In this document: positions 1-64,000 of the stretch, piece by piece
How positions within the stretch are numbered: position 1 is the first letter of the stretch
Layout of the letters: each line of letters starts with the position of its first letter
Sequence record: MZ311864.1
DNA from: Escherichia phage vB_EcoM_LNA4
Length of the DNA: 64,000 nucleotides
Reading direction: 5' to 3' (one strand)
Program-made: the position numbers and the translations under genes
The notes under the pieces: model-generated
Seen by the model: the letters and a program-made list of their open reading frames with translations, nothing else
Database searches by the model: none
What the model was told of the DNA's origin: nothing

Positions 1-11
1 CTTTTTTTTCC

Positions 12-39
12 GGCGGGGGGGGGGTGGGGGGGGGTTTTA
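12..39. repeat. Homopolymeric G tract (G10-T-G9)
   Basis: Read directly at window start: ccggc, ten G, T, nine G, then TTTT. Confidence 0.9.
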
Positions 40-254
40 GTTAGTGATGAGCCACTGACAAGGCGATATGCTTATGCTGTAAACATGTTGTGTGGTATGT
101 GTTTATGGAATGGCGTTTTATAGACATGACAATTTGTTAATGAAATGTACACTATGGTAGGCAGGGGCGGTGTTTGTATCCTCCCGCTTCAGGAGATGTG
201 GCGTGTAATGACTATAGCAGGGCTGACAGTTTACGTCAACCCTTTGTGTTCTCC

Positions 255-437
255 TTATAAAATCATGGTGACAACCATAGCCTGTTGTGTGGTCAGGAGC
301 ATAGCGGTATCAGCGGTTCCTGAACCGGAAGAGGGTGTGTCATCATCGTCATCATCACTGAACACGACACAAAGAACAAGCACCAACAGGACCGCAAGAA
401 GGATCAGGATCACCCACAGAATAATCAGCCCCATCAT
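255..437 (-). CDS. small membrane protein with poly-Asp tail
   Basis: 60-aa ORF, hydrophobic N-terminal helix, ATGA overlap with upstream 37-aa membrane peptide ORF. Confidence 0.35.
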   Translation of the reverse strand: MMGLIILWVILILLAVLLVLVLCVVFSDDDDDDTPSSGSGTADTAMLLTTQQAMVVTMIL

Positions 438-630
438 TCATCCTTCTCAGCCACTGGGCCAACAGCTATGTACAGCATCATCCCAACAGGGATAAGGACC
501 AGGATTGATGCAACAAGCACCCCAAGCAATAAGAAACCTGTGTCGTCCATAAAATTCTCCTCGTGTAATTGATAGAAGGAGTATAATCGACTCGCCACTT
601 CAGGTCAAGAGTTGATGTGCCACTTTAGAT

Positions 631-657
631 AAAAGAAAAGGAGCCTCTTCAGGCTCC
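631..657 (-). terminator. rho-independent terminator
   Basis: GGAGCC-TCTTCA-GGCTCC hairpin followed by T-run on minus strand, just downstream of gene ending at 671. Confidence 0.5.
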
Positions 658-670
658 CTTGTTGTGTGGG

Positions 671-1099
671 TCAAATGTTTCTGATATCAATCAACGTAGG
701 GACATACGTACATGTTGGGGAGTACGGGGTGTCTCTCCTGCTGAGTTGCGTTTTGCAAAGGTCAGTATGTGATTGTGTGTTGACTTCCATTCTGTCGTAG
801 AAGGGATAACCGCTGCACATGTACGGGCGATCATCGTACATAGAGCACTTGTTGTCCTTCAGCTTTGTGCAGGTGAAATAGCTGGTGAAATGCTTTGTTC
901 CCTTGGCAAATTTTTCACGACCTGTAACAACCAAAGGGTTCCGTTTGTGGGCCTCATCCCTGGAGATAGGCTTCATCATATCTCCGTGGATAGCAGAAAT
1001 CCTTCCGGTGCGAACCTTCTCGTGGAACTCCTCGTGAGTGATGTTGTCTATGGCAATGACTTCACAACAGGCACTGCAATTATGACAGTGTTTTATCAT
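671..1099 (-). CDS. cysteine-rich hypothetical protein (possible metal-binding)
   Basis: 142-aa ORF with CxxCxxCC and further Cys clusters; GGAG RBS upstream. Confidence 0.5.
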   Translation of the reverse strand: MIKHCHNCSACCEVIAIDNITHEEFHEKVRTGRISAIHGDMMKPISRDEAHKRNPLVVTGREKFAKGTKHFTSYFTCTKLKDNKCSMYDDRPYMCSGYPFYDRMEVNTQSHTDLCKTQLSRRDTPYSPTCTYVPTLIDIRNI

Positions 1100-1111
1100 A
1101 TCGGTCTCCAG

Positions 1112-1297
1112 TCAGAATGGGTTAAACAAAACGCACATAGCGAAATTGAATAGCGTCAGCAATTGTACGGGCAGCATCCACCACCGCCAGCCTTCAGGGA
1201 AGAACTGCACCATGCTTCGCCAGCCCACGCACTCGAAGACTGCACTTACAGAAATCAGGAGCCACAAGGCCCACAACATAGGGATCAGTGCTGTCAT
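1112..1297 (-). CDS. small membrane protein
   Basis: 61-aa ORF, two hydrophobic segments. Confidence 0.35.
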   Translation of the reverse strand: MTALIPMLWALWLLISVSAVFECVGWRSMVQFFPEGWRWWMLPVQLLTLFNFAMCVLFNPF

Positions 1298-1524
1298 TTA
1301 TCAGCCTCACCAAACAGGAGTATGAACTCTACCGCAGCGTTCCAGCCAGAACAGTACGGATCGACACCACGGAGTTTGCCTGCGGTGCTCTTGATGTTGT
1401 GCCTTTCGATAAGGCAGGCGCACCAACCTGCACCCGCCTCAATCATCTCGGAGGTTAGCTGGAAACGGGTCTGGCGAATCCACCAGGCCTGAAATTCTTT
1501 AGTGTGCATATCGAGAGTATTCAT
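1294..1524 (-). CDS. hypothetical protein
   Basis: 76-aa ORF, stop/start overlap with neighbours. Confidence 0.35.
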   Translation of the reverse strand: MNTLDMHTKEFQAWWIRQTRFQLTSEMIEAGAGWCACLIERHNIKSTAGKLRGVDPYCSGWNAAVEFILLFGEADK

Positions 1525-1775
1525 ACAGTGTACTCCACATTGATCTGGCTCAACTGTACCAGTTGCCCCTCTGGGATAGCGATGATCTTGGCATTTCTTA
1601 GATTGAATGCGGTCACAAATCCGTTATAGTTTCCGATCAGTGACTCTCCGACAATGCAAGGAAACCCGTCGAATATAAATCCCTCACCAGGATCAAGGGA
1701 GGACAGGGTAACCATCGTTTTATTCTGCTGTGTTACTTTTACTTTCACGTTTTTGTCTCCTCTCACAAAGTTCAA
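1521..1775 (-). CDS. hypothetical protein
   Basis: 84-aa ORF in minus-strand gene train. Confidence 0.35.
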   Translation of the reverse strand: MNFVRGDKNVKVKVTQQNKTMVTLSSLDPGEGFIFDGFPCIVGESLIGNYNGFVTAFNLRNAKIIAIPEGQLVQLSQINVEYTV

Positions 1776-2040
1776 AGATATAAATGTTCTCTTCGTTTTC
1801 TACCCTGGCAGCAACAATACCTTCGTACATCGTCCTCCCGCAGACCAGTATGTCGTCGAAGTAGTTCCCGGTGGCTATGTGAACTGTGTCTTCCCAGTGA
1901 TCGAAACGCACGACATCATAGGCCTCACCAACACGGAAGAGTTCTGAATCTGCACGAATGCACAAGGCTTTCCCCATAGGATAGGTTCTTTGGAGAAGGT
2001 CTCTTGTCAATATACCTATATCGGTGATGCTACGATTCAT
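1720..2040 (-). CDS. hypothetical protein
   Basis: 106-aa ORF; start overlaps preceding gene. Confidence 0.4.
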   Translation of the reverse strand: MNRSITDIGILTRDLLQRTYPMGKALCIRADSELFRVGEAYDVVRFDHWEDTVHIATGNYFDDILVCGRTMYEGIVAARVENEENIYIFELCERRQKRESKSNTAE

Positions 2041-2237
2041 TTCATTATCTCCGGCGGTTGAATATGTTTCGACACGTCTTTCCCGCAGTTATCGCAGAGG
2101 AAACGTTTACCTCCAGAGATAACCTTGTTATCAGATGTCCCATATGGAACACCGTTGAAGTCTACCGTCAGGTCGTACCTCTCAGTGATGACAGTCGTTG
2201 CGGAGTCACACCCACAGTAAGGGCAGGAATCAATCAT
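2037..2237 (-). CDS. zinc-ribbon protein
   Basis: 66 aa with CPYCGC and CDNCG pairs. Confidence 0.4.
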   Translation of the reverse strand: MIDSCPYCGCDSATTVITERYDLTVDFNGVPYGTSDNKVISGGKRFLCDNCGKDVSKHIQPPEIMK

Positions 2238-2409
2238 CTGGGAATCGCCGTTTCAGTTCACGCTCTGCACACTCAATCCACTTACGAACCTGGCTACGGC
2301 CTTTTATGGTCTCCGGTTCTGGATGGTCAATAAGGAATCGCCTTCCGTGTTCAACATGCTGTCGGAGAGCTTCGTCATCCATATCTTTTACATAATCTTC
2401 ATGTGTCAT
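2230..2409 (-). CDS. hypothetical protein (59 aa, below ORF-track cutoff)
   Basis: Hand translation MTHEDYVKDMDDEALRQ...; stop TGA overlaps ATG of next gene (ATGA). Confidence 0.4.
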   Translation of the reverse strand: MTHEDYVKDMDDEALRQHVEHGRRFLIDHPEPETIKGRSQVRKWIECAERELKRRFPDD

Positions 2410-2418
2410 TTTGTATCC

Positions 2419-2604
2419 TCAGCTTGTAAAGAAAATAAAGAATCCCCACACCATGCTTCCAATGGCAAAGGCCATGACGAAATACAGGAAGCACAAGAGG
2501 TACTCGCTCATCGGCTTCATGATACCCAACTCAAGATGATGATTACCCACAGCACAATGAATGACGAAAGGAAAATTGTCAACCCTAAAGCGCTGAACAG
2601 GCAC
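2419..2604 (-). CDS. small membrane protein
   Basis: 61-aa hydrophobic ORF. Confidence 0.3.
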   Translation of the reverse strand: MPVQRFRVDNFPFVIHCAVGNHHLELGIMKPMSEYLLCFLYFVMAFAIGSMVWGFFIFFTS

Positions 2605-2656
2605 TGGATATCGGTCATCTCTTCTTTTTTCGGAACGTTCCAGCGATGAGCTTTCA

Positions 2657-2842
2657 TTACTGCACCTGCCGAATAAGAGTCAGAATCAGAACAAAAACAG
2701 CGACCCAGTTAAGCACACCAATAAGCGCAGCGGTGGTCTTTTTGTTTTGGTCTTTCTCAACCTCTGCCAGTACCATTCGAACAATGTTGAAGCAACCACT
2801 GATGGTGTTCAGAAGTAGCAGGATTACAGTTACCGTGATCAT
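2657..2842 (-). CDS. small membrane protein
   Basis: 61-aa ORF with two hydrophobic helices. Confidence 0.3.
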   Translation of the reverse strand: MITVTVILLLLNTISGCFNIVRMVLAEVEKDQNKKTTAALIGVLNWVAVFVLILTLIRQVQ

Positions 2843-2912
2843 CTTATTTCTCCTTTATGGATTTGTTTTATATGCAGACATTTTAAGCCAGTCGTAACTG
2901 GCTGTCAAGCGA

Positions 2913-3158
2913 TTACCACAAAATAACACGACCCTGTTCGAGGGTTCGTTTCATTCCGTAGATATCTGCATCAATGCACATAACTATCACGTCCCGATCA
3001 AAGGCTGACATGCCCTCTTCCCTCATAGACTGCGCTTCAGCGGCTAGCGCATCCTCATCTGCACGGTACGCTTCGAGTTCACGGATCTCTTTCTCGATCC
3101 ACTCACGTTCTTCCTGCGTGATCGGCGTTCCACGACGCTCATCAATAAAAATATTCAT
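2913..3158 (-). CDS. hypothetical protein
   Basis: 81-aa acidic ORF. Confidence 0.4.
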   Translation of the reverse strand: MNIFIDERRGTPITQEEREWIEKEIRELEAYRADEDALAAEAQSMREEGMSAFDRDVIVMCIDADIYGMKRTLEQGRVILW

Positions 3159-3254
3159 AAAATCCTCTTTTAAAAGCGTGTCATCTCTGATGGCTACGCG
3201 TGTTATGAAAATCCCCTATTGGATTTTTGCGGCGCTGCCTGACGGCAGCAAGTA

Positions 3255-3449
3255 TTACCCTAAGCGAACAACTTTGCTTTTAAAGGCGTCCTTTTTCTTC
3301 TCTGTCTCGATCTCTTCCAAAGCCCATTCTTCGCAGACATGATCTCCAAGGGTTATCCAGAAGGGCCACCACACAGGTCGAAATTGCGCTGAGAAAAGTT
3401 CCTTTCCGGAATTACTGATCACAGTAATGATTCGATATTTGTACTTCAT
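3255..3449 (-). CDS. hypothetical protein
   Basis: 64-aa ORF. Confidence 0.3.
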   Translation of the reverse strand: MKYKYRIITVISNSGKELFSAQFRPVWWPFWITLGDHVCEEWALEEIETEKKKDAFKSKVVRLG

Positions 3450-3637
3450 CCGTAGTGTCTCTCCGCCTCTTTGTAACTTACGGTGATTGCATCACCCCCG
3501 ACTGCCTCCGGTAACTCCGCTGGTGGAACACTGTACTGGGTAGCCAGTGCAAGTTCAACCCACGAAGAAAGGAATTCAGACCAAAAGCCACGTCCGTCAT
3601 TGATTGCCGACTCATTTGGTGAGTAAATTACGAGCAC
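3446..3637 (-). CDS. hypothetical protein
   Basis: 63-aa ORF, probable GTG start. Confidence 0.3.
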   Translation of the reverse strand: MLVIYSPNESAINDGRGFWSEFLSSWVELALATQYSVPPAELPEAVGGDAITVSYKEAERHYG

Positions 3638-3750
3638 TAGTCTCTCCTCTTAGATTCATGTACCAAGTGTACCCACGCCCAGAAGGGCAGGCCTCTCAAA
3701 CCAACACCTACCATAACGAGCAGGAAGATGATTGTTAAAATTGTGTCCAT
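3637..3750 (-). CDS. small membrane peptide (37 aa)
   Basis: Hand translation MDTILTIIFLLVMVGVGL...; AGGAGA RBS; stop overlaps next start. Confidence 0.3.
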   Translation of the reverse strand: MDTILTIIFLLVMVGVGLRGLPFWAWVHLVHESKRRD

Positions 3751-3810
3751 AGTGTCTCCTTTTATTGTCTAAGAGGAGCGTAACAGCTATTTAATGTGTT
3801 GTCAACAACA

Positions 3811-3836
3811 AAAAAGGCCCCGAAGGGCCTTTATTA
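3811..3836. terminator. bidirectional rho-independent terminator
   Basis: GGCCC-CGAA-GGGCC hairpin flanked by A-run and T-run, immediately after gene ending at 3834. Confidence 0.6.
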
Positions 3837-4985
3837 AGATATTGCTGTTGTGTCTAGAGGTACAAAAGTATAAACCCTTGTTGTGCCAAGACCCGGCAGC
3901 AGTCCGGTGGTGGTATCCTGACCAGTTCCGTACAACGTTCCGTTTATCAGAAGATATGCTGCTTTATAAGCACCACGGGTTCCGTGGTATTCCCCGTCCA
4001 AAACCTGTGTTCCAAGTGCTGTGAAAGAATACTTTATACTTTGCCCTATAACACCATCACCCTGCAACTGACCACTGCTTGTACCAGTGTAGTAAACCCT
4101 ACCAGTTGGGTGCAGATACCTGGCGGAGTACAACCCGATGTACAACTTAGGCGCTCCCTTGGATTTATCCGTGATGTTTGGTGCTACAGCAGTCGGATTT
4201 GAGTAGTTCACACCACCAGTTGCCCCTGTTCCAAGGCTTCCGTCAAATTGTCGTCCTTGAGCATACAAGACATACGCAGATCCGGTCTCCACAACCCTGA
4301 ACCAACCATTAGGTCCGGCTACAATATCCACCACAGTGTTGACGGCGGCTTGTAATGTCCAAGTTGACACAACTGTGGATGTTACCCCAGCCTGTCCAAA
4401 GTCAGAGTTCCCAGCAACATACACAGCCCCCGTGTTCAGCAGCATGTATGAGGTATCAATACTCCCCCAATCAAAGGTGATTTTCTTAACGTTGGTGAAG
4501 TCGGTCCTCATGGTCAGTTGTCTTACGGTTGTTGTATTCCCCTGACCGAGACCGCCGTTACCATTTCTACCGCACATTGCGTATTGCCCGTTTGTGAACA
4601 CCACAGCTATAGATTGATACCCTATGGACACTTCCTTAATGGTCAGCCCAGCCGTGTACGTCATATATGCAGAGACATCCACCGGGGAGGTTATAGTAGA
4701 TCCGAGGGCTGTTGGGAACATAAAGTTGTTACCCATAAACATCCAGCGCCCATCAACCATTTTGAAGAGGACTGCACGGAAACCCACCCAAAAATCCTCA
4801 ACCCCAGCAGACAAAAGTCGCCAAGTCGTTGTTGTCGCCCCTGTTCCACTAAAATACTGGTCACCAATTGTGTAGAGGTTCCCAGATGTTGACAGGGCAA
4901 CGATACCGTTGTCACCAGCATCGAATTTCTTAATATTCCCTGTCGGTACTGGGGTCTTCCCACCAGCTAACATCATCTCGAACAT
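3834..4985 (-). CDS. RCC1-like repeat (beta-propeller) protein
   Basis: 383 aa, Gly/Thr-rich, about five repeats of the form G-N-x-x-G-Q-L/A-G (GRNGNGGLGQG, AGNSDFGQAG, GTSSGQLQGDG...). Confidence 0.5.
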   Translation of the reverse strand: MFEMMLAGGKTPVPTGNIKKFDAGDNGIVALSTSGNLYTIGDQYFSGTGATTTTWRLLSAGVEDFWVGFRAVLFKMVDGRWMFMGNNFMFPTALGSTITSPVDVSAYMTYTAGLTIKEVSIGYQSIAVVFTNGQYAMCGRNGNGGLGQGNTTTVRQLTMRTDFTNVKKITFDWGSIDTSYMLLNTGAVYVAGNSDFGQAGVTSTVVSTWTLQAAVNTVVDIVAGPNGWFRVVETGSAYVLYAQGRQFDGSLGTGATGGVNYSNPTAVAPNITDKSKGAPKLYIGLYSARYLHPTGRVYYTGTSSGQLQGDGVIGQSIKYSFTALGTQVLDGEYHGTRGAYKAAYLLINGTLYGTGQDTTTGLLPGLGTTRVYTFVPLDTTAIS

Positions 4986-5025
4986 TGCTTTTCTCCTATT
5001 TGTAAACCTTTATTTTATCACAAAA

Positions 5026-5274
5026 TCAGGAGAATTTCTTGCGGTAGTAAAGACGCGCAGCTTTACGCGCCTGACCTTCTCGCTTGAAGTATTTGTCCTG
5101 GAATCTCCACTGCCCGGTATCAGTATCTCGCCAGACCTCGTGGTTAATGAACTCTAAAATGCTTTCGCCACCCATGTTTCCCTCTTTTCCCCACGCTTCT
5201 TCAGGAAGATACCAGTTGTCAATGGACTCCCCGTGAATTTCCTTCAACAGTTCACGATAATCACGACTTTGCAT
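5026..5274 (-). CDS. hypothetical protein
   Basis: 82-aa ORF. Confidence 0.4.
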   Translation of the reverse strand: MQSRDYRELLKEIHGESIDNWYLPEEAWGKEGNMGGESILEFINHEVWRDTDTGQWRFQDKYFKREGQARKAARLYYRKKFS

Positions 5275-5437
5275 TATCCTCCCGTGGCTCTATAGCCATT
5301 CTGTGAAGTTCGTTGACCATATCTGCCACCTTTACACGATCCTCCCAGAAATTGAAAGACGCACCCAGAAAAAGTGTGTTTTCAATACCCAGCAGAAGCT
5401 CTTGCGCTCTCTTTACACGCAGTTCTTGTTCGGTCAT
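5261..5437 (-). CDS. hypothetical protein (58 aa)
   Basis: Hand translation MTEQELRVKRAQELL...; ATGA overlaps at both ends. Confidence 0.35.
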   Translation of the reverse strand: MTEQELRVKRAQELLLGIENTLFLGASFNFWEDRVKVADMVNELHRMAIEPREDNAKS

Positions 5438-5628
5438 TTCCAGATCCTGAAATTATCACGAATGGCGCTGCCAACAATTGCCCCGATGAAGCCAAGAAAT
5501 ACCAGACCTGCAACCAGAATAAGGGCCGCAGGGCCGAGTTGAGATATCAACCAGATAAGGATTACCGCACAAAACAGTACGATTGGGAATCCCACCAAAA
5601 AATTCTTCATGCCGCTTGAGATTCTCAT
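5434..5628 (-). CDS. small membrane protein
   Basis: 64 aa with two hydrophobic helices. Confidence 0.35.
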   Translation of the reverse strand: MRISSGMKNFLVGFPIVLFCAVILIWLISQLGPAALILVAGLVFLGFIGAIVGSAIRDNFRIWK

Positions 5629-5873
5629 ACAGACCCCTCCCAGATGACAAGATTCTCTGCTGGTTTGAGCATGTTTTCCATGTCCGGGGTGAATGGACGT
5701 ACCACACGCCTATTTTTAAGTGGGTGTAAGTAGGTCATGAACAAATGACCATTCTTAGAAAGATAGGCCAGCCCACGAACACTACCGGGGTCCTGATTCC
5801 AACCATTATCGTGGAAATAAACACCATTAGAGCGAGATTCTGAGAGAATCTTTTTTATTTCACTTAGTTTCAT
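5625..5873 (-). CDS. hypothetical protein
   Basis: Start taken at internal MKLSEIKK to give ATGA overlap with upstream gene. Confidence 0.4.
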   Translation of the reverse strand: MKLSEIKKILSESRSNGVYFHDNGWNQDPGSVRGLAYLSKNGHLFMTYLHPLKNRRVVRPFTPDMENMLKPAENLVIWEGSV

Positions 5874-6154
5874 TGGATCTCCTTTACTGGTTCGAAACTT
5901 TCCGGTCGAGGAGCACCGCTGGCCCACGCCTTACACCCAGCATAGCCGGGAAGACTGCTGCGTCTTAGCAGGGATGGCACATGGGTACTCTCAAAGTGCC
6001 TACGACCGCTCTCTGACTCATAAAATAACCACTTACCACGATCCCTTTCCCCGGTATCGGTCCAGTTAACAGTCCAACTGGAAGTGCCGATAAGCTTCAT
6101 TTTTCTTCTTTTCCACCAACCTAACATTCTAATCTCCTCTGAACGTAACGCCAA
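5870..6154 (-). CDS. hypothetical protein
   Basis: 94-aa ORF. Confidence 0.3.
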   Translation of the reverse strand: MALRSEEIRMLGWWKRRKMKLIGTSSWTVNWTDTGERDRGKWLFYESESGRRHFESTHVPSLLRRSSLPGYAGCKAWASGAPRPESFEPVKEIQ

Positions 6155-6275
6155 GTTTTCCGATAGTGTGCCATAACTTCCGCAGTTTTGTCAACAGGAA
6201 CCTTGGTTTTCAGACAATACCAGGCCCCCTCGCGGGAGGCCGAGTCCATAGACATTCTTCCGTAGATGCTGTATG

Positions 6276-6485
6276 TCATCCAACACCCCTTACCTGTATT
6301 GTTTTTGCAACATGGAGCAATGTGTCGATAACAAGATTGTACTTACCCCTAGAAACAGAGTTTTTCGGTTCCTTGTCCCTTAAAAATCGGCAGGTATCTA
6401 TCTGGCTAATGATCTCTTCCATGATCTCTTTTCTCTCAAGCATCTTGCCTAATTCCTCTCTTGCATCACCGTACTCATCGGACAT
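6276..6485 (-). CDS. hypothetical protein
   Basis: 69-aa ORF with AAGGAG RBS. Confidence 0.3.
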   Translation of the reverse strand: MSDEYGDAREELGKMLERKEIMEEIISQIDTCRFLRDKEPKNSVSRGKYNLVIDTLLHVAKTIQVRGVG

Positions 6486-7623
6486 TCTTTTCTCCTTTTG
6501 CTACCTTCAGCATGTGGATTGTGTTCTCCAGGTCTTTCTTCGGCTTACTGTACAGCTTACGACCGTGTTTTGCAAGGAACTTCTCCAGATAGTCCAGTGC
6601 TTTGAATTCAACAATTTCGTTGATAACCTCTGGCACGTTGAACTCTTCCTTCAGCATCTGGTATGCTGCCTTTTTCACCGTAATTGGTGTGCGGCCTTGG
6701 CTGATTGCCATTTCAGTAACCAATCGCTTACGGCTATCAGACCAGTTAGCATTGATAGGGAATGCCTTATATCCGTTTTGCTCCTGGAAAATCTTCACTG
6801 CACGTTCTTGCAGGGTGTCTTTGTCATAACCACGACAATAGTAGCTCGACTCATCCTGATGGTCGAAGTGCTCCAGGTCGTCGTAGTCGCCAACACCGAG
6901 GTCTGCCAGTAACAGAACATCGTCCGACTGAGACAGAAGGCGGGTAGCATTCCAGCGTACCTCAAAATCACTCGCCTGGTTGCGATCACGGTCGAGTGTG
7001 AACACCTCAGCAGGGAAATCGTAGTCGAACTTATACTTACCCTTAACCGTGGTAACGTACAGCCCATTCACATATAGGCGGCAGTCATTGTTGTTCTTTT
7101 TGGCATAAGCCTTACCAAAGCAACGGTCTTCGACGACAATCTCAAGATCTGTACGGGCTGGCGCGTAATTCTTTTTAACAAGATTCATTGCAGAATCAGG
7201 AACGCCGCTGATCGTGATCGTTACACGGTCTTCATCGCGACTTAAAAACTGGTTTTCGATGATATTGATAGACAAAACCTTCTCATCAAAAAGGTCGTCC
7301 ATCTCGAACTGTGGTTTCCACAGGTCTTTCCCGTTTTTCACCGTGATATCAGCGCCTTCACGCAACAGGCACAGGAAGCCCACCTTCATCCCCTCACCGA
7401 ACTTACCGATCTTGGTGTCGTCATCCTCTTTGGTGGTTTTACCCATAAGAAGGGACTGGATAGGCATCTTGCCACCGCAGGAAGAAATGGTGATCGAGTC
7501 ATTGTCGAACAGCACAGTATGATCACCTGCGTCAATGGCGTTTTGAATAAGCTCACGGATGCCTTCCCACCATGACCAATGGGCTACATATGTTGGGGCA
7601 ATGCTTAACTTGATACTTTTCAT
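6475..7623 (-). CDS. GHKL-type ATPase domain protein
   Basis: N-terminal Bergerat-fold motif ELIQNAIDA and G-rich box GKFGEGMKVGF; start set at MKSIKL with AAGGAGA RBS. Confidence 0.55.
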   Translation of the reverse strand: MKSIKLSIAPTYVAHWSWWEGIRELIQNAIDAGDHTVLFDNDSITISSCGGKMPIQSLLMGKTTKEDDDTKIGKFGEGMKVGFLCLLREGADITVKNGKDLWKPQFEMDDLFDEKVLSINIIENQFLSRDEDRVTITISGVPDSAMNLVKKNYAPARTDLEIVVEDRCFGKAYAKKNNNDCRLYVNGLYVTTVKGKYKFDYDFPAEVFTLDRDRNQASDFEVRWNATRLLSQSDDVLLLADLGVGDYDDLEHFDHQDESSYYCRGYDKDTLQERAVKIFQEQNGYKAFPINANWSDSRKRLVTEMAISQGRTPITVKKAAYQMLKEEFNVPEVINEIVEFKALDYLEKFLAKHGRKLYSKPKKDLENTIHMLKVAKGEKNVR

Positions 7624-7742
7624 AGTTTCTCCTTGAAACGTTTTATGTCCAAGCATTATTACACAAAGAAAACAGATGTCAACCATTGACTAAGGGTTTT
7701 TATCCTGATAATCTTACCAGACACATACAGAGGAGACATAAA

Positions 7743-7991
7743 ATGTCCGAACAAGTTCTTGAACAAGATAAGTACAAAATTTACGAAGTCGTCCTTGTAG
7801 ACGGTCAGTTCGAAGCGACTATCCGTGACATCTTCACCAGGACTATTCGTGTGGAAGGAAAGAATGGTGAAGAAGACACCTTCGTTACCCACGTATCCTA
7901 CCGTATGCACGAGAAGGAGTGGTGGTACGAAGAAATCCTGCCGCATCGTGTGCAGAAACTCAATGGAAAAATCAACTTTGGAGCTAAATAA
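7743..7991 (+). CDS. hypothetical protein
   Basis: Plus-strand ORF MSEQVLEQDKYKIYEV... inside minus-strand region, GAGGAGA RBS. Confidence 0.45.
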   Translation: MSEQVLEQDKYKIYEVVLVDGQFEATIRDIFTRTIRVEGKNGEEDTFVTHVSYRMHEKEWWYEEILPHRVQKLNGKINFGAK

Positions 7992-8302
7992 TGGATTTAC
8001 TGGAAGATAAAGGCGGTCGTCCGGACCGCAATGAAATTGATCCTCGTGTCGGGCCTGGTAAGGTGTGTATCATCTACGGTTTCGACCCGAAAAACCCCAA
8101 CACTGGGCCTCTCAATGGGTTACAGTGCATGGTACATGAAAAGGTTATCCGTAGCGGAAATATCTTCTTCCCTTTTGGGGAGACATGGTATGCCTGCACC
8201 GTATATGGCCTGAAGGGTATCACAAATCTCCGTGCTGATCACCTGATGGTGACCGATGACTCCGATGTCCTTATTATTGAGAAAATGAGGGCTGATAAAT
8301 AA
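7991..8302 (+). CDS. hypothetical protein
   Basis: 103 aa, TAATG overlap with preceding plus-strand gene. Confidence 0.45.
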   Translation: MDLLEDKGGRPDRNEIDPRVGPGKVCIIYGFDPKNPNTGPLNGLQCMVHEKVIRSGNIFFPFGETWYACTVYGLKGITNLRADHLMVTDDSDVLIIEKMRADK

Positions 8303-8330
8303 AAGAAAACCCGCCTTTCGGCGGGTTATG
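8301..8330. terminator. bidirectional terminator between convergent genes
   Basis: AACCCGCC-TTTC-GGCGGGTT hairpin with A-run upstream and T-rich downstream. Confidence 0.55.
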
Positions 8331-8829
8331 CTATTAATACAATCACTTTTTCTTTGTTCGCTGCGGTATACTCTTCAACAAACATTCCTGACATGACCCT
8401 TTCAATGATCCTTCCTGGAGATCTTCCAAGCCCCTTCATCACTTCATCAAGTTCAGGACCTTTAGCCATCCTTAGCATTTCAATCTCTTCTTTGGTTGGG
8501 GAAGATGGGTCAATAAACATATCCCTATTGTATATCTCCTCTAAGGAACCTGACCCAATATATACCTTGTCCGGATATATCCAGATCACTTCACCGTTTA
8601 AGGTGTGGACTACGAATATCTCCTCATTACTCGCCACACTCTTTTGCACTATGAACCTGGAGAAACTGATCCCCGCTTTGTCAACATTGTGCCTACTCTT
8701 TAATACAAAGGCAATCTTCCACTCGACCCCTGCCTTCACTTTAGCAACAGCGCTGGAAATACCCGGTAGTTTGCTGATTGTCTCGTGGTTGGTGTCTTTC
8801 ACAAAGAGTTTAATCATCTCTTCTTGCAT
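8326..8829 (-). CDS. hypothetical protein
   Basis: 167-aa ORF. Confidence 0.45.
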   Translation of the reverse strand: MQEEMIKLFVKDTNHETISKLPGISSAVAKVKAGVEWKIAFVLKSRHNVDKAGISFSRFIVQKSVASNEEIFVVHTLNGEVIWIYPDKVYIGSGSLEEIYNRDMFIDPSSPTKEEIEMLRMAKGPELDEVMKGLGRSPGRIIERVMSGMFVEEYTAANKEKVIVLIA

Positions 8830-9215
8830 ACGGTCTCCATATCCTTAATCCATTGAAAGCGATCAGTGTAGATCATTTTGTTCTTCTTGCTGCGATTTAG
8901 TTTTGCAGGGATAACCTGGATATTATCACCACAGTTGAGGCCTGAGACAACCTTTGCACGGAGGGGCAGCATGTGGTCTGACTCCCAAGGGATGCCAGTT
9001 TCACGCATCCTCGCGTCACAAAGGTCAGTGGCCTCTTCTCGAACAAAATCATCCCACTCTCCAACAATAGTCGCTCGCTTCTCCGCTTCGATACGGGCAA
9101 GCCGGATCTGCAACTGACGTGCTTTACCCTCAGGGGTTGCACGGCGCTCACGGTCTATTTGCCGTCTACGTGCGGCATATTGTTTGTAGTAATCTCCTCT
9201 GTCCCTCATAGACAA
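8814..9215 (-). CDS. HNH-family nuclease
   Basis: C-terminal SDHMLPL...NCGDNIQVIPAKLNRSKKNK resembles HNH motif; basic N-terminus. Confidence 0.45.
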   Translation of the reverse strand: MSMRDRGDYYKQYAARRRQIDRERRATPEGKARQLQIRLARIEAEKRATIVGEWDDFVREEATDLCDARMRETGIPWESDHMLPLRAKVVSGLNCGDNIQVIPAKLNRSKKNKMIYTDRFQWIKDMETVCKKR

Positions 9216-9220
9216 TCTCC

Positions 9221-9739
9221 TCAGAATAGTGGATACAGATATATAATCATGCTAATTATTGCATAGATAACGAATACAGCAAAGAACACCTTGTTTGGTG
9301 GATTGCGGAACCAGTCTTTAATACGGTATCCCCATCCGAGAGACTTTTTGTACTCATTGATGATCTTGTCGATGGTGCGATAAAGATCACGAATGGCAGT
9401 CTCAAAGCCTTCGTATTCATCAAAGGCCTCTTCCATGTGTTCAGGATCAAGTTTACCCATATCACCAACACGGAAAGTGTAATGCGCTGGGTTTTGGGTA
9501 TCTACTCCGCGAGTTACTTCCAGTCGCCCTACACGAATGGTATAAAGGATGCTGTTCTTAGCATCCCTGATAATAAGCACTCTTTCATCAGCAGCGTACT
9601 TTCGTACAAGTGCGATGCAACCCTTGGAGTTCTCTATAAACCCCTTCTCCAGCAGAGTCTGCCAGTGTTCTTGTAGGGTAGGGTGTTCACGAACTAATTT
9701 CTGAAACATACTACCTCCTATCATATTATTAACCTCCAT
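9221..9739 (-). CDS. hypothetical protein with C-terminal membrane anchor
   Basis: 172 aa; terminal hydrophobic segment FFAVFVIYAIISMIIYLYPLF. Confidence 0.4.
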   Translation of the reverse strand: MEVNNMIGGSMFQKLVREHPTLQEHWQTLLEKGFIENSKGCIALVRKYAADERVLIIRDAKNSILYTIRVGRLEVTRGVDTQNPAHYTFRVGDMGKLDPEHMEEAFDEYEGFETAIRDLYRTIDKIINEYKKSLGWGYRIKDWFRNPPNKVFFAVFVIYAIISMIIYLYPLF

Positions 9740-9788
9740 TTTATCATGGTATGGTGGAATATTATATAGGAATGCGTATGAAACATCC

Positions 9789-10019
9789 TCAGCAGGTGAA
9801 ATTACATTTCGGGCAAGGACACGCGATCCCGTGGAAGCATAAGCCTAACCCGTCTTTTCGTACACCTGTTCCACCACAATTTGGACACTGGTCGTGAAGG
9901 CATTTGATAACACCAGCATCCCCAGGGGAAGGCCATACGACCTTCTTAATACCTTGTTGTTCGTAATAGCGATCTTGCAGGATTTGTGCCTGCTCCGCTG
10001 TTAATGTTCCAAAGCTCAT
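9789..10019 (-). CDS. zinc-finger protein
   Basis: 76 aa with CPNCGGTG...CPCPKC. Confidence 0.35.
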   Translation of the reverse strand: MSFGTLTAEQAQILQDRYYEQQGIKKVVWPSPGDAGVIKCLHDQCPNCGGTGVRKDGLGLCFHGIACPCPKCNFTC

Positions 10020-10174
10020 TCTTCATCCTCCTCATTCCAAAGGTCGAGAAGCATCTCTCGCTCTTGGTCATTTCTTGGTTGAACGCGTTTTGCCATATCA
10101 CGAAGGATTTTGAATTCTTCCCCTGACATGATAACTTTGTGCAGACCACTTTCTTTTTTACTGTACAGTATCAT
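10016..10174 (-). CDS. hypothetical protein (52 aa)
   Basis: Hand translation MILYSKKESGLHKV...; ATGA overlap downstream. Confidence 0.3.
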   Translation of the reverse strand: MILYSKKESGLHKVIMSGEEFKILRDMAKRVQPRNDQEREMLLDLWNEEDEE

Positions 10175-10347
10175 ACCGGATACCCCTTACACTGGAGCCA
10201 CACAAAGAAATCGCACATCCAATCTTCTTGAGTGCGCTCATAAGGCCAGTTCTCAGGCTCGTCGCTGAAGCTACGTTGGCGCTTATAGTCATCCATCCAC
10301 TCAGCCACAAGCTCAAGCATTTTTCCTGAAAATTCAAGCTGCCGCAT
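10171..10347 (-). CDS. hypothetical protein (58 aa)
   Basis: Hand translation MRQLEFSGKMLELVAEW...; GAGGAG RBS; replaces conflicting 84-aa ORF. Confidence 0.35.
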   Translation of the reverse strand: MRQLEFSGKMLELVAEWMDDYKRQRSFSDEPENWPYERTQEDWMCDFFVWLQCKGYPV

Positions 10348-10546
10348 TTCTTCTCCTCATCACATAGTGAAGCAAAGTTGCCAGCGGCCAGGCGAACCCG
10401 ACCGCGAAACAAATCTCGGACCAGTCATGATCCGACTTCGCCTTGTAAACCTGCTTAAGAACTTTATCGTTCTCCATCTTCACGGAGTATACCACAGCAA
10501 TAACAGCATATGCAACCCCAATTATGCCGATAGCTGCCTCAAGCAT
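10334..10546 (-). CDS. small membrane protein
   Basis: 70 aa, hydrophobic N-terminus. Confidence 0.35.
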   Translation of the reverse strand: MLEAAIGIIGVAYAVIAVVYSVKMENDKVLKQVYKAKSDHDWSEICFAVGFAWPLATLLHYVMRRRNAAA

Positions 10547-11612
10547 CCATACTCGCCCAGCAGATATCCTGCGCTGTCATCAGAACACGAGATGCTAACT
10601 CAAGGTCGGTATATTTCGGAAGATCAGTCTTTTTGTACAGGTCTTCGCGGATATATCGGTCCTTCTCGTCGGCCCATGCCAAGAGTTCGTCAAGAGTCCA
10701 CTTGCCAGCACGGATATCCAGCAGTTCCTGAGCGTCAGGGCGTTTCACCAGGACCTTGCCGTCAGTCAGGATCTCTTCAGCCATACGCATCAGACGCACA
10801 AGGTGCATAGCGTGTTTGGTGTCATAACCAAAATTCACCTCAAGCTGGTGACGCACTTCGTTACGGTTCTGTTTCCAAGTCCAGTAGTTGCGGTGCTTCT
10901 CTTTTGCCTGCTTGTGTTCCTCTGCCAAGTATTTCACAATGAACACAGGTTTACGGCGCTTATCCGTATCAGACAGTTGCTGGTAATCTACATGGCGAAT
11001 AGAACCATCTGCATTGAACATACCGGAACTGCTGAAGTTTTCCATAACACCATAGATGTCATTACCGTAAGGGACAAGGACACACATATCATTCAGATTG
11101 GTCATTGCCTCCATGAAACGTTCATGTTTTACAACACCTGCAAGGAAAGGGTGTTCGCTGTAGTTGTGTACCAACCGGAAGAATTCCTTTTGTGTTGGCT
11201 TGGCCTCCGGCTGAGGGTTGGTGATCCATTTATCATGACCACGGATACGCTTCAACTGAGCCATAGCGTAACCAGAAAAGCTAAATGCCACCTTACTTGA
11301 CATAAGCTCAGGGGCCATTGTTCGCAGGTACGCGTAAGCTTCTGAACTTGAGATCAGGTCTTTTTCATCAACGAACATCAATTCGATAATGTTTGGGTTC
11401 ATCTCTACAAACAACTTCATGAAGTTCGTCAGTTCATAGATCTTCCCGTCCTCCTCATCAACAAGCGTCTGCTCTTTGATATTGAAGAATGGGGTACGGA
11501 TGAACTTCTGCTCCGCACAGAAAAGACCACGGATATCCACATCCGATGTTGGGAGGTTTGTCCCGTATGCGAGGCTACCGGAGTAGCAGCGCATCATATC
11601 AAAAGTTTTCAT
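10539..11612 (-). CDS. Pol-beta-superfamily nucleotidyltransferase
   Basis: Motif GSLAYGTNLPTSDVDI (GS...SDxD) near N-terminus; start set at MKTFDMM with AAGGAG RBS. Confidence 0.55.
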   Translation of the reverse strand: MKTFDMMRCYSGSLAYGTNLPTSDVDIRGLFCAEQKFIRTPFFNIKEQTLVDEEDGKIYELTNFMKLFVEMNPNIIELMFVDEKDLISSSEAYAYLRTMAPELMSSKVAFSFSGYAMAQLKRIRGHDKWITNPQPEAKPTQKEFFRLVHNYSEHPFLAGVVKHERFMEAMTNLNDMCVLVPYGNDIYGVMENFSSSGMFNADGSIRHVDYQQLSDTDKRRKPVFIVKYLAEEHKQAKEKHRNYWTWKQNRNEVRHQLEVNFGYDTKHAMHLVRLMRMAEEILTDGKVLVKRPDAQELLDIRAGKWTLDELLAWADEKDRYIREDLYKKTDLPKYTDLELASRVLMTAQDICWASMDA

Positions 11613-11620
11613 ATATCTCC

Positions 11621-12004
11621 TTAAGAGGTGACAAGTTTCATTGGGCGCTTCATATCCCAGAAGTTGAGAAGTCCCTGACACAGTTGTTTTGTCGGCAGGC
11701 CTTCTTTGTTCATTGGGGCCTCATCACGAAGCCGACGAATCTCTTCCAGAAGAAGAATCACTTCGTCAGGATAATAACCCGTAGGCTCTTCGGCCTTGAT
11801 GATACACTCACCGGACTTCCATTTAGACATCGAGTAGCGATGTTCCGGATCTGGGTGGTTAGGCCACGAATCAACCAAGATTTTTGCCTTATTTCCCCTT
11901 ATCTCCTTCACTACTCCGGGGCGTAATTGGTTGTATCCCCAGTAGAGATACACCTCGTCGCCCAGCTTAAGTCTTTCACCACGAACATCGTTCATATTAA
12001 CCAC
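11621..12004 (-). CDS. hypothetical protein
   Basis: 127-aa ORF. Confidence 0.4.
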   Translation of the reverse strand: MVNMNDVRGERLKLGDEVYLYWGYNQLRPGVVKEIRGNKAKILVDSWPNHPDPEHRYSMSKWKSGECIIKAEEPTGYYPDEVILLLEEIRRLRDEAPMNKEGLPTKQLCQGLLNFWDMKRPMKLVTS

Positions 12005-12332
12005 CGAAGTAAGAGATGGTGACCAGACCTACAAAAATAGCATTGATCAGGATGCCGTACCCAAGACTCTTGTTTTTGCAAACCTTGCCGTTAATAATAG
12101 CTTTCGCAGCCAGAAGATGACGGAACAGCCAGAAACCGAACAGGCATCCTGCAAACAGACCTGCACTTGGCGGGATCAGCGTTGTCACCAACATCATCCC
12201 CTCAATCATTGCAAGAACCAAGAAAACACCAAATGATTTCGGGTCGGCAACGGTGTCTTCGCCCTTCAGCCAAGAATACGTGCAAATGGAAAGCCCGAAC
12301 AGGGACCACAGCAAAAAGATAGTAAAAATCAT
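11997..12332 (-). CDS. membrane protein
   Basis: 111 aa, at least three hydrophobic helices. Confidence 0.4.
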   Translation of the reverse strand: MIFTIFLLWSLFGLSICTYSWLKGEDTVADPKSFGVFLVLAMIEGMMLVTTLIPPSAGLFAGCLFGFWLFRHLLAAKAIINGKVCKNKSLGYGILINAIFVGLVTISYFGG

Positions 12333-12514
12333 TGTGCTTTCTCCTTCAACAGACGTTTTTCAACACCAGCCACGATATCAGCCAATGCAAGATCAAAGAA
12401 ATTTGCATTCCGATTATAGCTGGAACCCAAAGTCTCAATCTCGGTGCAGGCGATCTGTGCAGCGGCACGAACCATCTCTATCATCACATCACGATGCAAT
12501 TCTTGAATCTTCAT
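12329..12514 (-). CDS. hypothetical protein
   Basis: 61-aa ORF. Confidence 0.3.
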   Translation of the reverse strand: MKIQELHRDVMIEMVRAAAQIACTEIETLGSSYNRNANFFDLALADIVAGVEKRLLKEKAQ

Positions 12515-12515
12515 A

Positions 12516-13004
12516 CTATTCTCCTTTTAGCCGGAATGATTTGATCATTGTGATCAGGTCTTTTTCAGGTTGCGTATAGTTGTGGATGGTGTTACCCATC
12601 TCGTCACGATACTGATTAGCAATCTGAGGAGGAGTATAACCCGGCAGTTTTACCAAGTCAACAACTTCTGCGTATTGTGGTGCATACATATACTCCGGGA
12701 GCACAACAGCAACTGCTGTCATCGCTCCATTCAGGGCTTCCTGTTCTTCACAGAACGAGGCCCAAGGGTATGTTGCGCTCAGAGGCTTCAGTTTCTCACA
12801 CAGTTCCTGCAATGAGGACTGATAGCCACCGTTGAGGACGATTACAGTCTTGTCACGATCAGCCCAGTCCCACAACAGGTTTCCGGCATTGTTGCGGCGC
12901 TGGGAATAATCAAGGAACATCTCAGACATCGCGTGTGCTGACTGAATCCCGGCATGAATGCCAGCAATATATTGGTTTACTACGCAGTACATGCGTGTCT
13001 TCAT
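12516..13004 (-). CDS. hypothetical protein, possible PTH2-like fold
   Basis: N-terminal VVNQYIAGIHAGIQSAHA loosely resembles the GKxAAQCxHA signature of peptidyl-tRNA hydrolase 2; weak. Confidence 0.3.
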   Translation of the reverse strand: MKTRMYCVVNQYIAGIHAGIQSAHAMSEMFLDYSQRRNNAGNLLWDWADRDKTVIVLNGGYQSSLQELCEKLKPLSATYPWASFCEEQEALNGAMTAVAVVLPEYMYAPQYAEVVDLVKLPGYTPPQIANQYRDEMGNTIHNYTQPEKDLITMIKSFRLKGE

Positions 13005-13222
13005 TTCTTTCTCCTTACAATTACAAAGTCTTCATCGCAGAGTGCAGCTATGCCGCCACCAACAAAGCAAACCACACCCAGAGGCCAGAACAGGATCATC
13101 ATCAACCCTATTCCCACGGAAGACCCCGTAATCTTATCGCAACAAAACCACTCAAGTGCCAGTACAACTACCATAGCCAGTATACCAATGCACAAATAAA
13201 TTACCATCTCGATAGGCATCAT
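13001..13222 (-). CDS. small membrane protein
   Basis: 73 aa, two helices. Confidence 0.35.
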   Translation of the reverse strand: MMPIEMVIYLCIGILAMVVVLALEWFCCDKITGSSVGIGLMMILFWPLGVVCFVGGGIAALCDEDFVIVRRKK

Positions 13223-13536
13223 CTCTCCTTTTTAATCCAAAAATTGTTTTGTACCGCCCAGAAAATCGCACCACCTATCCCGGCTACAGCCAGAATGAAT
13301 GTTACAACGGGCGCAGCCACTAAAATCAAAACCGAGCTTATTGGAAAAAGCAACGTCATTAAGGTTATAGCCAGGACGGGCCAGAAATAATCCTCCCAAC
13401 TATCGAAACTCTTCGGGTGGAAGAATTTACCTATCAATCCAGAAGAAACCAGCAACACACCAAGAGTTATCCACCAGAACCACTCATCCAGGAAAAAAAT
13501 GTAGGGTCTGACTATCTCATTCATCCACCAAATCAT
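13219..13536 (-). CDS. membrane protein
   Basis: 105 aa, multiple hydrophobic helices. Confidence 0.35.
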   Translation of the reverse strand: MIWWMNEIVRPYIFFLDEWFWWITLGVLLVSSGLIGKFFHPKSFDSWEDYFWPVLAITLMTLLFPISSVLILVAAPVVTFILAVAGIGGAIFWAVQNNFWIKKER

Positions 13537-13738
13537 AATTTCTCCTTATTTAAAGAATTGTGTGAACTTGTACATCGCGCTGCGATAAGATGGGTGCAGT
13601 TTGTAGTTGCACCCTTTGTCAACGCACCAGTCGCTTGCTTTGTTTCTCAAGGCGACGAGACCGCACCATGCACAGACTTGCTTCCCTGCGTGTTTGTCTG
13701 CGTAAAAGTGGTGTTTCTCGTATGTGTACTCTTCTTTG

Positions 13739-14198
13739 TCAGCTTTCTTCATGATCTTCCAACCAGAATTTGATACTGTTTCTCTCGATCTCGTTTTTCT
13801 CCCTTTCTTTTGCTTCGGCAAGAAGTCGTGAACGATCTCTAGACTTAGCAACCAGCTTATCCACAGCAGCATATAGGAATTGCTTTTCGTAATGGGTGGC
13901 CCAGTCGAACCCTGTACAGGTGATTTCAAAATCCTCGCCTGAAGTTAAACGCATCAAGCTGAGGTCAGTCTTTGAGAGGATTATCTTCTTGAAAAGATCT
14001 CCCTTACTCCAAATTAACTCGTAGGTGTTGGTGTATAACCTAGAGCCAAACTCAAAAGTGAAGTTTTCCTGCTCCCTCTCAAAGAACTTAATAAGCTCCA
14101 GCGTCGGAGCTTTGCATAGCATTAGGAACTTAGCATATTCATACTTCTCCTGCACCGTCCTGCCATTCGGTTTTGGAAAATCAACCAGGGTCATAGTA
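13739..14198 (-). CDS. hypothetical protein
   Basis: Start set at MTLVDF with AGGAGA RBS; precedes CCA enzyme gene without overlap. Confidence 0.45.
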
Positions 14199-14202
14199 TC
14201 TC

Positions 14203-15456
14203 CTACCACTTAATTTCACGCCGGGTGATGCTACGGATAGCGTCAATACGAGCTACACGAATCGCCTCACCAATCTCGATACCGCTCTTATCCTTTGCAA
14301 GACACTCAGCAGAGATCACCTTTGTATCAACGGCTTTCATGCAACGGAAAGCATCCATCAGCACGTAACCCTGTGGGTATGGCTCTGCCATTTTGGTTGG
14401 GCCACGACCCTTCGCATCACAGAAACAAGCATCAGCCAGAGCAGAGACCTTCATAGCGGTTTTCGCGCTTGCCACGTTGCCAGCGGCTTCAAACAGCTTC
14501 ATCAGTGAGCGGGGTTTTGCACCTTTGTTGCCTCCACGAGGAGCAATGCAGTGTACACGCGTGTGGTGCTCAGTCACATACAGAGCTACATCACGGAAGT
14601 CGTTAGGAACACGGATACGCTCGCACAACTCACGCACTGGTTCAAGACCCTCTTCTTCGTGACCGATCAGATTACCATACTTACGGAAAGTGAGCGCTTT
14701 ACCGAAGTCGTGGCACAGAACAGCGAACTTGGTGTATGGGTTTGCCTCATAGATGTCTGCCACATCAAGACACAGCAGCGTATGAATGAAAGCATCCCCT
14801 TCCGGGTGGTGTTCCGGTGGTTGTGCTACACCACGGAGGGCATCAAGCTCAGGCAATTCACCAAGCTCTGCCATTGCCTCCGCGTAGGCCCGGAAGTTAT
14901 CAGAGGCCAGAGCCTTCTCCATTTCTTTCCACTTGCGCTCACCGCTGATGTGTGACAGACCATAACGGTTATTGAAGCACAGGGCTTTAGTATCTGCATG
15001 GATTTCCCACTCTTTACCCAACTGGGCTTTAAAGCGGTAGACACGTAGGATACGCAGCGGATCGTCAAGGAATGCCAGCGTTGTATGACGCAGGATTTTC
15101 TTTTCGATATCATACTGACCACCAAACGGGTCAATGATCTCACCTGTCTCAAGGTCTTGAGCCATAGCGTTGATCGTCAGGTCACGACGAGACAGATCCT
15201 CCACCAATGTCACATCGGGGCTGAAGAATGTCTCGAAGTCGGTATGACCGTTACCAGTCTTACGCTCAGTACGGGCCAGGGCATACTCTTCGTTGGTTTC
15301 AGGATGCAGGTATACTGGAAAAGCAGCGCCAACCTGGGTGAAACCTTTATTGATCATTTCTTCGTGCGTTGCACCCACAACCACGTAGTCACGGTCATGA
15401 ACTTCACGACCAAGCAAACCATCACGCACAGCGCCGCCTACCAAATATACCTTCAT
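14203..15456 (-). CDS. cca: tRNA nucleotidyltransferase (CCA-adding enzyme) with HD domain
   Basis: N-terminal MKVYLVGGAVRDGLLGREVHDRDYVV head motif and HD-domain histidines (HHPEGD); 417 aa. Confidence 0.8.
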   Translation of the reverse strand: MKVYLVGGAVRDGLLGREVHDRDYVVVGATHEEMINKGFTQVGAAFPVYLHPETNEEYALARTERKTGNGHTDFETFFSPDVTLVEDLSRRDLTINAMAQDLETGEIIDPFGGQYDIEKKILRHTTLAFLDDPLRILRVYRFKAQLGKEWEIHADTKALCFNNRYGLSHISGERKWKEMEKALASDNFRAYAEAMAELGELPELDALRGVAQPPEHHPEGDAFIHTLLCLDVADIYEANPYTKFAVLCHDFGKALTFRKYGNLIGHEEEGLEPVRELCERIRVPNDFRDVALYVTEHHTRVHCIAPRGGNKGAKPRSLMKLFEAAGNVASAKTAMKVSALADACFCDAKGRGPTKMAEPYPQGYVLMDAFRCMKAVDTKVISAECLAKDKSGIEIGEAIRVARIDAIRSITRREIKW

Positions 15457-15465
15457 TCCTTTCTC

Positions 15466-15732
15466 CTATACGTTGTTTGTGTTGATGAAGTTTATACCGT
15501 TCTTCTTCAACAAGTCAACCCTTAATTCAGATTCAAGTCGTTTATATTCACGACAGATCTTTTTATGGTTGTCTTCGTGCTCTTTTAGTTCTGAAAATGG
15601 CTTCACGCAAAGCACATTGCGGTGGTGATAAGCACCACATGCCGTTTTGACATCAAAGTTCTCCTGAAGATCCCCCTCAAGAACGATGTAGTACGGATAC
15701 ATGTCGTAACGGATGAAAGCGGTCACTTTCAT
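15466..15732 (-). CDS. hypothetical protein
   Basis: 88-aa ORF. Confidence 0.35.
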   Translation of the reverse strand: MKVTAFIRYDMYPYYIVLEGDLQENFDVKTACGAYHHRNVLCVKPFSELKEHEDNHKKICREYKRLESELRVDLLKKNGINFINTNNV

Positions 15733-16040
15733 TCTGTGATCCCCAGTTCTTCTGCGGTGTACACATCGTTACCTTCGTACAAGGTTCCGTCAATACGCAC
15801 AACGAATGTACGATCCACGACCTCACCGAAGTTGTTGGCAATACGTGATGTTCCACCAAAGGTCAAGAAAACATCCCGACGAACGTGAGATGTGCCGCAG
15901 AGCTTATCATAGTCGTAGACACCAACAGGTGTACCCGCCGGAACTGCTACGATTGTGGTTACTGTCTGACCCACGGTGGATGGTGTACCCATATTTTCAT
16001 GGCACTGGTCTTTTACAACGGTATAGGCTTTATTGGTCAT
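15729..16040 (-). CDS. hypothetical protein
   Basis: 103-aa ORF. Confidence 0.35.
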   Translation of the reverse strand: MTNKAYTVVKDQCHENMGTPSTVGQTVTTIVAVPAGTPVGVYDYDKLCGTSHVRRDVFLTFGGTSRIANNFGEVVDRTFVVRIDGTLYEGNDVYTAEELGITE

Positions 16041-16281
16041 TGTATTTCTCCTGTTTAGGTTCTGTTAGTACGAATTCGCCACAACAGCCACATTCGTATT
16101 CATTCATTCTACGACCGTTATCGGTCAAGTCATTTGCCCCACATGTACAGAGAACAATCAAGGGCTTTTCGTAATCATCACGAACAGTTACCCAAGGTTT
16201 GTTGCCTACAGAGAACCCTGCGAGCGGTTGTTTGCAGGTCCCTCCCCAGTATGCTCGATACTTGATGGAGACCCCGCTCAT
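16030..16281 (-). CDS. cysteine-rich hypothetical protein
   Basis: 83 aa with CTCG...CGCCG. Confidence 0.35.
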   Translation of the reverse strand: MSGVSIKYRAYWGGTCKQPLAGFSVGNKPWVTVRDDYEKPLIVLCTCGANDLTDNGRRMNEYECGCCGEFVLTEPKQEKYNDQ

Positions 16282-16419
16282 TTTCTTTTCTCCCCGTGTA
16301 CTTCACGGAACTCTTCAATAAGAAGCTCCCAACGGGCATCCCACGCACAGTGGGCAATTGCACGGGTGATTGGGTCGGTCACATGCGGGTAGTTCTCATT
16401 GAACCACGCTTCAAATTTT

Positions 16420-16809
16420 TCATCGAACAAGACCATACTCCTTTTGCAGTTTCCACTCGGCATCGTTCATGTACATTGTACGAACGTGTTTACGGAGACC
16501 ATCGAAATCAACGCAAGGAGTTTCGTTGTTCTCTTCGTACTTATCCCGTGCAAGGCTTGCAAGGATCTCAACATCCTGTCCAAGCGGGTCATAGCCCAAG
16601 GCATGTTTACGGAACATGAACACATAACGACCTTCGTCGTCCTCTACCTCGTCTGCCATTTCAGGCAGGGTGTCAGCACGTTCTTGCCAATAGTTGTACA
16701 GCTTCACCGCATCTTCTGGAGACTTCAATCCGAAAGACAGATCTTCATTCTGCCAGCCCAGCCAATCGGCAATGGCTAACAGCTTTTCACGGGCATTGAG
16801 TTCACTCAT
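16420..16809 (-). CDS. hypothetical protein
   Basis: Acidic ORF, start at MSELNAREK. Confidence 0.4.
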   Translation of the reverse strand: MSELNAREKLLAIADWLGWQNEDLSFGLKSPEDAVKLYNYWQERADTLPEMADEVEDDEGRYVFMFRKHALGYDPLGQDVEILASLARDKYEENNETPCVDFDGLRKHVRTMYMNDAEWKLQKEYGLVR

Positions 16810-17081
16810 TATTTGTTCTCCCATTTATTCATGTAGTTAACAAGGTCTTTTACTGACCGTTTGCCGTCAAGAGGGTAAACCATATCACTCTCCATCCCAC
16901 CGTGTGTCAGCATCTTTACTAAACGAGTATACACATGCTCATGACGATTGCAACGTCTAATTTTCCATTCCTTTCCATCGGGGGAATATTCTTTCTCTTC
17001 GGTGGAGATATGGATCAAGTCGCCCATGTACTCTTTGAAGCGAATGCTCTCCAGTGGTCGATAGTATATGAAAAATTTCAT
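16809..17081 (-). CDS. hypothetical protein
   Basis: Start at MKFFIYYRP with AAGGAGA RBS. Confidence 0.4.
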   Translation of the reverse strand: MKFFIYYRPLESIRFKEYMGDLIHISTEEKEYSPDGKEWKIRRCNRHEHVYTRLVKMLTHGGMESDMVYPLDGKRSVKDLVNYMNKWENK

Positions 17082-17142
17082 GTGTTCTCCTTTGTTGAAC
17101 AGAGAATAATGTCTCACCACACAGATGTCAAGCACAAAAACG

Positions 17143-17166
17143 AAAAAACCCGCCGAAGCGGGTTAA
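17143..17166 (-). terminator. rho-independent terminator
   Basis: ACCCGC-CGAA-GCGGGT hairpin followed by T6 on minus strand. Confidence 0.55.
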
Positions 17167-17168
17167 TT

Positions 17169-17447
17169 TTACCAGGTAACGAAAAAGTTTATTGAAGTGC
17201 CTTGCACTGTCGGTTGGTAGCTGATGATGTCAACTGTGAAACCTCCATTACGAAGATCCCCAACAATATGAGGCAGATAATCACTCATCTCCACCGGGAA
17301 GTCCATTGAGAGTCCCATCCCGAACATCCCCTTCCTTGCACACTGAGCTATCCCGCTCACTATCTGGTCGAAGATGTCTTTCATTTCTGGCGGCGTTTGC
17401 TTTTCTGCGTTGTTTGCGATCTCTCGCATCTTGTTTGCGACACTCAT
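17169..17447 (-). CDS. hypothetical protein
   Basis: Start at MSVANKMRE with GGAGGGA RBS; overlaps 3' extension of methyltransferase ORF. Confidence 0.35.
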   Translation of the reverse strand: MSVANKMREIANNAEKQTPPEMKDIFDQIVSGIAQCARKGMFGMGLSMDFPVEMSDYLPHIVGDLRNGGFTVDIISYQPTVQGTSINFFVTW

Positions 17448-17961
17448 CGCTCTGTCCCTCCAGGAAGTAAAATGGTTCCAGATTAAGTCTGTTCTTCTTG
17501 TCCCAGACAAAATAGGCATAGCCTGAACCGTCTGTCTTGCCGTCATCTGTGAATGATGGTCTTTGAGATAAGACCATCAGACTGGTTGGCTTATTGCTCT
17601 GCCACCATTCGTTTCTTGTCTGACTTTCCAAGAAACCAAGACGAAGTAACATGATCACAACATCGGCATCTTCAAGAGCCTTGGCAACAAATGCCTGAGC
17701 TAAAGAATATGGTGGATTTGTGATGATACAGTCAACATGGTTGTACTCGGTATTCAGATAATCCACACCATGACGAATTTCACCCCAAGCAGAACCAATC
17801 GGCATATGGTTGTAGAATCTACCAGACGCTCTACAAGGCTCTAAGTATTTCCAGTGTGGGTTGATAGGGATAACATCCAAAAGGGCCGTCACAGCCCATT
17901 CTGGTGTCTCATATACGTCATAATCCCTACGTTCTCCCTTCTTCTTCAAAGGCGCAGACAT
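17281..17961 (-). CDS. DNA N6-adenine methyltransferase (Dam-like); 3' end uncertain
   Basis: Catalytic motif DCIITNPPYS; C-terminal 50-60 residues look like out-of-frame translation of the next gene. Confidence 0.6.
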   Translation of the reverse strand: MSAPLKKKGERRDYDVYETPEWAVTALLDVIPINPHWKYLEPCRASGRFYNHMPIGSAWGEIRHGVDYLNTEYNHVDCIITNPPYSLAQAFVAKALEDADVVIMLLRLGFLESQTRNEWWQSNKPTSLMVLSQRPSFTDDGKTDGSGYAYFVWDKKNRLNLEPFYFLEGQSDECRKQDARDRKQRRKANAARNERHLRPDSERDSSVCKEGDVRDGTLNGLPGGDE

Positions 17962-18893
17962 TAGTTCCCCATTCTCTCCAGGACATCAGCCATAATCTCT
18001 TCTGAAGCTGCCAGAATAGCATCAATCAGCTCTTGACGATTACGAACGTTGACAACCAGAGGATCTTCGGCCCCGATAGCCATTGCACCAATCTGGGAGT
18101 AGATGGTTTGCAGTTCTGCCACGTTGAATGGGTCGAAGTCCTTAGCCTGAAGTGTAGACACATCGAACTTGAATACCTCTCCCTCAACTTCGATTTTCAG
18201 GAAGATGCTCTCCGGGGTTCCTGCCGGAAGGTTATCCAGATCAACATTCTCAATCACAGTTTTGTCTTTCGGCCCCTTCTCCTTCTCACCGGAGATGATT
18301 GGGCGTTGACCTTCCTGCATACGTTTGATGTTGCGCTCATCAAGCAGAACTGCCGGGGTGCGTTTCACGATCTCCACTTCATCCATCCAGACCTGTCCAC
18401 CACCTTTGATTGTGGCGATCTCCGTTTCTGTCAGAACACCACTGTAGAAGGTATCGATCAAACGATCAAAATAGTGCTTCTCAAAGGCAATTTGTGCGTA
18501 CATGTTTGCACCATCACCATATGTCCCACCCTGATAGTTGTGGAACATAAACTCGGTCAGCGGAGACACTGTACGATCCTTACAGGCCAGCCACAGGACT
18601 GTACCAGCAGAGCAGACATTGCCCTCTGCGTGTGTCACGATAGACGCCTGGCTTTCACGAATTGCGCTTACGTAGGCCATAGCGATGGAGACAACACCAC
18701 CAGGGCTGTTGATCACCACACGAATAGTATCATCGGGGGATGCCTGACGGATTACCTGCAAACGGTCCTGATGGTCTTCCAGCCATGACAGGTCATCAAT
18801 GTAGATGACATGATCGTGAGAGTGAACAGGGTAGCTGTAGATATTCCCGTGCATACCCGGCATCATACCGAAAAAGTTCTTGTTCTGTTCCAT
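17961..18893 (-). CDS. ClpP/S49-like serine peptidase
   Basis: VVINSPGGVVS motif typical of ClpP-type proteases; start at MEQNKN with GAGGAGG RBS; TAATG overlap with methyltransferase gene. Confidence 0.55.
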   Translation of the reverse strand: MEQNKNFFGMMPGMHGNIYSYPVHSHDHVIYIDDLSWLEDHQDRLQVIRQASPDDTIRVVINSPGGVVSIAMAYVSAIRESQASIVTHAEGNVCSAGTVLWLACKDRTVSPLTEFMFHNYQGGTYGDGANMYAQIAFEKHYFDRLIDTFYSGVLTETEIATIKGGGQVWMDEVEIVKRTPAVLLDERNIKRMQEGQRPIISGEKEKGPKDKTVIENVDLDNLPAGTPESIFLKIEVEGEVFKFDVSTLQAKDFDPFNVAELQTIYSQIGAMAIGAEDPLVVNVRNRQELIDAILAASEEIMADVLERMGN

Positions 18894-18894
18894 A

Positions 18895-19377
18895 TTAATC
18901 CTCCTCACGAGCGTTTGCAATGTAGCCTTTCAGAATGTAAGCATTTCTCATCAGCCAGTCGATGTAATACCCTGTTTCGTCATCGACAAGTACCTGGTCG
19001 CTGTACTTGAATGTCACGAGAACTTTTCTCGCCCTTTCAGAGGCTACTGCTGCGGTGTGCAGCATGGTGAACTTGTCAAGCTCTTCTTTCTCAACAGTCA
19101 CATATTTGGATTTACCATCCAGATAAATCAGGTGGTTAAGTAAATCACGACGATCCGGGAACATCCACCGTGCATCTCGTTCTGCTGCGGCTGGACTATA
19201 AATCATTCGGGTAAAGAACCCATCGTTCATCTCATACAGAGACTGAGCCACTACCTTGCGATAAAAATTGAAGAGGCTTTCCGCTTCAGCATCAAACAGC
19301 CCTGGAGAAACTACCCCACAATTCTTCAACTCCATCAGTTTTCGATGGGAGATAACCCCATGAATACTAACTGTCAT
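18895..19377 (-). CDS. hypothetical protein
   Basis: 160-aa ORF with AGGAG RBS. Confidence 0.45.
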   Translation of the reverse strand: MTVSIHGVISHRKLMELKNCGVVSPGLFDAEAESLFNFYRKVVAQSLYEMNDGFFTRMIYSPAAAERDARWMFPDRRDLLNHLIYLDGKSKYVTVEKEELDKFTMLHTAAVASERARKVLVTFKYSDQVLVDDETGYYIDWLMRNAYILKGYIANAREED

Positions 19378-19384
19378 ACTCCTC

Positions 19385-19708
19385 CTATCGAGCTATCAGA
19401 TATTTCACTTCACCGTCATCCCCACGGTAACCGGAATCTACCACATGATAAGGACCAAAATTGTCCAATCTTACGATATCACCCACCACAAGGGTCTTCC
19501 TTGACTCATATTCCAAGGACTCGGTAAGATGTTTGAACTGATCCGTATCGTCTGTGGTGCAGACATAACGAATTTCACCATTATTTTCAGTGACATAAAT
19601 CCGCTTGCCTGTCTTTTTAGCCAAAACCCAGCCCTTTTTGTCATATTTTACAAGACAATAAGACTGATTCAGCTTATCTCTAAACCTGGACACTTTACCC
19701 ACCCCCAA
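19385..19708 (-). CDS. hypothetical protein
   Basis: 107-aa ORF. Confidence 0.35.
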   Translation of the reverse strand: MGVGKVSRFRDKLNQSYCLVKYDKKGWVLAKKTGKRIYVTENNGEIRYVCTTDDTDQFKHLTESLEYESRKTLVVGDIVRLDNFGPYHVVDSGYRGDDGEVKYLIAR

Positions 19709-20190
19709 ACTTTTCCAGTGTTGATTTTGTAGATTGTGTTCTGACTTACACCGAAGACCTTAGCAATATCCCTTTGCTTCAACCCTTGCTGTAGTAGCTG
19801 CTTTATCTCAGCAACGGACTCTTCTGTCAGTACACTCGTCCCATTCTTCTCCCCTTTACAAGGCACTCTGCCGTTGAAAAGATAAGAGTGCTTAGAGTTC
19901 CATGCTAAAGTACACCACTCCAGATTATCAACATGAGGGTTGAGTATGTTCCCATCTTTATGGTTTACAACATCGTATCCGTTAGGGTTACTCAGGTGTA
20001 CAATAGCCACCAATCTGTGAACAGAGCAATCCTTTCTGGCTCCGTTCTTATGAAGTGTGACCCTTGGATAACCATTTGTAGGTATACTCCACTTCAGCTT
20101 CCTACCAGTTTTACGATTTATAACTTCACCACCCTTCGAAACATAGTAAGAGCTTAAGAAATCCTCAACGTCTTGCAACTTTCCTCTCAA
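19669..20190 (-). CDS. HNH homing endonuclease with C-terminal HTH
   Basis: NHKDGNILNPHVDNLEWCTLAWNSKHS HNH core plus RDIAKVFGVSQNTIYKI helix-turn-helix. Confidence 0.6.
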   Translation of the reverse strand: MRGKLQDVEDFLSSYYVSKGGEVINRKTGRKLKWSIPTNGYPRVTLHKNGARKDCSVHRLVAIVHLSNPNGYDVVNHKDGNILNPHVDNLEWCTLAWNSKHSYLFNGRVPCKGEKNGTSVLTEESVAEIKQLLQQGLKQRDIAKVFGVSQNTIYKINTGKVWGWVKCPGLEIS

Positions 20191-20794
20191 GATTAGTCAG
20201 GAACTGCTCAAGTAAGGTCAAGCGCTCCGGAGTGTTTAGGTTAAGCGTTCTCACGCCGTACTTTTTAGCGAGGTTAACCGCTGTTGCAGTACCTCCCTTT
20301 GGATTTCCATGCTTGTCTTCTAGTGCAAAGTACAAACAGAAGGCCGAAGGTCTCGGTTCGAGAACATTTGCCCCCAAAACCTGATGCACATTACGTGAGT
20401 GCAATGCAAAAGCGCCGCGCTTCTTCTTAAGGGCTTCAAAATTCGGATGAATTTCTTCAACCAAAGAGTCTCTGGTCGCCTTTTGGTCTGGCATCAGATA
20501 GTCAACATAGCTTAGGGGGAAATCCCAATAATCCCAAAGCTTATCGTTGTCTGTTGCAAACCCATCCCACGGTATGTAAATCTCTGCCAAGCGTGTACGA
20601 TACTCCTCTTGTTTTCCATTGTCAAGAGTTTCGTAATATTTTTGCATCCCGACCTGAAATGCCTCATCAGCACCCCCGGCTTTCCCGCTTCGGAGGGTAA
20701 ATCCGAGTCTTGCTAGCCGGAAAGCAGCGTCTTCCATGACGCTGATAACCTCTGGGGGTGTTTCGCGAGATCCTACCCCAGTGTAATATGCCAT
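20165..20794 (-). CDS. SLOG/DprA-like Rossmann-fold protein
   Basis: GVGSRETP...LGFTLRSGKAGGADEAF pattern; start at MAYYTG with AGGAGG RBS. Confidence 0.4.
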   Translation of the reverse strand: MAYYTGVGSRETPPEVISVMEDAAFRLARLGFTLRSGKAGGADEAFQVGMQKYYETLDNGKQEEYRTRLAEIYIPWDGFATDNDKLWDYWDFPLSYVDYLMPDQKATRDSLVEEIHPNFEALKKKRGAFALHSRNVHQVLGANVLEPRPSAFCLYFALEDKHGNPKGGTATAVNLAKKYGVRTLNLNTPERLTLLEQFLTNLERKVARR

Positions 20795-20804
20795 AATCCT
20801 CCTG

Positions 20805-21605
20805 TTAAGAAGCCATCGGGGTATAGAGTTTTGCGTCACGGTCAGCCATGAGGCCAAGAGCGATGTCGCGAACCATACCACCACGAACGATATCCTCATT
20901 CGGGTCATCAAAGGAAACAGAACCCACACCTGCCAGGTTGTGACGCTGAGTGAACTCAATCAACCATTCAAGACCAGACTGACCATGAATGTCTTTCTGA
21001 CTGGCATCACCCATAACCACAAGGGTACAGTTGTCGGAGATACGAGTGATGATACTCAGCATCTCTTCAGGGGTGCTCTGCTGCGCTTCGTCGATCAGCA
21101 GGAAGCTTTTTTCGTCGAATGAACGACCACGGATGCTTTCCAGTTCCTGAACTTCGATACGCCCATTTAAGCCGTCCTTCAGAGCGTTGTAATACGCTCC
21201 GTCACCCATACGCTTACGGATGGTATCCAGCATATTTCGGACATAAGGGAAAAGCTTTTCCAGTGAAGTACCCGGTTTGAAGCCGGAGGTTTTACCCGTC
21301 TGCACGTATGGTCGAGCGACAATGATCTTGTCAAGTTCGTTTCTACGTAGCAAGTCGGCAGCATGAGCGGAGGCCAGATAAGTTTTACCTGTTCCGAAGA
21401 TCCCCTTCGCGATGATGATGTTGCATGTCTGCAACTTGTGAAGATAATCTTGCTGCTTTTCATTCAGAGCAACGAGCGGTGGTGCGCTTTTACGTTCCTC
21501 ATCGAATTTCGGGTGGTGCTTTGCTTGACTAGCGGCCTGACGTTCAGCACGTTGCTGTTGACGGGCGCTCAGTTTTGTTGCACGAGCCTCTTTGCTTCTT
21601 CCCAT
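20805..21605 (-). CDS. phoH: PhoH-like ATPase
   Basis: Walker A GIFGTGKTYLASAHAADLL and PhoH-like downstream motifs; 266 aa. Confidence 0.8.
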   Translation of the reverse strand: MGRSKEARATKLSARQQQRAERQAASQAKHHPKFDEERKSAPPLVALNEKQQDYLHKLQTCNIIIAKGIFGTGKTYLASAHAADLLRRNELDKIIVARPYVQTGKTSGFKPGTSLEKLFPYVRNMLDTIRKRMGDGAYYNALKDGLNGRIEVQELESIRGRSFDEKSFLLIDEAQQSTPEEMLSIITRISDNCTLVVMGDASQKDIHGQSGLEWLIEFTQRHNLAGVGSVSFDDPNEDIVRGGMVRDIALGLMADRDAKLYTPMAS

Positions 21606-21616
21606 ATTGGTTCTCC

Positions 21617-22171
21617 TTACGAGGTTAGAACAGATTTTGCCTTTTTGTAATAGGCTGTGCGCTCGGCTAGGTGGTTTGTGCCACCGTTTACCAGCTTGGT
21701 AATCTTAACGATATCATCAGCATCGCAAGCGGCGTTGATGTTTCTCATGTTCCAATACCAACCAGCGCTGGCAACTGCATACTTAGGCTGTTCAAGCAGT
21801 TCTGGGTGATTAACGAGGTCTAAACCAAGTGCCTTTCCGCAAGCCTTATAGTTTGCAAGTCCGGTAACCTGAATCAGGCCTCTCCCCTTATACTTAGCCC
21901 CATCCCCATCCTTCTCAGGGGTGTTGCCAAGACGCTTTGCGAGAGAGCCAGTGTCATACTTATCAAAGTAGGCGTTATTACCAAGCTCCTTGACATAACG
22001 GAACTCAGCAGATTCCACACCAACCTGCGATAGGAACCCAGCAATACGTTTGACAGTATTGATACTGCCCTTCTCAAACAAGTCGTTCAGTGCATCAATG
22101 AACTTGGCATTTCGTCCTGCTGATGCACCTACTGGAAAAATCTTGTTGAGTTGTTCAAGCGTTAGTTTCAA
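21617..22171 (-). CDS. endolysin, glycoside hydrolase family 19-like
   Basis: YKGRGLIQVTGLANYKACG matches GH19 catalytic region signature. Confidence 0.7.
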   Translation of the reverse strand: MKLTLEQLNKIFPVGASAGRNAKFIDALNDLFEKGSINTVKRIAGFLSQVGVESAEFRYVKELGNNAYFDKYDTGSLAKRLGNTPEKDGDGAKYKGRGLIQVTGLANYKACGKALGLDLVNHPELLEQPKYAVASAGWYWNMRNINAACDADDIVKITKLVNGGTNHLAERTAYYKKAKSVLTS

Positions 22172-22183
22172 AAGAAGACCTCC

Positions 22184-22615
22184 TTACGGATTAGTCTCTC
22201 CTAGTGCCTCTTCAAAAGCCGTTTCAAGCTGGGCGGCAATCCCAGAGATTTTGATGGTAATTCGTTCCTGGTAGATTGCGTAGGCCAACTCGTGTGGCTC
22301 AAGCGCTTCTTTCAGGAGTGCGACCATCTTATCCATAACCTTCTGCATAACCTCTTCGGAAAGAGCCTTTTTCAGGCGAACCTGGGCGGCGTTTAATTCC
22401 TTTTCGAAAGCCGGGTCTTTTGCACCAGACTTCATTTGGCGCATTGCCTCGATCTCGTATTGGGTTTGCTCACTGAACTGATTAATCAGTCGCGGGAATA
22501 CAAGACCAACAAAGTCACGGGCCAGTTGCTCGTGGTCACCAAACAGAATGGTATCAAGCTCTGATTGCGGCATTGGCACGAACGTTTGTCCTTCTTCATT
22601 GATAACGTCAGTCAT
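22184..22615 (-). CDS. hypothetical protein
   Basis: 143-aa acidic ORF. Confidence 0.45.
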   Translation of the reverse strand: MTDVINEEGQTFVPMPQSELDTILFGDHEQLARDFVGLVFPRLINQFSEQTQYEIEAMRQMKSGAKDPAFEKELNAAQVRLKKALSEEVMQKVMDKMVALLKEALEPHELAYAIYQERITIKISGIAAQLETAFEEALGETNP

Positions 22616-22623
22616 GGGTTACC

Positions 22624-22764
22624 TCAGTAGGTGCTACGGGCAGCAGCATCGGCTACCAGTTGCAGAAGTTCGTCTTCAGTAGCACGTTTAGTCTTACGCT
22701 TCTTACCACGCAGTTCCAGTGCCAGTTCCTTTTGATATGCCTTACGCAGAGTACGTTTGCTCAT
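22624..22764 (-). CDS. small basic protein (46 aa)
   Basis: Hand translation MSKRTLRKAYQKELALELRGKKRKTKR...; AAGGAG RBS. Confidence 0.3.
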   Translation of the reverse strand: MSKRTLRKAYQKELALELRGKKRKTKRATEDELLQLVADAAARSTY

Positions 22765-22841
22765 TATATTCTCCTTTGTGGCCCACCAACAACATGAGGA
22801 TGGGCTTAGTTAATCTTATATGGTTTTTAGACGACTGTCAA

Positions 22842-23120
22842 TCAGATGTTATGAGATTTCACAAATGCGATAAACTCATCTGCGGTTCCAATGTACCGCT
22901 CACTACCACCATCCTCCATAAACACACGAGGTACTGTGGTTGGAATAACAGGAGCACATTTTGCTACCAGTTCTTCCTTCGTGTAGTTCTTGTCGAGGGT
23001 CATGTACAGGAAGTCAAGACCTTTTGACTTTGCGAACTCTTTCGCACGTACACAGTGGGGGCAATTGTCTTTGCCGTAAATAACAAAGGTATTGTCTTTG
23101 ATGCTCATATCAGTCCTCAT
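22842..23120 (-). CDS. nrdH: glutaredoxin-like protein (NrdH-type)
   Basis: CPHC redox motif in 92-aa protein immediately downstream of nrdB. Confidence 0.65.
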   Translation of the reverse strand: MRTDMSIKDNTFVIYGKDNCPHCVRAKEFAKSKGLDFLYMTLDKNYTKEELVAKCAPVIPTTVPRVFMEDGGSERYIGTADEFIAFVKSHNI

Positions 23121-24208
23121 TAGAAATCCCAGGTTTCGCCTTCGGTATCATCTACCGCTGCATTCAGGCGATAATCTGTATTGGTTTGCTCTTGGTTAGC
23201 ATTTTGCTGCTTGCTCGGATTCATCCAGATATCCATGAACGGCAGAGGGTCGCGTTTTGGAGCCTCGAAATCACGTTCGATACCGTAGTAGTCATAGATC
23301 GGAGCACAGTTCCAGTCTGTCCAGTCTTTCAGGAGTGGAGCATTAAGCCCGATGATTGCACGTCCCTCACTGAACAGGTAATCACCCCATGCGTACTCAT
23401 TGGTGCGAACTTCGTCCAGAATTGCTTTCAGTTCTGGCTTGATAGCGTAGAAGCTGTCTTTCCAAACCGGATCTTTCAGCAGGATGTCAATGACACCGAA
23501 GTCCATTTTGGTGTGCAGCATTTCGTCCAGCATAATTTTCTGAACAAGCTGACCCACCTGAACGAACACACCCTGTTCAGCCAGAGCAAAGGTACACGCG
23601 AAGCTAGAGATGAATTCGATACCTTCAAGGCCAAGCAGAGAGAACAGTGCTCGCAGAATACCACGACGAACTTCCTCTTTATCAACAGACTCTGGATCGA
23701 TACGGTATTTTGCACCGAGGATTTCCAGTTCACGCATATACTTGACGATCACACCTGAGCGTTCCAGAACTGCTTGGTTGTTCTGAATGTCTTCAATGAT
23801 CTGACGTGAGTTTGGCAGACACTGACGGACAATATCAGAATACGTTAAAGCATGAAGAACTTCAATCTCAGATTGCTTCATCATCATAGCAAACAGTTCA
23901 CTATTGGTGATGAATGGTGCGAACAGACAGATAATCGCCTGTGCTGCAACGCTATCCGCTTCCCACTGCCACATGATCGTTTGTACCATGACATCGTAAG
24001 TGGATTTGCTACAGGTTGCGAAATCAGTGATGGATTGGTTCAGTTCAACCTCATCTTCAGACCAATCCTGCTCTTTCTGCTTTTTGTACAGGTCGAACAG
24101 TTGTGGATACTTTTTGTTGATGGAGTCATACATCCCCATTTGCTGCCCCAAGAACAGCGGGTAGTCACCAGTTTTATGAGCGGTGTTCTCAACGTTAAAT
24201 ACAGCCAT
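23120..24208 (-). CDS. nrdB: ribonucleotide reductase small subunit
   Basis: Position next to nrdA, ferritin-like Glu/His pattern; start at MAVFNV with GAGGGAGA RBS. Confidence 0.8.
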   Translation of the reverse strand: MAVFNVENTAHKTGDYPLFLGQQMGMYDSINKKYPQLFDLYKKQKEQDWSEDEVELNQSITDFATCSKSTYDVMVQTIMWQWEADSVAAQAIICLFAPFITNSELFAMMMKQSEIEVLHALTYSDIVRQCLPNSRQIIEDIQNNQAVLERSGVIVKYMRELEILGAKYRIDPESVDKEEVRRGILRALFSLLGLEGIEFISSFACTFALAEQGVFVQVGQLVQKIMLDEMLHTKMDFGVIDILLKDPVWKDSFYAIKPELKAILDEVRTNEYAWGDYLFSEGRAIIGLNAPLLKDWTDWNCAPIYDYYGIERDFEAPKRDPLPFMDIWMNPSKQQNANQEQTNTDYRLNAAVDDTEGETWDF

Positions 24209-24246
24209 TATTCTCCCTCGAAAACGGGGCCGAAGCCCCATAAGAA

Positions 24247-26562
24247 TTACAATGCACAACCTTCACAGTACGGATCTCCAACCGAGTTGTCTGCAATCAG
24301 CGGGTAGTCCTTGCGGGTCTCTTCCTCTGCTTGCTTCTTCGCCTGAAGCTCTGCGGTCAGGGAGTCACCAGCACCAACCTTAGAATTCAGGTAGTACCAG
24401 GTCTTCATCCCCATTTTAGTCGCACGGATCAGGTATCCAATCTGGTCCTTCATCGAAATCTTCCCGTCTTTCAACTGGGTATAGTCGATGTAAAGGTCAG
24501 CACTGATAGCCTGCCCTGCAAACTTCTGAATGACGGCGTAAATGTCAATCAGGTCGTTGGTGTTGATATCCCACGCAGAGGTGTAGTAATCCTTCAGTTC
24601 TTCATACTCAGGCACGATAAACAACACAGAGCCTTGAGGAGATTTCTTGAAGATTACATGGTCACGCACCGGATACAGACCGTTCGTTGTGTTGGTAGCC
24701 AATGAAGAACTTTCGTTCGGCATATACGCTTCCAAGACACTGTTGCGGATACCACCATTCTTGATGATTTCCTGTCGTAGAGTTTCCCAGTCCTGTTTCA
24801 GACTTGGATTCTTCACAACACTATCAACTGCCTTGTTGTAGGTGTCGATAGGCAACCAACCCTGGGGGTACTTGGTCTTGTGCATCCACGGAGCCACACC
24901 ACGTTCTTTCGCTAGGCGCAAGCTTGCCTTGTGCAGGCTGTAGCTGTGCAGTTCTGCCAGGTCGTGAACCAACTGCTTGCTTTCCGGAGAACCATACGCG
25001 ACTTTGTGTTTCGCGATGTAGTGAGCAAGGTTAGTCAGGCCAACACCAATCGAGCGACGAGATTCGGCTGTGTGCTTCATATTCTCATACGGATAATCCA
25101 TGATATCCATAACGTTGTCGATCATCAGGACGGTGTAGTAAGCAACATCCTCGTACTCTTCCGGAGTAACACGACCAGCAACCAGAGAGGACAGGAAACA
25201 CAGGGCCACTTCACCATCGTCTGCATCATGGCTAAACAGGTTACGCATATCCTTGTAGCCCTTGGTAACCAAACAGATTTCCTGACACAGGTTAGAGGAG
25301 TAAATTGTCTCCAGGAACGGTGTGTGTCGGTTCATCTCGTCAGGCCAGTACACGTACAGGCGACCAGTTTCTGCTCGTTGTGTGATGATCTCCAGAGCCA
25401 AGTCACGGGCCTTAACCCAAGTCTTAGGGATCTTCTTATCAGCAGCAATACGGGCTACTTCCGCATCGAACTCCTGCATAGTCATCTTGAACATCCCTTC
25501 GTGCAACTGAGGGGCATCCTTATAAGAGACCAGCATCCAGTCAAGGTTCTTCGCCACACGGTTCATGAACGACTGGTTGATACCGATGGAATAATCCATT
25601 GTGTTCAGGCGTTTAGAGGTCACTGTGAGCGGGTTTTTAAGTCGCATCAGATCTTCGACTTGTGGGTCGATAGCCAAGAACGAAACTGTTGCAGAGCCAC
25701 CACGGGTTGACTGACGGTTCTCTTTCACACCAGAGTCAATGCCACGGTAATATGGGATTTTACCCATGTGTTTGATCGTATTGCCACGAACACCATCACC
25801 GATTGAGCGGGAGGATAGGTAATAACCGATCCCGGCCTGTGCAACAGTCATTGTGTACGCAACTTCACGAGCAACACCGATGCTCTTAGCTGTGTCGTCT
25901 GCTTTGATAATGCAACATGACGCATAGCCAGTCCTACCAGTACGCAGGCCGTTCAGGTACGGCGTTGGTGCGTTGATCTTCAGGTCAGACAGATACGTGT
26001 ACAGTTGGATAACGTCATTGATACGGCGTTCCTTCGGCATACGTTTCATTACTGCCATTGCGATACCCATGAACATCATCTGCGGAGATTCAAACAGAAC
26101 ATCGTTGATGTTGTCCTTGATACCGTACTTATCGCGGAACTGTTTCAGTACCGCATACCCATAACTCAGGTCTTTCGAGTGATCAATAGCCTCTTCCAGC
26201 TTAATCAGGTCGAAAGAATCATAACCCATATCTTCCCAGTAGCCGATATTGGTCATGTAGTGGTAGAAGTTAAACAGCGTAGGGATCTTGGTAAAACCGC
26301 CATACGCCTCTTTGTAGATCTGTCCGATGAGCACACGACCTGCCATACGGGAATGCGCTTCATCTTTACGACTTACACAAGCGTCGATCAATGCCTGGTT
26401 TACTTCACGAGTGGTGCAACCATCGTACAGACGTTTGTAGGCGTCCATTGAGATGTGTGACCAGTTGCCATTGCCGTCATCACCAAAGATCGCTGCTTTG
26501 TTAAGACGTTCCGGCTCGAACACAACCTCTGTTCCATCACTCTTTACAACTGTATTGATCAA
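24247..26562 (-). CDS. nrdA: ribonucleotide reductase large subunit (class I)
   Basis: 771 aa with N-terminal ATP-cone-like segment and conserved C-terminal Cys pair (CEGCAL). Confidence 0.9.
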   Translation of the reverse strand: MINTVVKSDGTEVVFEPERLNKAAIFGDDGNGNWSHISMDAYKRLYDGCTTREVNQALIDACVSRKDEAHSRMAGRVLIGQIYKEAYGGFTKIPTLFNFYHYMTNIGYWEDMGYDSFDLIKLEEAIDHSKDLSYGYAVLKQFRDKYGIKDNINDVLFESPQMMFMGIAMAVMKRMPKERRINDVIQLYTYLSDLKINAPTPYLNGLRTGRTGYASCCIIKADDTAKSIGVAREVAYTMTVAQAGIGYYLSSRSIGDGVRGNTIKHMGKIPYYRGIDSGVKENRQSTRGGSATVSFLAIDPQVEDLMRLKNPLTVTSKRLNTMDYSIGINQSFMNRVAKNLDWMLVSYKDAPQLHEGMFKMTMQEFDAEVARIAADKKIPKTWVKARDLALEIITQRAETGRLYVYWPDEMNRHTPFLETIYSSNLCQEICLVTKGYKDMRNLFSHDADDGEVALCFLSSLVAGRVTPEEYEDVAYYTVLMIDNVMDIMDYPYENMKHTAESRRSIGVGLTNLAHYIAKHKVAYGSPESKQLVHDLAELHSYSLHKASLRLAKERGVAPWMHKTKYPQGWLPIDTYNKAVDSVVKNPSLKQDWETLRQEIIKNGGIRNSVLEAYMPNESSSLATNTTNGLYPVRDHVIFKKSPQGSVLFIVPEYEELKDYYTSAWDINTNDLIDIYAVIQKFAGQAISADLYIDYTQLKDGKISMKDQIGYLIRATKMGMKTWYYLNSKVGAGDSLTAELQAKKQAEEETRKDYPLIADNSVGDPYCEGCAL

Positions 26563-26571
26563 ACTTTCTCC

Positions 26572-26802
26572 TTATTTCTCTTCGAATTGAGCAAGATATT
26601 TATCGGCTTCGTCAACTTCCTCGTCTTGAGGTGTTTCTTCAGACGGAGCAGTGACATTGATTATTTTACCAGAATATTGATCATAGTAAACATCATCGTA
26701 CATCTTACTGTCATCGGTCAAATCATTGAAGTAGAGCCACCCGGCGTAGTGATGCTTATCATCGAAGCCACGGTCTTTCCACTTGGTCTTCTCTTTACTC
26801 AT
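26572..26802 (-). CDS. hypothetical protein
   Basis: 76-aa acidic ORF. Confidence 0.35.
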   Translation of the reverse strand: MSKEKTKWKDRGFDDKHHYAGWLYFNDLTDDSKMYDDVYYDQYSGKIINVTAPSEETPQDEEVDEADKYLAQFEEK

Positions 26803-27278
26803 TAGTCCCCCAGACCAAATGCGTCACTCAGACGTGCTTCATCTTCACTATTGAACGTAATGTCAAACGAATCTGGGCGGTCACCGCGTTTTGTGTACTT
26901 ACGGGTGTTAACTTTTTCGTTTACCGGGATGTCGTAAGGCAAGTCGATAACGAACTCCATATCCCGCTCTGAATACACACCAACATCAAGGATGTCAACG
27001 CCGTTATAAATTTTCGCATACGGATAATCCGGACGCATGTCACCGACAAAGATCGTTGTCTTACGGTACAAATATGGCAAATTCGCACATCGTACATTTT
27101 TGTTGTTAAGCATTGTTACTTGCTTAGGATTACCCTCACTGTCGGAGACTTGGAACCCTACTGCATAGAGGGCAGCGCGGAGTCCACTTTCTTGTGTCAC
27201 ATCGAATCCAGGAACGGTTCTCAGGAAGTCCAAAGTGACCGAAATGTGTTGGGTAGGTTTGCGTTTTGTTTTACTCAT
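26802..27278 (-). CDS. hypothetical protein
   Basis: Start set at MSKTKRKPTQ. Confidence 0.4.
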   Translation of the reverse strand: MSKTKRKPTQHISVTLDFLRTVPGFDVTQESGLRAALYAVGFQVSDSEGNPKQVTMLNNKNVRCANLPYLYRKTTIFVGDMRPDYPYAKIYNGVDILDVGVYSERDMEFVIDLPYDIPVNEKVNTRKYTKRGDRPDSFDITFNSEDEARLSDAFGLGD

Positions 27279-27359
27279 GTATTCTCCATTCTGCCTATAA
27301 TCGGGGAGAAGCTCTCCCCGCAATTCATACAACCAAGATACGGATTACTGGAACCTTTG

Positions 27360-28358
27360 TCAACCGGAAACTACGTTGTTAGGAACTAACTGGCGATGTT
27401 GTATCCACCCACAGAAGTTGCCTGACCAGAATGTTCCGTTTCGATCAACATGGGTGATGCCTTTCTCCCAAGAGTCAGGTTCACGAGGGAAGTTGATATG
27501 TCCGATTGTAAGATAATCAGAGTTTTCAATCTCACGGTACTCCTGCATAGGGGTGGCTTGGTGTTCGAACGGAGAGGCGTGGACCTTATTACCGCTCAAA
27601 AGTTTCCCATAAATGTCCAGCGCCTTATCTTTTGTGTTGTTCAGAACTCGGTAAGAGACCTGAGCACAACACGAGGCAGATATTGCCTTTGCTTCCTCTA
27701 CGGTAAGCATAACAGGCTTATCTTCTTCGTCAAGAACACAATACCCAACAAATACTACACACTCTTTGTCGTCAATGTCTTCGAACTCGTAGACGTGATC
27801 AACATACGGCGTGTGCCATTGTCCAGGTTCAAGCAGTTCAGGCAGAGATTCATCAAACGCCTTCTTCATGGCCTCAGCCAATACAAAGATCGTCGGATCT
27901 GCATCTTTATCTACACGCAACCACCAGAAGTTTTCGAAGTCAGTTGCAGTCAGAACCGTTTTCATACGCTGGAACGGCTCAAGAAGGCGGTTGGCAATCT
28001 GTTTGTGATAGCCTGCATCTGCAAAGCCCTCAGCAAAACGTGCTGCGCTTAATCCTGCTAAACCCCACCAAGTTTGAGGCTCGTAACCAGCGTCGATCAA
28101 TTCTTTATGGTCGCCAGCATCTTGCATACCCGGTTGGTTCTTACCGAACTTCACAGGCATTGCCGGATTCTGTTGCACCTGCTCGATCATCTTCTTGATC
28201 GGGATTGCACGGCTGCTCATGGCATTACGACTAAACAGTCGGTGCGTCATCAATTCGCTGTGAATGATACGCGGGTACTCAAGCTCAAAGGTTGTAATAC
28301 GTTGTCCCTGCGGTGAAATGCTATCCGCTACTACGCGAGCGATTACAGCCTCTGTCAT
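27360..28358 (-). CDS. thyX: flavin-dependent thymidylate synthase (ThyX-like)
   Basis: ELMTHRLFSRNAMSSRAIP resembles the ThyX RHRxxSxxxxSxR signature. Confidence 0.65.
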   Translation of the reverse strand: MTEAVIARVVADSISPQGQRITTFELEYPRIIHSELMTHRLFSRNAMSSRAIPIKKMIEQVQQNPAMPVKFGKNQPGMQDAGDHKELIDAGYEPQTWWGLAGLSAARFAEGFADAGYHKQIANRLLEPFQRMKTVLTATDFENFWWLRVDKDADPTIFVLAEAMKKAFDESLPELLEPGQWHTPYVDHVYEFEDIDDKECVVFVGYCVLDEEDKPVMLTVEEAKAISASCCAQVSYRVLNNTKDKALDIYGKLLSGNKVHASPFEHQATPMQEYREIENSDYLTIGHINFPREPDSWEKGITHVDRNGTFWSGNFCGWIQHRQLVPNNVVSG

Positions 28359-28681
28359 TACTTAGCCCCTTCTTGCAGTTTTTTCAGGATGTTTTCTTTG
28401 TTGGCTTCCATCACTTTGCCAACAGCTTCCTCTACAACCTTTTCAAGGATCGCGGTGCGATCAGCGAATCGTTGCTGGAATGCGATCATTTCTTCGGCTT
28501 CCTCTGCGGTGAAAATGCCGAGATATGCTTCAGTGATCAGGCGATTAATGAAATCGGCATCAAGGCCCATATCTGCTGCGGTGATACCGTAAGCGTCCAG
28601 ACCCATTACCTGTGGGACTTTATCCACACGGCGCTGTAACTCATTGGTCAGGATGTCGAAAGATTCTTGTTTTAAAGTCAT
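28358..28681 (-). CDS. hypothetical protein
   Basis: 107-aa ORF. Confidence 0.35.
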   Translation of the reverse strand: MTLKQESFDILTNELQRRVDKVPQVMGLDAYGITAADMGLDADFINRLITEAYLGIFTAEEAEEMIAFQQRFADRTAILEKVVEEAVGKVMEANKENILKKLQEGAK

Positions 28682-28872
28682 TTGCCTCTCCTTTTGATTC
28701 GGTATGGTGTTTCAGGATTCATGTTTGCCTTGAACACCAAATATCGTGTCAGGATGTCCTGACACATGTCACTTGTGGCTTTGAAGGATATGAGGAAAGT
28801 TCCATCCTCAGTGAACACTTCCACCCAATCCCCGTAGTGGACAACAAAGTCTCCTGTGGGGCATCTCTTCAT
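28678..28872 (-). CDS. hypothetical protein
   Basis: 64-aa ORF. Confidence 0.3.
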   Translation of the reverse strand: MKRCPTGDFVVHYGDWVEVFTEDGTFLISFKATSDMCQDILTRYLVFKANMNPETPYRIKRRGK

Positions 28873-29474
28873 TACGCAATATCCAGAACGAACTTACGGA
28901 TGTCATCCCAGTTGTCGGTCTCAAGGTCAATCGAGACACGAAGCTCCTCGGACTGATCGTATGGTGTCTTGAACTTAATCTTGATCACCTCTGGGCCGAA
29001 CTGGTTCAGGAACTCATTACGGTCATCAATGATGACATCGAGTTTGATACCAGCCTTGTTCTTCGTTGCATAGAACCCGTGGCCTGAGCCTGGCTCAATA
29101 CTGAAAAACTCTTCAGTCTCACGTTTCAGGAAACGTACCTTAGACGAGAAGTGGCCTTTTTTGCAGTAAGATACAAACTGGTTGAAGTGTCCTGCTTCAG
29201 CCCATGCTGCCACTGCTTCAACTGCACCCGGTAGGGGTTTCAGTTTATCATACAGATATGGGTCTTCCCAAAAATCGTGTGGTGGAACCTGATTTACCTT
29301 TGCAGGTGGAAAATACTTGGAAACGTTGTAATACACCTTCCCTTGTGGATTCAGTGGTGGCAGAGTAGGATCTGCCTTCACACCGTAAACCTGCTCCATC
29401 CAATGAACCCAGGGTGTCCCAGAATCAACAAAGGTCAGGTCAACATCAATACCAATATTCAGCGGTTTACGCAT
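28872..29474 (-). CDS. HAD-family 5'(3')-deoxyribonucleotidase-like
   Basis: HAD motif I IGIDVDLT and later DVIIDDR; start at MRKPLN with GGAGAAGAG RBS. Confidence 0.55.
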   Translation of the reverse strand: MRKPLNIGIDVDLTFVDSGTPWVHWMEQVYGVKADPTLPPLNPQGKVYYNVSKYFPPAKVNQVPPHDFWEDPYLYDKLKPLPGAVEAVAAWAEAGHFNQFVSYCKKGHFSSKVRFLKRETEEFFSIEPGSGHGFYATKNKAGIKLDVIIDDRNEFLNQFGPEVIKIKFKTPYDQSEELRVSIDLETDNWDDIRKFVLDIA

Positions 29475-30072
29475 TCTCTTCTCCGTAGCTAATAGTCCTC
29501 GCCCATTCGAGAACCTCTTCAGCACAGTCTATCATGCCGCCCTCTTTGTTGTCAAAGTCACGCTCATGCCCTTTGATATCATCAAGGTACAACCAGTTAC
29601 GACTGTCATTTCCCCAATCATAACCTTTTCGGTGGATACGTGCAAGGAAGAATTCACCGCCTGTTGAGTACGCATAGTCGGATAGCTCCTTGATCTCTTC
29701 CTTGAAGCCACCATCTGAATACACAATAACTTCATCATTTGCGTATGTCTTCTTCAGGTGCTCTACCGCAGCCTTACCAAAAGCAGACTTACCGAACAAT
29801 GGCTTGATCACTTTCTCTGAGCAATGGATCATCCACTGACGTGGTGATACATTCACCCCATCGATCATCAGATACGGGCTTGGGATCTCTTTGTACCGAC
29901 GAGTGTACATTGCATCCCACAACTCGCGGGAAATACCCGCTGAACGGATCGCAACCTCAAAAAGGAGTTCCTTAACCTCTTCGTGGTTGATGTTTGGGTT
30001 ACCCTTGCAGAGATACGCAGAGATCTCATCTTTCCCGCTCTGCGGCGGTGCATTAAGAACAATAATATCCAT
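29467..30072 (-). CDS. deoxynucleoside monophosphate kinase-like P-loop protein
   Basis: P-loop NAPPQSGKDE near N-terminus. Confidence 0.5.
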   Translation of the reverse strand: MDIIVLNAPPQSGKDEISAYLCKGNPNINHEEVKELLFEVAIRSAGISRELWDAMYTRRYKEIPSPYLMIDGVNVSPRQWMIHCSEKVIKPLFGKSAFGKAAVEHLKKTYANDEVIVYSDGGFKEEIKELSDYAYSTGGEFFLARIHRKGYDWGNDSRNWLYLDDIKGHERDFDNKEGGMIDCAEEVLEWARTISYGEENA

Positions 30073-30257
30073 CAGTACCCCGCGTATTCTTGCATAGCAT
30101 TAACGATATCAAGACAAGCGCCGATTTTATTAAAGCGGTCTTCATCAGGCTCCGATTCAACAAGTTCTTCGAGCCGAATGTCAAGGTCACGAAGTTGTTT
30201 AATCAACCATTCATTATCGAAAGAATCTGGAACCTTAATACTGATAACTCTACTCAT
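30072..30257 (-). CDS. hypothetical protein
   Basis: 61-aa acidic ORF. Confidence 0.3.
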   Translation of the reverse strand: MSRVISIKVPDSFDNEWLIKQLRDLDIRLEELVESEPDEDRFNKIGACLDIVNAMQEYAGY

Positions 30258-30287
30258 AAATTCTCCTTTACAAAAGGGCCGAAGCCC

Positions 30288-31262
30288 TTAAATAATATTG
30301 ACAAGCGTATTAGCCATTTCTTCCTTGGTACGGATATTACGGCGGTCACGCATCACCGAACCACAGCACTCGCAACGGTATGCTTGGAACTTGGAAAGGT
30401 ACGTAGTACCGACCTTGCCCTGCATCTCCACAACCTGATCAGAGTTACAACGAACACAGCGTAGAACCTGGTTGTCGTCTTCCTCGTTGAACAGGGTCAC
30501 GTTAGGGTGTTTCTTCATGAAAGGCCTTACTTTCAGATAGATACCTTCAAGTGTTGGAATATCACCGATGTTATAGAATTCCATTTCCTCAAATGCTTCG
30601 ATCTCTCCGTGGAAACAGCGAATCCACAATGTAATACCCTCGTGGTGGCGCTTACGTGCGTCCAGTTGGAAGTAATTACATGCGGCCTCCAGAGCATTAG
30701 AAGGCAAGGAGAATGCCGACTTCAGTTCTGCAAGTGTATCGATCACAATGTACGGAGATGGTGGTTTCATTCCGTGGAATGCGAAACGCTGGTTAGCCCA
30801 ACCCTTATCGAAACGAGCATTGTGTGCAATGAAGATGTCACACTCATCCAGGATATGCCACAGTTCTTCAACCAGTTCTCGGTCGTCATGGATATCTGTT
30901 TTGAAAGTTTCGTAGTCCGGGAGTTTGCGACTGATGATCGCCGGGTTATCCAACCACTTACCCGCCCATGTCAGCATGTATGGCTCGTGCTCAACGTGGG
31001 AAGGTGTTACAAATGCCTTGAATCGGTTAAAGACCCAAGCCAAAGTCGCAGAGACCTCTACGTCACCCAAGAAGATCTTCGCTCCCGGATTACGTGCAAC
31101 TGTCTCGGTAATTACCTGAGCAGCCTGCTTATCGTACTCGTGGGCCTTCAGGATCAGACGGATGTGTGATTCCTTACTCTCTTTCCCAAGATAACGACGA
31201 GCAATTTCACGGTTACTCAGACCTTTCGCTTTTAAATCAAGGATTTCTTCTGCACTCAGCAT
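30288..31262 (-). CDS. DEDD-type 3'-5' exonuclease-like protein
   Basis: FIAHNARFD exo II-like motif; C-terminal Cys4 zinc ribbon. Confidence 0.5.
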   Translation of the reverse strand: MLSAEEILDLKAKGLSNREIARRYLGKESKESHIRLILKAHEYDKQAAQVITETVARNPGAKIFLGDVEVSATLAWVFNRFKAFVTPSHVEHEPYMLTWAGKWLDNPAIISRKLPDYETFKTDIHDDRELVEELWHILDECDIFIAHNARFDKGWANQRFAFHGMKPPSPYIVIDTLAELKSAFSLPSNALEAACNYFQLDARKRHHEGITLWIRCFHGEIEAFEEMEFYNIGDIPTLEGIYLKVRPFMKKHPNVTLFNEEDDNQVLRCVRCNSDQVVEMQGKVGTTYLSKFQAYRCECCGSVMRDRRNIRTKEEMANTLVNII

Positions 31263-31477
31263 TACACCTCTCGGATAAATTCAACAATATCATTCACAGC
31301 AAAGTCTCTCACGGCATCTTTCTCGACATCATATGCCTTGATCATCCATTGAGGCTCTTTGTGAAACTCAGTGGACCCATACCACATCACCGGGTCCATA
31401 ACGGTTCTATAACCGTACTCACCTCTCCAGTTCTTGTAGTAGAACTTCAAGGGTTTACTCAAATTATTCAGCAAATC
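31262..31477 (-). CDS. hypothetical protein (probable TTG start)
   Basis: GGAGGA RBS then TTG; avoids long out-of-frame overlap. Confidence 0.3.
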   Translation of the reverse strand, partial: DLLNNLSKPLKFYYKNWRGEYGYRTVMDPVMWYGSTEFHKEPQWMIKAYDVEKDAVRDFAVNDIVEFIREV

Positions 31478-31949
31478 TTTCCTCCGTCTGTCTGACAAAC
31501 TCCGTAAGGTAAAGTGTGATGCTTTCGTGTTTCTGAGTCCCTTTCGGGATGATGAGGCCGAGATCCGACTCAGCCCTTTCAATGATCTTCTCATTGGTGC
31601 ATCTTCTCAGGAACTTCAGCATGTCGTCCTTATACCCTGCGTGAATAGGATACCCACTGAAATCCTGTTCCAAATAGTCAGCAAGATTTCTAAGCGCTGT
31701 GGACAAAGAGGTGTCTGTGTAAGCAGAAACGTACTTCATCCAAGCCTTCAGGACATATCCTTCAAACGTATTCACACACTGGCTCAGAACTCCTCGACAC
31801 TTTCCATCGAAGTGATCATGATCGAGACAAGGCTTGCGAAGTGGCTCACCGAGTACAGGATCAAGACCGCCTTGTTCCAGAATTAATTTCTCCCTGAATG
31901 CTGCAATCTGTCTTGCATCCTTAACCCAAAGTTCTGCCGTCAATGGCAC
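31464..31949 (-). CDS. hypothetical protein
   Basis: 161-aa ORF. Confidence 0.4.
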   Translation of the reverse strand: MPLTAELWVKDARQIAAFREKLILEQGGLDPVLGEPLRKPCLDHDHFDGKCRGVLSQCVNTFEGYVLKAWMKYVSAYTDTSLSTALRNLADYLEQDFSGYPIHAGYKDDMLKFLRRCTNEKIIERAESDLGLIIPKGTQKHESITLYLTEFVRQTEERFAE

Positions 31950-31993
31950 TACGACAGGCTTCTTCCTTGCCTTGGGTTTGGATACAGGACTTT

Positions 31994-32626
31994 TTACTCT
32001 TTTCCTGCGGATAGCCCCTCCAAGAACTTCTTACCGATTAAATACGCATCGGCGTAGTCAGCCTTTCCTGCTGCAAGAGTAACACCGTCTAACCACCCCG
32101 GATAGTCGTAATCAACGGCCTTAACCATCATGGCTTTGTCCATCTTAACTTTGGAGCGTGATGATACCATTTTATTCTTCTTTTTGTCAAGCTTTTCCTT
32201 AGTTACCCACTGCTCTTCCTCTGGAAGGAGGCTACGGGCAAAAGACTTAACAGAAGTCGGTGCAACAGTATGGATGTTAAAGTATTCAATAAAGTGATTA
32301 CCACAACCATCCAAGCTAAGGGCAATGCAGTAGAACAGACCTGCAAGGTCCCTTGTGGCACTACCAATAGACCCAAGACTCAGTGCTTCCATCACATAAT
32401 CATCTGGAGAATACTCAGTACACAGTTCATTTATCCTTTTACAGATATGCTCGATCTGCTCATAAACGGTGTCAAAGTAGTAAACTTCCGGGTTTTGCTT
32501 TCCCTTGCTCTTGGTAGAACCAGTCCTGATCATCTCCCGATAAATAGGAGTCCCATCACTCCAGATAACAACGGCACAATGGGACAAAGACTGATCAACA
32601 GACATCAAAACATAAGGGAACTCACT
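31994..32626 (-). CDS. RuvC-like Holliday junction resolvase
   Basis: LMSVDQSLSHCAVVIW, VMEALS and ADYADAYLIG resemble RuvC catalytic motifs. Confidence 0.5.
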   Translation of the reverse strand, partial: SEFPYVLMSVDQSLSHCAVVIWSDGTPIYREMIRTGSTKSKGKQNPEVYYFDTVYEQIEHICKRINELCTEYSPDDYVMEALSLGSIGSATRDLAGLFYCIALSLDGCGNHFIEYFNIHTVAPTSVKSFARSLLPEEEQWVTKEKLDKKKNKMVSSRSKVKMDKAMMVKAVDYDYPGWLDGVTLAAGKADYADAYLIGKKFLEGLSAGKE

Positions 32627-33020
32627 CATCTTTCCCGTCCACAGCATTCTCACGGAAAAGAACCAAGGAGCACTCAAGGTCACCGTAGGCAACACTTGTC
32701 AACAGTAGCAACTTCTCTCCCTCAACAAGCTCACAGTCATTAAGAAGCAGGACTGTAAAGGCCTTATCTGGGTCAATGAAATCGTCTGTGAAGACAACAT
32801 AGTCTCCGTGATCGGTTTCCAGCATTCTCCAAATACCTGTTCCGACCATGAACTTAGGTTTCAGAGAAGAAACAGCGAGGGCCTTAGAGTCCCTCATTAC
32901 TGCTTCCATGATCATCCCGTCAATCATAAAACCCCCACACGGCGAAGCTCTGTACTCAAGGTGGTGTGATCGTTGGCAGTACGCTTCATATAGACCATCT
33001 GGAAGATGATTGAAGCCCAC
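32622..33020 (-). CDS. hypothetical protein
   Basis: 132-aa ORF. Confidence 0.35.
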   Translation of the reverse strand: MGFNHLPDGLYEAYCQRSHHLEYRASPCGGFMIDGMIMEAVMRDSKALAVSSLKPKFMVGTGIWRMLETDHGDYVVFTDDFIDPDKAFTVLLLNDCELVEGEKLLLLTSVAYGDLECSLVLFRENAVDGKDE

Positions 33021-34057
33021 TGACCAGCACTCATTTTACGATGAGTCCCGTCCCACGAGGTAAACTCCACCCCGTTAGGGAACCAGGTTTTGTACTGGTC
33101 AACAATCGCAGTCCACATATCCTTTTCAGTCTGAAGGTGACCGATCAGGTTGAATGCAGCAGTATCCCCAAAACGCCCGGAGATATCGAATGACTGATAA
33201 GGTTTGATGTTGTCTGAGCTATCACCGCAGAGCATCTGGTAGCCAAAGAACTTACGTCCCCAGCCCTTGACCTTGTTACCTTCCATCCAAATCTCTCCCA
33301 TAGAATCATCAATGATCATTGGGATAGGGTGTTTCCATGTTTTCTCTTCGCTGTCACGCATAGTGTCAAAAAGAAGACCCGGCGTTCCCTTCTGGTCCTT
33401 ATCGAAGGATGCAACCATGTAGTTGAACTTGCCAGTGGCCTGGTAGAACTCCCACCCGGTGTTCATTAGCACAGACAGGTAATCGTCTGCCTCAACGCCG
33501 TCAATCACCTTGGCCTTGTACTTCTTCTTAACATATTCGCGTGTTTCCTGCAACAGCTTAGGACGCAGGGTGTCTTCACGGTTGCCCTTATAACGCTCAG
33601 GTGCCGGAAGTAACAGACGGAAGTTGTTTTCACCACCAAGAACACCCATCCCGTATTGGTTGTCCATTTCAAGGTGTTCAAAGATCGCATTGATCTTAGT
33701 TTTCAGGATGTGCAGGCAGTTTTCAACAGGCTCTGGAGTCTGAATGTCCTCAATCAGGAAGTCATCTCTTCCCCACGGAGTAAATTCACGTCCTTCTGCC
33801 TTTGCCTTGATTTCCATATTGGCGTTCTGGTCTTTCAACCAACCGCCTACCACCCTTTTGGTGGAACCCCAGAATTCTGTTCTGTTTTTGAAGATCTTTT
33901 CCCTGCCAGAAGCAATGTGCGTTGCCTTAATCGTGCGCTTCTCAGCGCCAGCAGCAGACACAAAGCAAGTTTGGTCAAGGTCTAAAGCGATCACACAGTC
34001 ATTCGTGACTTTATTTTTCCAATCTTTATCATACGGATATCCCACTAGCCCTCTCAA
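32924..34057 (-). CDS. 5'-3' exonuclease / flap endonuclease (FEN, RNase H-like)
   Basis: DGVEADDYLSVL matches the FEN G-x-E-A-D-D motif; 377 aa. Confidence 0.6.
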   Translation of the reverse strand: MRGLVGYPYDKDWKNKVTNDCVIALDLDQTCFVSAAGAEKRTIKATHIASGREKIFKNRTEFWGSTKRVVGGWLKDQNANMEIKAKAEGREFTPWGRDDFLIEDIQTPEPVENCLHILKTKINAIFEHLEMDNQYGMGVLGGENNFRLLLPAPERYKGNREDTLRPKLLQETREYVKKKYKAKVIDGVEADDYLSVLMNTGWEFYQATGKFNYMVASFDKDQKGTPGLLFDTMRDSEEKTWKHPIPMIIDDSMGEIWMEGNKVKGWGRKFFGYQMLCGDSSDNIKPYQSFDISGRFGDTAAFNLIGHLQTEKDMWTAIVDQYKTWFPNGVEFTSWDGTHRKMSAGQWASIIFQMVYMKRTANDHTTLSTELRRVGVL

Positions 34058-34545
34058 TCGTTACTCAAATACTCGTCCAAATACCGGACATCCAGTTCCC
34101 ATTCCTCTCGCTTACTCCGTTCATGATACAAGGCAAATGCCTCGCTAACGTACTTCTCTGCGACCTGTCTGGAGACACCGTTCACCTTCATGAAGTGACG
34201 AAGGGCGATCTCTCCTCTTCCACGAATACCAGCAAGGCCGATATGTTTTACTTCGTGACATGACGGGCAGAGCGCGATAAGACCTTTCAGCGTTATCTTA
34301 CCATTACCAAAGTCCCAGATTTCGTGACACTCAACAGGGTGCTTATTCCCTTTACCACCACAAATCTCACATCTGTAATTGGCTTTGGCATAGCATTTCT
34401 TTCTTACGACATCCCATTGGGATTTAGTGAGGTGAGAGCGTAAGTTAGTAAACCAAGCTGTTTTCGGAACCAGTTCAATCTCTAATTTCAATTCACCTCC
34501 ACGAAGCTGCGATAACGACATCAATTGCTCTTTCCCAGCATTCAC
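34054..34545 (-). CDS. HNH homing endonuclease
   Basis: CEICGGKGNKHPVECHEIWDF...CPSCHEVKH. Confidence 0.6.
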   Translation of the reverse strand: MNAGKEQLMSLSQLRGGELKLEIELVPKTAWFTNLRSHLTKSQWDVVRKKCYAKANYRCEICGGKGNKHPVECHEIWDFGNGKITLKGLIALCPSCHEVKHIGLAGIRGRGEIALRHFMKVNGVSRQVAEKYVSEAFALYHERSKREEWELDVRYLDEYLSND

Positions 34546-35005
34546 CGAGAAGATTTAATCCTTGCCAGTTGGCAGGATCATCAATGCGTGTATCATATTC
34601 ATTCATTTTAACTCCCCAGATTGCGTCATATGGGGATGCCTCTACAAAGCGACGACCAGCATCTCTGTGGGTCAGTGCTGCCTCAAGGATGGATCGATTC
34701 GCCTTCATTTTCAGAACAAGACCGTTTGTTACAATGTCCATCCGGTTTTCTTCCCAGACACTATTGTCAAAGTCCCTGACTTTACGGCCCAGCGCTTTTG
34801 CCTCATTTGGATTATTAACCGTGGCAATACGTGCAGCAATCTCTTTATCATCAAAGAGCATTGCTTTCTGGAACATCATAAAGTGCTCAACCGTGAAGAA
34901 TTCATAGCCACCACAACGGATAGGGATTACCTGACGGAAGTGGTTGCTGAACATATCACGGTAAGTGAAGAAGAAAACATGCTTATCAGTTATTCTCATC
35001 ACCAA
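34493..35005 (-). CDS. NADAR (YbiA-like) domain protein
   Basis: FSNHF, TVEHFMMFQKAMLF, NPNEAKALGRKV and EASPYDAIWGV match NADAR/DUF1768 signatures. Confidence 0.7.
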   Translation of the reverse strand: MVMRITDKHVFFFTYRDMFSNHFRQVIPIRCGGYEFFTVEHFMMFQKAMLFDDKEIAARIATVNNPNEAKALGRKVRDFDNSVWEENRMDIVTNGLVLKMKANRSILEAALTHRDAGRRFVEASPYDAIWGVKMNEYDTRIDDPANWQGLNLLGECWERAIDVVIAASWR

Positions 35006-35010
35006 ACCTC

Positions 35011-35205
35011 TTAGTGGAATGTCTTTTTAGACGGACATGAACCAGCACCTTCTTTCACAACGCTCTCGGTACGATTACCGTCGCTGTAGATGCAGACTTT
35101 GGAGCTTCCATCAGTGTATTCATCCACCAAAGAAAGTGTGTTGACTGTGGCGAATGCCTGGGAAGAGAGCAGCGCTGCTGCTAAAAGAATTGTTGTGCGG
35201 ATCAT
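35011..35205 (-). CDS. small secreted protein
   Basis: Signal peptide MIRTTILLAAALLSSQAFA; 64 aa. Confidence 0.45.
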   Translation of the reverse strand: MIRTTILLAAALLSSQAFATVNTLSLVDEYTDGSSKVCIYSDGNRTESVVKEGAGSCPSKKTFH

Positions 35206-35268
35206 TTTGTATCTCCTTTATTAAGTTGAGACCCGATAATAATCTATCACCGGGCCTTTTGTCAACTC

Positions 35269-36159
35269 TTATTTACCTGCTGGCAGGGTAACGAATGGGG
35301 TCTGAGAGCCGCTGGTCATGTAGACTGGGGTCACACCGTTCCACTTGTTAATTGCTTCCAGTTGCATAATCTCTGGGTTTTTGCGGAGAGAATCACCACG
35401 AAGTTGGATGGATTCTGCTTCACCTTTTGCCAGCGCTACTTTAGCATCGGCTTCACCCTGAGCTTGCAGTCGCTTAGATTCAGCTTCACCGCGAGCGGCT
35501 TCGATCTGTTTCTGAGCTTCAGCTTTGGTCTGCTGGATTTCGTTTTCACGCAGCAGTGCTTTCTGAGTCGCTTCGATCTTCGCGTTGATGGACGCTGTTA
35601 CCTGTGGTGGGTAACGCAGGTCATCAGTGTAAGACAGTTTCACGATCACGATACCAATTGGGTCAAGTTTCGCTTTCAGCGTTTTCGTCACACGATCCAG
35701 AAGCTGAGATTTACCATCACCAGCCAGCGTACCGATATCCATCGTACCCGCTTCTTTGATCAGTGCATCAGAGATGTTCTGACGAATGTTTACATCAGTG
35801 ATTTCCTGAACACCTTTACGGTAAGTCTGGAAGATCTTGGTGACCTTAGAGCGGTCAACGTAGTATTCAACACCAACCTTCGCAGAGACTGTCATGGAGT
35901 CTTTGGTCTGGAAGTTAAACGGCTGGTCGTAGTTGTTCAACTGATTGAACGTTGGGAACTGATAGATCTCTTCGTTCCATGTCAGCCAATATTTACCAAC
36001 ACCGACTTCCTGTTGCTGAACGCCCTTCTCATCGCCGTACAGGTCAACCTTGACACCAACGTAACCTGCCGGGACGGTTGCACGTTCACAACCTGTCAGG
36101 CCAATTGCACCCAGAGCGATCAGGCCAGCGAAAACTACACGTTTGATATTCTTAAGCAT
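35269..36159 (-). CDS. SPFH/band-7 domain lipoprotein
   Basis: Lipobox LTGC after signal peptide; SPFH-like core and C-terminal coiled coil. Confidence 0.6.
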   Translation of the reverse strand: MLKNIKRVVFAGLIALGAIGLTGCERATVPAGYVGVKVDLYGDEKGVQQQEVGVGKYWLTWNEEIYQFPTFNQLNNYDQPFNFQTKDSMTVSAKVGVEYYVDRSKVTKIFQTYRKGVQEITDVNIRQNISDALIKEAGTMDIGTLAGDGKSQLLDRVTKTLKAKLDPIGIVIVKLSYTDDLRYPPQVTASINAKIEATQKALLRENEIQQTKAEAQKQIEAARGEAESKRLQAQGEADAKVALAKGEAESIQLRGDSLRKNPEIMQLEAINKWNGVTPVYMTSGSQTPFVTLPAGK

Positions 36160-36299
36160 TGGTTTGGTTCTCCTCTTTGATTTTGTATTCAGTTTTTACA
36201 GTTTGGTCAACGTGATCGTCAACAATTTTCGCTACCAAGGCAGCGGCAGACTTATTTCTGGACCGGGCCAGATGCTGCAACTTTTCCCAGGTAGATGCT

Positions 36300-36503
36300 T
36301 TAAGATTTAGTAGCATCTAAGCCTCCACGTTTAAAGAACACTTTACGGACCCAATACCACACAACCGCCGGGGCTGAGAACACCAGGGCGAAACCGCCGA
36401 TAACGCCCAGTGTATCTTTAGCAGAAACTAAAGTTGGTACTGCGAACCCGAAGATGAAGCAAAGGAAAACAAATAAGCCAACACCATTCAGGTAATATTT
36501 CAT
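36300..36503 (-). CDS. small membrane protein
   Basis: 67 aa, two hydrophobic helices. Confidence 0.35.
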   Translation of the reverse strand: MKYYLNGVGLFVFLCFIFGFAVPTLVSAKDTLGVIGGFALVFSAPAVVWYWVRKVFFKRGGLDATKS

Positions 36504-36838
36504 TATTGAGCACCTTCCGCAGCGGCTGGTTTGCCACGACCAAACAGAATATCTGCTTCGGTCATCTGCTCAACCTGCTCCTCAAGGTTTTTACGCTTTT
36601 TACCAGCCTGATACTGACGGTCAAACTCTGCTGCTACCAGCGTTTTGATGAATTTAGGATCGTAGTTGTGGCTGTCCTTTTCTACCGCAACGATGTCCTT
36701 GAACTGGCTCGCCGCATCTTTCTGGGCGATCTTCGCATCAACACCTTCCTGAATTACTTTCTTCAGGCGATCACGCTCTACTGGGTCAGAAGGCAGGGTG
36801 TTTTTCAGTTCTACTTTGATTTTAGGCATACGTGGCAT
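36503..36838 (-). CDS. hypothetical protein
   Basis: 111-aa charged ORF. Confidence 0.4.
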   Translation of the reverse strand: MPRMPKIKVELKNTLPSDPVERDRLKKVIQEGVDAKIAQKDAASQFKDIVAVEKDSHNYDPKFIKTLVAAEFDRQYQAGKKRKNLEEQVEQMTEADILFGRGKPAAAEGAQ

Positions 36839-36906
36839 AGTTTTGTTTCTCCTCTGTTTGTTTAGTCTGTTCAGTATAACTACTTAATTCTTTTTGTCAA
36901 ACACTT

Positions 36907-37152
36907 TTAATCAATGCCGACAATCTTTCCACCAGAACGCTCAATCTGAGCAATATACGCATCCAGTGTTCCGAGTGTACACTCATAGGCGTACTTCTTC
37001 TCACCACCCCAACGACGCTTCATTGTGAAGCGAATCACGTATTTTCTACGCGGCAATGGAGACACCGAGCTTTGGTCAATGCTGATTTTAACATTCAAAC
37101 GCTTTGCCAGTTCACGGAGGTCACTAAAGACCTTTTCAACATCTTCGTTCAC
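36907..37152 (-). CDS. hypothetical protein
   Basis: 81-aa ORF. Confidence 0.35.
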   Translation of the reverse strand: MNEDVEKVFSDLRELAKRLNVKISIDQSSVSPLPRRKYVIRFTMKRRWGGEKKYAYECTLGTLDAYIAQIERSGGKIVGID

Positions 37153-37206
37153 TTATTTCTCCTCTCTGTCTTGATAGGGGTCATTATACAGACCCCTTAT
37201 TCATTG

Positions 37207-37896
37207 TCAAGCAATAATTTTCGGACTTTCGAAAGTGCTTGGCTTCATGATCTTGCCATTGTTGTCGAAGAACACAAGGCGCGGATCTGTCGAGCTAGGG
37301 TCTTTGGCATTATACACCTTATGGCATCTAACACCAGAGTAACGACCATTAGACCTGTCCTCAATTGCTTTGCACTCCAGACGAAGAGCTTCATTATGCT
37401 CTTTATCAGGCCATAGGGCAAGAACATCCTGAAGATACGGATACTTCGTATCGTTAGAGTGTAAAACCTGCTGCATGTTGTAGTCAAGATTAATATCAAG
37501 ACGATAGCACAATGCAGTCACCAGCTTCAGTACATAAACAGGATCTTGCATGTTGCCATACAGGTTGTGTTCAAGATCACCAATGGTAAACGTCAATGTT
37601 GGTGAAGGAGTACAAGCCTCACGAAGATACTCAGGGCTTTTCAACTGACAAGCATATGAGGCCACAACAAAGAGATCACAGGCAGCATCAATAGTTTCAA
37701 TGCGATCTCCAACACGGAGTGCATCAACAAGTTCGTTGAATTCTTCGCGAATAAAGCCCCATTGCAGATCAAATGGTGTTGCTACATTGTTCCGAGCACG
37801 ATATGCAACATGGTTCCATTCAATCACATGCTCCGCGTATGCGTACAGATCTGATGGTTTTGTCATCGCTAAAAGTGTTTCGTAAACCTTACTCAT
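37207..37896 (-). CDS. hypothetical protein, possible MazG-like NTP pyrophosphohydrolase
   Basis: IREEFNELVDAL...ETIDAACDLFVV resembles the EExxE...D motif of all-alpha NTP-PPases; weak. Confidence 0.3.
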   Translation of the reverse strand: MSKVYETLLAMTKPSDLYAYAEHVIEWNHVAYRARNNVATPFDLQWGFIREEFNELVDALRVGDRIETIDAACDLFVVASYACQLKSPEYLREACTPSPTLTFTIGDLEHNLYGNMQDPVYVLKLVTALCYRLDINLDYNMQQVLHSNDTKYPYLQDVLALWPDKEHNEALRLECKAIEDRSNGRYSGVRCHKVYNAKDPSSTDPRLVFFDNNGKIMKPSTFESPKIIA

Positions 37897-37905
37897 TGAT
37901 TCTCC

Positions 37906-38277
37906 TTAATTAATTACATCTGTTGCGTGATCACCTTCCGGTTGGTCACGAATAATTCTTAATGGCAAAAGAGCGCCGTTCTTAGCTACGAACAGGCATT
38001 TGTCGCCATATGTCCCATTCTTGTACCAAGAATAAGAAGTGTTAACCTTGTAGGCCATGCCGTCGAATTGACAGGTCATGGTGTTCCACAACGGTTTGGT
38101 AAGGGCCAGCGTTACCAGGCCCAACACAACAGCCCAAATCAACAGCATACGTTTCACCTTTCCCTGAATCCAGTCAATGAAATCGTCAAGCTTGTCTTTC
38201 CGGAAACGGTAGGCGATATAAATACCGCCCCCGGTTAACAGTGTTGCTCCAAAGAGCGCCAGCCAATACCAGATCAT
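37906..38277 (-). CDS. membrane protein
   Basis: N-terminal hydrophobic helices; 123 aa. Confidence 0.35.
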   Translation of the reverse strand: MIWYWLALFGATLLTGGGIYIAYRFRKDKLDDFIDWIQGKVKRMLLIWAVVLGLVTLALTKPLWNTMTCQFDGMAYKVNTSYSWYKNGTYGDKCLFVAKNGALLPLRIIRDQPEGDHATDVIN

Positions 38278-38723
38278 TATGCACGTACCTCTGTTACCTT
38301 CACGGTTGCTTCACCGCGAAGCTGGATGTTAGAACCATCATCGAGAGTGAGAATGATATCGTCGCCACTGATTTTGTGACCCTTAACGACATAATCTTTA
38401 CCCCACATCTCTACCTTATCGCCCATCACGACATTTTTCGCCTTGTAATCACCAGGCAGGCGATCTTCATCGCTAACCGCTTCGTAAAGGTCGCTAAAAG
38501 CCTGTGGAGACATTGCTGTGAACTGATCGCCCACCTTTACAATGTAATCGCCTGGAAACGCCTGAACGCCGTTAACGTCCATATTTCGGATATCCCGTGT
38601 ATGGATCTCAGAATCTTTCCATACCCCGGTCTCGATCCACTTGGTCACTTGACCAACCCCGGTGCTAGACCCATTGAATACGTGTGCTTCAACCTCTTGA
38701 GGTTTACGACTATAGAATCCCAT
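38277..38723 (-). CDS. hypothetical protein
   Basis: Start at MGFYSRK; TAATG overlap with ligase gene. Confidence 0.35.
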   Translation of the reverse strand: MGFYSRKPQEVEAHVFNGSSTGVGQVTKWIETGVWKDSEIHTRDIRNMDVNGVQAFPGDYIVKVGDQFTAMSPQAFSDLYEAVSDEDRLPGDYKAKNVVMGDKVEMWGKDYVVKGHKISGDDIILTLDDGSNIQLRGEATVKVTEVRA

Positions 38724-40027
38724 TAGTAGACTGGCTCCCATGTTAATGTGTTAAGTTCACGTACACTCTGCCCCACTGGGAACTGAGGTACACCATCATC
38801 AGTACGCGACTGGAATGTAAAGTTGATGAAACCACCAACCAACAGCAACATCTTCGCCTGAGAACGTTCTGCGTGTGTGCCTTTCATTTTACAGTTGAAT
38901 CGTGTTCCGTCCTGTTCTTCGCAAAGCAGAACACCTTCACCATTTTTGTCCTCTACAGAATCAAGGACTTTGGCCTCACCGTCCTGGAACAGCTTCCATT
39001 TCTGGAGATCAGTGGATCGCTGCCCGAACTCATATTTACCTTTGAAGTTTCGGATGATAACACCCTCAAACCCGGCTTCCATGTAATAACCGATAAAGCG
39101 TTTCACAGATGCTTCGTCTTTCACGAACTCGCCATGAACGATAGCAATCTTAGGAACATCAATCTCACATTCTACAGCTTCAGCCACAGCATTAAGATCA
39201 GCCATACGGGTTTGATCATGATCCTGAGAGTGCCAAGGACTGTGTGCATTCACTGGAATATCAAAGATATGATACTCAAGGTCAAGACTCGAATAACCGC
39301 TATAACGATCAACATCCTTCACAGGTTTATACGTTGAAACAGCCCACACGTTACCGTCAAAGTCTTTCCAGAGGTGTTCCCCTGCTGCAACCGCCTTGTT
39401 GTAACGCTTGATATCTGCTTGATAATCTTTTTCGATCTCAGCTTCAATCTGCTCAGGTGTACGCCACTTCTTAGCGAGAGCAACAATCTTCTGTAGACTC
39501 AGGCCATGAATATACAGTTCCCCATCGAACTTGTCAAACCCGGAATGCTCTGCAAGTTCTTTAACCTGTTGCAAAAGAGCACCCTGCACTGGATACGTCT
39601 TATTACCACGGCTATTGAACACTGGAATGCCGTCCTTGTCAAGCGTGACAAGAGCACGAACGCCGTCGAGCTTTGGCTGCACATAGGCAGGATAAACGAT
39701 AGCTGAAAATCGTTTGATCGCATCATGCGCCAGCATAGGAGAGAAGTTCTCTTCCGTCTGCAACTCTTCCTTAGTCTCACGATAACCTAAACGGACTTGC
39801 TTTTCCCATTTGGATCTTGCTTCAAGAACCGCTTGGAATACGGCAGTAGTCTCATTGGAACGGCCAATGTTTTTCATTTCACACTTGGTACGCTTTTGTT
39901 GAATCTTTCCGTTTTCCTTACCGAAAGAAACGACAACCTCATCACCTTCTGTGGTTACATTCCAAACTTGGTACGATCCGTCTTTGTTGAGAGCGTACAG
40001 TGTTGGTGTGTCTAAACTAATTGACAT
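38723..40027 (-). CDS. ATP-dependent DNA ligase
   Basis: Motif I KLDGVRAL, motif III FDGELY, motif IV EGVIIRN; 434 aa. Confidence 0.85.
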   Translation of the reverse strand: MSISLDTPTLYALNKDGSYQVWNVTTEGDEVVVSFGKENGKIQQKRTKCEMKNIGRSNETTAVFQAVLEARSKWEKQVRLGYRETKEELQTEENFSPMLAHDAIKRFSAIVYPAYVQPKLDGVRALVTLDKDGIPVFNSRGNKTYPVQGALLQQVKELAEHSGFDKFDGELYIHGLSLQKIVALAKKWRTPEQIEAEIEKDYQADIKRYNKAVAAGEHLWKDFDGNVWAVSTYKPVKDVDRYSGYSSLDLEYHIFDIPVNAHSPWHSQDHDQTRMADLNAVAEAVECEIDVPKIAIVHGEFVKDEASVKRFIGYYMEAGFEGVIIRNFKGKYEFGQRSTDLQKWKLFQDGEAKVLDSVEDKNGEGVLLCEEQDGTRFNCKMKGTHAERSQAKMLLLVGGFINFTFQSRTDDGVPQFPVGQSVRELNTLTWEPVY

Positions 40028-40803
40028 TATTTCTCCTTCTTCTGTAAAGGCGTTTTTCCTTCAAGGTGGTCTTCAACCATCTTGATTAAACCGGGATTGC
40101 TGAAAGCATCAACAGCACCTGTACGATAAACGATAACACCCGCATCTTCATACATCAACTGCTCATCATAGCGAACACCGGGGTTAACAACCACCACCTT
40201 TGTTCCTCTCATGACAGCAGGGAAAAGTTCCCAGTTGAAGTTGATCACTGTGTTTGAACATCCAACCACAATCACCATATCCTCAGATGTCAAGCTGTCC
40301 AAGGTTGAGTATAGCTGCCCGTATGCAGGCGCAGTTTCACCAAAAAAGATAACGTTAGGCTTACACCAACCATAATCATCTGGGTCAATCTGCTCATAAC
40401 CAACATCAATGATCTTTTTAGGTGATCCAGCCTCAGTCTCAATCACCAACTCTTTCAGATAACCATGAATATAAAGCGTATCTTCTTTAGGAACACCTGC
40501 ACGTTCCAATAGATCATCAACGTTAGTTGTCAAGTTAATAACCTGGTTCGGATAGTTTTTATACCACTCTGCCACACGCATATGTGCAGCATTAGGATGC
40601 ACAGTTTGCAGTTCTGCACGACGCTTGTTATAAAAGGTGTGCGTCTTATGGTAAAAATTACCACGAAAGGCATGAATGTTGCAGACCTCTTCAAGGTCAT
40701 ACTCATCCCACAAGGCCTTACCGGAGTCGGTGTCAGTACGGAATGTACGAACACCGCTCTCAGCAGAGAAACCAGCACCACTAATTACATATAAACGCCT
40801 CAT
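40027..40803 (-). CDS. Sir2-family NAD-dependent deacylase/NAD-utilising enzyme
   Basis: GAGFSAESGVRTFR, TTNVDDLLERAG, IHGYL and VIFFGE sirtuin motifs; no obvious Zn-ribbon Cys4. Confidence 0.75.
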   Translation of the reverse strand: MRRLYVISGAGFSAESGVRTFRTDTDSGKALWDEYDLEEVCNIHAFRGNFYHKTHTFYNKRRAELQTVHPNAAHMRVAEWYKNYPNQVINLTTNVDDLLERAGVPKEDTLYIHGYLKELVIETEAGSPKKIIDVGYEQIDPDDYGWCKPNVIFFGETAPAYGQLYSTLDSLTSEDMVIVVGCSNTVINFNWELFPAVMRGTKVVVVNPGVRYDEQLMYEDAGVIVYRTGAVDAFSNPGLIKMVEDHLEGKTPLQKKEK

Positions 40804-41018
40804 GGATTAACCACCTCGCTAATAGCCCTCATTGCCCCATTATGGCCTTGGCAACGCTCATCAATACCTTTCATGTAGCAAATTTTACTTGCAACACGAT
40901 AGTTAGCGAACTGCCAAGCCTGCCATGCTGCTGTTTTCGCAGCGGGTTCTTCCCACGGGTGGGCGAGAGAGTTCCACCAATTTTCGAACTCAACCCACTG
41001 CATGTTTTCTTTGTTCAT
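40800..41018 (-). CDS. hypothetical protein
   Basis: 72-aa Trp-rich ORF. Confidence 0.35.
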   Translation of the reverse strand: MNKENMQWVEFENWWNSLAHPWEEPAAKTAAWQAWQFANYRVASKICYMKGIDERCQGHNGAMRAISEVVNP

Positions 41019-41024
41019 TATTCC

Positions 41025-41909
41025 TCACTGTAATTTCAATGAGTTACGCAGACGACGCTCTTGAGCATCACGGGTTTCCTGCGGAACGCTGTGAATAGAA
41101 TCATTGCCATGACGGTTCTCTACCACCAAGCTAATGACGCGATACCCATTCTCGGCTGCGAGGTCGAGGTATGGTTTCAGTTCTTTTTCACTGGTAGAGG
41201 TGTTAGACACGATGATCCTACGGAAATTCCAACCCATCATGTCCTTAACTTCTGACTGGCACCATGTGTGTGCCGCCTGAATATTCTCAGGTTTCCAGTC
41301 ATAAACACCATCTTCCGTATAGTGGAATTTATCTGCTTCACAGACAGGCCACAAACCCTCTGACAGCATCTTTCCCGTTGTCATATTACGAGCACCAATC
41401 AGATACGCACCAGGTTGTTCGTGAACTATATGCGGGTCAGAATCATCACAAATTTCAAACATTAAAGTCAAACAAGATTGCCCTACATGTGTCCACATGG
41501 ATGGGTGGTTTGCCTTTTCAACACCACTCAAAATATGAGTTTTTGCAATATCTGCAAATTCGGAATCAAGAGTTCCGGTGGTGGATACTAAAACATCGCC
41601 TTTATAAATTGAGGCCGCTGCCATAAAGCCATTAACTTTACGAGGTACACACACCAACTGGTCTCGTGGAACATCGGTATTATTCTCGAAGCGGTTGAAA
41701 ATCTTCGTGAAAGGCCAGATAACAACGTTGTCTTCTGCATCAACAACCATGCCACGGCACTCCAGAAGACGTGCGTCTGTGTGCCACAGGTTATCCCAGA
41801 ACACATTGTTCTTATATTTCAGAACAGACAGACCCGCGAACGGGCCTTCGGTATAAGTCTTTTTGGTTACAAGCTTTTTAGCAACAAGGTCATCTACGTT
41901 AAATTTCAT
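41025..41909 (-). CDS. hypothetical protein
   Basis: 294-aa ORF; contains RKVNG but motif order does not fit a ligase. Confidence 0.45.
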   Translation of the reverse strand: MKFNVDDLVAKKLVTKKTYTEGPFAGLSVLKYKNNVFWDNLWHTDARLLECRGMVVDAEDNVVIWPFTKIFNRFENNTDVPRDQLVCVPRKVNGFMAAASIYKGDVLVSTTGTLDSEFADIAKTHILSGVEKANHPSMWTHVGQSCLTLMFEICDDSDPHIVHEQPGAYLIGARNMTTGKMLSEGLWPVCEADKFHYTEDGVYDWKPENIQAAHTWCQSEVKDMMGWNFRRIIVSNTSTSEKELKPYLDLAAENGYRVISLVVENRHGNDSIHSVPQETRDAQERRLRNSLKLQ

Positions 41910-41918
41910 TTGTGTCCC

Positions 41919-42095
41919 CTACTTTTTCTTGAAGAATGACTGGATTATACATGCCTCACGGCGGCTGTCAATACTTTGTTCTGGCATTGATGCCGCTGTT
42001 ACAAGTTTAGCAACATCGCGCTTGTCGATGGAGCCATACGCACCAGAATCCATCATGAAGAAAATCTTATCTTGGGTAATTTTATGAACTTTCAT
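41919..42095 (-). CDS. hypothetical protein (58 aa)
   Basis: Hand translation MKVHKITQDKIFF...; AGAGAGGA RBS. Confidence 0.3.
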   Translation of the reverse strand: MKVHKITQDKIFFMMDSGAYGSIDKRDVAKLVTAASMPEQSIDSRREACIIQSFFKKK

Positions 42096-42113
42096 AAGTC
42101 CTCTCTTAGGTAA

Positions 42114-42468
42114 TTAACTACGCTTTTCGTAACCTTCTGCCTGATAGTAGGTAGTATTGTGCGGCGTTTCAATGCTAAAACTGATCTGGCAGAGTTCTTG
42201 GGCTAAGAATGTACCAAGTTCTACAGCCATGTCAAGGATTTCATGCTCAGGTCGCTCAAAGCGAGGATATTGCATGATCCGGACAGTCATACCGTCCTCA
42301 ACACCCCCGGTATACACGTAGGTACACGGGGAGATCTGCACACAAGCGCCCTTCATTACCCACTGGCGGCACAGGTTTTCAGCCTGATTGTAGTTCCCAG
42401 CGATGTGAATTGTTGCATAGAACGACTTAGAAGTCTTCTTTGGTAAAAAGTTACGTTTCTTATTGTGC
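42114..42468 (-). CDS. hypothetical protein
   Basis: Start at MHNKKRNF, TAATATG junction with phosphoesterase stop. Confidence 0.35.
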
Positions 42469-42474
42469 ATATTA

Positions 42475-43071
42475 TTATCCGTGATCAGCAGTGTAAATTG
42501 GTTTAGCAAGGCACATCAGAACAGCTTCACGCATCGTCAAAGGACGACCATGCACATCCCAACCCACATCAAGAATACGTCCACCAGGGGCCGTGTAGGA
42601 GCCGTGGCTGTGACCGTGCAGCATTACCGACCCGTGGTGAGCTTTATTCCATGATGCAAACGGATAGTGGGACATACACACCTTCACCTTTTCTTTCCCG
42701 GTGCTGAACTCAATTTCCTTATAGTCCACGACTTCATGACCAAACTCACGGAAGATACGTTTTGTCTGATGGTTGTCATGATTACCACCAACCAGAATGA
42801 TCTTCCCATTGATACGGCTCAGGATATCACGAACTTTTGGCTCAACTTGCTTACCATAGGCAATAACGAAATCACCAAGGTGTGCCACCACATCGTCAGG
42901 CTTGACGTTTTTGTTCCACGTCTTAACCATGTCATCGTTCATTTTGACAACGGAGGCTGAGTCTTCTTTCGGACCATACAGGTTCTTACGGAACTTATCA
43001 CACGATGGGAAACCAAGAATGTTGGTGTGCCACCAGTGAGTGTCTGACGTGACGTGATCAATTTGAATCAT
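42475..43071 (-). CDS. calcineurin-like metallophosphoesterase (Ser/Thr phosphatase-like)
   Basis: GDFVIAYG, GGNHD and GHSHG metal-binding motifs. Confidence 0.7.
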   Translation of the reverse strand: MIQIDHVTSDTHWWHTNILGFPSCDKFRKNLYGPKEDSASVVKMNDDMVKTWNKNVKPDDVVAHLGDFVIAYGKQVEPKVRDILSRINGKIILVGGNHDNHQTKRIFREFGHEVVDYKEIEFSTGKEKVKVCMSHYPFASWNKAHHGSVMLHGHSHGSYTAPGGRILDVGWDVHGRPLTMREAVLMCLAKPIYTADHG

Positions 43072-43352
43072 TTCTTTTTCCTTTTTGTTGTTTTCTTATA
43101 CAAACCTAAAGCCGCATTCTCTTTAGCGCAGGTGAGGACCTTTTCGATCTTGCGACGATCAACCTCCGGCATATTAAGCTCCCACCAACCCATCCAATAG
43201 ATCTGGTCTTTGGTCAGGGGTTCTGCCATAGGATCTTCTTCTTGTGCATTAAGCCTTGCGATGGCCTCTTTTATCACAGACACATCTGTTGTAAAAACAA
43301 ACGCTTCTGTATCGAACTTGTCTTTAACTGGCTTCTTAATATCTTTTTTCAT
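43068..43352 (-). CDS. hypothetical protein
   Basis: 94-aa ORF. Confidence 0.35.
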   Translation of the reverse strand: MKKDIKKPVKDKFDTEAFVFTTDVSVIKEAIARLNAQEEDPMAEPLTKDQIYWMGWWELNMPEVDRRKIEKVLTCAKENAALGLYKKTTKRKKK

Positions 43353-43639
43353 TTTATCTCCGTAGCCGGGTAAGCATAGAGGATTCCGTCACGAATGTTA
43401 CGGTTGTGCTGCCACACAATTAGCTTCATGCACACCAAATTAACTACATGACGATCACCATGAATGTAGACACTGGAGTCCATCCATGTCTTACCCCAGC
43501 CAACACGACTGTCTAGATACAGCTTAACACCATATCTCTTCTCCGCTGCACTCATAATCTCCAAGAGGGCTTCATAAGCCTCTTTGTAGATTGAGTTATC
43601 GCAGGTAATGCTCTTCATATCCAAATTAACCCTCCACAA
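43349..43639 (-). CDS. hypothetical protein
   Basis: 96-aa ORF. Confidence 0.35.
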   Translation of the reverse strand: MWRVNLDMKSITCDNSIYKEAYEALLEIMSAAEKRYGVKLYLDSRVGWGKTWMDSSVYIHGDRHVVNLVCMKLIVWQHNRNIRDGILYAYPATEIK

Positions 43640-43735
43640 TAGCCCTCAGAGCCTCTGAGCGGCCCTGTATTGAATTAAATGGGTGTAGGGAACCCAAGTG
43701 TACCACCACACCATTAAAACCTCTTAAAACGCCTC

Positions 43736-44080
43736 TCAGAGCGTTATACGAATCTCACTGAGATCCACCACACAATTATTACTCTCGATATGTTCCACTG
43801 TCAAGTCCTTATACCACACAACAGTGACATTTCTTCGTCTTAGACGACTACGTAATGACGTGAGGTAGTCTCCGAACACTTCCTGTTCAGACTTACCATC
43901 TGGTAAAACTACACACACATTTTGTTCTCTCATTGATTCATGAAACACATCACGAATCAACATGAGTCTTGACTTCTCCTCGTCAGTCTGTTCAGCTTTA
44001 CGACGAGGTTTACCACTCACAGTCTTCGACTGACCACACACCATATCACCAATATCTTTTGTTTGTTTACTTGACAACAT
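43736..44080 (-). CDS. hypothetical protein (first gene of leftward unit)
   Basis: Start at MLSSKQ with AAGGAGA RBS. Confidence 0.4.
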   Translation of the reverse strand: MLSSKQTKDIGDMVCGQSKTVSGKPRRKAEQTDEEKSRLMLIRDVFHESMREQNVCVVLPDGKSEQEVFGDYLTSLRSRLRRRNVTVVWYKDLTVEHIESNNCVVDLSEIRITL

Positions 44081-44149
44081 TACAATCTCCTTTAACAATA
44101 CGAGCATTCTACATGAACAAAATCTGAAGTCAACCCCTTGACAGCACAT

Positions 44150-44358
44150 TCCTGTTCATTCATACTGCGGTTCATCAAGTGAACGACTCTTTGATAGTAG
44201 AACATATAGATCATGCTAAAAGATCTTGTTTTTAGATCTTATGTTTTATTGTTTTTATAAAAGAGTATTGTTTTATTTATTTTATATAGTATTTATTTCT
44301 GTTATCAATTTGAGACTAGGCTTAGTGTCAATTTGAGACTAAGCTATGGAGGAGAGAC
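44150..44358. promoter_or_regulatory. AT-rich divergent control region with direct repeats and palindrome
   Basis: Strand switch; palindrome AAGATCTTGTTTTTAGATCTT; two copies of TCAATTTGAGACTA(G/A)GCT 23 bp apart just upstream of first plus-strand gene. Confidence 0.55.
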
Positions 44359-44676
44359 ATGGGGTACATCGCGTCAGGTAAGCACATCTACGGTAACTTC
44401 GAACTGAAGTTGCTGTCGGTGACCTGCGCCTCGTCCAACGACAAGATTGTGTACCTCTACATGCGTCATCAGTATCACTACTTCAAGTCTCTCCGGAAAA
44501 CGTACCATGAGTCGCTTGACAGTATTGCTGATGCCACAGGATTATCGAGGGCAACTGTTGCCAGGTGTGTGAGCAACCTTGAAAAGATAAAGTGGTTGAC
44601 AAAGGACACAACACGCACCAATATGGGCCACAACAAAACGATTTACGAAATTCACAATTGGACAGAGGAGAAATAA
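44359..44676 (+). CDS. helix-turn-helix DNA-binding protein
   Basis: SIADATGLSRATVARCVSNLE HTH segment; GGAGGA RBS. Confidence 0.5.
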   Translation: MGYIASGKHIYGNFELKLLSVTCASSNDKIVYLYMRHQYHYFKSLRKTYHESLDSIADATGLSRATVARCVSNLEKIKWLTKDTTRTNMGHNKTIYEIHNWTEEK

Positions 44677-44677
44677 A

Positions 44678-45490
44678 ATGAGTATTGAATTACGTTTGAA
44701 CAAACTGGTTGTTCCTGTAGACCACTTCACCTTTAAGGGTGGTGAGGAACAGGTCAAAATTGACCTAAAACACGCACCAAAAGGCGGTATTGGTTTCGTA
44801 GATATCACTGCCAAAATCAAAAATTCAACTGATGTCATGGCACTGGCTATGTTGGTGGATGCGTGTTCCCGTTTGGAAGGATTGCATAACCACGCAGAGT
44901 TCACCCTGCACCTTCCATACATCCCGTATGCACGTCAAGACCGTGTAATGAACCCAGGTGAAGCGTTATCTATTAAGGTTTTCGCAAACATTGTCAACTC
45001 GCTTGGTTTCGACACGGTTATCGTTGATGACCCGCACAGCGATGTCTCTGCTGCACTGCTCAATAACGTCCGTATCCGTGGTCAGGATGTTCTTATTTCC
45101 GAGATGAAAGATCTTGGCAACTCCACATTGCATAGCAACTCTTTGGTTGTGGTAGCACCTGATGCGGGTGCTCGCAAGAAAGCCCATAAGGTTGCTGACC
45201 GATTCAGTCTTCCTCTTGTTGAGGCTGGTAAAGTACGTGATTTGCAGACCAACGAAATCACTGGTACTGCGGTGTTCGGAGATGTTGAAGGTAAAGTGTG
45301 TATGATTGTTGATGATATCTGCGACGGTGGTCGTACATTCATCGCCCTTGCACAGGCCCTGAAAGAAAACGGTGCGAAACGTGTTATCCTGTACGTTACT
45401 CACGGTATCTTTTCTTTCGGTAAACAGGTCATCCTCGATGGTGGGGTTGATGAAATCTATGCGTATCATGACTGGACGGAGAATTTTTAA
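44678..45490 (+). CDS. prs: ribose-phosphate pyrophosphokinase-family protein (Prs-like)
   Basis: YARQDR, DDPHSD and PRPP-binding loop VDDICDGGRT motifs; 270 aa. Confidence 0.75.
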   Translation: MSIELRLNKLVVPVDHFTFKGGEEQVKIDLKHAPKGGIGFVDITAKIKNSTDVMALAMLVDACSRLEGLHNHAEFTLHLPYIPYARQDRVMNPGEALSIKVFANIVNSLGFDTVIVDDPHSDVSAALLNNVRIRGQDVLISEMKDLGNSTLHSNSLVVVAPDAGARKKAHKVADRFSLPLVEAGKVRDLQTNEITGTAVFGDVEGKVCMIVDDICDGGRTFIALAQALKENGAKRVILYVTHGIFSFGKQVILDGGVDEIYAYHDWTENF

Positions 45491-46023
45491 TGACTGAATC
45501 AACAAGTTTTATTTTTGTTGTCGATACAGATTCCTATGCTGGTAATTTTGAGCGTGACATGTGCGCTCATATCACCGGGCAGATTGGTGAATGCGGTGTT
45601 GGTGCAGAGTACCGCCCCGATATTGAAGACCTAAAAGAAGACCATTACGATTTTGATCTCGAAAAAATCTGTGAGTGGTTAGAAAATAATGTTCTCCAGG
45701 TTCCAGATGAACACGCCTGCTATCGCCCATGTGCGATTTACCCAACACCGGGGCGTACAAACAACGGCGGTGGTGTGCATTCTGATGTGACCGCAAATAA
45801 TCCATTCAAGTGGCCTGCATACGAAAGTGTAGCTATCTACATCCGTGAAGAACCACCTGAAGATGTGGTACGTTTCATGGTCATCCGTGCTAACACTTTC
45901 TATATTCGTGCGACCAAGTGGTCACCAGCAAAAGAAATCAAGGTAAAAGGTTGCAGATTGGTTAAAGAAACGACAACTGTGAAAACAGAATCGAAATCTT
46001 TAGACTTTTCACTTGACATCTAA
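45490..46023 (+). CDS. hypothetical protein within NAD operon
   Basis: 177-aa ORF with ATGA overlap to Prs-like gene; Cys/His-containing, no recognisable motif. Confidence 0.5.
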   Translation: MTESTSFIFVVDTDSYAGNFERDMCAHITGQIGECGVGAEYRPDIEDLKEDHYDFDLEKICEWLENNVLQVPDEHACYRPCAIYPTPGRTNNGGGVHSDVTANNPFKWPAYESVAIYIREEPPEDVVRFMVIRANTFYIRATKWSPAKEIKVKGCRLVKETTTVKTESKSLDFSLDI

Positions 46024-46076
46024 ACCAAACGGGGTGTAGAATCACCCCATCAAAACACACAAAGGAGAAACAAAAC

Positions 46077-54284: not shown

Positions 54285-54313
54285 TTGCAAAAGATTGTTT
54301 TCACTGATAAAGT
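54285..54313 (+). promoter_or_regulatory. sigma70-like promoter
   Basis: TTGCAA, 17-bp spacer, TAAAGT upstream of tRNA at 54322. Confidence 0.3.
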
Positions 54314-54321
54314 AATTACAT

Positions 54322-54410
54322 GGTTCTTTGACCGAGAGGCCGATGGTAGCAGGCTGTTAACCTGCCTGGAGTAATCCACGACGAAGGTTCGAATCCTTCA
54401 GGAACCGCCA
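54322..54410 (+). tRNA. tRNA with GTT anticodon (Asn) and long variable arm
   Basis: Canonical loop CTGTTAA on GCAGG/CCTGC stem, 17-nt variable arm with TGGA/TCCA stem, T-arm GAAGGTTCGAATCCTTC, G73, CCA. Confidence 0.6.
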
Positions 54411-54443
54411 AATTAGGTGATACGCTACCTTAAGTGCGAACTT

Positions 54444-54520
54444 GAAAATTAATGGGGCCGTGGCTGACAAGGTAATGGTGCCGCACTGTCTATGCGGAAA
54501 ATGAGGGTTCGATCCCCTTC
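54444..54520 (+). tRNA. tRNA-Asp (GTC)
   Basis: Loop CTGTCTA on CCGCA/TGCGG stem, T-arm GAGGGTTCGATCCCCTT, CCA. Confidence 0.6.
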
Positions 54521-54713
54521 GGTCTCGCCAATTTGATATGTTGATGTAAATTGCCGGAAGGCACTCAAAATGAGTTCGACATATCAAACCAAATACGCTC
54601 TTGCAGGAAAGGTTAGCCTCCCTGCAATGTCACACTAGGTGATCAGAGCGGATCAAATTAGCTAGCCAGCGATACCAGTTGCAGTGTCTGGGACAATTAA
54701 AATTCTGCACCTT

Positions 54714-54791
54714 CGGAGCGTAGCGCAGTCTGGTCAGCGTGGGAGCCTTGGATGCTCTGGGTCGCAGGTTCGAATCCTGCCGCTCCGACCA
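54714..54791 (+). tRNA. tRNA-Pro (TGG)
   Basis: Loop CTTGGAT, T-arm GCAGGTTCGAATCCTGC, CCA. Confidence 0.8.
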
Positions 54792-54796
54792 ATTTA

Positions 54797-54872
54797 GCAG
54801 GTATAGTTCAACTGGACAGAGCATCAGTTTACGAAGCTGAGAATCGGGGTTCGAATCCCTGTATCTGCACCA
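54797..54872 (+). tRNA. tRNA-Arg (ACG)
   Basis: Loop TTACGAA, T-arm CGGGGTTCGAATCCCTG, CCA. Confidence 0.8.
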
Positions 54873-54907
54873 AATTAAGGCTTGGATTTCTTCGGACCCA
54901 AGCGCAC

Positions 54908-54984
54908 GGGCGATTGATGGAATTGGTATACGTGTCGGATTTAGATTCCGAATTTTGGGGGTTCGAGTCCCCTGTCGCCCACCA
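54908..54984 (+). tRNA. tRNA-Leu (TAG), short variable arm
   Basis: Loop TTTAGAT on TCGGA/TCCGA stem, A73, T-arm GGGGGTTCGAGTCCCCT, CCA; no long variable arm. Confidence 0.6.
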
Positions 54985-54991
54985 ATCCTTC

Positions 54992-55067
54992 GGGACTGTA
55001 GCTCAGTTGGTAGAGCACCTGATTGAAGATCAGGGTGTCGGTGGTTCGAATCCACTCGGTCCCGCCA
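54992..55067 (+). tRNA. tRNA-Phe (GAA)
   Basis: Loop TTGAAGA on CCTGA/TCAGG stem, T-arm GGTGGTTCGAATCCACT, CCA. Confidence 0.8.
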
Positions 55068-55073
55068 AATAAT

Positions 55074-55146
55074 TGCGAGCTAGAATTCTGGTGAATTCAC
55101 GAGTCTCATAAGCTTGTTCAGAGGGGTTCGATTCCGCTGCTCGCAA
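55074..55146 (+). tRNA. tRNA with CAT anticodon (Met or Ile2), no encoded CCA
   Basis: Perfect acceptor TGCGAGC/GCTCGCA, loop CTCATAA, T-loop TTCGATT; 3' end lacks CCA. Confidence 0.6.
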
Positions 55147-55163
55147 CTAACAGAGGACTTAAT

Positions 55164-55628
55164 GTGAAGATTTGTGGCAAGTGCAAAATAGAAAAAGACT
55201 TTGACCAGTTCCATAAGAAAGGAAAAGGTTATAATCATATTTGCAAAGTTTGCCGCAAAGAGTACATTAAGGATCACTACGAGAAGAACAAAGACGCTTA
55301 CAAGTCAAGATCTAAATCGTGGAAAGAAAACAATCCTCATCGTGTTATAGCTACACGATATGGTGTTGACGAAGATGTTGTTAAAGAAATAATGTCTGTC
55401 GGTAAATGCCAAATTTGCTCATCAACTGAAAACCTCGTGTTCGACCATGTTCACAAAACAAGCGAGCCTAGAGGTTGTTTGTGTCACTCATGCAATACAA
55501 TGCTTGGTCGTCTTGGTGATACTGAAGAACAAATCTTTAAGCGTATGGAAGCTATAAAATCTTATCTTACGCATCCAAAACAATGGGGTATCCAGGAACA
55601 GTCCTGCACCGTAAGTGTCCCTCAGTAG
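55164..55628 (+). CDS. endonuclease VII-like / HNH endonuclease
   Basis: CGKCK...CKVCRKEY and CQICSSTENLVFDHVH...CLCHSCNTMLG Zn/HNH-type motifs; directly follows tRNA array. Confidence 0.55.
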   Translation: MKICGKCKIEKDFDQFHKKGKGYNHICKVCRKEYIKDHYEKNKDAYKSRSKSWKENNPHRVIATRYGVDEDVVKEIMSVGKCQICSSTENLVFDHVHKTSEPRGCLCHSCNTMLGRLGDTEEQIFKRMEAIKSYLTHPKQWGIQEQSCTVSVPQ

Positions 55629-55837
55629 GGAACACCCCACCAATTCAAAGTGGACACTAAGGAAGGTTTCGGCTGTGGAAACGGTTAGACACCCTCGACG
55701 AGTAAAATCCCTTCGCCACTTTTCATATTCTAATAATAATAAATATTCAATCTCCTCTCCTTTGCCTCGCCCCGCTCTTGCGGGGCTTTTCTTTTTCTGG
55801 TACACTCCAATGGTTAACTAAACCAAAGGAGAAAACC

Positions 55838-57262
55838 ATGCTTCATATCTACCCAAAAGAAGACTTCCAACGTGAATTCAACATCCTCAAAAGCCTGATC
55901 CCGAAAGGTGTGTATGAGATCCTTAAGCGCCTCGATGCTCGTGTTGCAGGTGGTACGCTGACATCACTTTTCTCTAACCGGGAAGTGAATGACCTTGATC
56001 TCTATTTCCCATCCTGGGAGAATCTTGAGGTTTTTCTGGCATACATGACTGATCGTGGACTCTTGGTTGGGGACAGCGATCTTACCCCAACTTCAAACAA
56101 CTGGGGCAACTCGAAGCGTTCATTCGTATACTTCCTTGAACTTGACAAGCCGGGTAGCCATAAAGACTACGTGAATGCCTTGGTATGCGAAAGAAAAGAA
56201 CGACCACCTACAGAGCTTTCAGCTAGCCAGCTTTCAAAGCTTTATTCTTTGCTTGAATCTCGTAATGGCAATGTTTTCAAGGCCATTCAAAAGGCCTCGG
56301 AAGATAACAACCCCGACACCATCTACAATCTGGGGATGACTGATAAGAGCGTCATGTTCACCAATCAATCCTCTCCCGTTATGCAGGTGATCGCATTTGA
56401 TGTTTTTGCTGATGCAGAGGCGATCTTTAACAAGTTCGATTTCACGATCAATATGGGCTGTTTTAGCTTTGCAAGCGAGAAATGGGAGTTTGATAGTCGC
56501 TTCCTGAAACACTTGGCTCAGAAAGTTCTGGTGATTAACCCAGGCACTGATTACCCCATTATCAGTATGCTACGCTCTGATAAGTATCGCGCCCGTGGCT
56601 ACACGATCTCTCGTCGAGAAACAATGAAGCTTGGTATTGCAGCGTCAGGACTTAAAATCGAGTCGTGGGAAGATGCCAAGGCACATTTGAGCGGGATGTA
56701 TGGTACAAACGTTGAAGACTTATTCAATGAAACAAGACCATTTTCATTTGATCTGTTATTTGATAAACTAGATTCAGCGGGGGATTATCTGATCGCCTCT
56801 ATCGCAACTGAATCCGAAAAAGGACAGTTCAGCAGATATCGTGGTCTGAAACCAGAGAACATCTTTACTATGTATCAACGGTTACGTATCAACACCGGGC
56901 GTCCACATTTCTCTAAGCTGTGGGGTGTCTGTCCGGCAGAGAACTTCTATTTGATGCAGGCCAACAATCCGCAACAGGCCGTTGGTCTTCTTGAGACAAA
57001 ACCTGCTGATAAACTCCTCAAGTACATGAACGTTTATATTGATGAGAAAGAGGCGTATGACGTTTACAAATCGTGGGGAGAGAAAGGAAAGACAGGGAGA
57101 TGGGGCGACAGATTATCAAAACCGGGGGCTGTGCTTCTGGAGGTCACTGTCCTTGACCCAACGAAAATCGCCTATGACGATGCACAGATTGACATTTTAG
57201 ATGATGAAGAAACGCTTCTGAAAATAGAGCGGCTTATTGAATCTAACGGGGATATTTCATGA
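55838..57262 (+). CDS. hypothetical protein with CCA/poly(A)-polymerase-like nucleotidyltransferase head motif
   Basis: DARVAGGTLTSLFSNREVNDLDLYF resembles GG...DxD NTase head; start at MLHIY with AAAGGAGAA RBS. Confidence 0.45.
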   Translation: MLHIYPKEDFQREFNILKSLIPKGVYEILKRLDARVAGGTLTSLFSNREVNDLDLYFPSWENLEVFLAYMTDRGLLVGDSDLTPTSNNWGNSKRSFVYFLELDKPGSHKDYVNALVCERKERPPTELSASQLSKLYSLLESRNGNVFKAIQKASEDNNPDTIYNLGMTDKSVMFTNQSSPVMQVIAFDVFADAEAIFNKFDFTINMGCFSFASEKWEFDSRFLKHLAQKVLVINPGTDYPIISMLRSDKYRARGYTISRRETMKLGIAASGLKIESWEDAKAHLSGMYGTNVEDLFNETRPFSFDLLFDKLDSAGDYLIASIATESEKGQFSRYRGLKPENIFTMYQRLRINTGRPHFSKLWGVCPAENFYLMQANNPQQAVGLLETKPADKLLKYMNVYIDEKEAYDVYKSWGEKGKTGRWGDRLSKPGAVLLEVTVLDPTKIAYDDAQIDILDDEETLLKIERLIESNGDIS

Positions 57263-57663
57263 CAGACATATTGAACATGGTGATTTCCTTTATCAGGAAT
57301 AATACCAAACTGGTAGTTGCAGCATTCTTAGCCATTGCCCTGTTGTCCGGGGCAGTTTACACTAAACACTGGTACAACGACCAGATTACAGCATCTTATA
57401 ATCGTGGTGTGAAGGATACCGATGATAAGTGGGTCGCTAAACAACAAGAGAACAAGAATGCTAACCATGACTACAAAGACAATCAGCAGAAAGCTTCTGA
57501 TGAGTTGAGTAAACAACTTGAAGAAGAGAGGGCGAAGAATGCGAAGTTGCAGTCAGAGCTTGACAAGAAACAGGTCGCCTATCAGAACTCCGATAATGGG
57601 AAGAAGAAGGGTCTGGACAATGACTTTGTGGACATCTACAACGAGAGCCTGGGGTTGAAATGA
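57259..57663 (+). CDS. i-spanin (Rz-like)
   Basis: N-terminal transmembrane helix then charged coiled-coil periplasmic domain; ATGA overlap with next gene. Confidence 0.5.
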   Translation: MTDILNMVISFIRNNTKLVVAAFLAIALLSGAVYTKHWYNDQITASYNRGVKDTDDKWVAKQQENKNANHDYKDNQQKASDELSKQLEEERAKNAKLQSELDKKQVAYQNSDNGKKKGLDNDFVDIYNESLGLK

Positions 57664-57950
57664 GAAAGACAATCATAGCCGTATTGGTCGCTACAGCGCT
57701 TGTTAGCGGGTGCAGAAATCCTCCTGAAGTCGTACCTGTTGTGCAAAAGTTTAACCCGGCAGAGGTGCTAGCGAAGCCCCCTGCTGGGGCAATGGTTGAC
57801 CCTGTTGAACCAACACCACTCCCTTATGGTGCAGACAACTCGGTAAACAGTGCGATCATGAAGAAGAATAACATTGACGGAGCCAATGACCGTAGCAAAC
57901 TACGCATACTCCAGCAATATATCCGAAACATATTTGATCCTAAAAAGTAA
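57660..57950 (+). CDS. o-spanin (Rz1-like outer-membrane lipoprotein)
   Basis: Signal peptide with lipobox LVSGC, Pro-rich mature region, 96 aa. Confidence 0.55.
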   Translation: MRKTIIAVLVATALVSGCRNPPEVVPVVQKFNPAEVLAKPPAGAMVDPVEPTPLPYGADNSVNSAIMKKNNIDGANDRSKLRILQQYIRNIFDPKK

Positions 57951-57959
57951 TTGACAAGG

Positions 57960-57990
57960 CCCTTATTTTATGATAAGGGCTTTATTTTTA
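57960..57990 (+). terminator. rho-independent terminator
   Basis: GCCCTTAT...ATAAGGGC hairpin followed by TTTATTTTT. Confidence 0.6.
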
Positions 57991-58049
57991 TCAGGTTTCA
58001 TGGTAAACTACCTCCTATAGGCCAATTTAAGGCACAAAATGGAGGTCTT

Positions 58050-59549
58050 TTGAGTAAAACATTCGGACCTGCCAGCCCCAAGCAGAAAATGATCCTGGAA
58101 AACAACGCACAAATCCTGATCATTGGGGGTGCGGCGGGGTCAGGTAAATCTTACCTGCTTCAATTGATGCCTCTCAACATTATCGACGACCCAAGAACGA
58201 ACTGCATTATGTTCCGTAGAAACACCCCTCAGTTGAAGGGTGGTGGTGGTCTGTATGATACTGCACGAGGCATCTACACACAGCTTGCTCCTGAATGGAA
58301 GCCACGCTTCAGGGAGAAAGACCTTGAGGCAATTTTCCCTTCCGGTGCGAAAGTTAAGTGGTCCCACATGGAATATGAGAAAGATAAGTATTCTCACCAG
58401 GGTCTGCAATATACCTTTGTAGGGTTTGACGAAGGAACACAGTTTGAATGGTCTCAGATCGAATACCTTATGTCTCGTCTTCGTTCTGAATCCAAATACC
58501 CAAGCCGCATGGTTATCTCCTGTAACCCCGACCCAGACCACAAGATCAAAGAGTTGATCGAATGGTATCTTGATGATGATGGGTTCCCGATCCCTGAGCG
58601 TGACGGTGTTATCCGTTGGTTCATTCGCCGTGATGGTGAATTCATTTGGGGGGAAACTGCGGAGGAGTTGATCGAGAAATATTGGGACGGTGTGGATGTT
58701 CGTAAGAAGCCAAAGCCCCTGTCCTTCTCATTCATCAGTGCGACTATCTTTGATAACCCACCGATGCTTGACAATAACCCGGATTACCTTGCCTTCCTTG
58801 AAGGTCTCCCAGAGATCGAAAAGGCACAGCTACTCCACGGTAACTGGAAGGTTCGCCCTGAAGGTGCAAACTATTTCCAGCGATCCTATTTGAAAGAAGT
58901 TCCTTGCCTTCCTTTGGGTGTGACATCAGTCCGTCCTTATGACAAGGCAGGCACAGAGAGAACCTCTGGCAACAGATATCCCGACTTTACCGCATCTGTT
59001 AAGGTGAGTAAAGATAGTGACGGGTTCTACTACCTGTCTGGTGACTATTGCCCTGAATTCGTTGATGACGGAATGTATTCAACGCAAACACAAGGTCGTT
59101 TCTGTAAAAAAGCTGGTGAACGAGATGTTATCATTAAGAAGCAAGCCCACTTTGATGGTGATGACGTTGTTATCATTTTCAACGTTGACCCAGGTCAGGC
59201 TGGCATTAGTGAGTTCACAACAAGTTCCCGTGAGCTTCTTGCTGAAGGATTTATCGTAGAACGAGATCCTACACCGGGTAACAAATCAAAACTTACACGC
59301 TTCACTCCATTTGCAAAACTGGCCCAGTCTGGCATGGTGCGTATCGTAAGAGATAGCTTTGATGCTAAAACTTACGAAGCCCTTATGACCGAACTTGAGA
59401 AGTTTAATGGAGAGCGAAGTACAACAACCCGTAAGGATGACTGGGCTGACTGCGTGGCTTCAGGTATTAACTACCTTGAGAAGAACGAAGTCATCAGACC
59501 TGTTGTAATCCCGAAAATTGTTGCTCCGACCTTGTATAAAAGACTTTAA
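58050..59549 (+). CDS. terminase large subunit
   Basis: Walker A ILIIGGAAGSGKSYLLQ; about 500 aa; probable TTG start after GGAGG; ORF-track ATG at 57951 lies in the terminator. Confidence 0.8.
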   Translation: MSKTFGPASPKQKMILENNAQILIIGGAAGSGKSYLLQLMPLNIIDDPRTNCIMFRRNTPQLKGGGGLYDTARGIYTQLAPEWKPRFREKDLEAIFPSGAKVKWSHMEYEKDKYSHQGLQYTFVGFDEGTQFEWSQIEYLMSRLRSESKYPSRMVISCNPDPDHKIKELIEWYLDDDGFPIPERDGVIRWFIRRDGEFIWGETAEELIEKYWDGVDVRKKPKPLSFSFISATIFDNPPMLDNNPDYLAFLEGLPEIEKAQLLHGNWKVRPEGANYFQRSYLKEVPCLPLGVTSVRPYDKAGTERTSGNRYPDFTASVKVSKDSDGFYYLSGDYCPEFVDDGMYSTQTQGRFCKKAGERDVIIKKQAHFDGDDVVIIFNVDPGQAGISEFTTSSRELLAEGFIVERDPTPGNKSKLTRFTPFAKLAQSGMVRIVRDSFDAKTYEALMTELEKFNGERSTTTRKDDWADCVASGINYLEKNEVIRPVVIPKIVAPTLYKRL

Positions 59550-59564
59550 CAGAGGGGATAACTC

Positions 59565-61115
59565 GTGTCAACAAGATTTGCACAACCAGGGGCGGTTGTA
59601 AAGGCAGGGAATGAAAACCTTGCTGTTAGCCGCCTCCGTACCGGGGAATTAGGCTCTGGTGCTCTCTCCCAGCTTCGTGCAGAGTCCGAAGTGATGAAGG
59701 TAGAAGAGCTACGCTGGCCTTGCTTCCTAGCTACCGTAGAGGCGATGAAACAGGATCATACTGTCTCCACGGCGCTTGATACGAAATACGTATTCGTAAC
59801 CAAAGCATTCAACGATTTTAAAATCCTGTTTAATCGTGATAGTAAAGCTTCCAAAGATGCCGCAGAGTTTGTAGAGTACGCCCTGAAGAACCTTGCTAAC
59901 CAGCAAACTCTTCGTGACGTTGCTCGTAGTGCAGCAACTTTCAACGAATATGGTTTCTCCATCTTTGAGAAAGTATACCGTACTGAATCTGCTCCGTCAA
60001 AGTATGCAGGCTACATCACAATTGATAAGATTGCTTTCCGTCCTCAGTCAAGTCTTTCACGTTACAAACCTTGGGTTTTTGACGATGATGGTCGCACACT
60101 GAAAGGAATCTACCAAAGCAAACTGGCTTTTGCTAATTTCCAGAACGGACTGACTCAAGTATCATCTGCCATGACCTTGGTGACAAACTTAACATCCAAT
60201 GCTGATGAAGTGTTTATCCCAATCAACAAATTGATGGTTATGAGCCTTGGTGGTACAGAATCTAACCCGGCGGGTGTTTCTCCTCTGGTTGGGTGTTATC
60301 GTGCTTTCCGTGAGAAGATTCTGATTGAGAACCTTGAGACCATTGGTGCTTCTAAAGACCTCGGTGGTATCATCGAACTTAAAATCCCTTCTCAGATCCT
60401 GAACAAAGCGGCAATGGACCCTAAATCCCCAGAAGCTGATATGGTTCAAGGATTAATGGCTGACGCTGCAAACGCACACGCAGGTGAGCAGGCTTACTTC
60501 ATCCTCCCTTCAGATATGAACGCTCAGGGTGGGGAACAGTACAAGATGGCCCTCAAAGGCATTGACGGTGCTGGTAAGCAGTATAGCACACAAGAATTGG
60601 TGAACTCACGTAAGAAGGCGATCCTTGACCGCTTTGGTGCTGGCTTCATTAACCTTGGTAACGATGGTCAGGGTTCCTACAACCTGTCAGAATCCAAGCA
60701 ATCTATCCACGGTCACTTCGTTCAACGCGATATCGACATCATTGTTGAAGCGTTCAACAAGAACCTGATCCCACAGCTTCTGGCACTGAATGACATTCGT
60801 CTTTCTGATGAAGACATGCCAAAACTGAAGCCAGGTCTGATTCAAGAAGTGGATATGGAAGGCTTCTCTAAATTTGTTCAGCGTATCGGTGCTGTTGGAT
60901 ATCTTCCTAAGACTCCTACAGTTATCAACAAGATCCTTGAGGTCGGTGGCTTCGATGAAGAAATCCCGGAGGACATGTCCACTGAAGAACTTATGAAGCT
61001 GCTCGGAGAGGATACTAGCCGCTCCGGTGATGGTATGGGTGCAGGCACATCCGGAAATGGAACAGCGAAAATCTCTTCGAAAAGAGACAATTCTACTTCC
61101 AATATGGATAATTAA
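59565..61115 (+). CDS. portal protein (by position and size)
   Basis: 516-aa ORF immediately after terminase; acidic C-terminus. Confidence 0.55.
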   Translation: MSTRFAQPGAVVKAGNENLAVSRLRTGELGSGALSQLRAESEVMKVEELRWPCFLATVEAMKQDHTVSTALDTKYVFVTKAFNDFKILFNRDSKASKDAAEFVEYALKNLANQQTLRDVARSAATFNEYGFSIFEKVYRTESAPSKYAGYITIDKIAFRPQSSLSRYKPWVFDDDGRTLKGIYQSKLAFANFQNGLTQVSSAMTLVTNLTSNADEVFIPINKLMVMSLGGTESNPAGVSPLVGCYRAFREKILIENLETIGASKDLGGIIELKIPSQILNKAAMDPKSPEADMVQGLMADAANAHAGEQAYFILPSDMNAQGGEQYKMALKGIDGAGKQYSTQELVNSRKKAILDRFGAGFINLGNDGQGSYNLSESKQSIHGHFVQRDIDIIVEAFNKNLIPQLLALNDIRLSDEDMPKLKPGLIQEVDMEGFSKFVQRIGAVGYLPKTPTVINKILEVGGFDEEIPEDMSTEELMKLLGEDTSRSGDGMGAGTSGNGTAKISSKRDNSTSNMDN

Positions 61116-61181
61116 TTTCAACTTACTGAAATAGCTTGCAAAAGAAAATGAACGGTGTTAAAATAACTATCAACGGGGAAA

Positions 61182-61811
61182 ATGATGAAATACACAAGTA
61201 TTGCTGACCTTCCTGCATCGGTATCTGATCTGTCTCTCGTTCAGAAGAGCAAGGTACTGAATATTGCAAATGGCCTGATTGCTTCAGGCCAATCTCCTGA
61301 AGCCGCTATCGAGAAGGCTTCCAAAGACGTTCTAAACGTGAACGTTAAAACTGAAATCAACAAGTCAACCTCTGTTGTAAGCGTTCAGAAAGACGCTGGA
61401 GAGCAGATGATTTCCTACGAAGTCATTTACGAACCAGACGCCAAAGACGCTCACGGCGAATGGATGTCTGCTGAGACAATCGCTAAAGCAAAGCAGTCTT
61501 TTGATAAGGCACACGAAGCTGGCATTGTTAAAGAGAACCTCTTCCACATGGTTGAGACTGACTCTTTCACAATCGAGAAGACTTGGATTCAGGAAGAATT
61601 TGATGTGGTGGTTATCGGGACCGAGCAGGTAATTAAGGCTGGCACCTGGGTAGCTAAAGTTAAATATAACGACCCTGTTCTCTGGGACCTGAAAAAGTCT
61701 AACGTTGTTGGTGGTCTAAGCATTCAGTGCTCCGGCTCTATCGACAAAGAAACAGGTGAGATCACCAATGTTGATTTCGGTGTCGAATATGTTGAGGAAG
61801 ATGGCGAATGA
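61182..61811 (+). CDS. prohead protease (by position)
   Basis: 209 aa between portal and scaffold, the position of a T4 gp21-type protease; no strong motif. Confidence 0.4.
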   Translation: MMKYTSIADLPASVSDLSLVQKSKVLNIANGLIASGQSPEAAIEKASKDVLNVNVKTEINKSTSVVSVQKDAGEQMISYEVIYEPDAKDAHGEWMSAETIAKAKQSFDKAHEAGIVKENLFHMVETDSFTIEKTWIQEEFDVVVIGTEQVIKAGTWVAKVKYNDPVLWDLKKSNVVGGLSIQCSGSIDKETGEITNVDFGVEYVEEDGE

Positions 61812-62809
61812 CAATTGCTAAAGCCAAAGCCATTAAAGAGAAAGGTATCGCACTCTGCCACGAGAGTCAAGGATTTTCTGCAAACCTGAGACCAGTGTCA
61901 CTTCTGATGAAGTCTGACCTGAAGCCAGAACAGATTACCGAAGACGTTATCAAGGCATTGCAGCAAGTTACTGTCTCTATGAGCTTTGAAGAGTTCCTGC
62001 GTAGATTCTTCTATATGTGGAGTGATGACGCTGAACTGCTTACCAAGCTGTTAGGCTTTGAAACTGAACTTGAAAATGAAGCTGCTGAAAATCCTGACGA
62101 TGAGTGGGTCCAAGCTTGGAATGCACAACATCAGGAATGGCTTGAAGAACGTATGGAGTCAATCTCCATTGCGAAAGCTGCAAACAGCGGTGAGAAAATC
62201 GACCTTGTTAAACAGTACGAACTGCTGAAGCTTCAGCAACTGTTTGAGAAAGGCGTAAGCGAATTAGGCCTGACCTTCACAGAAGGTGAGTCCAAAGATC
62301 TCCAGGTAACTGGGGTCGTCAAAGAAGCAGGTACTGACCCTGTAATTGATACATCCAAAGAAAATAAGGAGACCTCAGTGTCCGATAATGTTACTGATGT
62401 AACCAAGTCTCAAGAATACCTTGACCTGGTTAAGCAACTGGAAGATGCCAAAGCGAAAGCTGCTGCTGCTGATGAAATTATCAAGGCTGCGGAGCAAGTA
62501 GAAAAGAATGCTGCTCTGGCTAAAGCGAAAGGTTTCACCTTTGCTGCTGAAGCTGACCACGCATCACTGGCCGATTTCATCATCGAAAAAGCTAATGCCC
62601 CGGTAGTAGCTCTTCTGGAAAAAGCTCAGGCTCGTATTAGCGAACTGGAAACAGAAGTTGAAACCGTGAAGAAAGAATTCAGCACTGCTGAACACGGATC
62701 TGGTGCTGAAGCGCCTGTTGATGACATCAACAAGTCTGCTGAAGACATTCTGAAAGCAAACATCGAGAAAGCGAAAGCTCGCGCTCGTGAAGCTGCACAA
62801 AACGCCTAA
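61808..62809 (+). CDS. scaffolding protein
   Basis: 333 aa, highly acidic, Ala/Glu/Lys-rich coiled coil; ATGA overlap with upstream gene. Confidence 0.5.
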   Translation: MTIAKAKAIKEKGIALCHESQGFSANLRPVSLLMKSDLKPEQITEDVIKALQQVTVSMSFEEFLRRFFYMWSDDAELLTKLLGFETELENEAAENPDDEWVQAWNAQHQEWLEERMESISIAKAANSGEKIDLVKQYELLKLQQLFEKGVSELGLTFTEGESKDLQVTGVVKEAGTDPVIDTSKENKETSVSDNVTDVTKSQEYLDLVKQLEDAKAKAAAADEIIKAAEQVEKNAALAKAKGFTFAAEADHASLADFIIEKANAPVVALLEKAQARISELETEVETVKKEFSTAEHGSGAEAPVDDINKSAEDILKANIEKAKARAREAAQNA

Positions 62810-62829
62810 TATCGAGGAGATTTAAATAA

Positions 62830-63249
62830 ATGGCTAATCCAATCCAAGGGTACTACTCTGACATCGTTCTGGGTAAAGTGGACTCTTCTGACCAGGGCTA
62901 CAGCTTCCTGGAAATGGAAATCACCTACAGCGCTGGCCTGAAGGCTGGTATGATCGTTAAGGCAGACGGTACTCTGGCTGCAACTGGCGATGCTGCAAGT
63001 GCATTTGGTGTGATCACCGACCGTGACCTTGTTCCTGCGTATGACGCTCCGCGTCCTTTCGTAGTGGGACAGAAGTACAACTTCGTCGTGGCTGTTCGTG
63101 GTCTGACCCTGAACAAATTCAAACTGTTTTTCGCTGACGGTACTACTGCAATCAACGCTGCCGCTATCGCTGCTCTTGAGGCCAAAGGTCTGAAGATCAC
63201 TGATAAATATTACGACGGTTCCGTTGAGATCCCAGTAACGTCTATCTAA
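62830..63249 (+). CDS. head-associated protein
   Basis: 139-aa ORF with strong RBS between scaffold and capsid genes. Confidence 0.4.
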   Translation: MANPIQGYYSDIVLGKVDSSDQGYSFLEMEITYSAGLKAGMIVKADGTLAATGDAASAFGVITDRDLVPAYDAPRPFVVGQKYNFVVAVRGLTLNKFKLFFADGTTAINAAAIAALEAKGLKITDKYYDGSVEIPVTSI

Positions 63250-63270
63250 TCTACACCAAGGAGAATAACA

Positions 63271-64000: not shown

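Follow-up and report, generated by a model that had tools for sequence, protein, structure and literature searches.

A leader-bearing RCC1-like propeller of Escherichia phage vB_EcoM_LNA4 as a candidate virion-associated accessory binding protein

Introduction

RCC1 is an exchange factor for Ran and a nucleosome binder. To our knowledge, bacteria possess neither Ran nor nucleosomes. A phage gene encoding a protein with RCC1-like repeats raises the question of where such a protein acts and what it binds. The window analysed here, the whole stretch of 64,000 nucleotides from Escherichia phage vB_EcoM_LNA4 (MZ311864.1), belongs to a Seunavirus (Vequintavirinae) and contains one such gene among small non-structural genes. 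The first-pass annotation had placed the gene in the early region and had regarded its product as a possible host-protein-binding effector or inhibitor. The RCC1-like family is already catalogued and reported in virions. Both PHROG 4219 and many GenBank records label its members 'regulator of chromosome condensation' or 'DNA condensation protein', and the 383-aa protein joins this catalogued phage family without characterised function. The fold, the conservation of an N-terminal leader, the presence of the leader on unrelated cargo and a cassette swap at the locus were computed here. Virion presence was taken from the literature and concerns homologues only.

Results

The features of the locus are collected in Table 1. 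The open reading frame starts with ATG, ends with TAA (3836-3834) and encodes a protein of 14.4% Gly and 13.3% Thr. The stem of the terminator-like hairpin (3832-3813) has eight pairs, five of them G-C, and begins one base past the stop codon; judged by its pattern, the terminator is real. The extended -10 element was not called by the consensus promoter scan and is a putative promoter. With a ribosome binding site, a promoter-like element and a terminator, the gene reads as a self-contained cassette. Its neighbours are small ORFs without assigned function, and no tail genes were found near it. The gene forms the distal end of a minus-strand block of about 44 kb that also contains ligase, RNR, thymidylate synthase and nucleotidyltransferases, and the head genes are about 50 kb away. 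No second RCC1-like copy was found within the window by tblastn. The term 'early region' would be a reading of this position only. As for a late-promoter motif common to the gene and the head genes, TATAAATA and related words were not enriched. Sigma-70-like extended -10 elements stand upstream of the 383-aa gene and of one head gene alike. Therefore, the timing of expression is not readable from these signals, and no transcriptome or expression-timing data were found for Vequintavirinae.

Table 1. Features of the propeller gene and its flanks (positions in the window)
Feature	Position	Strand	Basis
CDS, RCC1-like propeller protein with N-terminal leader, 383 aa	3834..4985	-	ORF list, Pfam and PHROG matches
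Conserved N-terminal leader MFEMMLAGGKTPVPTGN, codons 1-17, outside the propeller	4935..4985	-	pLDDT, column entropy
Predicted seven-bladed beta-propeller, residues 18-376	3858..4934	-	DSSP on AlphaFold2 model, Foldseek
Shine-Dalgarno AGGAG	4993..4997	-	Direct sequence reading; spacer to ATG 7 nt
Promoter-like extended -10 element TGATAAAAT	5012..5020	-	Direct sequence reading; within the 40-nt intergenic spacer
Intrinsic-terminator-like hairpin AAAGGCCC-TTCG-GGGCCTTT with T tract	3803..3832	-	Terminator scan and sequence

The RCC1 repeats stand well above chance expectation. The protein was matched by three RCC1 models of Pfam, one of which passed its curated threshold (PF13540, RCC1_2: E 4.1e-10, 39.6 bits over a cut-off of 22, in three stretches). 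The other two were significant by E-value only: the RCC1-like domain PF25390 (E 7.8e-21) scored 75 bits under a cut-off of 150 and PF00415 scored 15.7 bits under 21.7. Sequence matches in the PDB were HERC1, RPGR, HERC2 and UVR8, with profile E-values from 4e-21 to 2e-12. The AlphaFold2 model (pLDDT 93, pTM 0.90) predicts 28 strands in seven blades of four, assigned by DSSP to residues 18-60, 62-103, 116-160, 166-211, 218-271, 281-323 and 332-376. In the Foldseek search against the PDB, UVR8 was found with an E-value of 1e-20 and a TM of 0.75, together with HERC2, RPGR and RCC1, and the top 45 of the best 50 matches were all RLD proteins (TM 0.63-0.76, probability 1.00). As modelled, the protein is a complete and free-standing RCC1-like seven-bladed propeller without other domain. 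Each blade has one motif of the G-x-x-G-x-L-G type, placed in the long loop that follows its third strand; of these seven positions, those in blades 1, 2 and 7 are degenerate. A loop-by-loop search for a variable binding face showed that the loops of blades 4-6 vary most, with no clean one-face pattern. A strongly basic, DNA-condensing composition was not found, the protein having 24 K+R against 22 D+E in its 383 residues and a pI of 8.4.

Much of the first-pass annotation is upheld by these results. It had described a Gly/Thr-rich protein flanked by a terminator and small genes rather than tail genes, and it had expected an RCC1/BLIP-II-like propeller instead of a beta-helix. All of this agrees with the composition, the flanks and the predicted fold. 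Its three example motifs were located at residues 138-149, 191-200 and 299-309, but the count of about five repeats rises to seven. The likeness to BLIP-II holds for the seven-bladed propeller, but BLIP-II is absent from the best 50 Foldseek matches in the PDB and from the phmmer and profile matches.

The first 17 residues precede the first strand of the model and follow the pattern MxE[ML][ML]LxGGK, with MFEMMLAGGK as the N-terminus here. This leader is predicted to be disordered, with a pLDDT of about 40 for residues 1-9. Its column entropy is 1.46, compared with 1.48 in the beta-strand core, so that it is as conserved as the core of the propeller, and Glu3 is nearly invariant. The start M-x-E-[MLI]-[ML] is also found on LamG proteins, on CB7_55 (MQEMMIVTSK) and on two proteins of a 287-kb contig. 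A disordered leader that is conserved like the core and common to unrelated cargo domains is the new observation of this analysis. Between the window and phage EC152 the DNA of the leader codons has diverged far more than the near-identical spacer upstream, yet the peptide is conserved, which argues for selection on the leader and not for a recent recombination scar. No other ORF in the window bears the leader. The structural-module proteins of phage W70 (1-50 kb) were scanned with a possible shared docking site in mind; no leader starts were found among them, and four pattern matches were internal and at chance level. By inspection only, no signal-peptide features are evident at the N-terminus.

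Homologues of full length numbered 39, with identities from 33 to 90% and lengths of about 375-390 aa. The match to PHROG 4219 (E 1.4e-39, residues 4-374) links the protein with W70_237-239, homologues in CR9 and CR3, GAP32 gp001 and the arrays of phAPEC6, 121Q, PBECO4 and Munch. PHROG 11922, named 'tail protein', matches residues 2-207. The PHROG 4219 proteins are likewise free-standing propellers of about 380 aa that begin with a short leader; their genes lie outside the structural module, frequently as tandem arrays, and members have been detected in virions. The jumbo-phage members carry another leader, MIPFxRIxxYGN. W70_239 is a 52% identical orthologue and W70_237 and W70_238 are its tandem RCC1-like paralogues; EspYZU15 has an orthologue at the same locus, and tandem copies occur in F1M1E as in W70. 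The copy number is one here, compared with 2-3 in Certrevirus/Septuagintavirus and 11-13 in jumbo phages. A profile search over 1.84 billion representatives returned 49,239 RCC1-like proteins, mostly giant multi-propeller proteins; only about 14 were full-length relatives of about 380 aa, and the search added nothing on function.

The 383-aa gene also differs from the rest of PHROG 4219 in its slot, where the nearest relatives have a LamG gene. EC152 and GAP31 match the head-gene region at 96.6% identity, and both carry a 217-aa leader-LamG gene in exactly the slot of the 383-aa gene. The 40-nt spacer differs from that of EC152 at 2 nt only, just before the ATG, and the gene behind it is a different one. 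The distribution of the RCC1-like gene is patchy, and PVP-SE1 retains only a truncated remnant (gene 179). No RCC1-like match was found for CB7 in the homologue search, and the CB7 paper mentions neither RCC1 nor lectin; the searches run here found no RCC1-like homologue in the related phage phiTE. With regard to the cargo folds, the nearest PHROG relatives of the LamG cargo are baseplate-wedge and giant virion structural proteins. RCC1-like propellers are present in T7-like tail fibres of Pseudomonas phages and in PVP-SE1 gp40, the counterpart of the putative tail fibre rV5 gp28.

ESI-MS/MS of purified W70 virions identified W70_237, W70_238 and W70_239 with 233, 196 and 141 spectra, respectively; these counts are well above the cut-off of 25 and within the range of the baseplate proteins (PMC11370258). 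PVP-SE1 gp010 and CB7_55 are listed as virion structural proteins in Table S6 of the same study (PMC11370258). The former is a leader-LamG (lectin-like) protein of a phage in the same genus as the window phage, and the latter is annotated as 'MS/MS confirmed'. RCC1-like relatives were also detected in virions of the jumbo phages GAP32 (gp001; PMC5259590) and phAPEC6 (gp003/005/007/009; PMC7247149). Each leader-cargo class of the Vequintavirinae has members listed as virion proteins. For the 383-aa protein, virion presence is extrapolated from a 52% identical relative and more distant ones. Detection by mass spectrometry indicates presence in the particle, not position. No PDB entry was found that contains an RCC1-like, LamG or CB7_55-type protein in a virion, and none was placed in the cryo-EM work on phiTE, a related phage. 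The first-pass annotation had held that detection in virions as a fibre or receptor-binding component, or a beta-helix fold, would speak against its effector proposal. The orthologue W70_239 and its paralogues W70_237 and W70_238 are found in virions, which bears on the virion part of this condition, and the predicted fold is not a beta-helix. In its non-structural form, the effector proposal is contradicted by the virion proteomics of the W70, GAP32 and phAPEC6 relatives.

A parallel leader was found in Rak2-like jumbo phages. Phage Munch has a tandem array of 13 genes that all start with MIPFxRIxxYGN. RCC1-like proteins are encoded by 11 of them, and one of the other two is Gly-rich. Identity within the array is 80% for the leader and 19% for the remainder. 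CBB_548-552 (LamG, Kelch and unknown domains) start with MLPFxRxxEYxN, as read for all but CBB_552, and four of these five proteins carry a structural annotation. All 20 IMG/VR matches to the Rak2-type leader lie at the starts of ORFs of 76-396 aa on contigs of 348-378 kb, three of these ORFs being cut by the locus end. Among 26 proteins with this leader type, eight are LamG, six RCC1-like, three Kelch and one Gly-rich. The Rak2-type leader has no conserved Glu. Its likeness to the Vequintavirinae leader, F-x-x-phi-L-x-x-G-[NK], is weak and may reflect convergence. Homology of the two is not claimed, three identities over nine positions being suggestive only.

Discussion

In our view the best explanation, held with about even confidence, is that the 383-aa gene encodes a virion-associated accessory binding protein that is docked by its leader, swappable and directed at the host surface. 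A swappable virion-borne binding module is more likely than an early intracellular effector. The flexible conserved leader of about 17 residues would dock the protein on a platform of the particle, for which the tail-fibre/baseplate network is the most plausible candidate, and so present the propeller on the outside as an extra module that binds the host surface, probably a glycan. The locus would be a cassette slot with interchangeable cargo, an RCC1 propeller or a ConA/LamG-like lectin domain, behind one leader, and cargo exchange in the slot suggests a plug-and-play change of what the particle sticks to. The cargo types (LamG, RCC1 propellers, relatives in baseplates and tail fibres) point outward. 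The docking role of the leader, the position outside the particle and the binding to host surfaces are what we infer. We know of no ligand of phage RCC1-like propellers, which counts against this explanation. The propeller is presumably monomeric and is encoded about 50 kb off, among replication and accessory genes, which also counts against it.

A precedent for such a leader exists in Klebsiella podophages. In KP32 gp38, a secondary receptor-binding protein, an N-terminal 'conserved peptide' of 29 residues has been proven by experiment to be a transferable docking element; the peptide is necessary and sufficient for virion incorporation and can be moved to foreign cargo (PMC13352976). KP32 gp38 and KP34 gp57 share with the leader-bearing proteins a short conserved N-terminal peptide and swappable cargo. 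The trait of a conserved short peptide with an unrelated remainder was also found for the leader, which precedes RCC1, LamG, CB7_55-type and other cargo. However, the Klebsiella peptides, which bind a branching domain of a primary receptor-binding protein, have no sequence similarity to the leader. They carry trimeric beta-helix depolymerases whose genes neighbour the partner gene within the tail module, whereas the propeller gene lies far from the tail genes, and a docking role of its leader would follow by analogy. More tentatively, we propose that the leader is a portable virion-incorporation tag for interchangeable small binding domains in large enterobacterial myophages. Its cargo would include RCC1/Kelch propellers, LamG lectin-like, Gly-rich and other domains, with the genes scattered or arrayed outside the structural module. 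Two leader types would serve: Vequintavirinae and one 287-kb phage would use MxEMMLxGGK, and Rak2-like jumbo phages M[IL]PFxRxxxYGN.

An explanation that we consider unlikely, but that shares much of the same evidence, is a packaged internal protein. In that case the leader would be a capsid-targeting signal, and the propeller, loaded into the head and ejected with the DNA, would bind some host protein such as a defence factor. The effector proposed earlier would then exist in pre-made form, and part of that idea would be rescued. In phage T4, IPI, IPII, IPIII and Alt have a common N-terminal leader of about 10 residues, unrelated and fast-evolving cargo, variable loci and the virion as destination. 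The T4 leaders end in a Glu at which the gp21 protease cuts, and most of the small cargos are basic. The short leader on unrelated cargo, the hypervariable slots, the tandem arrays, and the location outside the structural module combined with virion presence are hallmarks shared with the T4 loci, and T4-type prohead proteases cut after Glu, the residue that is nearly invariant in the leader. In addition, phAPEC6 has an inner body, and the phAPEC6 study proposed the RCC1-like proteins as part of it (PMC7247149). However, the leader gives no clear match to the T4-type (L/I)-x-E cleavage site. A cut at Glu3 would leave a propeptide of only three residues, and a conserved Glu is missing from the Rak2-type leader. 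The EC152 homologue of the prohead protease in the window is annotated as XkdF-like, not T4 gp21-like. The protein is neutral in charge, and RCC1/Kelch propellers, LamG and Gly-rich domains are typical surface-binding modules with relatives located in tail-fibre and baseplate proteins. An all-beta propeller of 41 kDa would also have to unfold in order to cross the tail tube.

The two remaining explanations differ in whether the protein enters the particle. A non-structural early protein, made after infection to inhibit or redirect a host protein as BLIP-II does with beta-lactamase, would fit the small non-structural neighbours and the gene's own promoter-like element and terminator. The patchy distribution and the PVP-SE1 remnant mark the gene as dispensable, and propellers are common protein-binding scaffolds. 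Nevertheless, the spectral counts of W70_237-239 in purified virions, and the leader-bearing proteins of three further phages likewise found in virions or annotated so, make this explanation quite improbable. BLIP-II (Streptomyces) is likewise a small free-standing seven-bladed propeller of superfamily IPR009091 (cited in PMC5259590 and PMC11370258), but it lies outside the top structural neighbours, and it is a secreted bacterial protein, whereas the 383-aa protein shows no evident signal peptide and is a member of a family reported from virions. A protein that organises the packaged genome within the capsid, as the name 'DNA condensation protein' implies, would agree with the virion presence of family members and with the annotations, and was raised by the authors of the W70 (PMC11370258) and phAPEC6 (PMC7247149) studies. 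This guess from the literature is based only on the name of eukaryotic RCC1, and we regard it as highly improbable. Across 40 homologues the pI ranges from 4.8 to 9.0, with about 12% charged residues and a net charge near zero, unlike DNA-condensing proteins, and the same leader also precedes lectin-like and Kelch cargo. The eukaryotic RLD proteins (RCC1, UVR8, HERC1/2, RPGR) have the same seven-bladed propeller and the G-x-x-G-Q-L-G-type repeat but only 16-20% identity (RCC1 16-17%), their partners Ran and nucleosomes are absent in the host, and the N-terminal basic tail of RCC1 is missing here. The 383-aa protein is a fold relative of these proteins, not a functional orthologue. The 'DNA condensation' name finds no support and is misleading for the family.

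Conclusions

The interest of this gene lies in the pattern around it. One short leader stands on at least four unrelated cargo folds, and near-identical phages differ in the cargo that fills the slot. If the leader of the virion-associated binding protein is a docking tag, host-range determinants would be partly encoded outside the tail module in these phages, some of which are therapy candidates against Cronobacter, Salmonella, Enterobacter and E. coli. The annotation 'DNA condensation protein' would then have to be dropped from many GenBank records, and the leader could serve, much as the KP32 docking peptide does, as an engineering handle for displaying binding domains of choice. If the idea of a portable tag is true, leader-borne cargo would provide host recognition (or protein delivery) with a general plug-and-play layer that annotation based on the structural module misses.

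Results

Fold and genomic setting of the RCC1-like protein

A 383-codon ORF lies on the minus strand exactly where the first-pass annotation had placed an RCC1-like gene. Its product, rich in Gly (14.4%) and Thr (13.3%), matched the Pfam RCC1-like domain PF25390 (E 7.8e-21) and RCC1_2 (E 4.1e-10, exceeding the curated cut-off). PHROG 4219 covers residues 4-374 (E 1.4e-39), and HERC1, RPGR, HERC2, UVR8, and RCC1 were matched in PDB sequence searches. The AlphaFold2 model, with an alignment of 40 homologues as input, has a pLDDT of 93, a pTM of 0.90, and 28 strands forming seven blades of four strands. By Foldseek, the nearest PDB fold is UVR8 (E 1e-20, TM 0.75), followed by HERC2, RPGR, and RCC1; BLIP-II was not among the best 50 PDB matches. 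Therefore, the propeller call was right, and a beta-helix is excluded by the predicted seven-bladed propeller and the Foldseek placement. The repeats behind that call are present, although the model has seven rather than the claimed five or so.

Features of the window and of related loci (L001, Enterobacter phage EC152; L005 and L007, Salmonella phage PVP-SE1; L015 and L019, one IMG/VR contig; other positions, window)
Feature	Position	Strand	Basis
RCC1-like ORF, 383 codons, ATG start	3834-4985	-	ORF list
AGGAG, 7 bases 5' of ATG	4997-4993	-	sequence reading
Extended -10-like TGATAAAAT in 40-nt intergenic spacer upstream of the gene	5020-5012	-	sequence reading
G+C-rich hairpin, then T tract, one base past TAA stop	3832-3813	-	terminator scan and sequence
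Seven blades	residues 18-60, 62-103, 116-160, 166-211, 218-271, 281-323, 332-376		AlphaFold2 model
403-aa protein	6475-7686	-	
ORF pair, 101 and 103 aa, joined by an ATGA overlap	7686-8302	+	
172-aa protein	9221-9739	-	
NAMPT	46077-47762	+	
22 tRNA genes	49029-55147	+	
Terminase	57951-59549	+	
EC152 ORF pair	L001 7846-8408		
EC152 204-aa LamG protein	L001 9305-9919	-	
PVP-SE1 gene 176	L005 3231-3491		
PVP-SE1 gene 179	L005 4001-4303		
PVP-SE1 gene 10	L007 5995-6660		
Small proteins of the IMG/VR contig	L015 758-1267; L019 1-532	-; -	

The gene is surrounded by small ORFs without known function at the distal end of a ~44-kb minus-strand block, which codes DNA ligase, exonucleases, ribonucleotide reductase, thymidylate synthase, and two nucleotidyltransferases. 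NAMPT, the tRNA genes, terminase, and head genes follow in a plus-strand block past 44.6 kb, the tRNA genes lying between NAMPT and terminase. Transcriptome data for these phages did not turn up in a literature search; 'early region' is a reasonable but putative label, taken from position. A sigma-70-like promoter (TTGCAA, 17-nt spacer, TAAAAT, TG upstream) lies 5' of the prohead protease gene, upstream of 61182 (+). Host-type promoters may thus drive the head genes, in which case promoter type would not separate early from late. Within the minus-strand block, the 403-aa protein belongs to PHROG 6077 (unknown function), with residues 43-135 weakly similar to GHKL/HATPase_c_3; CB7_61 (212 aa) is an apparently truncated homologue. 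The inverted plus-strand ORF pair is likewise annotated in EC152.

A variable cassette

In its head-gene region the window is 96.6% identical to two Seunavirus (Vequintavirinae) phages, EC152 of Enterobacter and GAP31 of Cronobacter. Near the RCC1-like gene, only half of the DNA can be aligned. In EC152, GAP31, and 4MG its slot holds a 217-aa gene for a Laminin_G_3/ConA-like lectin-fold (LamG) protein. Cronobacter phage EspYZU15 has an intact RCC1-like gene there (43% identity). PVP-SE1 gene 179 is a 100-codon N-terminal remnant that keeps about the first 87 residues (55% identity) with an intact leader. Approximately 2.2 kb without annotated CDS follows, and together they look like a decayed cassette copy. 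Tandem RCC1-like copies occur in Certrevirus F1M1E (two) and Septuagintavirus W70 (three). These varied states of the locus indicate that the gene is a dispensable, mobile, and duplicating cassette. A second variable slot was seen ~4 kb upstream: the 172-aa window protein has a C-terminal hydrophobic segment and hits the 'virion structural protein' family PHROG 7821 at E 3e-85, and the syntenic EC152 gene codes an unrelated LamG protein.

A shared N-terminal leader

The leader, residues 1-17, is not part of the propeller, and its first nine residues have a pLDDT of only ~40. Nevertheless, the leader is as conserved as the beta-strand core (entropy 1.46 vs 1.48, 40 homologues), with the consensus M-x-E-M-M-x-x-G-G-K-x-P-x-P-x-G-N. 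The LamG protein in the same slot of EC152 begins MFEAMLTAGKNAPIVGN, and the second EC152 LamG protein also carries the leader (MQEMLLGG...). Between the window and EC152, the leader codons are far more diverged than the upstream spacer, which differs by only two bases directly 5' of the ATG. Since the peptide is retained, it appears to be kept by selection rather than being a fresh recombination scar.

The leader also heads LamG proteins at another locus adjoining replication genes, in F1M1E (MQEILLAAG), EspYZU15 (MEELLLVN), and PVP-SE1 (gp10, MKELLLVGG when an upstream GTG is used). This in-frame GTG, at record position 6752, brings back the leader (VKELLLVGG...), and the tblastn alignment of the EC152 LamG protein reaches across the extension. 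The annotated gp10 start is probably 19 codons too far downstream. CB7_55 of Pectobacterium phage CB7, of a different fold type and encoded beside the DNA polymerase gene, begins MQEMMIVTSK. Two small proteins of the uncultured 287-kb IMG/VR contig 3300013104_000001 begin MLEMLLAGGKKK and MLEMLFVGGKKK. Pfam gave no match for one of them; the other is CB7_55-like by eye. Therefore, this leader is present in a jumbo phage too.

Jumbo phages also have a parallel leader. Salmonella phage Munch carries a tandem array of at least 12 'DNA condensation protein' genes (~375-400 aa) with two unrelated genes. All 13 complete genes of the array start MIPF(A/T)RIxxYGN, with 80% identity in the leader and 19% in the remainder. 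The tandem genes CBB_548-552 of phage CBB start MLPFxRxxEYxN (the CBB_552 start lies outside the stretch examined) and code LamG, Kelch-propeller, and unknown-fold proteins, four of the five annotated as structural. A degenerate DNA pattern of this leader gave 20 IMG/VR matches, all at ORF starts (76-396 aa, three cut by the locus end) on contigs of 348-378 kb. Pfam assigned LamG to eight of 26 leader-bearing proteins, RCC1-like to six, Kelch to three, and Gly-rich to one; the rest had no assignment. Resemblance between the two leader types is only weak, so homology is not claimed.

Discussion

The first-pass annotation was sound in its observation and its fold, and its functional reading, a non-structural effector or inhibitor, is largely unsupported: orthologues occur in purified virions. 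By ESI-MS/MS, W70_237, W70_238, and W70_239 were among 28 virion proteins of W70 with 233, 196, and 141 spectra (cut-off 25), similar to baseplate proteins (PMC11370258). W70_239 is 52% identical to the window protein. Two jumbo phages also had free-standing, more distantly related RCC1-like proteins detected in their virions: GAP32 (gp001; PMC5259590) and phAPEC6 (gp003, 005, 007, and 009; PMC7247149). A purely intracellular early effector would need contamination to explain mass spectrometry in several phages. Besides, PVP-SE1 gp010 is listed as a virion structural protein (Table S6 of PMC11370258), and CB7_55 is annotated 'structural protein, MS/MS confirmed'. Thus, in all three Vequintavirinae cargo classes, the cargo being the domain behind the leader, at least one leader-bearing protein has been reported from virions. 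PVP-SE1 gene 176 may encode another virion protein in this non-structural region: it is located upstream of the RCC1 remnant, at a distance of three genes, and its annotation notes similarity to rV5 gp133, an 'unknown structural protein' in the same Table S6 (PMC11370258).

We favour a virion-displayed accessory binding module, in which the leader would dock the protein onto the particle exterior and the displayed propeller would bind a ligand. An experimentally established precedent for such docking is the KP32 secondary receptor-binding protein gp38, whose 29-residue N-terminal 'conserved peptide' is needed for incorporation and brings foreign cargo into the virion (PMC13352976). The main rival resembles T4 internal proteins: the leader would be a capsid-targeting signal and the cargo would be ejected into the cell. 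The genetics agree with this rival just as well, but the leader chemistry and the cargo folds agree with it less. The cargo folds are typical surface-binding modules. Among PHROG families, the LamG cargo comes nearest to baseplate-wedge and giant virion structural proteins, and RCC1-like propellers are present in predicted T7-like tail fibres and in PVP-SE1 gp40, the counterpart of the putative tail fibre rV5 gp28. The family is near neutral and low in charge, which contradicts a 'DNA condensation' role, an idea that the literature took from the name alone.

The window protein joins a known, functionally uncharacterised phage family, for which 'regulator of chromosome condensation' is a name and not evidence of function. 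Our literature search, of limited scope, found no paper describing the shared leader or the RCC1/LamG cassette swap among near-identical phages. Both are worth pursuing.

Follow-up and report, generated by a model that had tools for sequence, protein, structure and literature searches.

A candidate stand-alone GHKL NTPase with a substituted adenine-binding residue, from a mainly phage-borne family, in Escherichia phage vB_EcoM_LNA4

The DNA analysed here, hereafter the window, is a stretch of 64,000 nucleotides from Escherichia phage vB_EcoM_LNA4 (record MZ311864.1). Its minus strand carries a gene for a GHKL-fold protein whose coordinates, together with those of the neighbouring signals and of the protein motifs, are collected in Table 1. 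The promoter ahead of this gene is the top-scoring site of its region, and the GHKL gene is the first of the transcription unit that it drives. The terminator listed in the table closes the upstream unit, so that the GHKL gene opens a new transcript. The promoter is close enough to the sigma-70 consensus to indicate that host RNA polymerase should be able to transcribe the gene, and this points to an early gene, in agreement with an earlier note on this DNA, which had placed it in an early region. An ortholog, gene 101 of Cronobacter phage GAP31, encodes a protein 97% identical, and GAP31 keeps the TTGACA, the TG and a cATAAT version of the promoter. Comparison of the two genes gave a dN/dS of 0.036: the GHKL gene evolves under strong purifying selection.

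Table 1. Coordinates of the GHKL gene, its predicted protein motifs and the adjacent expression signals (positions in the window).
Feature	Position	Strand	Basis or detail
Intrinsic terminator of the upstream minus-strand unit	8308..8327	(-)	8-bp stem with 6 GC pairs, then a T run
Sigma-70-type promoter, TTGACA-N16-AATAAT, extended -10 TG	7655..7682	(-)	11/12 consensus matches
Shine-Dalgarno AAGGAG, 5 nt upstream of the ATG at 7623	7629..7634	(-)	sequence read; identical in GAP31
CDS of the GHKL-fold protein, 382 aa	6475..7623, stop codon included	(-)	ORF list
Predicted Bergerat (GHKL) nucleotide-binding domain, residues 1-155	7159..7623	(-)	
Motif I / N box, R23-E24-L-I-Q-N28-A-I-D31-A (general-base Glu, Mg-binding Asn)	7528..7557	(-)	
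Degenerate motif II / G1 box, I46-S-S48-C-G-G-K-M-P54	7462..7488	(-)	
ATP lid and motif III / G2 box, G61-x-T-T-K65 ... I-G73-K-F-G76-E-G78-M-K80 ... R88	7360..7443	(-)	
Beta sub-domain of five strands (residues 160-205), then invariant loop L210-D-R212-D213-R214	6976..7146	(-)	secondary structure in both models
C-terminal domain, mainly helical, family-specific (residues 219-382)	6478..6969	(-)	

Fold search and profile comparison show a predicted Bergerat fold over residues 1-155, with the alpha/beta sandwich of the GHKL superfamily. The earlier note's proposal of a GHKL protein of the Hsp90/MutL/MORC type is thereby borne out. When the family profile was aligned with HtpG by hhalign, the match reached 91.9% probability (E 6.9e-7) and ended after the G2 box. 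The same profile searched against the PDB returned MORC2, HtpG and sacsin at E-values of 0.65 to 1.3 only, and the single protein used as query found nothing relevant there. The best named match for all 32 aligned family members was NF047352 (sacsin ATP-binding), with a best E-value of 1.3e-8 and every score under the curated cut-off; HATPase_c_3 matched 16 of the 32, one of them exceeding the gathering score. The HMM check against HATPase_c families that the note had proposed therefore divides: the window protein falls below every curated cut-off (HATPase_c_3, 19.4 against 25 bits; SACS, PF25794, 16.6 against 32.8; NF047352, 28.8 against 50), whereas some of its relatives clear the HATPase_c_3 and HATPase_c thresholds strongly.

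Conservation was scored over 197 family representatives, clustered at 50% identity. Motif I has the E-x-x-x-N-x-x-D arrangement of the GHKL N box and pairs in hhalign with LRELISNASDA of HtpG; R23, E24, Q27, N28 and D31 are invariant (197/197). The lid and G2 segment aligns with the same region of MORC2 and HtpG, G73, G76 and G78 making up the G-x-x-G-x-G of the ATP-lid hinge, and here G61, K65, G73, G76, E77, G78, K80 and R88 do not vary in any representative. In the predicted structure pLDDT drops below 50 at residues 68-73, consistent with a mobile lid. Two labels given in the note have to be exchanged for others: ELIQNAIDA, taken there for the ATP lid, is motif I, with the catalytic Glu24 and the Mg-binding Asn28, and GKFGEGMK, taken for G1, is the G2 box at the lid hinge, the real G1 being the degenerate SCGGK.

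In GHKL proteins the Asp of motif II is the chief adenine contact, through a bond to adenine N6, and yeast Hsp90 loses ATP binding when this residue is changed (D79N). The canonical D-x-G-x-G is absent from the G1 box of the window protein: hhalign pairs SITISSCGGKM with TLTISDNGVGM of HtpG, which puts Ser48 at the position of the adenine-binding Asp. Among the representatives this position is Ser in 103, Asn in 70, Thr in 20 and Asp in 2. Motif IV of the superfamily is a Thr on the strand that lines the adenine pocket; the candidate for it at position 135, a position inferred from strand order and not from residue-level superposition, is not conserved (Thr in 54 and Ser in 23, together 77/197).

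Downstream of the nucleotide-binding domain, G187, Y201, L210, R212, D213 and R214 are invariant in the same 197 representatives. The profile comparison with HtpG placed the RDR loop on the KLYVQRVFI strand, its expected location, at about 0 bits, and we hypothesize by analogy that this loop may be the equivalent of the catalytic Arg loop of Hsp90. The C-terminal 227 residues (156-382) matched no solved fold, transducer or middle domain in the structure search, as the note's description of a C-terminal part of no recognisable identity had anticipated. We ruled out a variable "adaptor" C-terminus, a single homologous cluster holding 186 of 196 tails.

Clustered at 50% identity, the family to which the protein belongs splits into at least 2,358 clusters; its genes occur in 113 deposited phage genomes, from phages of Vibrio, Pseudomonas and enterobacteria. 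A pattern-based scan of 185,579 cellular species genomes gave at least 23 loci, with the module covered in 3 among the matches listed. The family thus appears large and essentially confined to phages, being rare in cellular genomes. The window protein matches PHROG 6077 over its full length (E 4.9e-136, residues 1-377 on profile positions 1-365 of 366), and 6077 and 8203 are the only PHROGs that it matches. Many more distant members have precomputed matches to PF25856 (MPN635_N), not reproduced by our own Pfam search of family members. PF25856 and PHROG 6077 are both without known function, the literature being silent on the role of PF25856, and MPN635 is known just as a non-essential gene of Mycoplasma pneumoniae (PMC9825166). 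The assignment to the GHKL fold is not new, since public records already label some homologs HATPase, HtpG-like or rIIA.

No informative domain fusion was found among 208 profile matches or among longer family members. The sole fusion concerns triple-module relatives with an HExxH tail, for which a zincin assignment is weak. In these relatives all 12 modules examined have the canonical DxGxG, and all 12 also have the RDR loop, which suggests that the loop goes back to the ancestral ATPase and that the absence of the Asp is a derived loss.

As for gene context, the family's gene lies in the replication module of phages PH1, VPMS1, PaMx11, PcCB7V, KF-1, Vibrio 1.158.O, MW202665 and L012, a context seen neither in the window itself nor in several other phages sampled. 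The earlier note went too far in calling the function atypical for a phage, given the 113 phage genomes and the several replication-module locations. A conserved partner gene was ruled out, neighbours differing across some 15 sampled contexts. In three phages small ORFs overlap the stop codon of the GHKL gene, and their sequences are unrelated to each other.

We favour, with a probability of roughly 0.55, the reading that the gene product is a GHKL NTPase of the short-lid Hsp90/sacsin/MORC type, standing alone as a single module and belonging to a large, essentially phage-restricted family. The catalytic and phosphate-binding residues E24, N28, D31, K65, G73, G76, E77, G78, K80, R212, D213 and R214 are all among the invariant positions, and the invariance of E24, N28, K65, the glycine box and the R212-D-R214 loop argues for an active NTPase. 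With the G1 box degenerate, ATPase activity is plausible, not assured. The adenine-reading residues, motif II Asp and motif IV Thr, are relaxed across the family, which suggests that the base is probably bound less tightly or less specifically than canonical GHKL enzymes bind it; with both of them altered, it could also be that no ATP is bound. In the proposed mechanism, Mg-NTP would be gripped by Asn28, the lid Lys65 and the G73-x-x-G76-E-G78-x-K80 box, and Glu24 would activate the attacking water. An Arg of the R212-D-R214 loop would contact the gamma-phosphate, as Arg380 of the middle domain does in Hsp90 and as Arg474 is proposed to do in sacsin. The nucleotide cycle may then gate a conformational switch or clamp, whose output the conserved, family-specific C-terminal domain would presumably pass to a protein or DNA target. 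The presence of the gene in replication operons of several unrelated phages hints, as a weak inference, at replication or recombination of phage DNA, or an early takeover step, as the most likely field of action.

The altered base pocket admits other readings. The Bergerat fold might serve as a scaffold without nucleotide binding, in a pseudo-ATPase acting by stoichiometric binding of a host or phage partner. The Asp substituted in 195 of the 197 representatives, the non-conserved motif IV Thr and the sub-threshold scores of the window protein with all curated HATPase profiles would fit such a protein, as would the example of sacsin SR1, for which only low ATPase activity is reported when SR1 is taken alone (PMC9880540). 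Yet all 197 keep unchanged the residues whose only roles lie in catalysis and in holding the Mg-phosphate (E24, N28, K65, the three glycines, R212/R214), and the low dN/dS argues in the same direction. Pseudoenzymes usually lose their Mg-phosphate-binding and catalytic residues, and we consider a pseudo-ATPase somewhat unlikely. A rather unlikely variant of the NTPase reading is that base recognition was remodelled with catalysis kept, giving a minimal, phage-restricted "sacsin-type" Bergerat NTPase. Its substrate would be a nucleotide with a base other than adenine or an immune signal made from nucleotides, or else the protein would serve phage replication as a nucleotide-gated clamp of a new kind. 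Quite unlikely, in our estimate, is a pocket retuned away from ATP and towards a different NTP or an immune signal derived from nucleotides, which the protein would sequester or hydrolyse as counter-defence. Such retuning would account for a base half that is altered (Asp to Ser, Asn or Thr, with motif IV relaxed) beside an invariant phosphate half, and would suit a gene that is early, accessory, patchy in distribution and phage-restricted. However, sacsin, which carries a comparable substitution, is believed to use ATP, and the gene is frequently found in replication operons and not in anti-defence islands. Nor is there any likeness to known anti-defence proteins: a PADLOC search of the window protein found no defence or anti-defence family beyond generic GHKL motifs, its sole match being of this kind (TmtA, E 5.9e-4), and a literature search on Tiamat/TmtA returned nothing usable. 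The effector and anti-defence roles suggested in the earlier note were neither strengthened nor weakened by the analysis, in which the one counter-defence analogy, T4 rIIA, fails as a matter of family membership.

Other alternatives concern the type of GHKL protein. T4 rIIA protects against RexAB exclusion, and the window protein might be a short protein of this type, a GHKL N-domain with a variable C-domain guarding against prophage-encoded exclusion. An ortholog at 48% identity in Klebsiella phage phi1_175008 is indeed labelled "RIIA lysis inhibitor", the T4 protein has VRELITNMIDA and IGGFGLGSK boxes, and T4 rIIA orthologs are described as pairing a GHKL ATPase at the N-terminus with a C-terminal domain that varies (PMC7824862). 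Membership of the rIIA family is nevertheless largely refuted, by an hhalign probability of 8.7% over 23 columns between the family and T4 rIIA, and by the PHROGs, T4 rIIA matching seven rIIA/rIIB groups (612, 2979, 3661, 609 and others) and the window protein none of them. The phage protein is moreover half as long, T4 rIIA retains a canonical DFGPGM, and the window holds neither an adjacent rIIB-like partner nor an rIIA homolog, all of which leaves this reading very unlikely. A GHKL protein kinase (histidine kinase, PDK/BCK or SpoIIAB type) that would phosphorylate a host or phage protein is highly improbable, since Hsp90, topoisomerase II, MutL and MORC all scored above kinases in the fold search, no HisKA/DHp dimerisation domain, the bearer of the phospho-acceptor His in histidine kinases, and no other kinase-specific domain appeared up to E 10, and the R-E-L-I-x-N-A-x-D-A box and lid are of the Hsp90/HATPase_c_3 type. 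The probability that the motifs match by chance and that this is no GHKL protein, which the note had named as what would refute it, is next to nil: the single-sequence Pfam and PDB matches are each non-significant, but the fold, the profile-profile matches, the family-wide invariance of the motifs and the relatives scoring well above the HATPase_c_3 and HATPase_c thresholds all contradict it.

Chaperoning by Hsp90, mismatch repair by MutL, control of DNA topology and the compaction of chromatin by MORC all depend on GHKL ATPases, and to our knowledge topoisomerase II and the enigmatic rIIA were the only phage proteins for which this fold was known. Identifying the target of the protein would explain a conserved gene that recurs in early and replication modules of phages. 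If the reading of a remodelled "sacsin-type" NTPase is true, the protein would offer a small, tractable model of how the disputed sacsin ATPase works in the absence of the canonical Asp. The phage family and the human ataxia protein sacsin, whose ATPase is debated, share the retention of catalytic residues and the loss of the canonical adenine contact, and a soluble phage protein of 382 aa could become an easy experimental model for the sacsin ATPase.

Among known systems, Hsp90/HtpG has the adenine-binding Asp where the phage protein has Ser48, and is longer (about 620-700 aa against 382). The phage lid is some 14 residues shorter, the first G2 glycine following motif II at a distance of 25 residues where yeast Hsp90 has 39 (numbering of PMC9880540), and no Hsp90 middle or C-terminal dimerisation domain was detected, Pfam giving no HSP90 match up to E 10. 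MORC, MutL and topoisomerase differ in that the phage protein has a degenerate motif II, lacks Toprim, endonuclease or CW-type domains and shows no S5-fold transducer, the domain from which these ATPases bring a basic residue to the gamma-phosphate; E. coli MutL reached an hhalign probability of 9.5% only. T4 rIIA is likewise encoded by a phage and likewise joins a GHKL domain at its N-terminus to a C-terminal region particular to its lineage, but has 725 aa and an intact DxGxG, and the similarity is not detectably closer than between GHKL proteins in general; rIIA function itself is poorly understood (PMC7824862).

The likeness is most detailed with the SR1/HSP-NRD module of sacsin, even though sacsin profiles score under their cut-offs. 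Sacsin has Asn at the position of Hsp90 Asp79 (N160), as in all three of its repeats (PMC9880540), and the phage family has Ser, Asn or Thr there. [quoted passage not shown] A downstream catalytic Arg has been proposed in sacsin (Arg474), and ATPase activity has been seen with fragments larger than SR1 (PMC9880540). In both proteins the proposed catalytic Arg has a second Arg close by.

The earlier note's identification of a GHKL protein was borne out. In profile-profile comparison, the family matched the real E. coli proteins HtpG and MutL with 91.9% (E 6.9e-7, 38% identity over 66 columns) and 9.5% probability, respectively, and the window protein belongs, over its full length, to PHROG 6077 (E 4.9e-136). 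The GHKL (Bergerat) fold is secure, and the motifs first noticed are not a coincidental resemblance. With the window protein alone as query, the search against HATPase_c families that the note had proposed did match Pfam HATPase_c_3 (E 1.1e-3), but at 19.4 bits, under the cut-off of 25. Pfam SACS (E 7e-3) and, over the same motif region, PADLOC TmtA (E 5.9e-4) were also sub-threshold, the NCBIfam sacsin ATP-binding domain reached E 1.3e-6 (28.8 bits, cut-off 50), and a PDB sequence search returned no match. The fold call is correct and was already known: several homologs carry HATPase or HtpG-like labels.

The longest mechanical ORF of the GHKL gene starts further upstream, at ATG 7686. Three observations place the true start at the downstream ATG listed in the table. 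An AAGGAG precedes it by 5 nt. In Cronobacter phage vB_CsaM_GAP31 (Vequintavirinae, Seunavirus), a relative whose nucleotide sequence is 89% identical across this region, the ortholog GAP31_101 is annotated as 382 aa, and ATA stands where the window has the upstream ATG. The predicted promoter is the top-scoring site of the region and is kept in GAP31. Together with the terminator of the upstream unit, it indicates that this gene is the first of a separate transcript, read from a host-type promoter, in agreement with the early region assumed at the outset. Between the gene and GAP31_101, there are 78 synonymous and 11 non-synonymous codon differences; third positions account for 81 of the 94 nucleotide differences, and dN/dS comes to 0.036. 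By this comparison, the gene is genuine and under strong purifying selection.

Features of the window, with coordinates and strand
Feature	Coordinates	Strand	Remarks
GHKL gene ORF	6475-7623	minus	ORF list; start ATG 7623
Predicted promoter TTGACA-N16-AATAAT, extended -10 TG	7682-7655	minus	11/12 consensus positions
Predicted intrinsic terminator, end of upstream unit	8327-8308	minus	
ORF of 248 aa	6166-6912	opposite to GHKL gene	rejected as antisense artefact
Two small genes (101 and 103 aa)	7686-8302	plus	divergent, between GHKL promoter and terminator of upstream minus-strand unit; no Pfam match
RCC1-like beta-propeller repeats, 383 aa	3834-4985	minus	RCC1_2 E 4e-10; WD40_RLD 7.8e-21, under its cut-off
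RlaP-type (RNA-repair-associated) DNA polymerase beta-family nucleotidyltransferase	10539-11681	minus	
CCA-adding/poly(A)-polymerase head domain fused to HD domain	14203-15456	minus	
ClpP-type serine protease domain, 319-aa ORF	17961-18920	minus	E 4.7e-12; non-structural minus-strand region
Cluster of 22 tRNA genes	49029-55147	plus	18 amino acids covered; incl. two tRNA-Met, three tRNA-Arg, three tRNA-Ser, two tRNA-Leu

The small divergent pair is also carried by GAP31 (GAP31_102 and GAP31_103), and the RCC1-like gene lies directly downstream of the small-gene operon that the GHKL gene heads. Also in this early region, only a few kb separate the RlaP-type gene from the CCA-adding/HD gene, and the pair suggests that the phage has a set for the repair or maturation of tRNA/RNA. 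The tRNA cluster sits where the GC skew goes positive (~44 kb on).

Aligning 197 family representatives (300-560 aa, from a library clustered at 50% identity) required the motif labels to be corrected. ELIQNAIDA, first taken for the ATP lid, is motif I (N box), with Glu24 as predicted general base and Asn28 as predicted Mg ligand; GKFGEGMK, first taken for G1, is motif III (G2 box), the lid hinge. In the model, residues 68-73 have a pLDDT below 50, as expected of a mobile lid. The catalytic, Mg and phosphate residues are invariant: invariant or nearly invariant positions are L6, Y12, W16, R23, E24, Q27, N28, D31, L58, G61 and K65 in the N-terminal part, G73, G76, E77, G78, K80, L84, L86, R88, W102 and L117 from the G2 box onward, and G187, Y201, L210, R212, D213, R214 and D249 after the Bergerat domain. 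The true G1 box is degenerate, hhalign pairing SITIS-S48-CGGKM of the family with TLTIS-D-NGVGM of HtpG. At position 48, 103 representatives have Ser, 70 have Asn, 20 have Thr and just 2 have Asp. Position 135, the likeliest counterpart of the motif IV Thr, has Thr/Ser in just 77 of 197. Thus the half of the pocket that handles phosphate, Mg and catalysis is frozen, and the base-recognition half relaxed.

Human sacsin also lacks the motif II Asp, and of the named profiles it is the NCBIfam sacsin one that all 32 aligned members match best, under its curated cut-off (best E 1.3e-8). All three sacsin repeats have Asn in place of Hsp90 Asp79 (structure-based Table 1, PMC9880540). Sacsin Ser178-x-Lys180, whose Lys is predicted to contact the gamma-phosphate, stands 8 residues ahead of Gly188 (PMC9880540), exactly the distance of Thr/Ser63-x-Lys65 from Gly73 in the family; motif II and the G2 box are 25 residues apart in the family, 28 in sacsin and 39 in Hsp90. 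The ATPase activity of a larger sacsin fragment is similar to that of yeast Hsp90, and SR1 alone has little (PMC9880540), so that a non-Asp motif II is compatible with activity if the downstream region is present. Downstream in sacsin, R474, which has another Arg close to it, is the proposed counterpart of the Hsp90 catalytic Arg380 (PMC9880540). The R212-D213-R214 (RDR) motif may be an "Hsp90-like arginine loop". The HtpG middle domain reads KLYVQRVFIMD...LNVSRE, and the best HtpG placement of the family mid-region profile, with filters off, was the KLYVQRVFI strand, at ~0 bits.

Four metagenomic relatives of ~1,100 aa (P0110, P0125, P0141 and P0151) contain three tandem copies of the family's 1-230 module, and score up to 62 bits with HATPase_c_3. 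Canonical DxGxG and the RDR motif are both found in 12 of 12 modules. The RDR motif is therefore part of the ancestral ATPase module, and the Asp was lost secondarily in the single-module phage family. The triple-module set (these proteins and locus L043 8001-11348) has a conserved C-terminal tail with HExxH ... FENALT, whose weak matches are all zincin metalloprotease active sites (NleC E 0.44, WLM 0.031, M48 0.17). These proteins may have a triple-ATPase-plus-peptidase architecture, recalling sacsin's three repeats.

After the Bergerat domain, both models have the same three elements: a five-stranded beta sub-domain (160-205), the invariant L-D-R-D-R loop (210-214) and a domain made up mainly of helices (219-375). 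When C-terminal tails were compared, 186 of 196 members fell into one homologous cluster; the C-terminal domain thus belongs to the family as a conserved and fast-evolving component, and is not a swappable adaptor.

The family is near-exclusive to phages. HMMER, run exhaustively over 1.84 billion representatives, returned 2,358 clusters at E ≤1e-3 and 1,512 at E ≤1e-10. By tblastn, 113 deposited phage genomes, of myo-, sipho- and podovirus size, carry the gene (Vibrio 38, Pseudomonas 18, Pectobacterium 10, Escherichia 8, Erwinia 6, others). Among 185,579 species genomes, a pattern-based scan detected at least 23 loci, and at least three of these cellular loci, all MAG contigs, cover the whole module. 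In Dehalococcoidia and Myxococcota MAGs and genomes (loci L019-L023 and L027-L037), only the first ~100 residues match, from N box to G2 box, at 32-38% identity; these are probably bacterial sacsin-like or HATPase_c_3 proteins.

All sampled contexts of the gene resemble phage genomes. It is co-directional in a replication operon in Pseudoalteromonas phage PH1 (DNA polymerase/primase on one side; exonuclease VIII, Dda helicase and DNA polymerase on the other) and in Vibrio phage VPMS1 (primase, Dda helicase and endonuclease V; then DUF2815 DNA-binding protein, PolA and ThyA). In PaMx11, PcCB7V, KF-1, Vibrio phage 1.158.O, MW202665 and locus L012, the few kb around the gene include a ligase, primase, helicase or polymerase gene. 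Replication genes are not near in the window or GAP31, which have small early genes instead, nor in Pluto, and two contigs have lysis genes nearby and no replication-gene neighbourhood. These neighbourhoods do no more than hint at a link with DNA metabolism. No gene was consistently adjacent across the sampled contexts, small ORFs overlapping the stop codon in three phages showed no mutual relationship, and a profile search of a 5.8-billion-protein database gave no informative domain fusion.

We infer that the window protein would be an active Mg-NTPase. Its pocket would operate as proposed for sacsin: Asn28 would coordinate Mg, the phosphates would be held by Lys65 together with the G2 box, and the base would be Glu24. 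The gamma-phosphate would be sensed by one of the arginines in the RDR loop. The nucleotide cycle would drive a conformational switch, relayed by the family-specific C-terminal domain, to a target that might perhaps belong to the replication or recombination of phage DNA, or to early takeover. A nucleotide-dead scaffold is unlikely, and it is improbable that the relaxed half reflects a ligand pocket retuned for counter-defence. The effector or anti-defence role suggested in the earlier note is neither favoured nor contradicted by these results.

Public labels of homologs range over "hypothetical protein", "histidine kinase-like ATPase", "HATPase", "sacsin-beta sandwich", "chaperon protein htpG" and "RIIA lysis inhibitor". 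The last two conflict on orthologs of 47-48% identity, in Pectobacterium phage PcCB7V (MW367417.1; L040 2501-3706), where the htpG label reflects the N-terminal fold only, and in Klebsiella phage phi1_175008 (PQ360875.1; L042 3001-4146). The rIIA label comes from a pipeline-annotated genome, and sequence comparison does not support it as family membership: hhalign of the family with T4 rIIA gave 8.7% probability over 23 columns, BLASTP aligned the N box only, T4 rIIA retains DFGPGM, and it matches seven rIIA/rIIB PHROGs, none of which is matched by the window protein. Neither an rIIA homolog nor a second copy of the GHKL module was found elsewhere within the 64-kb window. As a functional analogy rIIA is loose, and an rIIA-like role is still less probable than counter-defence; a protein kinase is the least probable of these four rivals.

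The window protein and its family differ from known GHKL families in their single-module architecture, in having given up the adenine-binding Asp throughout the family while keeping the catalytic residues, in their invariant RDR loop, in a C-terminal domain without known fold, and in their occurrence near-exclusively in phages.

Follow-up and report, generated by a model that had tools for sequence, protein, structure and literature searches.

Two short plus-strand genes, gene 1 and gene 2, form a small island between positions 7743 and 8302 of the window, by which we mean the whole 64,000-nt stretch of DNA that was analysed (Table 1). An earlier note on this DNA had described two overlapping plus-strand genes with a good ribosome-binding site (RBS), and both open reading frames are indeed found, each with an RBS of its own. 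The 103 residues given there for gene 2 are right; the 83 given for gene 1 had counted the stop codon, and the protein has 82. The stop codon of gene 1 and the start codon of gene 2 share one base, in the sequence TAATG. The note had also described the pair as an interruption of a minus-strand block. Between about 3400 and 44150, essentially all genes lie on the minus strand, and here a crude ORF map, the annotations of relatives and the strand of the sigma-70-like sites agree with that description. No paralogues of the island genes were found elsewhere in the window.

Table 1. The island and its immediate surroundings, with positions numbered along the window.
Feature	Positions	Strand	Description
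Left, divergent neighbour	6475-7623	-	PHROG 6077; sacsin/HATPase_c_3-like ATP-binding protein
Leftward sigma-70-like promoter (putative)	7655-7682	-	TTGACA-16-AATAAT, with TG before; 11 of 12 consensus matches
Rightward promoter-like site	7686-7714	+	TTGACT-17-TAATCT with TG before, or TTGACT-15-GATAAT
RBS of gene 1	7730-7735	+	GAGGAG; 7 nt 5' of the gene 1 ATG
Gene 1	7743-7991	+	ATG at 7743, stop TAA at 7989-7991; 82 aa; PHROG 16965
RBS of gene 2	7980-7983	+	GGAG; 7 nt 5' of the gene 2 ATG, within the end of gene 1
Gene 2	7991-8302	+	ATG at 7991, stop at 8300-8302; 103 aa; PHROG 13562
GC-rich hairpin	8308-8327	both	AACCCGCC-TTTC-GGCGGGTT; common to gene 2 and the 8326-8829 gene
Right, convergent neighbour	8326-8829	-	PHROG 19128; no assigned function; central part diverges along with gene 2

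The record closest to the window is that of Enterobacter phage FENT2, with 83% nucleotide identity, followed by GAP31, EC152 and 4MG. All four belong to the Vequintavirinae, and three of them, FENT2, GAP31 and 4MG, are placed in Seunavirus. The window phage is a Seunavirus-like member of the Vequintavirinae. The annotation of GAP31 holds another plus-strand ORF in the minus block, GAP31_088 (L014:3181-3465), which corresponds to window positions 2038-2217 (+). Of its 94 residues, no more than 60 can be aligned to the window (82% identity), so that it may be an over-called ORF and not a second island.

The left neighbour is listed as an ORF extending from 6475 to 7686. Since its PHROG match begins at residue 22 of this longer ORF, and since the ATG at 7623 has its own AAGGAG, position 7623 is most likely the start, which leaves a divergent intergenic region of 119 nt between this gene and gene 1. 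The N-terminus of its product matches NCBIfam P_loop_sacsin (E = 1e-6) and Pfam HATPase_c_3, in neither case reaching the curated cut-off. The gene has no counterpart in PVP-SE1, KB57, TH18 or the contigs L022 and L025, and it is therefore an accessory gene.

Promoter-like sites and the shared hairpin

The divergent intergenic region contains two sigma-70-like sites placed back to back. The leftward one would serve the following minus-strand unit, which opens with the gene starting at the ATG at 7623. The -35 box of the rightward one, TTGACT at 7686-7691, lies three bases from the leftward -35 box on the opposite strand, and the two boxes together make up the palindrome TGTCAAccaTTGAC. The rightward -10 element is weak or ambiguous; position 7686 is the only nearby plus-strand site with 10 of 12 consensus matches. 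In an alignment of the intergenic region from eight phages, the TGTCAA box that forms the left half of the palindrome is invariant, and the rightward -35/-10 pair is kept at a 17-nt spacing in PVP-SE1, FENT2, KB57 and Hena1. The rightward site aligns with an annotated promoter of PVP-SE1, TTGACT-17-TATGAT, and the GenBank record of that phage has divergent promoters and two rho-independent terminators annotated at exactly the same place. A 12-nt inverted repeat, ACGTTTTATGTC at 7638-7649 and GACATAAAATGT at 7735-7746, puts the same GACATAAAA(C/T)GT element in the 5' leaders of both divergent genes, an arrangement that may be due to chance.

Many sigma-70-like promoters have been described in this phage group in the rV5 genome paper (PMC3606486). 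When the whole window was scanned for sites matching the consensus in at least 10 of 12 positions, the sites were seen to track gene orientation, being mostly on the minus strand up to about 44150 and mostly on the plus strand beyond. The minus block holds only three plus-strand sites, one of which is that at 7686. It is from such consensus matches that we infer the promoters, the transcription start and the timing of expression at the island. At the strand switch itself, near 44150-44360, sites cluster on both strands (window positions of about 43775-44680; examples are 43804-43775 on the minus strand and 44071, 44138 and 44516 on the plus strand), and this cluster is probably the main divergent early control region.

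At the far end of the island, 23 nt separate the stop codon of gene 2 from that of its convergent neighbour, and the hairpin fills this gap. It has a free energy of about -15 kcal/mol and a z of about -3.2 on both strands. It is conserved from genus to genus, and the changes seen in its stem in KB57 and TH18 are compensatory. In a consensus scan, the hairpin is called as a terminator on the minus strand alone, its tail there being UUUUCUUUUAUU / TTTTCTTTTATT; the plus-strand tail, AUGCUAUUAAU, is U-poor and has no U-tract. By its sequence, the hairpin is a canonical intrinsic terminator for the minus-strand gene. Given the U-poor plus-strand tail and the minus-only scan call, the bidirectional terminator of the earlier note is only half shown in the window. 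An Rfam scan of 7000-9000 gave sub-threshold matches only, all centred on the hairpin. With a rightward promoter-like site, two RBSs and an end hairpin, the pair looks like a transcription unit of its own, much as the note's claim of independent regulation had it.

The predicted proteins

Gene 1 matches PHROG 16965 with E = 7.2e-46 (residues 1-82 against 1-77 of the 77-position profile), and gene 2 matches PHROG 13562 with E = 4.5e-31 (residues 1-102 against 1-103 of the 104-position profile). Non-synonymous and synonymous changes were compared by Nei-Gojobori counts. In gene 1 the dN/dS ratio is 0.03-0.15, and in gene 2 it is 0.04 (GAP31 versus 4MG); for gene 2 of the window versus FENT2, pN is 0.074 and pS is saturated at 0.75. 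Since both genes match PHROG families, and since non-synonymous change is far below synonymous change, genes 1 and 2 are real genes and not chance ORFs. Judging by these substitution patterns, both are under purifying selection. Positive selection on gene 2 was considered and rejected because close pairs show strong purifying selection.

The AlphaFold model of the gene 1 product is a five-stranded SH3/Tudor-like β-barrel with a pLDDT of 86.5. That of the gene 2 product is a KOW/SH3-like barrel followed by a C-terminal helix, with a pLDDT of 74; its N-terminal tail is modelled at low confidence, yet it bears the most conserved motif of the family, GGRPDRNE-D. Both proteins are thus predicted to be generic SH3-like (KOW/Tudor-type) β-barrels. 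This is a fold class and not a family assignment, as hundreds of unrelated barrels score similarly. The resemblance to the KOW domains of NusG/Spt5 and to Tudor/chromo barrels comes with no Pfam KOW or Tudor match and with sequence identities of 9-14%. A profile-profile comparison of gene 1 with gene 2 revealed no relation between them.

Searches of Pfam (with the single proteins and with all aligned homologues), NCBIfam, PADLOC and PDB sequence profiles returned nothing significant; weak matches to L15e, DUF5641 and C1q were below significance and were set aside as noise. Neither protein matched a PADLOC defence HMM at E values up to 0.1, in a library that holds defence, not anti-defence, proteins. 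PDB sequence searches and BFVD fold searches led to uncharacterised proteins only. An exhaustive profile search with gene 2 among 1.8 billion proteins yielded only 14 cluster representatives, of which one, P0090, was discarded as a low-complexity repeat artefact. By this search, the gene 2 family is narrow and phage-restricted. A literature search found neither functional nor transcriptomic work on these genes or this clade.

Distribution and divergence among relatives

A gene 2 homologue is present as an opposite-strand gene, in the same slot and the same orientation, in all 13 contexts examined (the window, FENT2, GAP31, 4MG, PVP-SE1, KB57, Hena1, TH18, L011, L022, L024, L025 and L026). These contexts span Seunavirus, Mydovirus, Henunavirus, TH18-like phages and five metagenome or assembly contigs, that is, at least four genus-level groups; homologues known by name are PVP-SE1 gp173, KB57_164 (Mydovirus), Hena1 gp019 (Henunavirus) and TH18 peg153. 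The slot lies a few genes away from the genes for an RlaP-type nucleotidyltransferase and a virion protein. A tblastn search finds gene 2 in 66 phage records and the neighbouring nucleotidyltransferase, at 60% identity or more, in 67, figures that compare counts and are not matched record by record, some of the gene 2 records being partial genomes. In CR3 (Certrevirus) and W70, which have nucleotidyltransferases of about 52-53% identity, the annotation shows no gene on the opposite strand within 6 kb of the nucleotidyltransferase gene. It follows that the unit goes back to a single gain or loss at a deep branch of the subfamily and is fixed in one multi-genus branch. An IMG/VR scan returned only 7 loci, at least 5 of them apparently phage genomes already compared.

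Gene 1 has a more restricted distribution. It occurs in 40 records and in six of the 13 contexts (the window, FENT2, GAP31, 4MG, KB57 and L022), and it is absent from PVP-SE1, TH18, L011, L024, L025 and L026. Hena1 has an unrelated 190-aa gene where gene 1 would be. In a phage of another type, a homologue with 46% identity lies by itself within a long operon of same-strand genes. Distant homologues of this kind (L008:4001-4315) are 104 aa long, have an extra N-terminal extension and lack a gene 2 partner; near them lie DUF4326 and DUF7448 genes and the gene for a tail protein.

What lies between the promoter and gene 2 varies from phage to phage. This stretch holds gene 1 in the window, GAP31 and 4MG and is empty in PVP-SE1 and TH18. 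In FENT2 and KB57, the promoter and gene 1 are separated by a gene that is annotated as an endonuclease gene; its product has about 500 aa, with CapR and DUF723 domains. Since the content differs among relatives, the stretch is a variable slot, which gene 1 occupies in some of them. The endonuclease genes are at L001:4745-6235 (FENT2) and L005:1110-2750 (KB57), and the window has none. Over its first 65 or so nt (window 7743-7810), gene 1 has almost the same sequence in the window, FENT2 and KB57, but not in GAP31 or 4MG, and this patch looks like a co-conversion tract or the target site of a homing-type element.

The composition of the island is that of its surroundings. The GC content is 44.2% for gene 1, 47.4% for gene 2 and 46.2% for the window, and the third-position GC is 51% in both genes versus 48-56% in the neighbouring genes. 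The typical GC content gives no sign of a recent foreign origin, and a repeat search around the island found no flanking repeats that would mark an insertion.

Sequence similarity is uneven across the region. The nucleotide identity to GAP31 is 83-99% to the left of the island, 73-85% in gene 1, 48-64% in gene 2, 81% around the hairpin, 54-55% in the middle of the right-hand neighbour and 79-90% at 8800-8999. When positions 8000-8750 of the window are compared with GAP31 and 4MG together, two patches fall to 46-67%, one in gene 2 and one in the middle of the 8326-8829 gene; the hairpin region between the two divergent patches and the outer flanks stay at about 70-99%. On these alignments, the 8000-8750 segment is a local mosaic block with a conserved terminator. 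The protein of gene 2 is 87% identical to that of FENT2 and 45-50% identical to those of GAP31, 4MG, PVP-SE1 and KB57, and the neighbouring proteins are mostly 70-98% identical to those of GAP31 and 4MG. Between the window and GAP31, the gene 1 proteins are about 80% identical versus 46% for gene 2. Because gene 2 is under purifying selection, and because synonymous change is saturated even versus FENT2, its low identity is the result of old alleles exchanged by recombination.

These results bear on the main proposal of the earlier note, that the pair is a moron, a cassette independently acquired and regulated, of a kind that in phages often has host-interaction or defence/anti-defence functions. 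We regard a fairly recent moron with a defence or anti-defence function as unlikely, although it accounts for several observations. The pair has its own promoter-like site and end hairpin, no unit is annotated near the nucleotidyltransferase in CR3 or W70, gene 1 is patchy, and gene 2 exists in alleles (46-50% identical to GAP31, 4MG and PVP-SE1) that are deeply diverged amid more similar flanks, a frequent pattern of host-interaction genes. For gene 2, however, the presence/absence comparison recommended in the note ended in conservation in place, the outcome named there as refuting acquisition, and the fixed position and orientation in 13 of 13 contexts, the typical GC content, the lack of detectable flanking repeats, and the purifying rather than diversifying selection in close pairs all argue against an independently acquired cassette. 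The failure of PADLOC, Pfam, NCBIfam, PDB sequences and BFVD to give an informative match also speaks against a moron, but weakly, since PADLOC would not contain an anti-defence protein. What survives of the idea is an autonomous-looking unit with an accessory gene 1. Absence from close relatives in which the flanking genes are adjacent is seen for gene 1 alone, which is patchy (40 records versus 66) and occurs by itself elsewhere, and not for gene 2.

Interpretation and comparison with known systems

We propose that the island is an old, fixed, self-contained divergent unit of the branch of the Vequintavirinae that comprises Seunavirus, Mydovirus, Henunavirus and the TH18-like phages, and we hold this to be the probable reading, with room for doubt. 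Its arrangement and its conservation are seen directly in the genomes compared. The island lies at the junction of two successive leftward units. As for promoter use, timing and role, the sequence suggests the following. The hairpin at 8308-8327 would terminate the upstream leftward unit, and the near-consensus promoter at 7682-7655 would begin the next. The rightward promoter-like site would send the host RNA polymerase through genes 1 and 2 to the same hairpin. By the comparison of relatives, gene 2 is the lineage-core gene and the anchor of the unit, with gene 1 as an accessory, and the promoter-to-gene 2 stretch is a landing pad for extra genes. According to the models, both products are unrelated small SH3-like barrels without a catalytic signature and are most likely non-enzymatic binding proteins. 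They would modulate a host or phage macromolecule, probably while the host sigma-70 polymerase is still in use.

Divergently transcribed repressor genes provide the model for another reading, in which one of the products is a small DNA-binding regulator that acts on the TGTCAAccaTTGAC divergent promoter and controls both its own unit and the adjacent leftward one. The divergent arrangement beside a strong leftward promoter is conserved, and the back-to-back -35 region is palindromic with an invariant left half; but the palindrome is fully explained by two opposed -35 hexamers, and Pfam searches found no helix-turn-helix or ribbon-helix-helix signature. Moreover, the gene to the left of the promoter varies, PHROG 6077 being absent from the five relatives listed above, so that the regulator would have no constant target operon. 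We consider such a role improbable. An obligate pair, that is, a toxin-antitoxin-like module or a two-subunit complex, is suggested by the TAATG overlap, with its hint of translational coupling, and by the joint retention of the genes in the window, FENT2, GAP31, 4MG, KB57 and L022, but it is very improbable and already largely refuted by their separate occurrence (gene 2 alone in PVP-SE1, TH18, L011, L024, L025 and L026; gene 1 alone in L008-L010), and the two genes are not co-diverging (about 80% and 46% identity between the window and GAP31).

A more specific role can be imagined for gene 2, although we give it very little credence. Its product might be a mimic of the NusG/Spt5 KOW domain, with the GGRPDRNE-D tail and the barrel docking on a partner of the NusG KOW domain such as Rho, ribosomal protein S10 or RNA polymerase. 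If so, termination or transcription-translation coupling would be altered on the very long one-directional operons of the phage, which could explain why gene 2 is retained as a separately transcribed unit throughout the clade.

Under the divergent-unit reading that we prefer, an apparent acquired cassette is recast as a clade-wide divergent mini-unit in which a core gene, PHROG 13562, is joined by a promoter-proximal slot of variable content. The significance of this beyond annotation is small. Gene 2 does become a clean candidate for knock-out and pull-down work, being small, ubiquitous in the clade, to all appearances separately transcribed and represented by deeply diverged alleles. The promoter-to-gene 2 slot naturally tolerates insertions and could take cargo in therapeutic phages of Seunavirus or Mydovirus.

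The closest counterparts of the island are pairs that are already annotated, as hypothetical proteins, in relatives: GAP31_102/GAP31_103 of Cronobacter phage GAP31, 4MG gp177/gp178, FENT2 CDS0222/0221 and KB57_165/164. In each of them, the two PHROG families follow one another as they do in the window, with reading frames that abut or overlap, in the same opposite orientation and at the same position, a few genes away from the gene for the RlaP-type nucleotidyltransferase. Gene 2 of the window differs from theirs as a diverged allele (87% identity to FENT2, 45-50% to the others), and the FENT2 and KB57 pairs, unlike that of the window, have the endonuclease gene upstream of gene 1. PVP-SE1 gp173 resembles the window in having a gene 2 homologue (50% identical) in the same slot, back-to-back promoters and a shared hairpin, but it is a single-gene unit without gene 1.

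The morons of lambdoid phages are extra genes with their own promoter and terminator, found between genes that are adjacent in relatives. The island is moron-like in that it looks autonomous amid oppositely oriented genes and in that its promoter-proximal slot gains and loses genes. Since the phage is virulent, the logic of a benefit to the lysogen does not apply. Unlike morons, the island has an anchor gene that is fixed across a multi-genus clade and a composition typical of its phage.

Follow-up and report, generated by a model that had tools for sequence, protein, structure and literature searches.

The window, a 64,000-nucleotide stretch of Escherichia phage vB_EcoM_LNA4 (MZ311864.1), carries a gene for an RlaP-family nucleotidyltransferase in a tightly packed, same-strand row of genes that runs from a CCA-adding enzyme to RlaP, with small ORFs, a PTH2-like gene and a DUF7205 gene in between (Table 1). 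Scanned for promoters and terminators, the region of 8–16.5 kb showed no signal that exceeded what shuffled sequence gives and could set the CCA and RlaP genes apart. By Megablast, the region belongs to the genus Seunavirus (Vequintavirinae), with 88–90% nucleotide identity to Cronobacter phage GAP31, Enterobacter phage EC152 and phage 4MG; genomes of this lineage are of about 148 kb and non-jumbo. The RlaP protein is 96% identical to its EC152 and 4MG orthologues, and the records of GAP31, EC152 and 4MG name the product simply "nucleotidyltransferase". The preliminary description had pointed to a large tRNA set and a CCA enzyme as the context of the gene, and both are indeed present: the CCA-adding enzyme carries an HD domain, and the array comprises 22 tRNA genes, 20 of which have the CCA end gene-encoded.

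On the minus strand, the longest reading of the ORF that ends at 10539 begins at GTG 11681 and would give 380 aa. This start was rejected, and ATG 11612 is the true start of the coding sequence, because a ribosome-binding site lies in front of it and the orthologues agree in length. Read directly from the sequence, TAAGGAGATAT-ATG precedes the gene, and its AAGGAG overlaps the stop codon (11621–11623) of the upstream DUF7205 gene; at 1074 nt, the gene has the same length as its annotated orthologues in GAP31 and EC152.

Table 1. Position of the RlaP gene, its parts and the associated features in the window
Feature	Position	Strand	Details
RlaP-family nucleotidyltransferase CDS	10539..11612	-	357 aa plus stop; ORF, PF10127, phrog_388
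N-terminal Pol-beta nucleotidyltransferase core and linker helices	11223..11612	-	aa 1-130; PF10127, invariant residues, AF2 model
Motif GSLAYGTNLPTSDVDI	11532..11579	-	aa 12-27
Insertion, ~125 aa	10860..11240	-	aa about 125-251; small alpha/beta domain, then long helix
C-terminal helical domain	10542..10859	-	aa 252-357; invariant R254, G262, D264, K266 (GYDTK), R273, E280, G285, G303
Shine-Dalgarno AAGGAG	11617..11622	-	5 nt upstream of ATG 11612
DUF7205 gene	11621..12004	-	directly upstream of RlaP; PF23835 at 9e-49
PTH2-like (peptidyl-tRNA hydrolase 2 fold) "hydrolase"	12516..13004	-	PF01981, phrog_3668
CCA-adding tRNA nucleotidyltransferase with HD domain	14203..15456	-	PF01743, PF12627, PF01966, phrog_2244
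Chimeric ORF: Rnl1-type N-terminal half and AAA_33-like C-terminal part	41025..41909	-	PF09511, phrog_562, phrog_2071
Metallophosphoesterase	42475..43071	-	PF00149, phrog_547; candidate 3'-end healing enzyme
Array of 22 phage tRNA genes	49029..55147	+	ARAGORN; context, possible substrates

The family assignment rests on several searches. With PF10127 (RlaP; Pfam title "RNA repair pathway DNA polymerase beta family"), for which the gathering cut-off is 23, the protein scores 50 bits (E 4.2e-13). The alignment covers the N-terminal half only, aa 8–124 (31–147 in the 380-aa GTG reading), and reaches position 141 of the 249-position profile, or position 197 once the insertion is removed. In PHROGs, phrog_388 matches over the full length (1.8e-77). 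Among the 1410 proteins returned by a homologue search, the best 120 all carry PF10127 and are about 350 aa long, while an exhaustive profile search collected 9637 cluster representatives at E ≤ 1e-3, of which 1560 reach E ≤ 1e-30. By tblastn, the family occurs in 372 phage records that include Vequintavirinae, jumbo phages, T4-like phages (as nrdC.11) and Gordonia, Bacillus and Streptomyces phages. On the strength of these profiles, the ORF product is an RlaP-family Pol-beta nucleotidyltransferase of the "long" phage type to which T4 NrdC.11 also belongs.

The preliminary description had recognised a minimal nucleotidyltransferase signature (GS...SDVDI) and named CD-NTases, MenT/AbiEii toxins and antibiotic nucleotidyltransferases as possible homes. 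The motif is present, and as its key residues are invariant in 42 homologues, it is no chance match, so that the Pol-beta part of this description holds; the named families do not, since the profile search led to RlaP instead. Membership of the CD-NTase/cGAS-like (CBASS) enzymes was rejected, as Pfam, NCBIfam and PADLOC gave nothing or scores far below the cut-offs, and so was membership of MenT/AbiEii (DUF1814), for which Pfam and PADLOC gave no match. The protein likewise does not belong by sequence to the KNTase/ANT families of antibiotic nucleotidyltransferases (ANT(4')/KNTase, Lnu). With the RlaP protein as query, PADLOC returned no match at all and NCBIfam only a sub-threshold hit to the antitoxin MntA (13.6 bits against a cut-off of 60). 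An MNT antitoxin was rejected on that score, on length (357 aa versus about 100–140 aa) and for want of a conserved Rx4-6H motif. A sequence search of the PDB, both with the protein and with a profile of the 42 sequences, found no relative.

These results bear on two offensive or signalling roles. The protein could be a MenT/AbiEii-like tRNA modifier that blocks the charging of host tRNAs and so favours those of the phage, since the chemistry, non-templated addition of NMP to an RNA 3'-OH, would be the same and the phage has its own set of 22 tRNAs. We consider this very improbable: besides the lack of an AbiEii/MenT profile or PADLOC match, no antitoxin-like partner is evident among the neighbours checked (DUF7205, a membrane protein and the PTH2-like gene), the tRNAs of the phage end in the same CCA and would be struck too, and the gene is linked to repair enzymes rather than to toxin modules. 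A role in immune signalling or in subverting it, whether by making signalling nucleotides in the manner of cGAS/CD-NTases, by HalB-like oligonucleotide synthesis or by binding nucleotides as a sponge, appears to us extremely unlikely. The nearest solved folds are those of kanamycin and lincosamide nucleotidyltransferases, MNT-HEPN pairs and Hailong HalB; they have no detectable sequence similarity to the phage protein, and their substrates and genomic contexts differ from those of RlaP. RlaP is most likely a fairly ordinary part of a phage tRNA-repair toolkit and not a signalling enzyme or a toxin.

The active site is conserved. In the alignment of the 42 homologues (50–88% identity), G12, S13, Y16, G17, T18, S23, D24 and D26 of the motif are invariant, as are E54, D55, K57, Y59, E60 and E77 further along. 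When two short canonical RlaPs and the NrdC.11 proteins of T4 and of an Acinetobacter phage were included to widen the alignment, invariance held for G12, S13, G17, D24, D26, D55, G114 and Y115 in the N-terminal part and for the residues listed in Table 1 in the C-terminal part. Because D55 stays invariant on widening while E60 turns into Ser in T4-like proteins, D55 is, as judged from the alignment, the third catalytic carboxylate. The Pol-beta catalytic set is hence complete, with hG[GS] (G12, S13), DxD (D24, D26) and the third carboxylate (D55) all conserved, which predicts an active, catalytically intact enzyme. The preliminary description had made its reading depend on conserved active-site Asp and Glu residues, and the invariant carboxylates D24, D26 and D55 bear it out on this point.

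The C-terminal stretch of roughly 250 aa, which had been left unassigned, can be resolved into an insertion of about 125 aa and a helical domain of about 105 aa; short canonical RlaPs have a homologous domain at their C-terminus (motif R..GYDTK..VRL). Residues 254–349 match the C-terminal halves of Bcp1_127 (E 3e-11) and MissRona gp68 (2e-11), each of which spans positions ~18–248 of the 249-position PF10127 profile; both halves of the protein are thus homologous to full-length short canonical RlaPs. An AF2 model (pLDDT 91) displays a nucleotidyltransferase core and a helical domain. Its fold neighbours are HalB, ANT(4')/KNTase, LinB and MNT, the nearest being nucleotidyltransferases that carry HEPN-like helical domains, and the C-terminal domain of the model is itself HEPN-like in shape. 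An identification of this domain as a HEPN RNase was rejected: RNEVRH (aa 250–255) fits Rx4H, but the His position is H or S in the family, and the invariant residue of this region is R254, not R250. The GYDTK motif, between GYD and TK, is also an intein insertion site, and it is functionally critical. The insertion, which is absent from short canonical RlaPs, has a confidently predicted fold with nothing matching in the PDB. Instead of the compact two-domain layout of about 250 aa, the phage protein has 357 aa with the insertion between the domains. On comparison of the sequences, this insertion marks a subfamily rather than exclusion from RlaP, as T4 NrdC.11 is likewise long.

For the activity of the family, we draw on a preprint by Carruthers, Fatma and Huang (10.64898/2025.12.29.696909), in which the RlaPs of P. 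fluorescens and P. aeruginosa were assayed in vitro. PfRlaP and PaRlaP, short bacterial forms without the 125-aa insertion, put one to two NMPs on an RNA 3'-OH, accept any NTP and also dATP, prefer Mn2+, and modify neither DNA nor protein (10.64898/2025.12.29.696909). Their favoured substrate was the 5' half of a mimic of anticodon-cleaved tRNA, and the broken anticodon-loop 3' end of this mimic was preferred over its acceptor 3' end; when RlaP acted before ligation, aminoacylation of a tRNA that lacked one nucleotide was partly restored (10.64898/2025.12.29.696909). A crystal structure of PfRlaP exists, a compact two-domain protein of about 250 aa, and T4 NrdC.11 is a member of the family (cluster 5) (10.64898/2025.12.29.696909). 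The authors propose that RlaP counters nucleotide-excising nucleases such as RloC (10.64898/2025.12.29.696909); this antidote model against nucleotide-removing nucleases has the standing of a proposal. In jumbo phages, RlaP is the commonest end-restoring nucleotidyltransferase, within an RNA-repair toolkit that comprises RNA ligases, RlaP, the CCA-adding enzyme, Thg1, PTH2 and PhoH (Iyer et al. 2021, PMC7824862). The family takes its name from having RNA ligase or RNA-repair genes as neighbours.

Based on this work and on the features of the gene, we consider it reasonably likely that the phage RlaP adds one to two nucleotides to damaged RNA 3'-OH ends, probably of tRNA, as part of a phage RNA-repair toolkit. 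The analysis shows the family of the protein, the conservation of its active site, its domain make-up and the linkage of its gene; from these we infer substrate, number of nucleotides added and biological role. In the proposed mechanism, (i) D24, D26 and D55 would act in catalysis together with a divalent metal (the tested RlaPs prefer Mn2+); (ii) damaged RNA, tRNA in particular, would receive the nucleotides at its 3'-OH in a template-independent reaction; (iii) nucleotides lost to ribonucleases of the host or of competitors would thereby be replaced, and the RNA could be resealed or its CCA end rebuilt; (iv) RlaP would work within a dispersed toolkit that also comprises the CCA-adding enzyme with its HD phosphohydrolase domain, the PTH2-like protein, the metallophosphoesterase, an Rnl1-type ligase and a small AAA_33 kinase-like protein. 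Probable partners of RlaP are the CCA-adding enzyme and the PTH2-like protein. For the latter, PF01981 matches at 1.1e-3, below the Pfam cut-off, and phrog_3668 at 3e-58, and a profile of ten orthologues, eight of which hit PF01981, matches archaeal Pth2 (2zv3) at 9.4e-4.

The linkage to the CCA gene recurs in relatives. Eight diverse homologues on long contigs were inspected: in three mutually unrelated contigs, the CCA gene runs into the start of RlaP; in four others it lies 0.6–2.9 kb upstream on the same strand, and in one, a 279-kb contig, it is absent upstream, so that it is adjacent or at most 3 kb upstream in seven of the eight. Beside the CCA–RlaP pair often lies either a T4-type Pnkp or a small AAA_33 P-loop protein together with a metallophosphoesterase, as in contig L011 with the gene row Metallophos, x, x, AAA_33, CCA, RlaP. 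Upstream sequence of 3 kb or more is available for 58 of 80 IMG/VR loci, and 19 of these 58 carry the CCA gene within 2.9 kb upstream of RlaP; a PTH2-like gene stands between the two in 14 loci, and in one locus (L038) CCA, PTH2-like and RlaP genes are contiguous and overlapping. DUF7205 adjoins RlaP in ten viral loci and in the P0088 contig and is kept in Seunavirus-like relatives. In the Seunavirus lineage, a metallophosphoesterase, an Rnl1-type RNA ligase and a small "ATPase" lie 30 kb from RlaP. The AAA_33 protein that adjoins CCA–RlaP in L011 shares 45% identity (E 9e-40) with this "ATPase", and the metallophosphoesterase of the window is 39% identical (E 3e-44) to the L011 phosphoesterase. 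As the two L011 proteins resemble those that flank Rnl1, the two gene sets, CCA–RlaP and the Rnl1 flank, recombine across phages as one functional neighbourhood.

This linkage gives rise to a second reading, which we regard as possible but rather unlikely, namely that RlaP, the CCA enzyme with its HD phosphohydrolase domain and the PTH2-like protein act together on the tRNA 3' acceptor end. The hydrolase would strip acyl or peptidyl groups, and cleaning of the 3' end would fall to the HD domain or the phosphoesterase. RlaP would put back discriminator or stem-end nucleotides beyond the reach of the CCA enzyme, which would then rebuild CCA. Host toxins that act by damaging or blocking the 3' ends of tRNAs would thereby be countered. 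Speaking for this reading, the CCA and PTH2-like genes are the tightest conserved partners, with overlapping frames; CCA enzymes and Pth2 act at tRNA 3' ends, and all three enzyme types would meet there. However, the tested RlaPs prefer the broken anticodon-loop 3' end over the acceptor 3' end, the PTH2 assignment lies below the Pfam threshold, and the Pnkp, kinase and phosphoesterase neighbours suit break-and-seal repair equally well. In its most specific form, which we likewise hold to be rather unlikely, CCA, PTH2-like and RlaP would be a translationally coupled module that rebuilds acceptor ends beyond what the CCA enzyme can do alone, the fold-orphan 125-aa insertion would provide recognition of the tRNA end, and the phage would use the module as a counter-defence when host toxins shorten, extend or block the 3' ends of tRNAs, with no RNA ligase needed. 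The coupled-module reading covers Seunavirus-like phages and several marine and environmental phages.

A different neighbourhood is found in the remaining loci of the set, about 55 from environmental T4-like phages (44–50% identity), in which RlaP lies between uvsX and uvsW in the conserved order gp32, UvsX, RlaP, x, x, UvsW; this placement away from RNA-repair genes speaks against the repair reading. Several RlaP homologues are also fused to a pol III epsilon-like DEDDh 3'-5' exonuclease (E 7e-21 to 2gui), and these recurrent fusions point to work on nucleic-acid 3' ends, which speaks for the repair reading as well. Both observations, as well as the use of dATP by the tested RlaPs, could be read as signs of a role in replication or recombination, in which the protein would act on DNA ends or RNA primers, tailing or repairing them. 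We consider this improbable: the tested RlaPs do not extend DNA, the T4-like replication gene order is kept as a block and thus says little about function, and the partners in the Seunavirus lineage are tRNA enzymes. DEDDh exonucleases, moreover, include RNA 3' trimmers such as RNase T and oligoribonuclease.

The likely ligase partner of RlaP appears to be disrupted in this genome. In the chimeric ORF, PF09511 covers only profile positions 1–152 of 227, phrog_562 extends over aa 1–185 and phrog_2071 over aa 179–294. By BLASTP to GAP31_172 and GAP31_169, residues 1–174 correspond to residues 1–172 of the GAP31 Rnl1, while residues 172–294 correspond to the ATPase from its residue 13 on, so that the P-loop is lost; relative to EC152, about 1 kb is missing at the locus (blastn). 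The missing part of the ligase is where motifs IV and V lie, as in T4 Rnl1. No polynucleotide kinase was recognised in Pfam and PHROG scans of 40 window ORFs; the only kinase-type finds were a dNMP-kinase-like protein and, within the chimera, the remnant that lacks the P-loop. Judged from these alignments, and provided that the fusion did not arise in assembly, the phage probably has neither an RNA ligase nor a kinase-like protein of its own, whereas RlaP is intact. A disrupted Rnl1 alongside an intact RlaP weakens a strict "RlaP then Rnl1" pathway in this phage and tips the balance slightly towards a role at tRNA 3' ends that involves the CCA enzyme but no ligase. Acceptor-end repair as outlined above needs no ligase and fits a disrupted Rnl1 in a phage whose RlaP is still 96% identical to its closest relatives.

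Compared with canonical RlaP, the phage protein has the same hG[GS]/DxD/D set, passes the PF10127 gathering score and adopts the same layout of nucleotidyltransferase plus helical domain in the model; in some relatives, its gene also adjoins RNA-repair genes. In contrast, it is about 100–125 aa longer owing to the insertion between the two parts, and its gene adjoins neither RtcB nor an RNA ligase (the Rnl1-type gene is 30 kb away) but is linked instead to the CCA enzyme and the PTH2-like gene. T4 NrdC.11 is comparable in that both are long-form phage RlaPs of ~340–357 aa; with the NrdC.11 of an Acinetobacter phage, the protein aligns over aa 1–310 (E 8e-11), with all family-invariant residues in common and the insertion at the same position. 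However, sequence identity is low (about 21%), and the insertion of T4 NrdC.11 has a length of just ~90 aa and no evident sequence similarity to that of the phage protein; in T4 (44–60 kb stretch) and in the Lazarus locus, nrdC.11 is not beside a CCA enzyme gene. The set found here (RlaP, CCA enzyme, PTH2-like protein, PhoH, Rnl1 and phosphoesterase) is that of the jumbo-phage toolkit (Iyer et al. 2021, PMC7824862), but RlaP travels here with CCA and PTH2-like genes rather than with a ligase, and the ligase gene is truncated in this genome.

In summary, a place for RlaP in phage RNA repair has already been published, and the relatives of this phage annotate the gene generically. Modestly new are the domain dissection with the fold-orphan insertion, the identification of D55 as the third carboxylate and the recurrent CCA–PTH2-like–RlaP linkage outside jumbo phages, as well as the intein insertion site in GYDTK and the disrupted ligase of this genome. 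RlaP is a very large family, as the number of cluster representatives attests, for which the first biochemistry came only with the 2025 preprint. The gene adds no new principle to it and is a clean, well-conserved example of the long form. The comparative data point to a partnership of RlaP with the CCA-adding enzyme and the PTH2-like hydrolase. If acceptor-end repair by these enzymes proves true, phage tRNA repair would extend past the classical anticodon-loop pathway of T4 Pnkp and Rnl1.

Among the best 150 cluster representatives of RlaP, the Pol-beta-superfamily nucleotidyltransferase encoded in the window, at least nine (P0121, P0122, P0125, P0126, P0139, P0145, P0180, P0182 and P0206) carry an intein of approximately 400 aa, giving host proteins of 680–760 aa. 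The middle part of the intein is homing-endonuclease-like. Its insertion point lies exactly within the invariant G-Y-D/T-K motif of the C-terminal domain (…YGYD/C…HGN/[TCS]KHAMH…, with slashes at the intein boundaries), which in the RlaP of the window corresponds to the D264/T265 boundary (nt ~10818–10821). Because the intein interrupts the protein precisely there, its insertion marks the GYD/TK motif as functionally critical.

Other homologues differ in domain composition. In P0136, P0170, P0174, P0187, P0211 and P0213, a DEDDh 3'–5' exonuclease resembling DnaQ/pol III epsilon (E 7e-21 to PDB 2gui) is fused C-terminally to a long-form RlaP, and these proteins have an additional C-terminal extension beyond the exonuclease. 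The fusion is a single protein uniting trimming and addition at 3' ends. P0225 (631 aa) is a tandem form, in which a short, canonical-looking RlaP half (GSRAWGF…SDYDV) precedes a long-form half. Across some 55 environmental contigs of T4-like phages in IMG/VR (loci L029–L093, e.g. L073, L069 and L074), RlaP occupies a fixed slot in the gene row gp32, UvsX (RecA), RlaP, a 172-aa protein, a 152-aa protein and UvsW. In six loci RlaP is followed, after approximately 400 nt, by a metallophosphoesterase gene, and in L074 the UvsW gene itself contains an intein.

The window also encodes an in-frame chimeric RNA ligase, composed of the N-terminal 174 aa of a Seunavirus Rnl1-type ligase and residues 13–135 of the adjacent small AAA_33-like 'ATPase'. 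Compared with the related phages EC152 and GAP31, about 1 kb is absent, including the C-terminal half of the ligase and the P-loop of the ATPase; the junction does not recur in any of the 12 listed phage records that match best. Several genes are NAD-related: according to Pfam, one product has a NADAR domain and another belongs to the SIR2 family, and synteny with GAP31 predicts further genes for a ribose-phosphate pyrophosphokinase and a nicotinamide phosphoribosyltransferase. The SIR2 gene is shared with EC152 and 4MG, and GAP31 lacks it at the corresponding position. Further features are listed in the table; a PhoH gene lies approximately 600 nt upstream of the homing-endonuclease-like ORF on the same strand, and the RCC1-like-repeat and GHKL-like proteins are both encoded in the early-gene region.

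Features of the window
Feature	Position	Strand
383-aa protein, RCC1-like repeats	3834-4985	-
403-aa protein, weak GHKL/HATPase_c_3 match	6475-7686	-
162-aa 'hydrolase', phrog_3668	12516-13004	-
173-aa homing-endonuclease-like ORF (NUMOD4, HNH_3, HTH domains)	19669-20190	-
NAD-related gene	34493-35005	
NAD-related gene	40027-40803	
Chimeric RNA ligase ORF	41025-41909	-
NAD-related genes	~44.6-47.8 kb	
tRNA-Ser(gct), CCA not encoded	53879-53971	+
Second tRNA-Met, no CCA in the ARAGORN call	55074-55147	+

Between the genes for the CCA enzyme and RlaP, many relatives retain the 'hydrolase', which shows weak but reproducible similarity to the archaeal/eukaryotic-type peptidyl-tRNA hydrolase Pth2. 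The 3' CCA is encoded in 20 of the 22 phage tRNA genes of the window. The gene for tRNA-Ser(gct) ends in …TCC and is directly adjoined by the next tRNA gene, and the ARAGORN call of the second tRNA-Met lacks an encoded CCA; both tRNAs would need CCA completion.

Follow-up and report, generated by a model that had tools for sequence, protein, structure and literature searches.

Probable overprinting of a neighboring gene by the C-terminal extension of a minimal phage methyltransferase

The window analyzed here, 64,000 nucleotides of Escherichia phage vB_EcoM_LNA4, belongs to a Seunavirus (Vequintavirinae) and is 96% identical to Cronobacter phage GAP31. On its minus strand, a putative ClpP-fold serine peptidase gene (17961..18893; 310 aa, ATG at 18893) is joined to a methyltransferase ORF (17281..17961; 226 aa, with DCIITNPPYS at residues 77-86) through a TAATG (17959..17963) in which the TAA of the former (17963-17961) and the ATG of the latter (17961-17959) share one base. 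The methyltransferase in turn runs into a 92-aa gene ("gp92", PHROG 12158; 17169..17447, minus strand) that begins MSVANK at an ATG at 17447, is preceded by a Shine-Dalgarno-like GGAGGGA (17455..17461) 7 nt 5' of that codon, and is read in the +1 frame relative to the methyltransferase. The enzyme falls into a minimal catalytic core (aa 1 to ~170; 17452..17961), an NPPY (motif IV) amino-methyltransferase Rossmann domain; a proximal extension (aa 172-194, ECRKQDARDRKQRRKANAARNER; 17380..17448), predicted to be a basic α-helix, whose DNA also supplies codons 1-22 of the 92-aa gene; and a distal extension (aa 195-226 plus the stop; 17281..17379), predicted to be disordered and rich in D, E, G, R and S, which occupies the +2 frame of codons 23-56 of that gene. 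A preliminary description had this geometry right: its coordinates (17281-18893), the INSPGG and DCIITNPPYS motifs, the TAATG, the GGAGGGA and the MSVANK start can all be read from the sequence, and the 50-60 codons that it saw shared with an independently supported gene come to 167 nt (17281-17447, ~55 codons), the 92-aa gene being real over its full length.

Directly 3' of the 92-aa gene, a terminator scan finds an intrinsic terminator (17137..17164, minus strand; AACCCGCTTCGGCGGGTT with a T-run after it). Its nucleotide sequence is conserved in Seuna-, Mydo- and Henunavirus, and relatives without the 92-aa gene have an equivalent hairpin after the methyltransferase stop. This element is predicted to close a transcription unit made up of the ClpP-like, methyltransferase and 92-aa genes. 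Beyond it, a σ70-like promoter (17103..17131, minus strand; TTGACA, 17 nt, TATTCT; 10 of 12 consensus positions matched), whose TTGACA is conserved in relatives, would serve the next gene (MKFFIYY...; 16809-17081, minus strand).

The product of the first gene matches Pfam CLP_protease (PF00574; 46.7 bits against a cut-off of 20.2) and PHROG 5410, and it carries VVINSPGGVV at residues 59-68. In alignments with ClpP, its Ser95 and His118 fall on the catalytic Ser and His, and both are invariant in 64 homologs; the Asp of the triad was placed by no alignment made here. The ClpP-like core of the protein (aa ~27-195) is connected through a disordered linker (~196-225) to a C-terminal domain whose fold is modeled with confidence (~228-307), and the AlphaFold monomer model (mean pLDDT 88.9) superimposes on ClpP structures in Foldseek with a target-normalized TM score of 0.7-0.77 and an rmsd of 2.4-3.2 Å over ~170 residues. 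The NCBIfam ClpP equivalog scores 29 bits where 308.6 are needed, and all NCBIfam ClpP cut-offs are missed. Sequence and model together point to a serine peptidase of predicted ClpP fold that has the catalytic Ser and His and carries an additional C-terminal domain.

A capsid role for this peptidase was considered and rejected on the strength of a head maturation protease profile score below its cut-off (NF045542; 51.9 against 120), the early or middle position of the gene, and a head-module slot that is already taken. There, an XkdF-type (Peptidase_S78_2) putative prohead protease is encoded at 61182..61811 on the plus strand (Pfam PF14550, 58.2 bits against a cut-off of 24; no match in NCBIfam for the XkdF-like protein), directly 3' of a Mu-type portal gene (59565..61115, plus strand), which upholds the earlier distinction between the ClpP-like peptidase and a probable prohead protease near the capsid genes. 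The converse possibility, also raised at that stage, that the ClpP-like protein matures the capsid in related phages, is contradicted by GAP31, in which the portal gene is likewise followed by the XkdF-type protease gene and then by the decoration and major capsid genes, and by Certrevirus CB7, in which CB7_5, a homolog of the XkdF-type protease, was found in virions (PMC7344957). The CB7 virion comprises 26 proteins, all encoded in the structural region except CB7_55, and a Clp-type function was assigned to none of them (PMC7344957). From sequence and genomic position, we take the ClpP-like gene to be an early or middle gene whose product is non-structural and is not the XkdF-type head protease. 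A literature search for phage-encoded ClpP-like proteases in Vequintavirinae gave nothing relevant, and the paper on the rV5 genome and proteome mentions neither this protease nor the methyltransferase.

The single-base overlap that links the peptidase to the methyltransferase recurs in GAP31, 4MG, PVP-SE1, Mydo and CR9. The Henunavirus junction has a 4-nt overlap, the rV5-like phage nom has a 51-nt spacer, and two lineages (L029 and L037) have a 232-aa ORF inserted at this point. Stop/start overlap of the TAATG type is kept in most genera and is not universal; it is compatible with, and may reflect, translational coupling of the methyltransferase to the ClpP-like gene.

Residues 1-167 of the methyltransferase are homologous in all relatives, including those whose enzyme ends at 169-180 aa. 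N82, P83 and P84, which in the window form part of TNPPYS, are invariant in 94 homologs; the tree-based ω of the core is 0.08, and AlphaFold models most of aa 21-170 with pLDDT above 90. The nearest solved folds in Foldseek are the N6-adenine DNA methyltransferase domains of type I HsdM, CamA and M.BseCI; a sequence search of solved structures gave no meaningful match, leaving the fold search as the informative one, and NCBIfam has nothing for the protein. The combination of an NPPY motif IV with a predicted Rossmann fold identifies the enzyme as a putative amino-methyltransferase. The label "Dam-like" survives in part: a methyltransferase it appears to be, with gamma-class N6-adenine domains as its closest folds, but the Pfam phage Dam family (PF05869) matches below its cut-off (19.6 against 28.1) and over aa 68-123 only. 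In Certrevirus CB7, a ClaI digestion pattern was read by its authors as Dam-type methylation (PMC7344957).

A methyltransferase ORF of 225-227 aa is present in GAP31, 4MG, PVP-SE1, Mydo, an Erwinia Henunavirus and many metagenomic clusters, with identity down to 63%, and copies identical at 100% occur in EC152 and an IMG/VR contig. Among 20 diverged lineages that bear the extension, 14 keep the full 167-nt overlap and the other 6 keep 68-164 nt. In the sister genera the enzyme is only 169-180 aa long, and its homology with the window protein ceases at residue ~167-170 of the latter, which suggests that the extension is a derived, overprinted tail. Vequintavirus, Certrevirus, ChuuTotoro and more distant homologs lack it; the 92-aa protein itself reaches the rV5-like phages, in which the frame equivalent to the extension contains five stops. 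Other relatives without the overlap have basic C-terminal tails of their own that are unrelated to this one (e.g., P0028-30, P0054, P0070 and P0072). Alignment with homologs, proposed earlier as the way to find the true C-terminus, yields a divided answer: homology to the sister genera ends near residue 170, and the extension is conserved at the protein level only in its proximal part.

The two coding frames leave traces of different kind and extent. When the 92-aa protein and local codon usage are held as conditions and the calculation is done by exact dynamic programming, a methyltransferase frame without stops for 55 codons has a probability of 0.002-0.025 per lineage. Third positions of the 92-aa gene contain 7-13% T and 42-49% G over codons 1-55 and 33-50% T and 6-22% G over codons 57-92; the switch falls exactly at the methyltransferase stop, and the rV5-like phages have no such bias. 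By parsimony, wobble follows the methyltransferase frame up to codon 7 of the 92-aa gene and the 92-aa frame from codon 20 onward; rates in between (codons 8-19) are flat and low, and in that stretch neither frame alone is significantly below ω = 1. A pairwise OLGenie-like analysis of the whole overlap gives a methyltransferase-frame ω of 1.07, which alone would suggest a spurious ORF; dividing the region and counting events on the tree reveals a graded pattern instead.

At the proximal end of that gradient, the tree-based methyltransferase-frame ω, by codons of the 92-aa gene, is 0.17 (0.04-0.29) for 2-7, 0.49 (0.26-0.85) for 2-19 and 0.87 for 8-19 alone. The proximal segment is retained in every naturally truncated variant, and AlphaFold predicts a helix at aa 172-194 with pLDDT ~85 over aa 171-190. 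These data point to protein-level constraint in the methyltransferase frame that is clear for aa ~172-179 and weaker up to about aa 191. For this proximal third, the earlier impression of an off-frame read has to be given up, since both the low ω over codons 2-7 and the confidently predicted helix follow the methyltransferase frame.

The distal tail behaves differently. Its AlphaFold pLDDT is ~50, and the methyltransferase-frame ω over codons 21-54, 1.41, cannot be told apart from the value for a non-coding control frame (1.66), indicating no amino-acid-level constraint. Here the off-frame impression is half right: the ω value and the loss of the tail in 6 of the 20 lineages speak for it, whereas the other 14 keep 32-35 residues that are free of stops and compositionally biased. 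We favor, with a probability of roughly six in ten, a genuine out-of-frame overlap made by overprinting, in which a selected basic helix is followed by a dispensable, stop-free disordered tail. A possible but distinctly less probable alternative is that the helix alone matters and the last ~32-35 codons are neutral read-through inherited from an open ancestor, the first stop being set by an xxT-GAT (Ser/Leu/Val-Asp) pair that the 92-aa gene conserves. The near-equality of the tail ω with the control value, the predicted disorder and the earlier stops in 6 of 20 lineages fit this account, as does the absence of any suppression of synonymous changes in the 92-aa gene (6.6-6.8 third-position changes per codon in the distal overlap against 4.5-5.5 downstream). 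It has more difficulty with the stop-risk sites: in the 14 intact lineages T stands at 0 of 80 such sites and at 57 of 232 non-risk sites (25%), a comparison that is partly circular in this intact-only subset, and none of 29 inferred third-position changes at risk sites ended in T. In the six truncated lineages the avoidance disappears (11/35, or 31%, against 29/100, or 29%), and across all 20 T stands at 11 of 115 risk sites and 86 of 332 others (Fisher p = 1e-4, with related sequences counted as independent). Neutrality likewise sits uneasily with the G at ~50% of methyltransferase first codon positions in the overlap (20% in the background), an excess that ends exactly at the stop, and with the fate of the truncated frames, which lost their D/E/G-rich composition downstream and, in 4 of the 6 cases, gained further stops beyond the new one. 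Moreover, sites that are synonymous in the 92-aa gene differ between pairs by ~0.55-0.7 substitutions per site, a divergence at which an unselected frame should have decayed. Any benefit of the tail would nevertheless be weak, since 6 of 20 lineages have truncated it.

The other partner in the overlap is constrained over its full length. Homology of the 92-aa protein covers residues 1-92 across Seunavirus, Mydovirus, Henunavirus and metagenomic lineages and reaches the rV5-like phages at 40% identity, and the PHROG 12158 match is full length; NCBIfam has nothing for this protein. Several GenBank/RefSeq records would have it that the methyltransferase alone codes in the overlap and that the downstream gene is a ~40-52-aa product of an internal Met, and the first ATG of the long form is indeed replaced (by ACG, AAG or GCA) in 7 of the 20 lineages. 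This arrangement appears very unlikely. Over overlapped codons 21-54 the gene keeps its own wobble periodicity and an own-frame ω of 0.47 (0.35-0.64), against 0.35 over non-overlapped codons 58-81; residues 1-92 align without gaps to rV5-like homologs that have no long overlap and are annotated at 94 aa; and wherever the methyltransferase is shorter, gene callers give an 86-aa product. Since the 92-aa gene is constrained throughout, the public annotations of 39-52 aa (e.g., GAP31_128 and PVP-SE1 gp153) are, judged from the sequences, wrong; gene callers disallow long overlaps, and the gene is shortened or omitted in databases as a result. Its start is less certain. The Shine-Dalgarno element, which also encodes L-E-G of the methyltransferase, is largely conserved in most lineages as GGAGGG or GGAAGGG and is absent in one (L034); an alternative start at Met7 (ATG 17429-17427) is conserved in all 20 extension-bearing lineages and has no obvious Shine-Dalgarno sequence. 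Depending on the choice of Met1 or Met7 the overlap measures 167 or 149 nt, so its exact length is uncertain. Codons 56-67 of the 92-aa gene have T-rich third positions; a third overlapping feature was considered here and set aside, as the T-ending codons simply belong to the most conserved motif of the protein.

Two further accounts fare worse. Fusion of the methyltransferase core with the 92-aa protein through programmed +1 ribosomal frameshifting is suggested only by the adjacency of the two frames; it is highly improbable given that the 92-aa gene has its own Shine-Dalgarno element and ATG in the window, that the rV5-like arrangement has a different frame relation and no overlap, and that the methyltransferase frame stays open long past any plausible shift site. 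A sequencing or assembly frameshift, with the true enzyme ending near residue 170 as in the rV5-like phages, would agree with the 169-180-aa catalytic domains of relatives but can practically be dismissed, since dozens of genomes and metagenomic contigs from Seunavirus, Mydovirus and Henunavirus, each sequenced independently, have the same 225-227-aa ORF structure. The three options originally offered come apart: a genuine long overlap is best supported, sequencing error fails, and a naturally shorter enzyme does occur, in 6 of the 20 lineages.

We posit that the ancestor resembled the rV5-like Vequintavirus arrangement, in which the stop of a ~170-177-aa methyltransferase barely meets the start codon of a gene for 92-94 aa; outgroup parsimony would favor this state. 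The junction was presumably remodeled in the ancestor shared by Seunavirus, Mydovirus and Henunavirus, after which the methyltransferase frame would have read ~55 codons further, across the 5' half of its neighbor. The first ~20 residues so acquired, a predicted basic helix (ECRKQDARDRKQRRK...), most likely help the enzyme hold DNA; a target-recognition domain seems to be missing from this minimal protein. The last ~32-35 residues would form an acidic, Gly-rich disordered tail whose sequence drifts while its frame is kept stop-free in most lineages, and which is dispensable. Both proteins would be made from a single mRNA with its start 5' of the ClpP-like gene and its end at the terminator past the 92-aa gene, and ribosomes translating the methyltransferase would cross the internal Shine-Dalgarno element and start codon of the 92-aa gene. 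A more elaborate and rather doubtful possibility is that the whole extension is functional: the helix could clamp DNA, the acidic, Gly-rich tail could fold back on the helix or mimic DNA and so tune activity, and ribosome traffic could set the ratio of the 92-aa protein to the methyltransferase. The natural truncations would then represent adaptive retuning and not decay; the same conjecture holds, separately, that the ClpP-like protein is a phage-specific protease that acts with or against host Clp unfoldases.

Overprinting itself is already known, and the overlap described here would be a clean new example. It corrects a systematic annotation error across Seunavirus, Mydovirus and Henunavirus genomes, and it offers a well-controlled case in which an enzyme appears to have gained a C-terminal tail from its neighbor, with several independent truncations showing relaxed selection in the same sequence. 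Basic C-terminal tails seem to recur as accessories in this family of minimal phage methyltransferases and offer a lead on how a ~170-aa enzyme without a recognition domain binds DNA.

Each gene of the unit has recognizable counterparts from which it departs. The putative peptidase shares with bacterial ClpP (MEROPS S14, PF00574) the predicted fold, the aligned catalytic Ser and His and the NSPGG oxyanion-loop motif, but its sequence identity is only ~20% and it has ~115 extra C-terminal residues with a folded domain. Its protease core is also distantly similar to phage ClpP-related head maturation proteases (NF045542; PHROGs 1684 and 94), from which it differs in being encoded ~42 kb away from the head module, in a region of replication and nucleotide-metabolism genes. 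The methyltransferase has an NPPY motif IV and a predicted Rossmann fold in common with the gamma-class N6-adenine enzymes HsdM, CamA and M.BseCI; in contrast to them it is minimal, ~170 aa without a recognizable target-recognition domain, and its TM scores against them are only ~0.45-0.53. The gene pair has its counterpart in that of the rV5-like Vequintavirus phages (nom genes 113/114; rV5 gp118/gp119), which is orthologous, arranged in the same order and likewise located after the ClpP-like gene; there, however, the methyltransferase has 177 aa, stop and next start overlap by 4 nt (ATGA), and the frame relation is +2 rather than +1. Overprinted genes are well known from viruses, the overlaps of phiX174 and MS2 among them, and in some pairs the younger frame encodes a disordered, compositionally biased protein. 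The present overlap resembles these in having two sense-strand frames, of which the apparently younger is lineage restricted, charged, fast evolving and predicted to be disordered, while the older, that of the 92-aa gene, keeps its wobble periodicity. It differs from the classic cases in that the new frame is a C-terminal extension of an existing enzyme and not a new gene, that constraint is graded from a helix to a drifting tail, and that repeated natural truncations serve as controls.

A 310-aa ORF carrying VVINSPGGVV runs on the minus strand from an ATG at 18893 to a TAA at 17963-17961, whose last A doubles as the A of the start ATG (17961-17959) of the 226-aa methyltransferase ORF, which carries DCIITNPPYS and ends at 17281 on the same strand. 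The minus-strand 92-aa ORF (MSVANK...), in the +1 frame relative to the methyltransferase, extends from an ATG at 17447, preceded by GGAGGGA at 17461-17455, to 17169 and shares 167 nt with the methyltransferase ORF. Direct reading of the sequence thus upholds the peptidase and methyltransferase ORFs, their TAATG overlap, and the long 3′ overlap noted in the preliminary description. The window belongs to a Seunavirus (Vequintavirinae); over the surrounding 2.6 kb, identity is 96% to Cronobacter phage GAP31 and Enterobacter phage EC152, 87.5% to phage 4MG, and about 78% to Salmonella phage PVP-SE1. Both the methyltransferase and the 92-aa gene recur with 100% identity on IMG/VR contig UViG_2938709436 (locus L009), and a ClpP-like protein 99% identical to that of the window (homolog P0121) is deposited under Enterobacter asburiae. 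Genes for two conserved proteins, PHROG 7224 (160 aa, 18895-19377, minus), the upstream neighbor of the ClpP-like gene, and PHROG 7526 (90 aa, MKFFIYY..., 16809-17081, minus), which follows a promoter, hold conserved places throughout the subfamily, also in relatives without the 92-aa gene.

One alternative in the preliminary description is a shorter methyltransferase. When the 226-aa protein was compared by tblastn with 50,697 phage records, distant relatives aligned only to residue ~155-171, and the methyltransferase ends at 177, 171, and 169 aa in Vequintavirus, Certrevirus, and Serratia phage ChuuTotoro, respectively; in rV5-like phages, only 4 nt (ATGA) are shared between its stop and the start of the next gene, a 94-aa homolog of the 92-aa gene. 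The shorter genes and the alignment limit place the end of the catalytic domain near residue 170, and the ~55 extra codons are most probably a derived trait of the lineage containing Seunavirus, Mydovirus, and Henunavirus. All three genera have the extended ORF (225-227 aa), as do many metagenomic clusters with identities as low as 63%, a recurrence that rejects the sequencing frameshift proposed earlier as an artefact.

The proposal that the extension is an off-frame read is not supported either. With the 92-aa protein of each lineage held fixed and synonymous codons sampled according to local usage, the methyltransferase frame would stay open over 55 codons with a probability of 0.002-0.025 per lineage; an open frame is much commoner than expected by chance, and the equivalent frame of two rV5-like homologs, which lack the overlap, contains five stops. 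The third position of each 92-aa-gene codon serves as position 1 in the methyltransferase frame. Composition at these sites shifts exactly at the methyltransferase stop: T is 7-13% and G is 42-49% over codons 1-55, as against 33-50% and 6-22%, respectively, over codons 57-92 (background, about 30% and 20%); the rV5-likes display no such shift.

Which frame is constrained changes along the overlap. We gathered 20 extension-bearing lineages, built a tree, counted parsimony changes, and estimated omega per frame by an OLGenie-style classification of tree events. Position 3 of the methyltransferase codon is position 2 of the 92-aa gene, and changes per codon at positions 1/2/3 of the latter are 1.1/5.6/1.6 upstream of its start, reflecting methyltransferase wobble, which is still present in codons 1-7 (0.9/4.3/2.4); rates are flat and low in codons 8-19 (2.7/2.1/3.3), as expected if both frames matter, and the 92-aa gene's own wobble appears in codons 20-54 (about 4/2.3/6.7). 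Omega in the methyltransferase frame is 0.08 over the last nine codons before the 92-aa-gene start, where the other frame is not meaningful, and rises to 0.17 (0.04-0.29) in codons 2-7, 0.49 (0.26-0.85) in codons 2-19, 0.87 in codons 8-19, and 1.41 in codons 21-54; the matching values for the 92-aa-gene frame are 0.43, 0.62, 0.73, and 0.47 (0.35-0.64), and the non-overlapping control, codons 58-81, gives 1.66 and 0.35. The methyltransferase frame is therefore protein-constrained over roughly the first 8-20 extension residues, and tree-event omega across the 20 lineages reveals no sequence-level constraint on the distal part.

Natural truncations serve as controls for the distal tail. Earlier stops in 6 of the 20 lineages yield methyltransferases of 193-225 aa (219 aa in phage FENT2); all six keep the basic segment (D/E)(E/D)(C/S)R(K/R)..., and four (L025, L037, L038, and L040) have additional stops 3′ of the new one. 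Past the new stop, the four shortest variants (L037-L040) are no longer D/E/G-rich and resemble ordinary off-frame sequence. We defined stop-risk sites as third positions of codons 20-54 at which T would create a stop in the methyltransferase frame while remaining synonymous in the 92-aa gene. Counted without phylogenetic correction, T occupies 0/80 such sites vs 57/232 others in the 14 intact lineages, the selection of which is partly circular, 11/35 vs 29/100 in the six truncated lineages, and 11/115 vs 86/332 in all 20; on the tree, none of 29 stop-risk changes ends in T, as compared to 35/102 at other sites and 8/18 in the same context outside the overlap. This bimodal pattern, with avoidance complete in intact lineages and fully relaxed in truncated ones, nonetheless favors selection to hold an intact tail open. 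We conclude that the overlap is genuine: the methyltransferase carries an overprinted C-terminal extension with graded constraint, lying over a full-length 92-aa gene.

An AlphaFold model built with 94 homologs has a confident Rossmann core (pLDDT above 90 over most of aa 21-170), a predicted helix at aa 172-194 (ECRKQDARDRKQRRKANAARNER, pLDDT about 85), and a predicted disordered tail at aa 195-226 (pLDDT about 50); these three predicted zones match the evolutionary boundaries. Unrelated basic tails, e.g., ...GGWNKPRDRGKGKNKK and ...KNRERKRKPKKSSRKSKRKEKNTS, are common in relatives without the overlap, so a basic C-terminal appendage seems to be an accessory that recurs for a functional reason, with DNA binding as a plausible role. 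The closest solved folds (TM about 0.45-0.53) belong to N6-adenine DNA methyltransferases (domains of type I HsdM, CamA, and M.BseCI). The Pfam Dam match falls below threshold, making the label "Dam-like" imprecise. A ClaI digestion pattern of Certrevirus CB7, taken by its authors as Dam-type methylation, offers a lead only (PMC7344957).

The 92-aa gene is mis-annotated in databases. Among the GenBank/RefSeq records compared (GAP31, 4MG, PVP-SE1, SPLA5a, KE23, FENT2, Mydo, EC152, and pEa_SNUABM_56; loci L001-L004, L007, L008, and L023-L025), it is given as 39, 40, 49, or 52 aa or is absent, and the PVP-SE1 record calls its fragment "similar to C-terminus of" rV5 gp119; the methyltransferase gene is 681 nt in GAP31, EC152, 4MG, and PVP-SE1 alike. 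In metagenomic contigs, gene calls omit the 92-aa gene wherever the methyltransferase is full length. Against these short annotations, omega of 0.47 in its own frame over overlapped codons 21-54 indicates that the gene is truly coding there, bearing out its reality over the full length. Its most conserved motif, DYLPHIVGDLRNGG (codons 56-67, window 17247-17282), has nearly all codons T-ending in each of the eight lineages of the initial comparison (third positions about 81% T vs 30% background), which we read as strong conservation plus codon preference. In 7 of 20 lineages (nine loci with L023 and L024 counted: L003, L023, L024, L031, L032, L034, L037, L038, and L040), ACG, AAG, or GCA stands in place of the first ATG, and Met7 is invariant in all 20 (first ATG to Met7, window 17427-17447), with no evident Shine-Dalgarno sequence at Met7; the overlap is 167 nt from the first ATG or 149 nt from Met7.

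On the minus strand, a strong intrinsic terminator (AACCCGCTTCGGCGGGTTTTTT, 17164-17147, plus a T-run) lies 3′ of the 92-aa gene, directly followed by a promoter, TTGACA-17-TATTCT (17131-17103); the hairpin and TTGACA box show almost no base changes among Seuna-, Mydo-, and Henunavirus. Relatives without the 92-aa gene have the terminator-promoter pair, with an equivalent hairpin, directly 3′ of the methyltransferase stop instead. A GmrSD_N (PF03235) protein of about 175-190 aa is encoded 2-4 genes downstream of the methyltransferase in several metagenomic relatives (L032, L035, L036, and L038-L040); the equivalent position in the window has no evident ORF of that length. At the other end of the methyltransferase gene, the TAATG junction, kept in most genera, makes translational coupling to the ClpP-like gene plausible from sequence. 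The junction is not universal: a 51-nt spacer takes its place in phage nom, and two metagenomic relatives have a 232-aa ORF without a Pfam match between the two genes (L029, 828-1526; L037, 441-1139). In Klebsiella phage KP12 (match H38), the methyltransferase match is split in two, with an annotated HNH homing endonuclease under or beside it. This site seems to be a hot-spot for insertions.

The ClpP-like protein exceeds the Pfam CLP_protease threshold and falls below every NCBIfam cut-off for ClpP and head protease. Ser95 and His118 line up with catalytic residues of ClpP and do not vary among 64 homologs; none of the alignments located the Asp. The AlphaFold model comprises a ClpP-like core (aa 27-195) followed by a disordered linker, and Foldseek matches the protein to ClpP at TM 0.7-0.77. 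The extra C-terminal domain (aa 228-307) is predicted as a beta-hairpin plus helices (pLDDT 91-96); with the linker (aa ~205-310), it spans window 17964-18281. Full-length homologs come from Vequintavirinae phages or metagenomic contigs, and the gene sits within a long run of genes for replication and nucleotide metabolism on the minus strand. A separate XkdF-type protease (61182-61811) is encoded in the head module, between the portal and scaffold/capsid genes; in Certrevirus CB7, mass spectrometry detected the XkdF homolog in virions, and all 26 virion proteins except CB7_55 derive from the structural region (PMC7344957). The ClpP-like protein is thus a second, non-capsid peptidase, as the preliminary description held, and not the capsid maturation protease. 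As for the methyltransferase, its overprinted extension adds a new and well-documented case to a known phenomenon.
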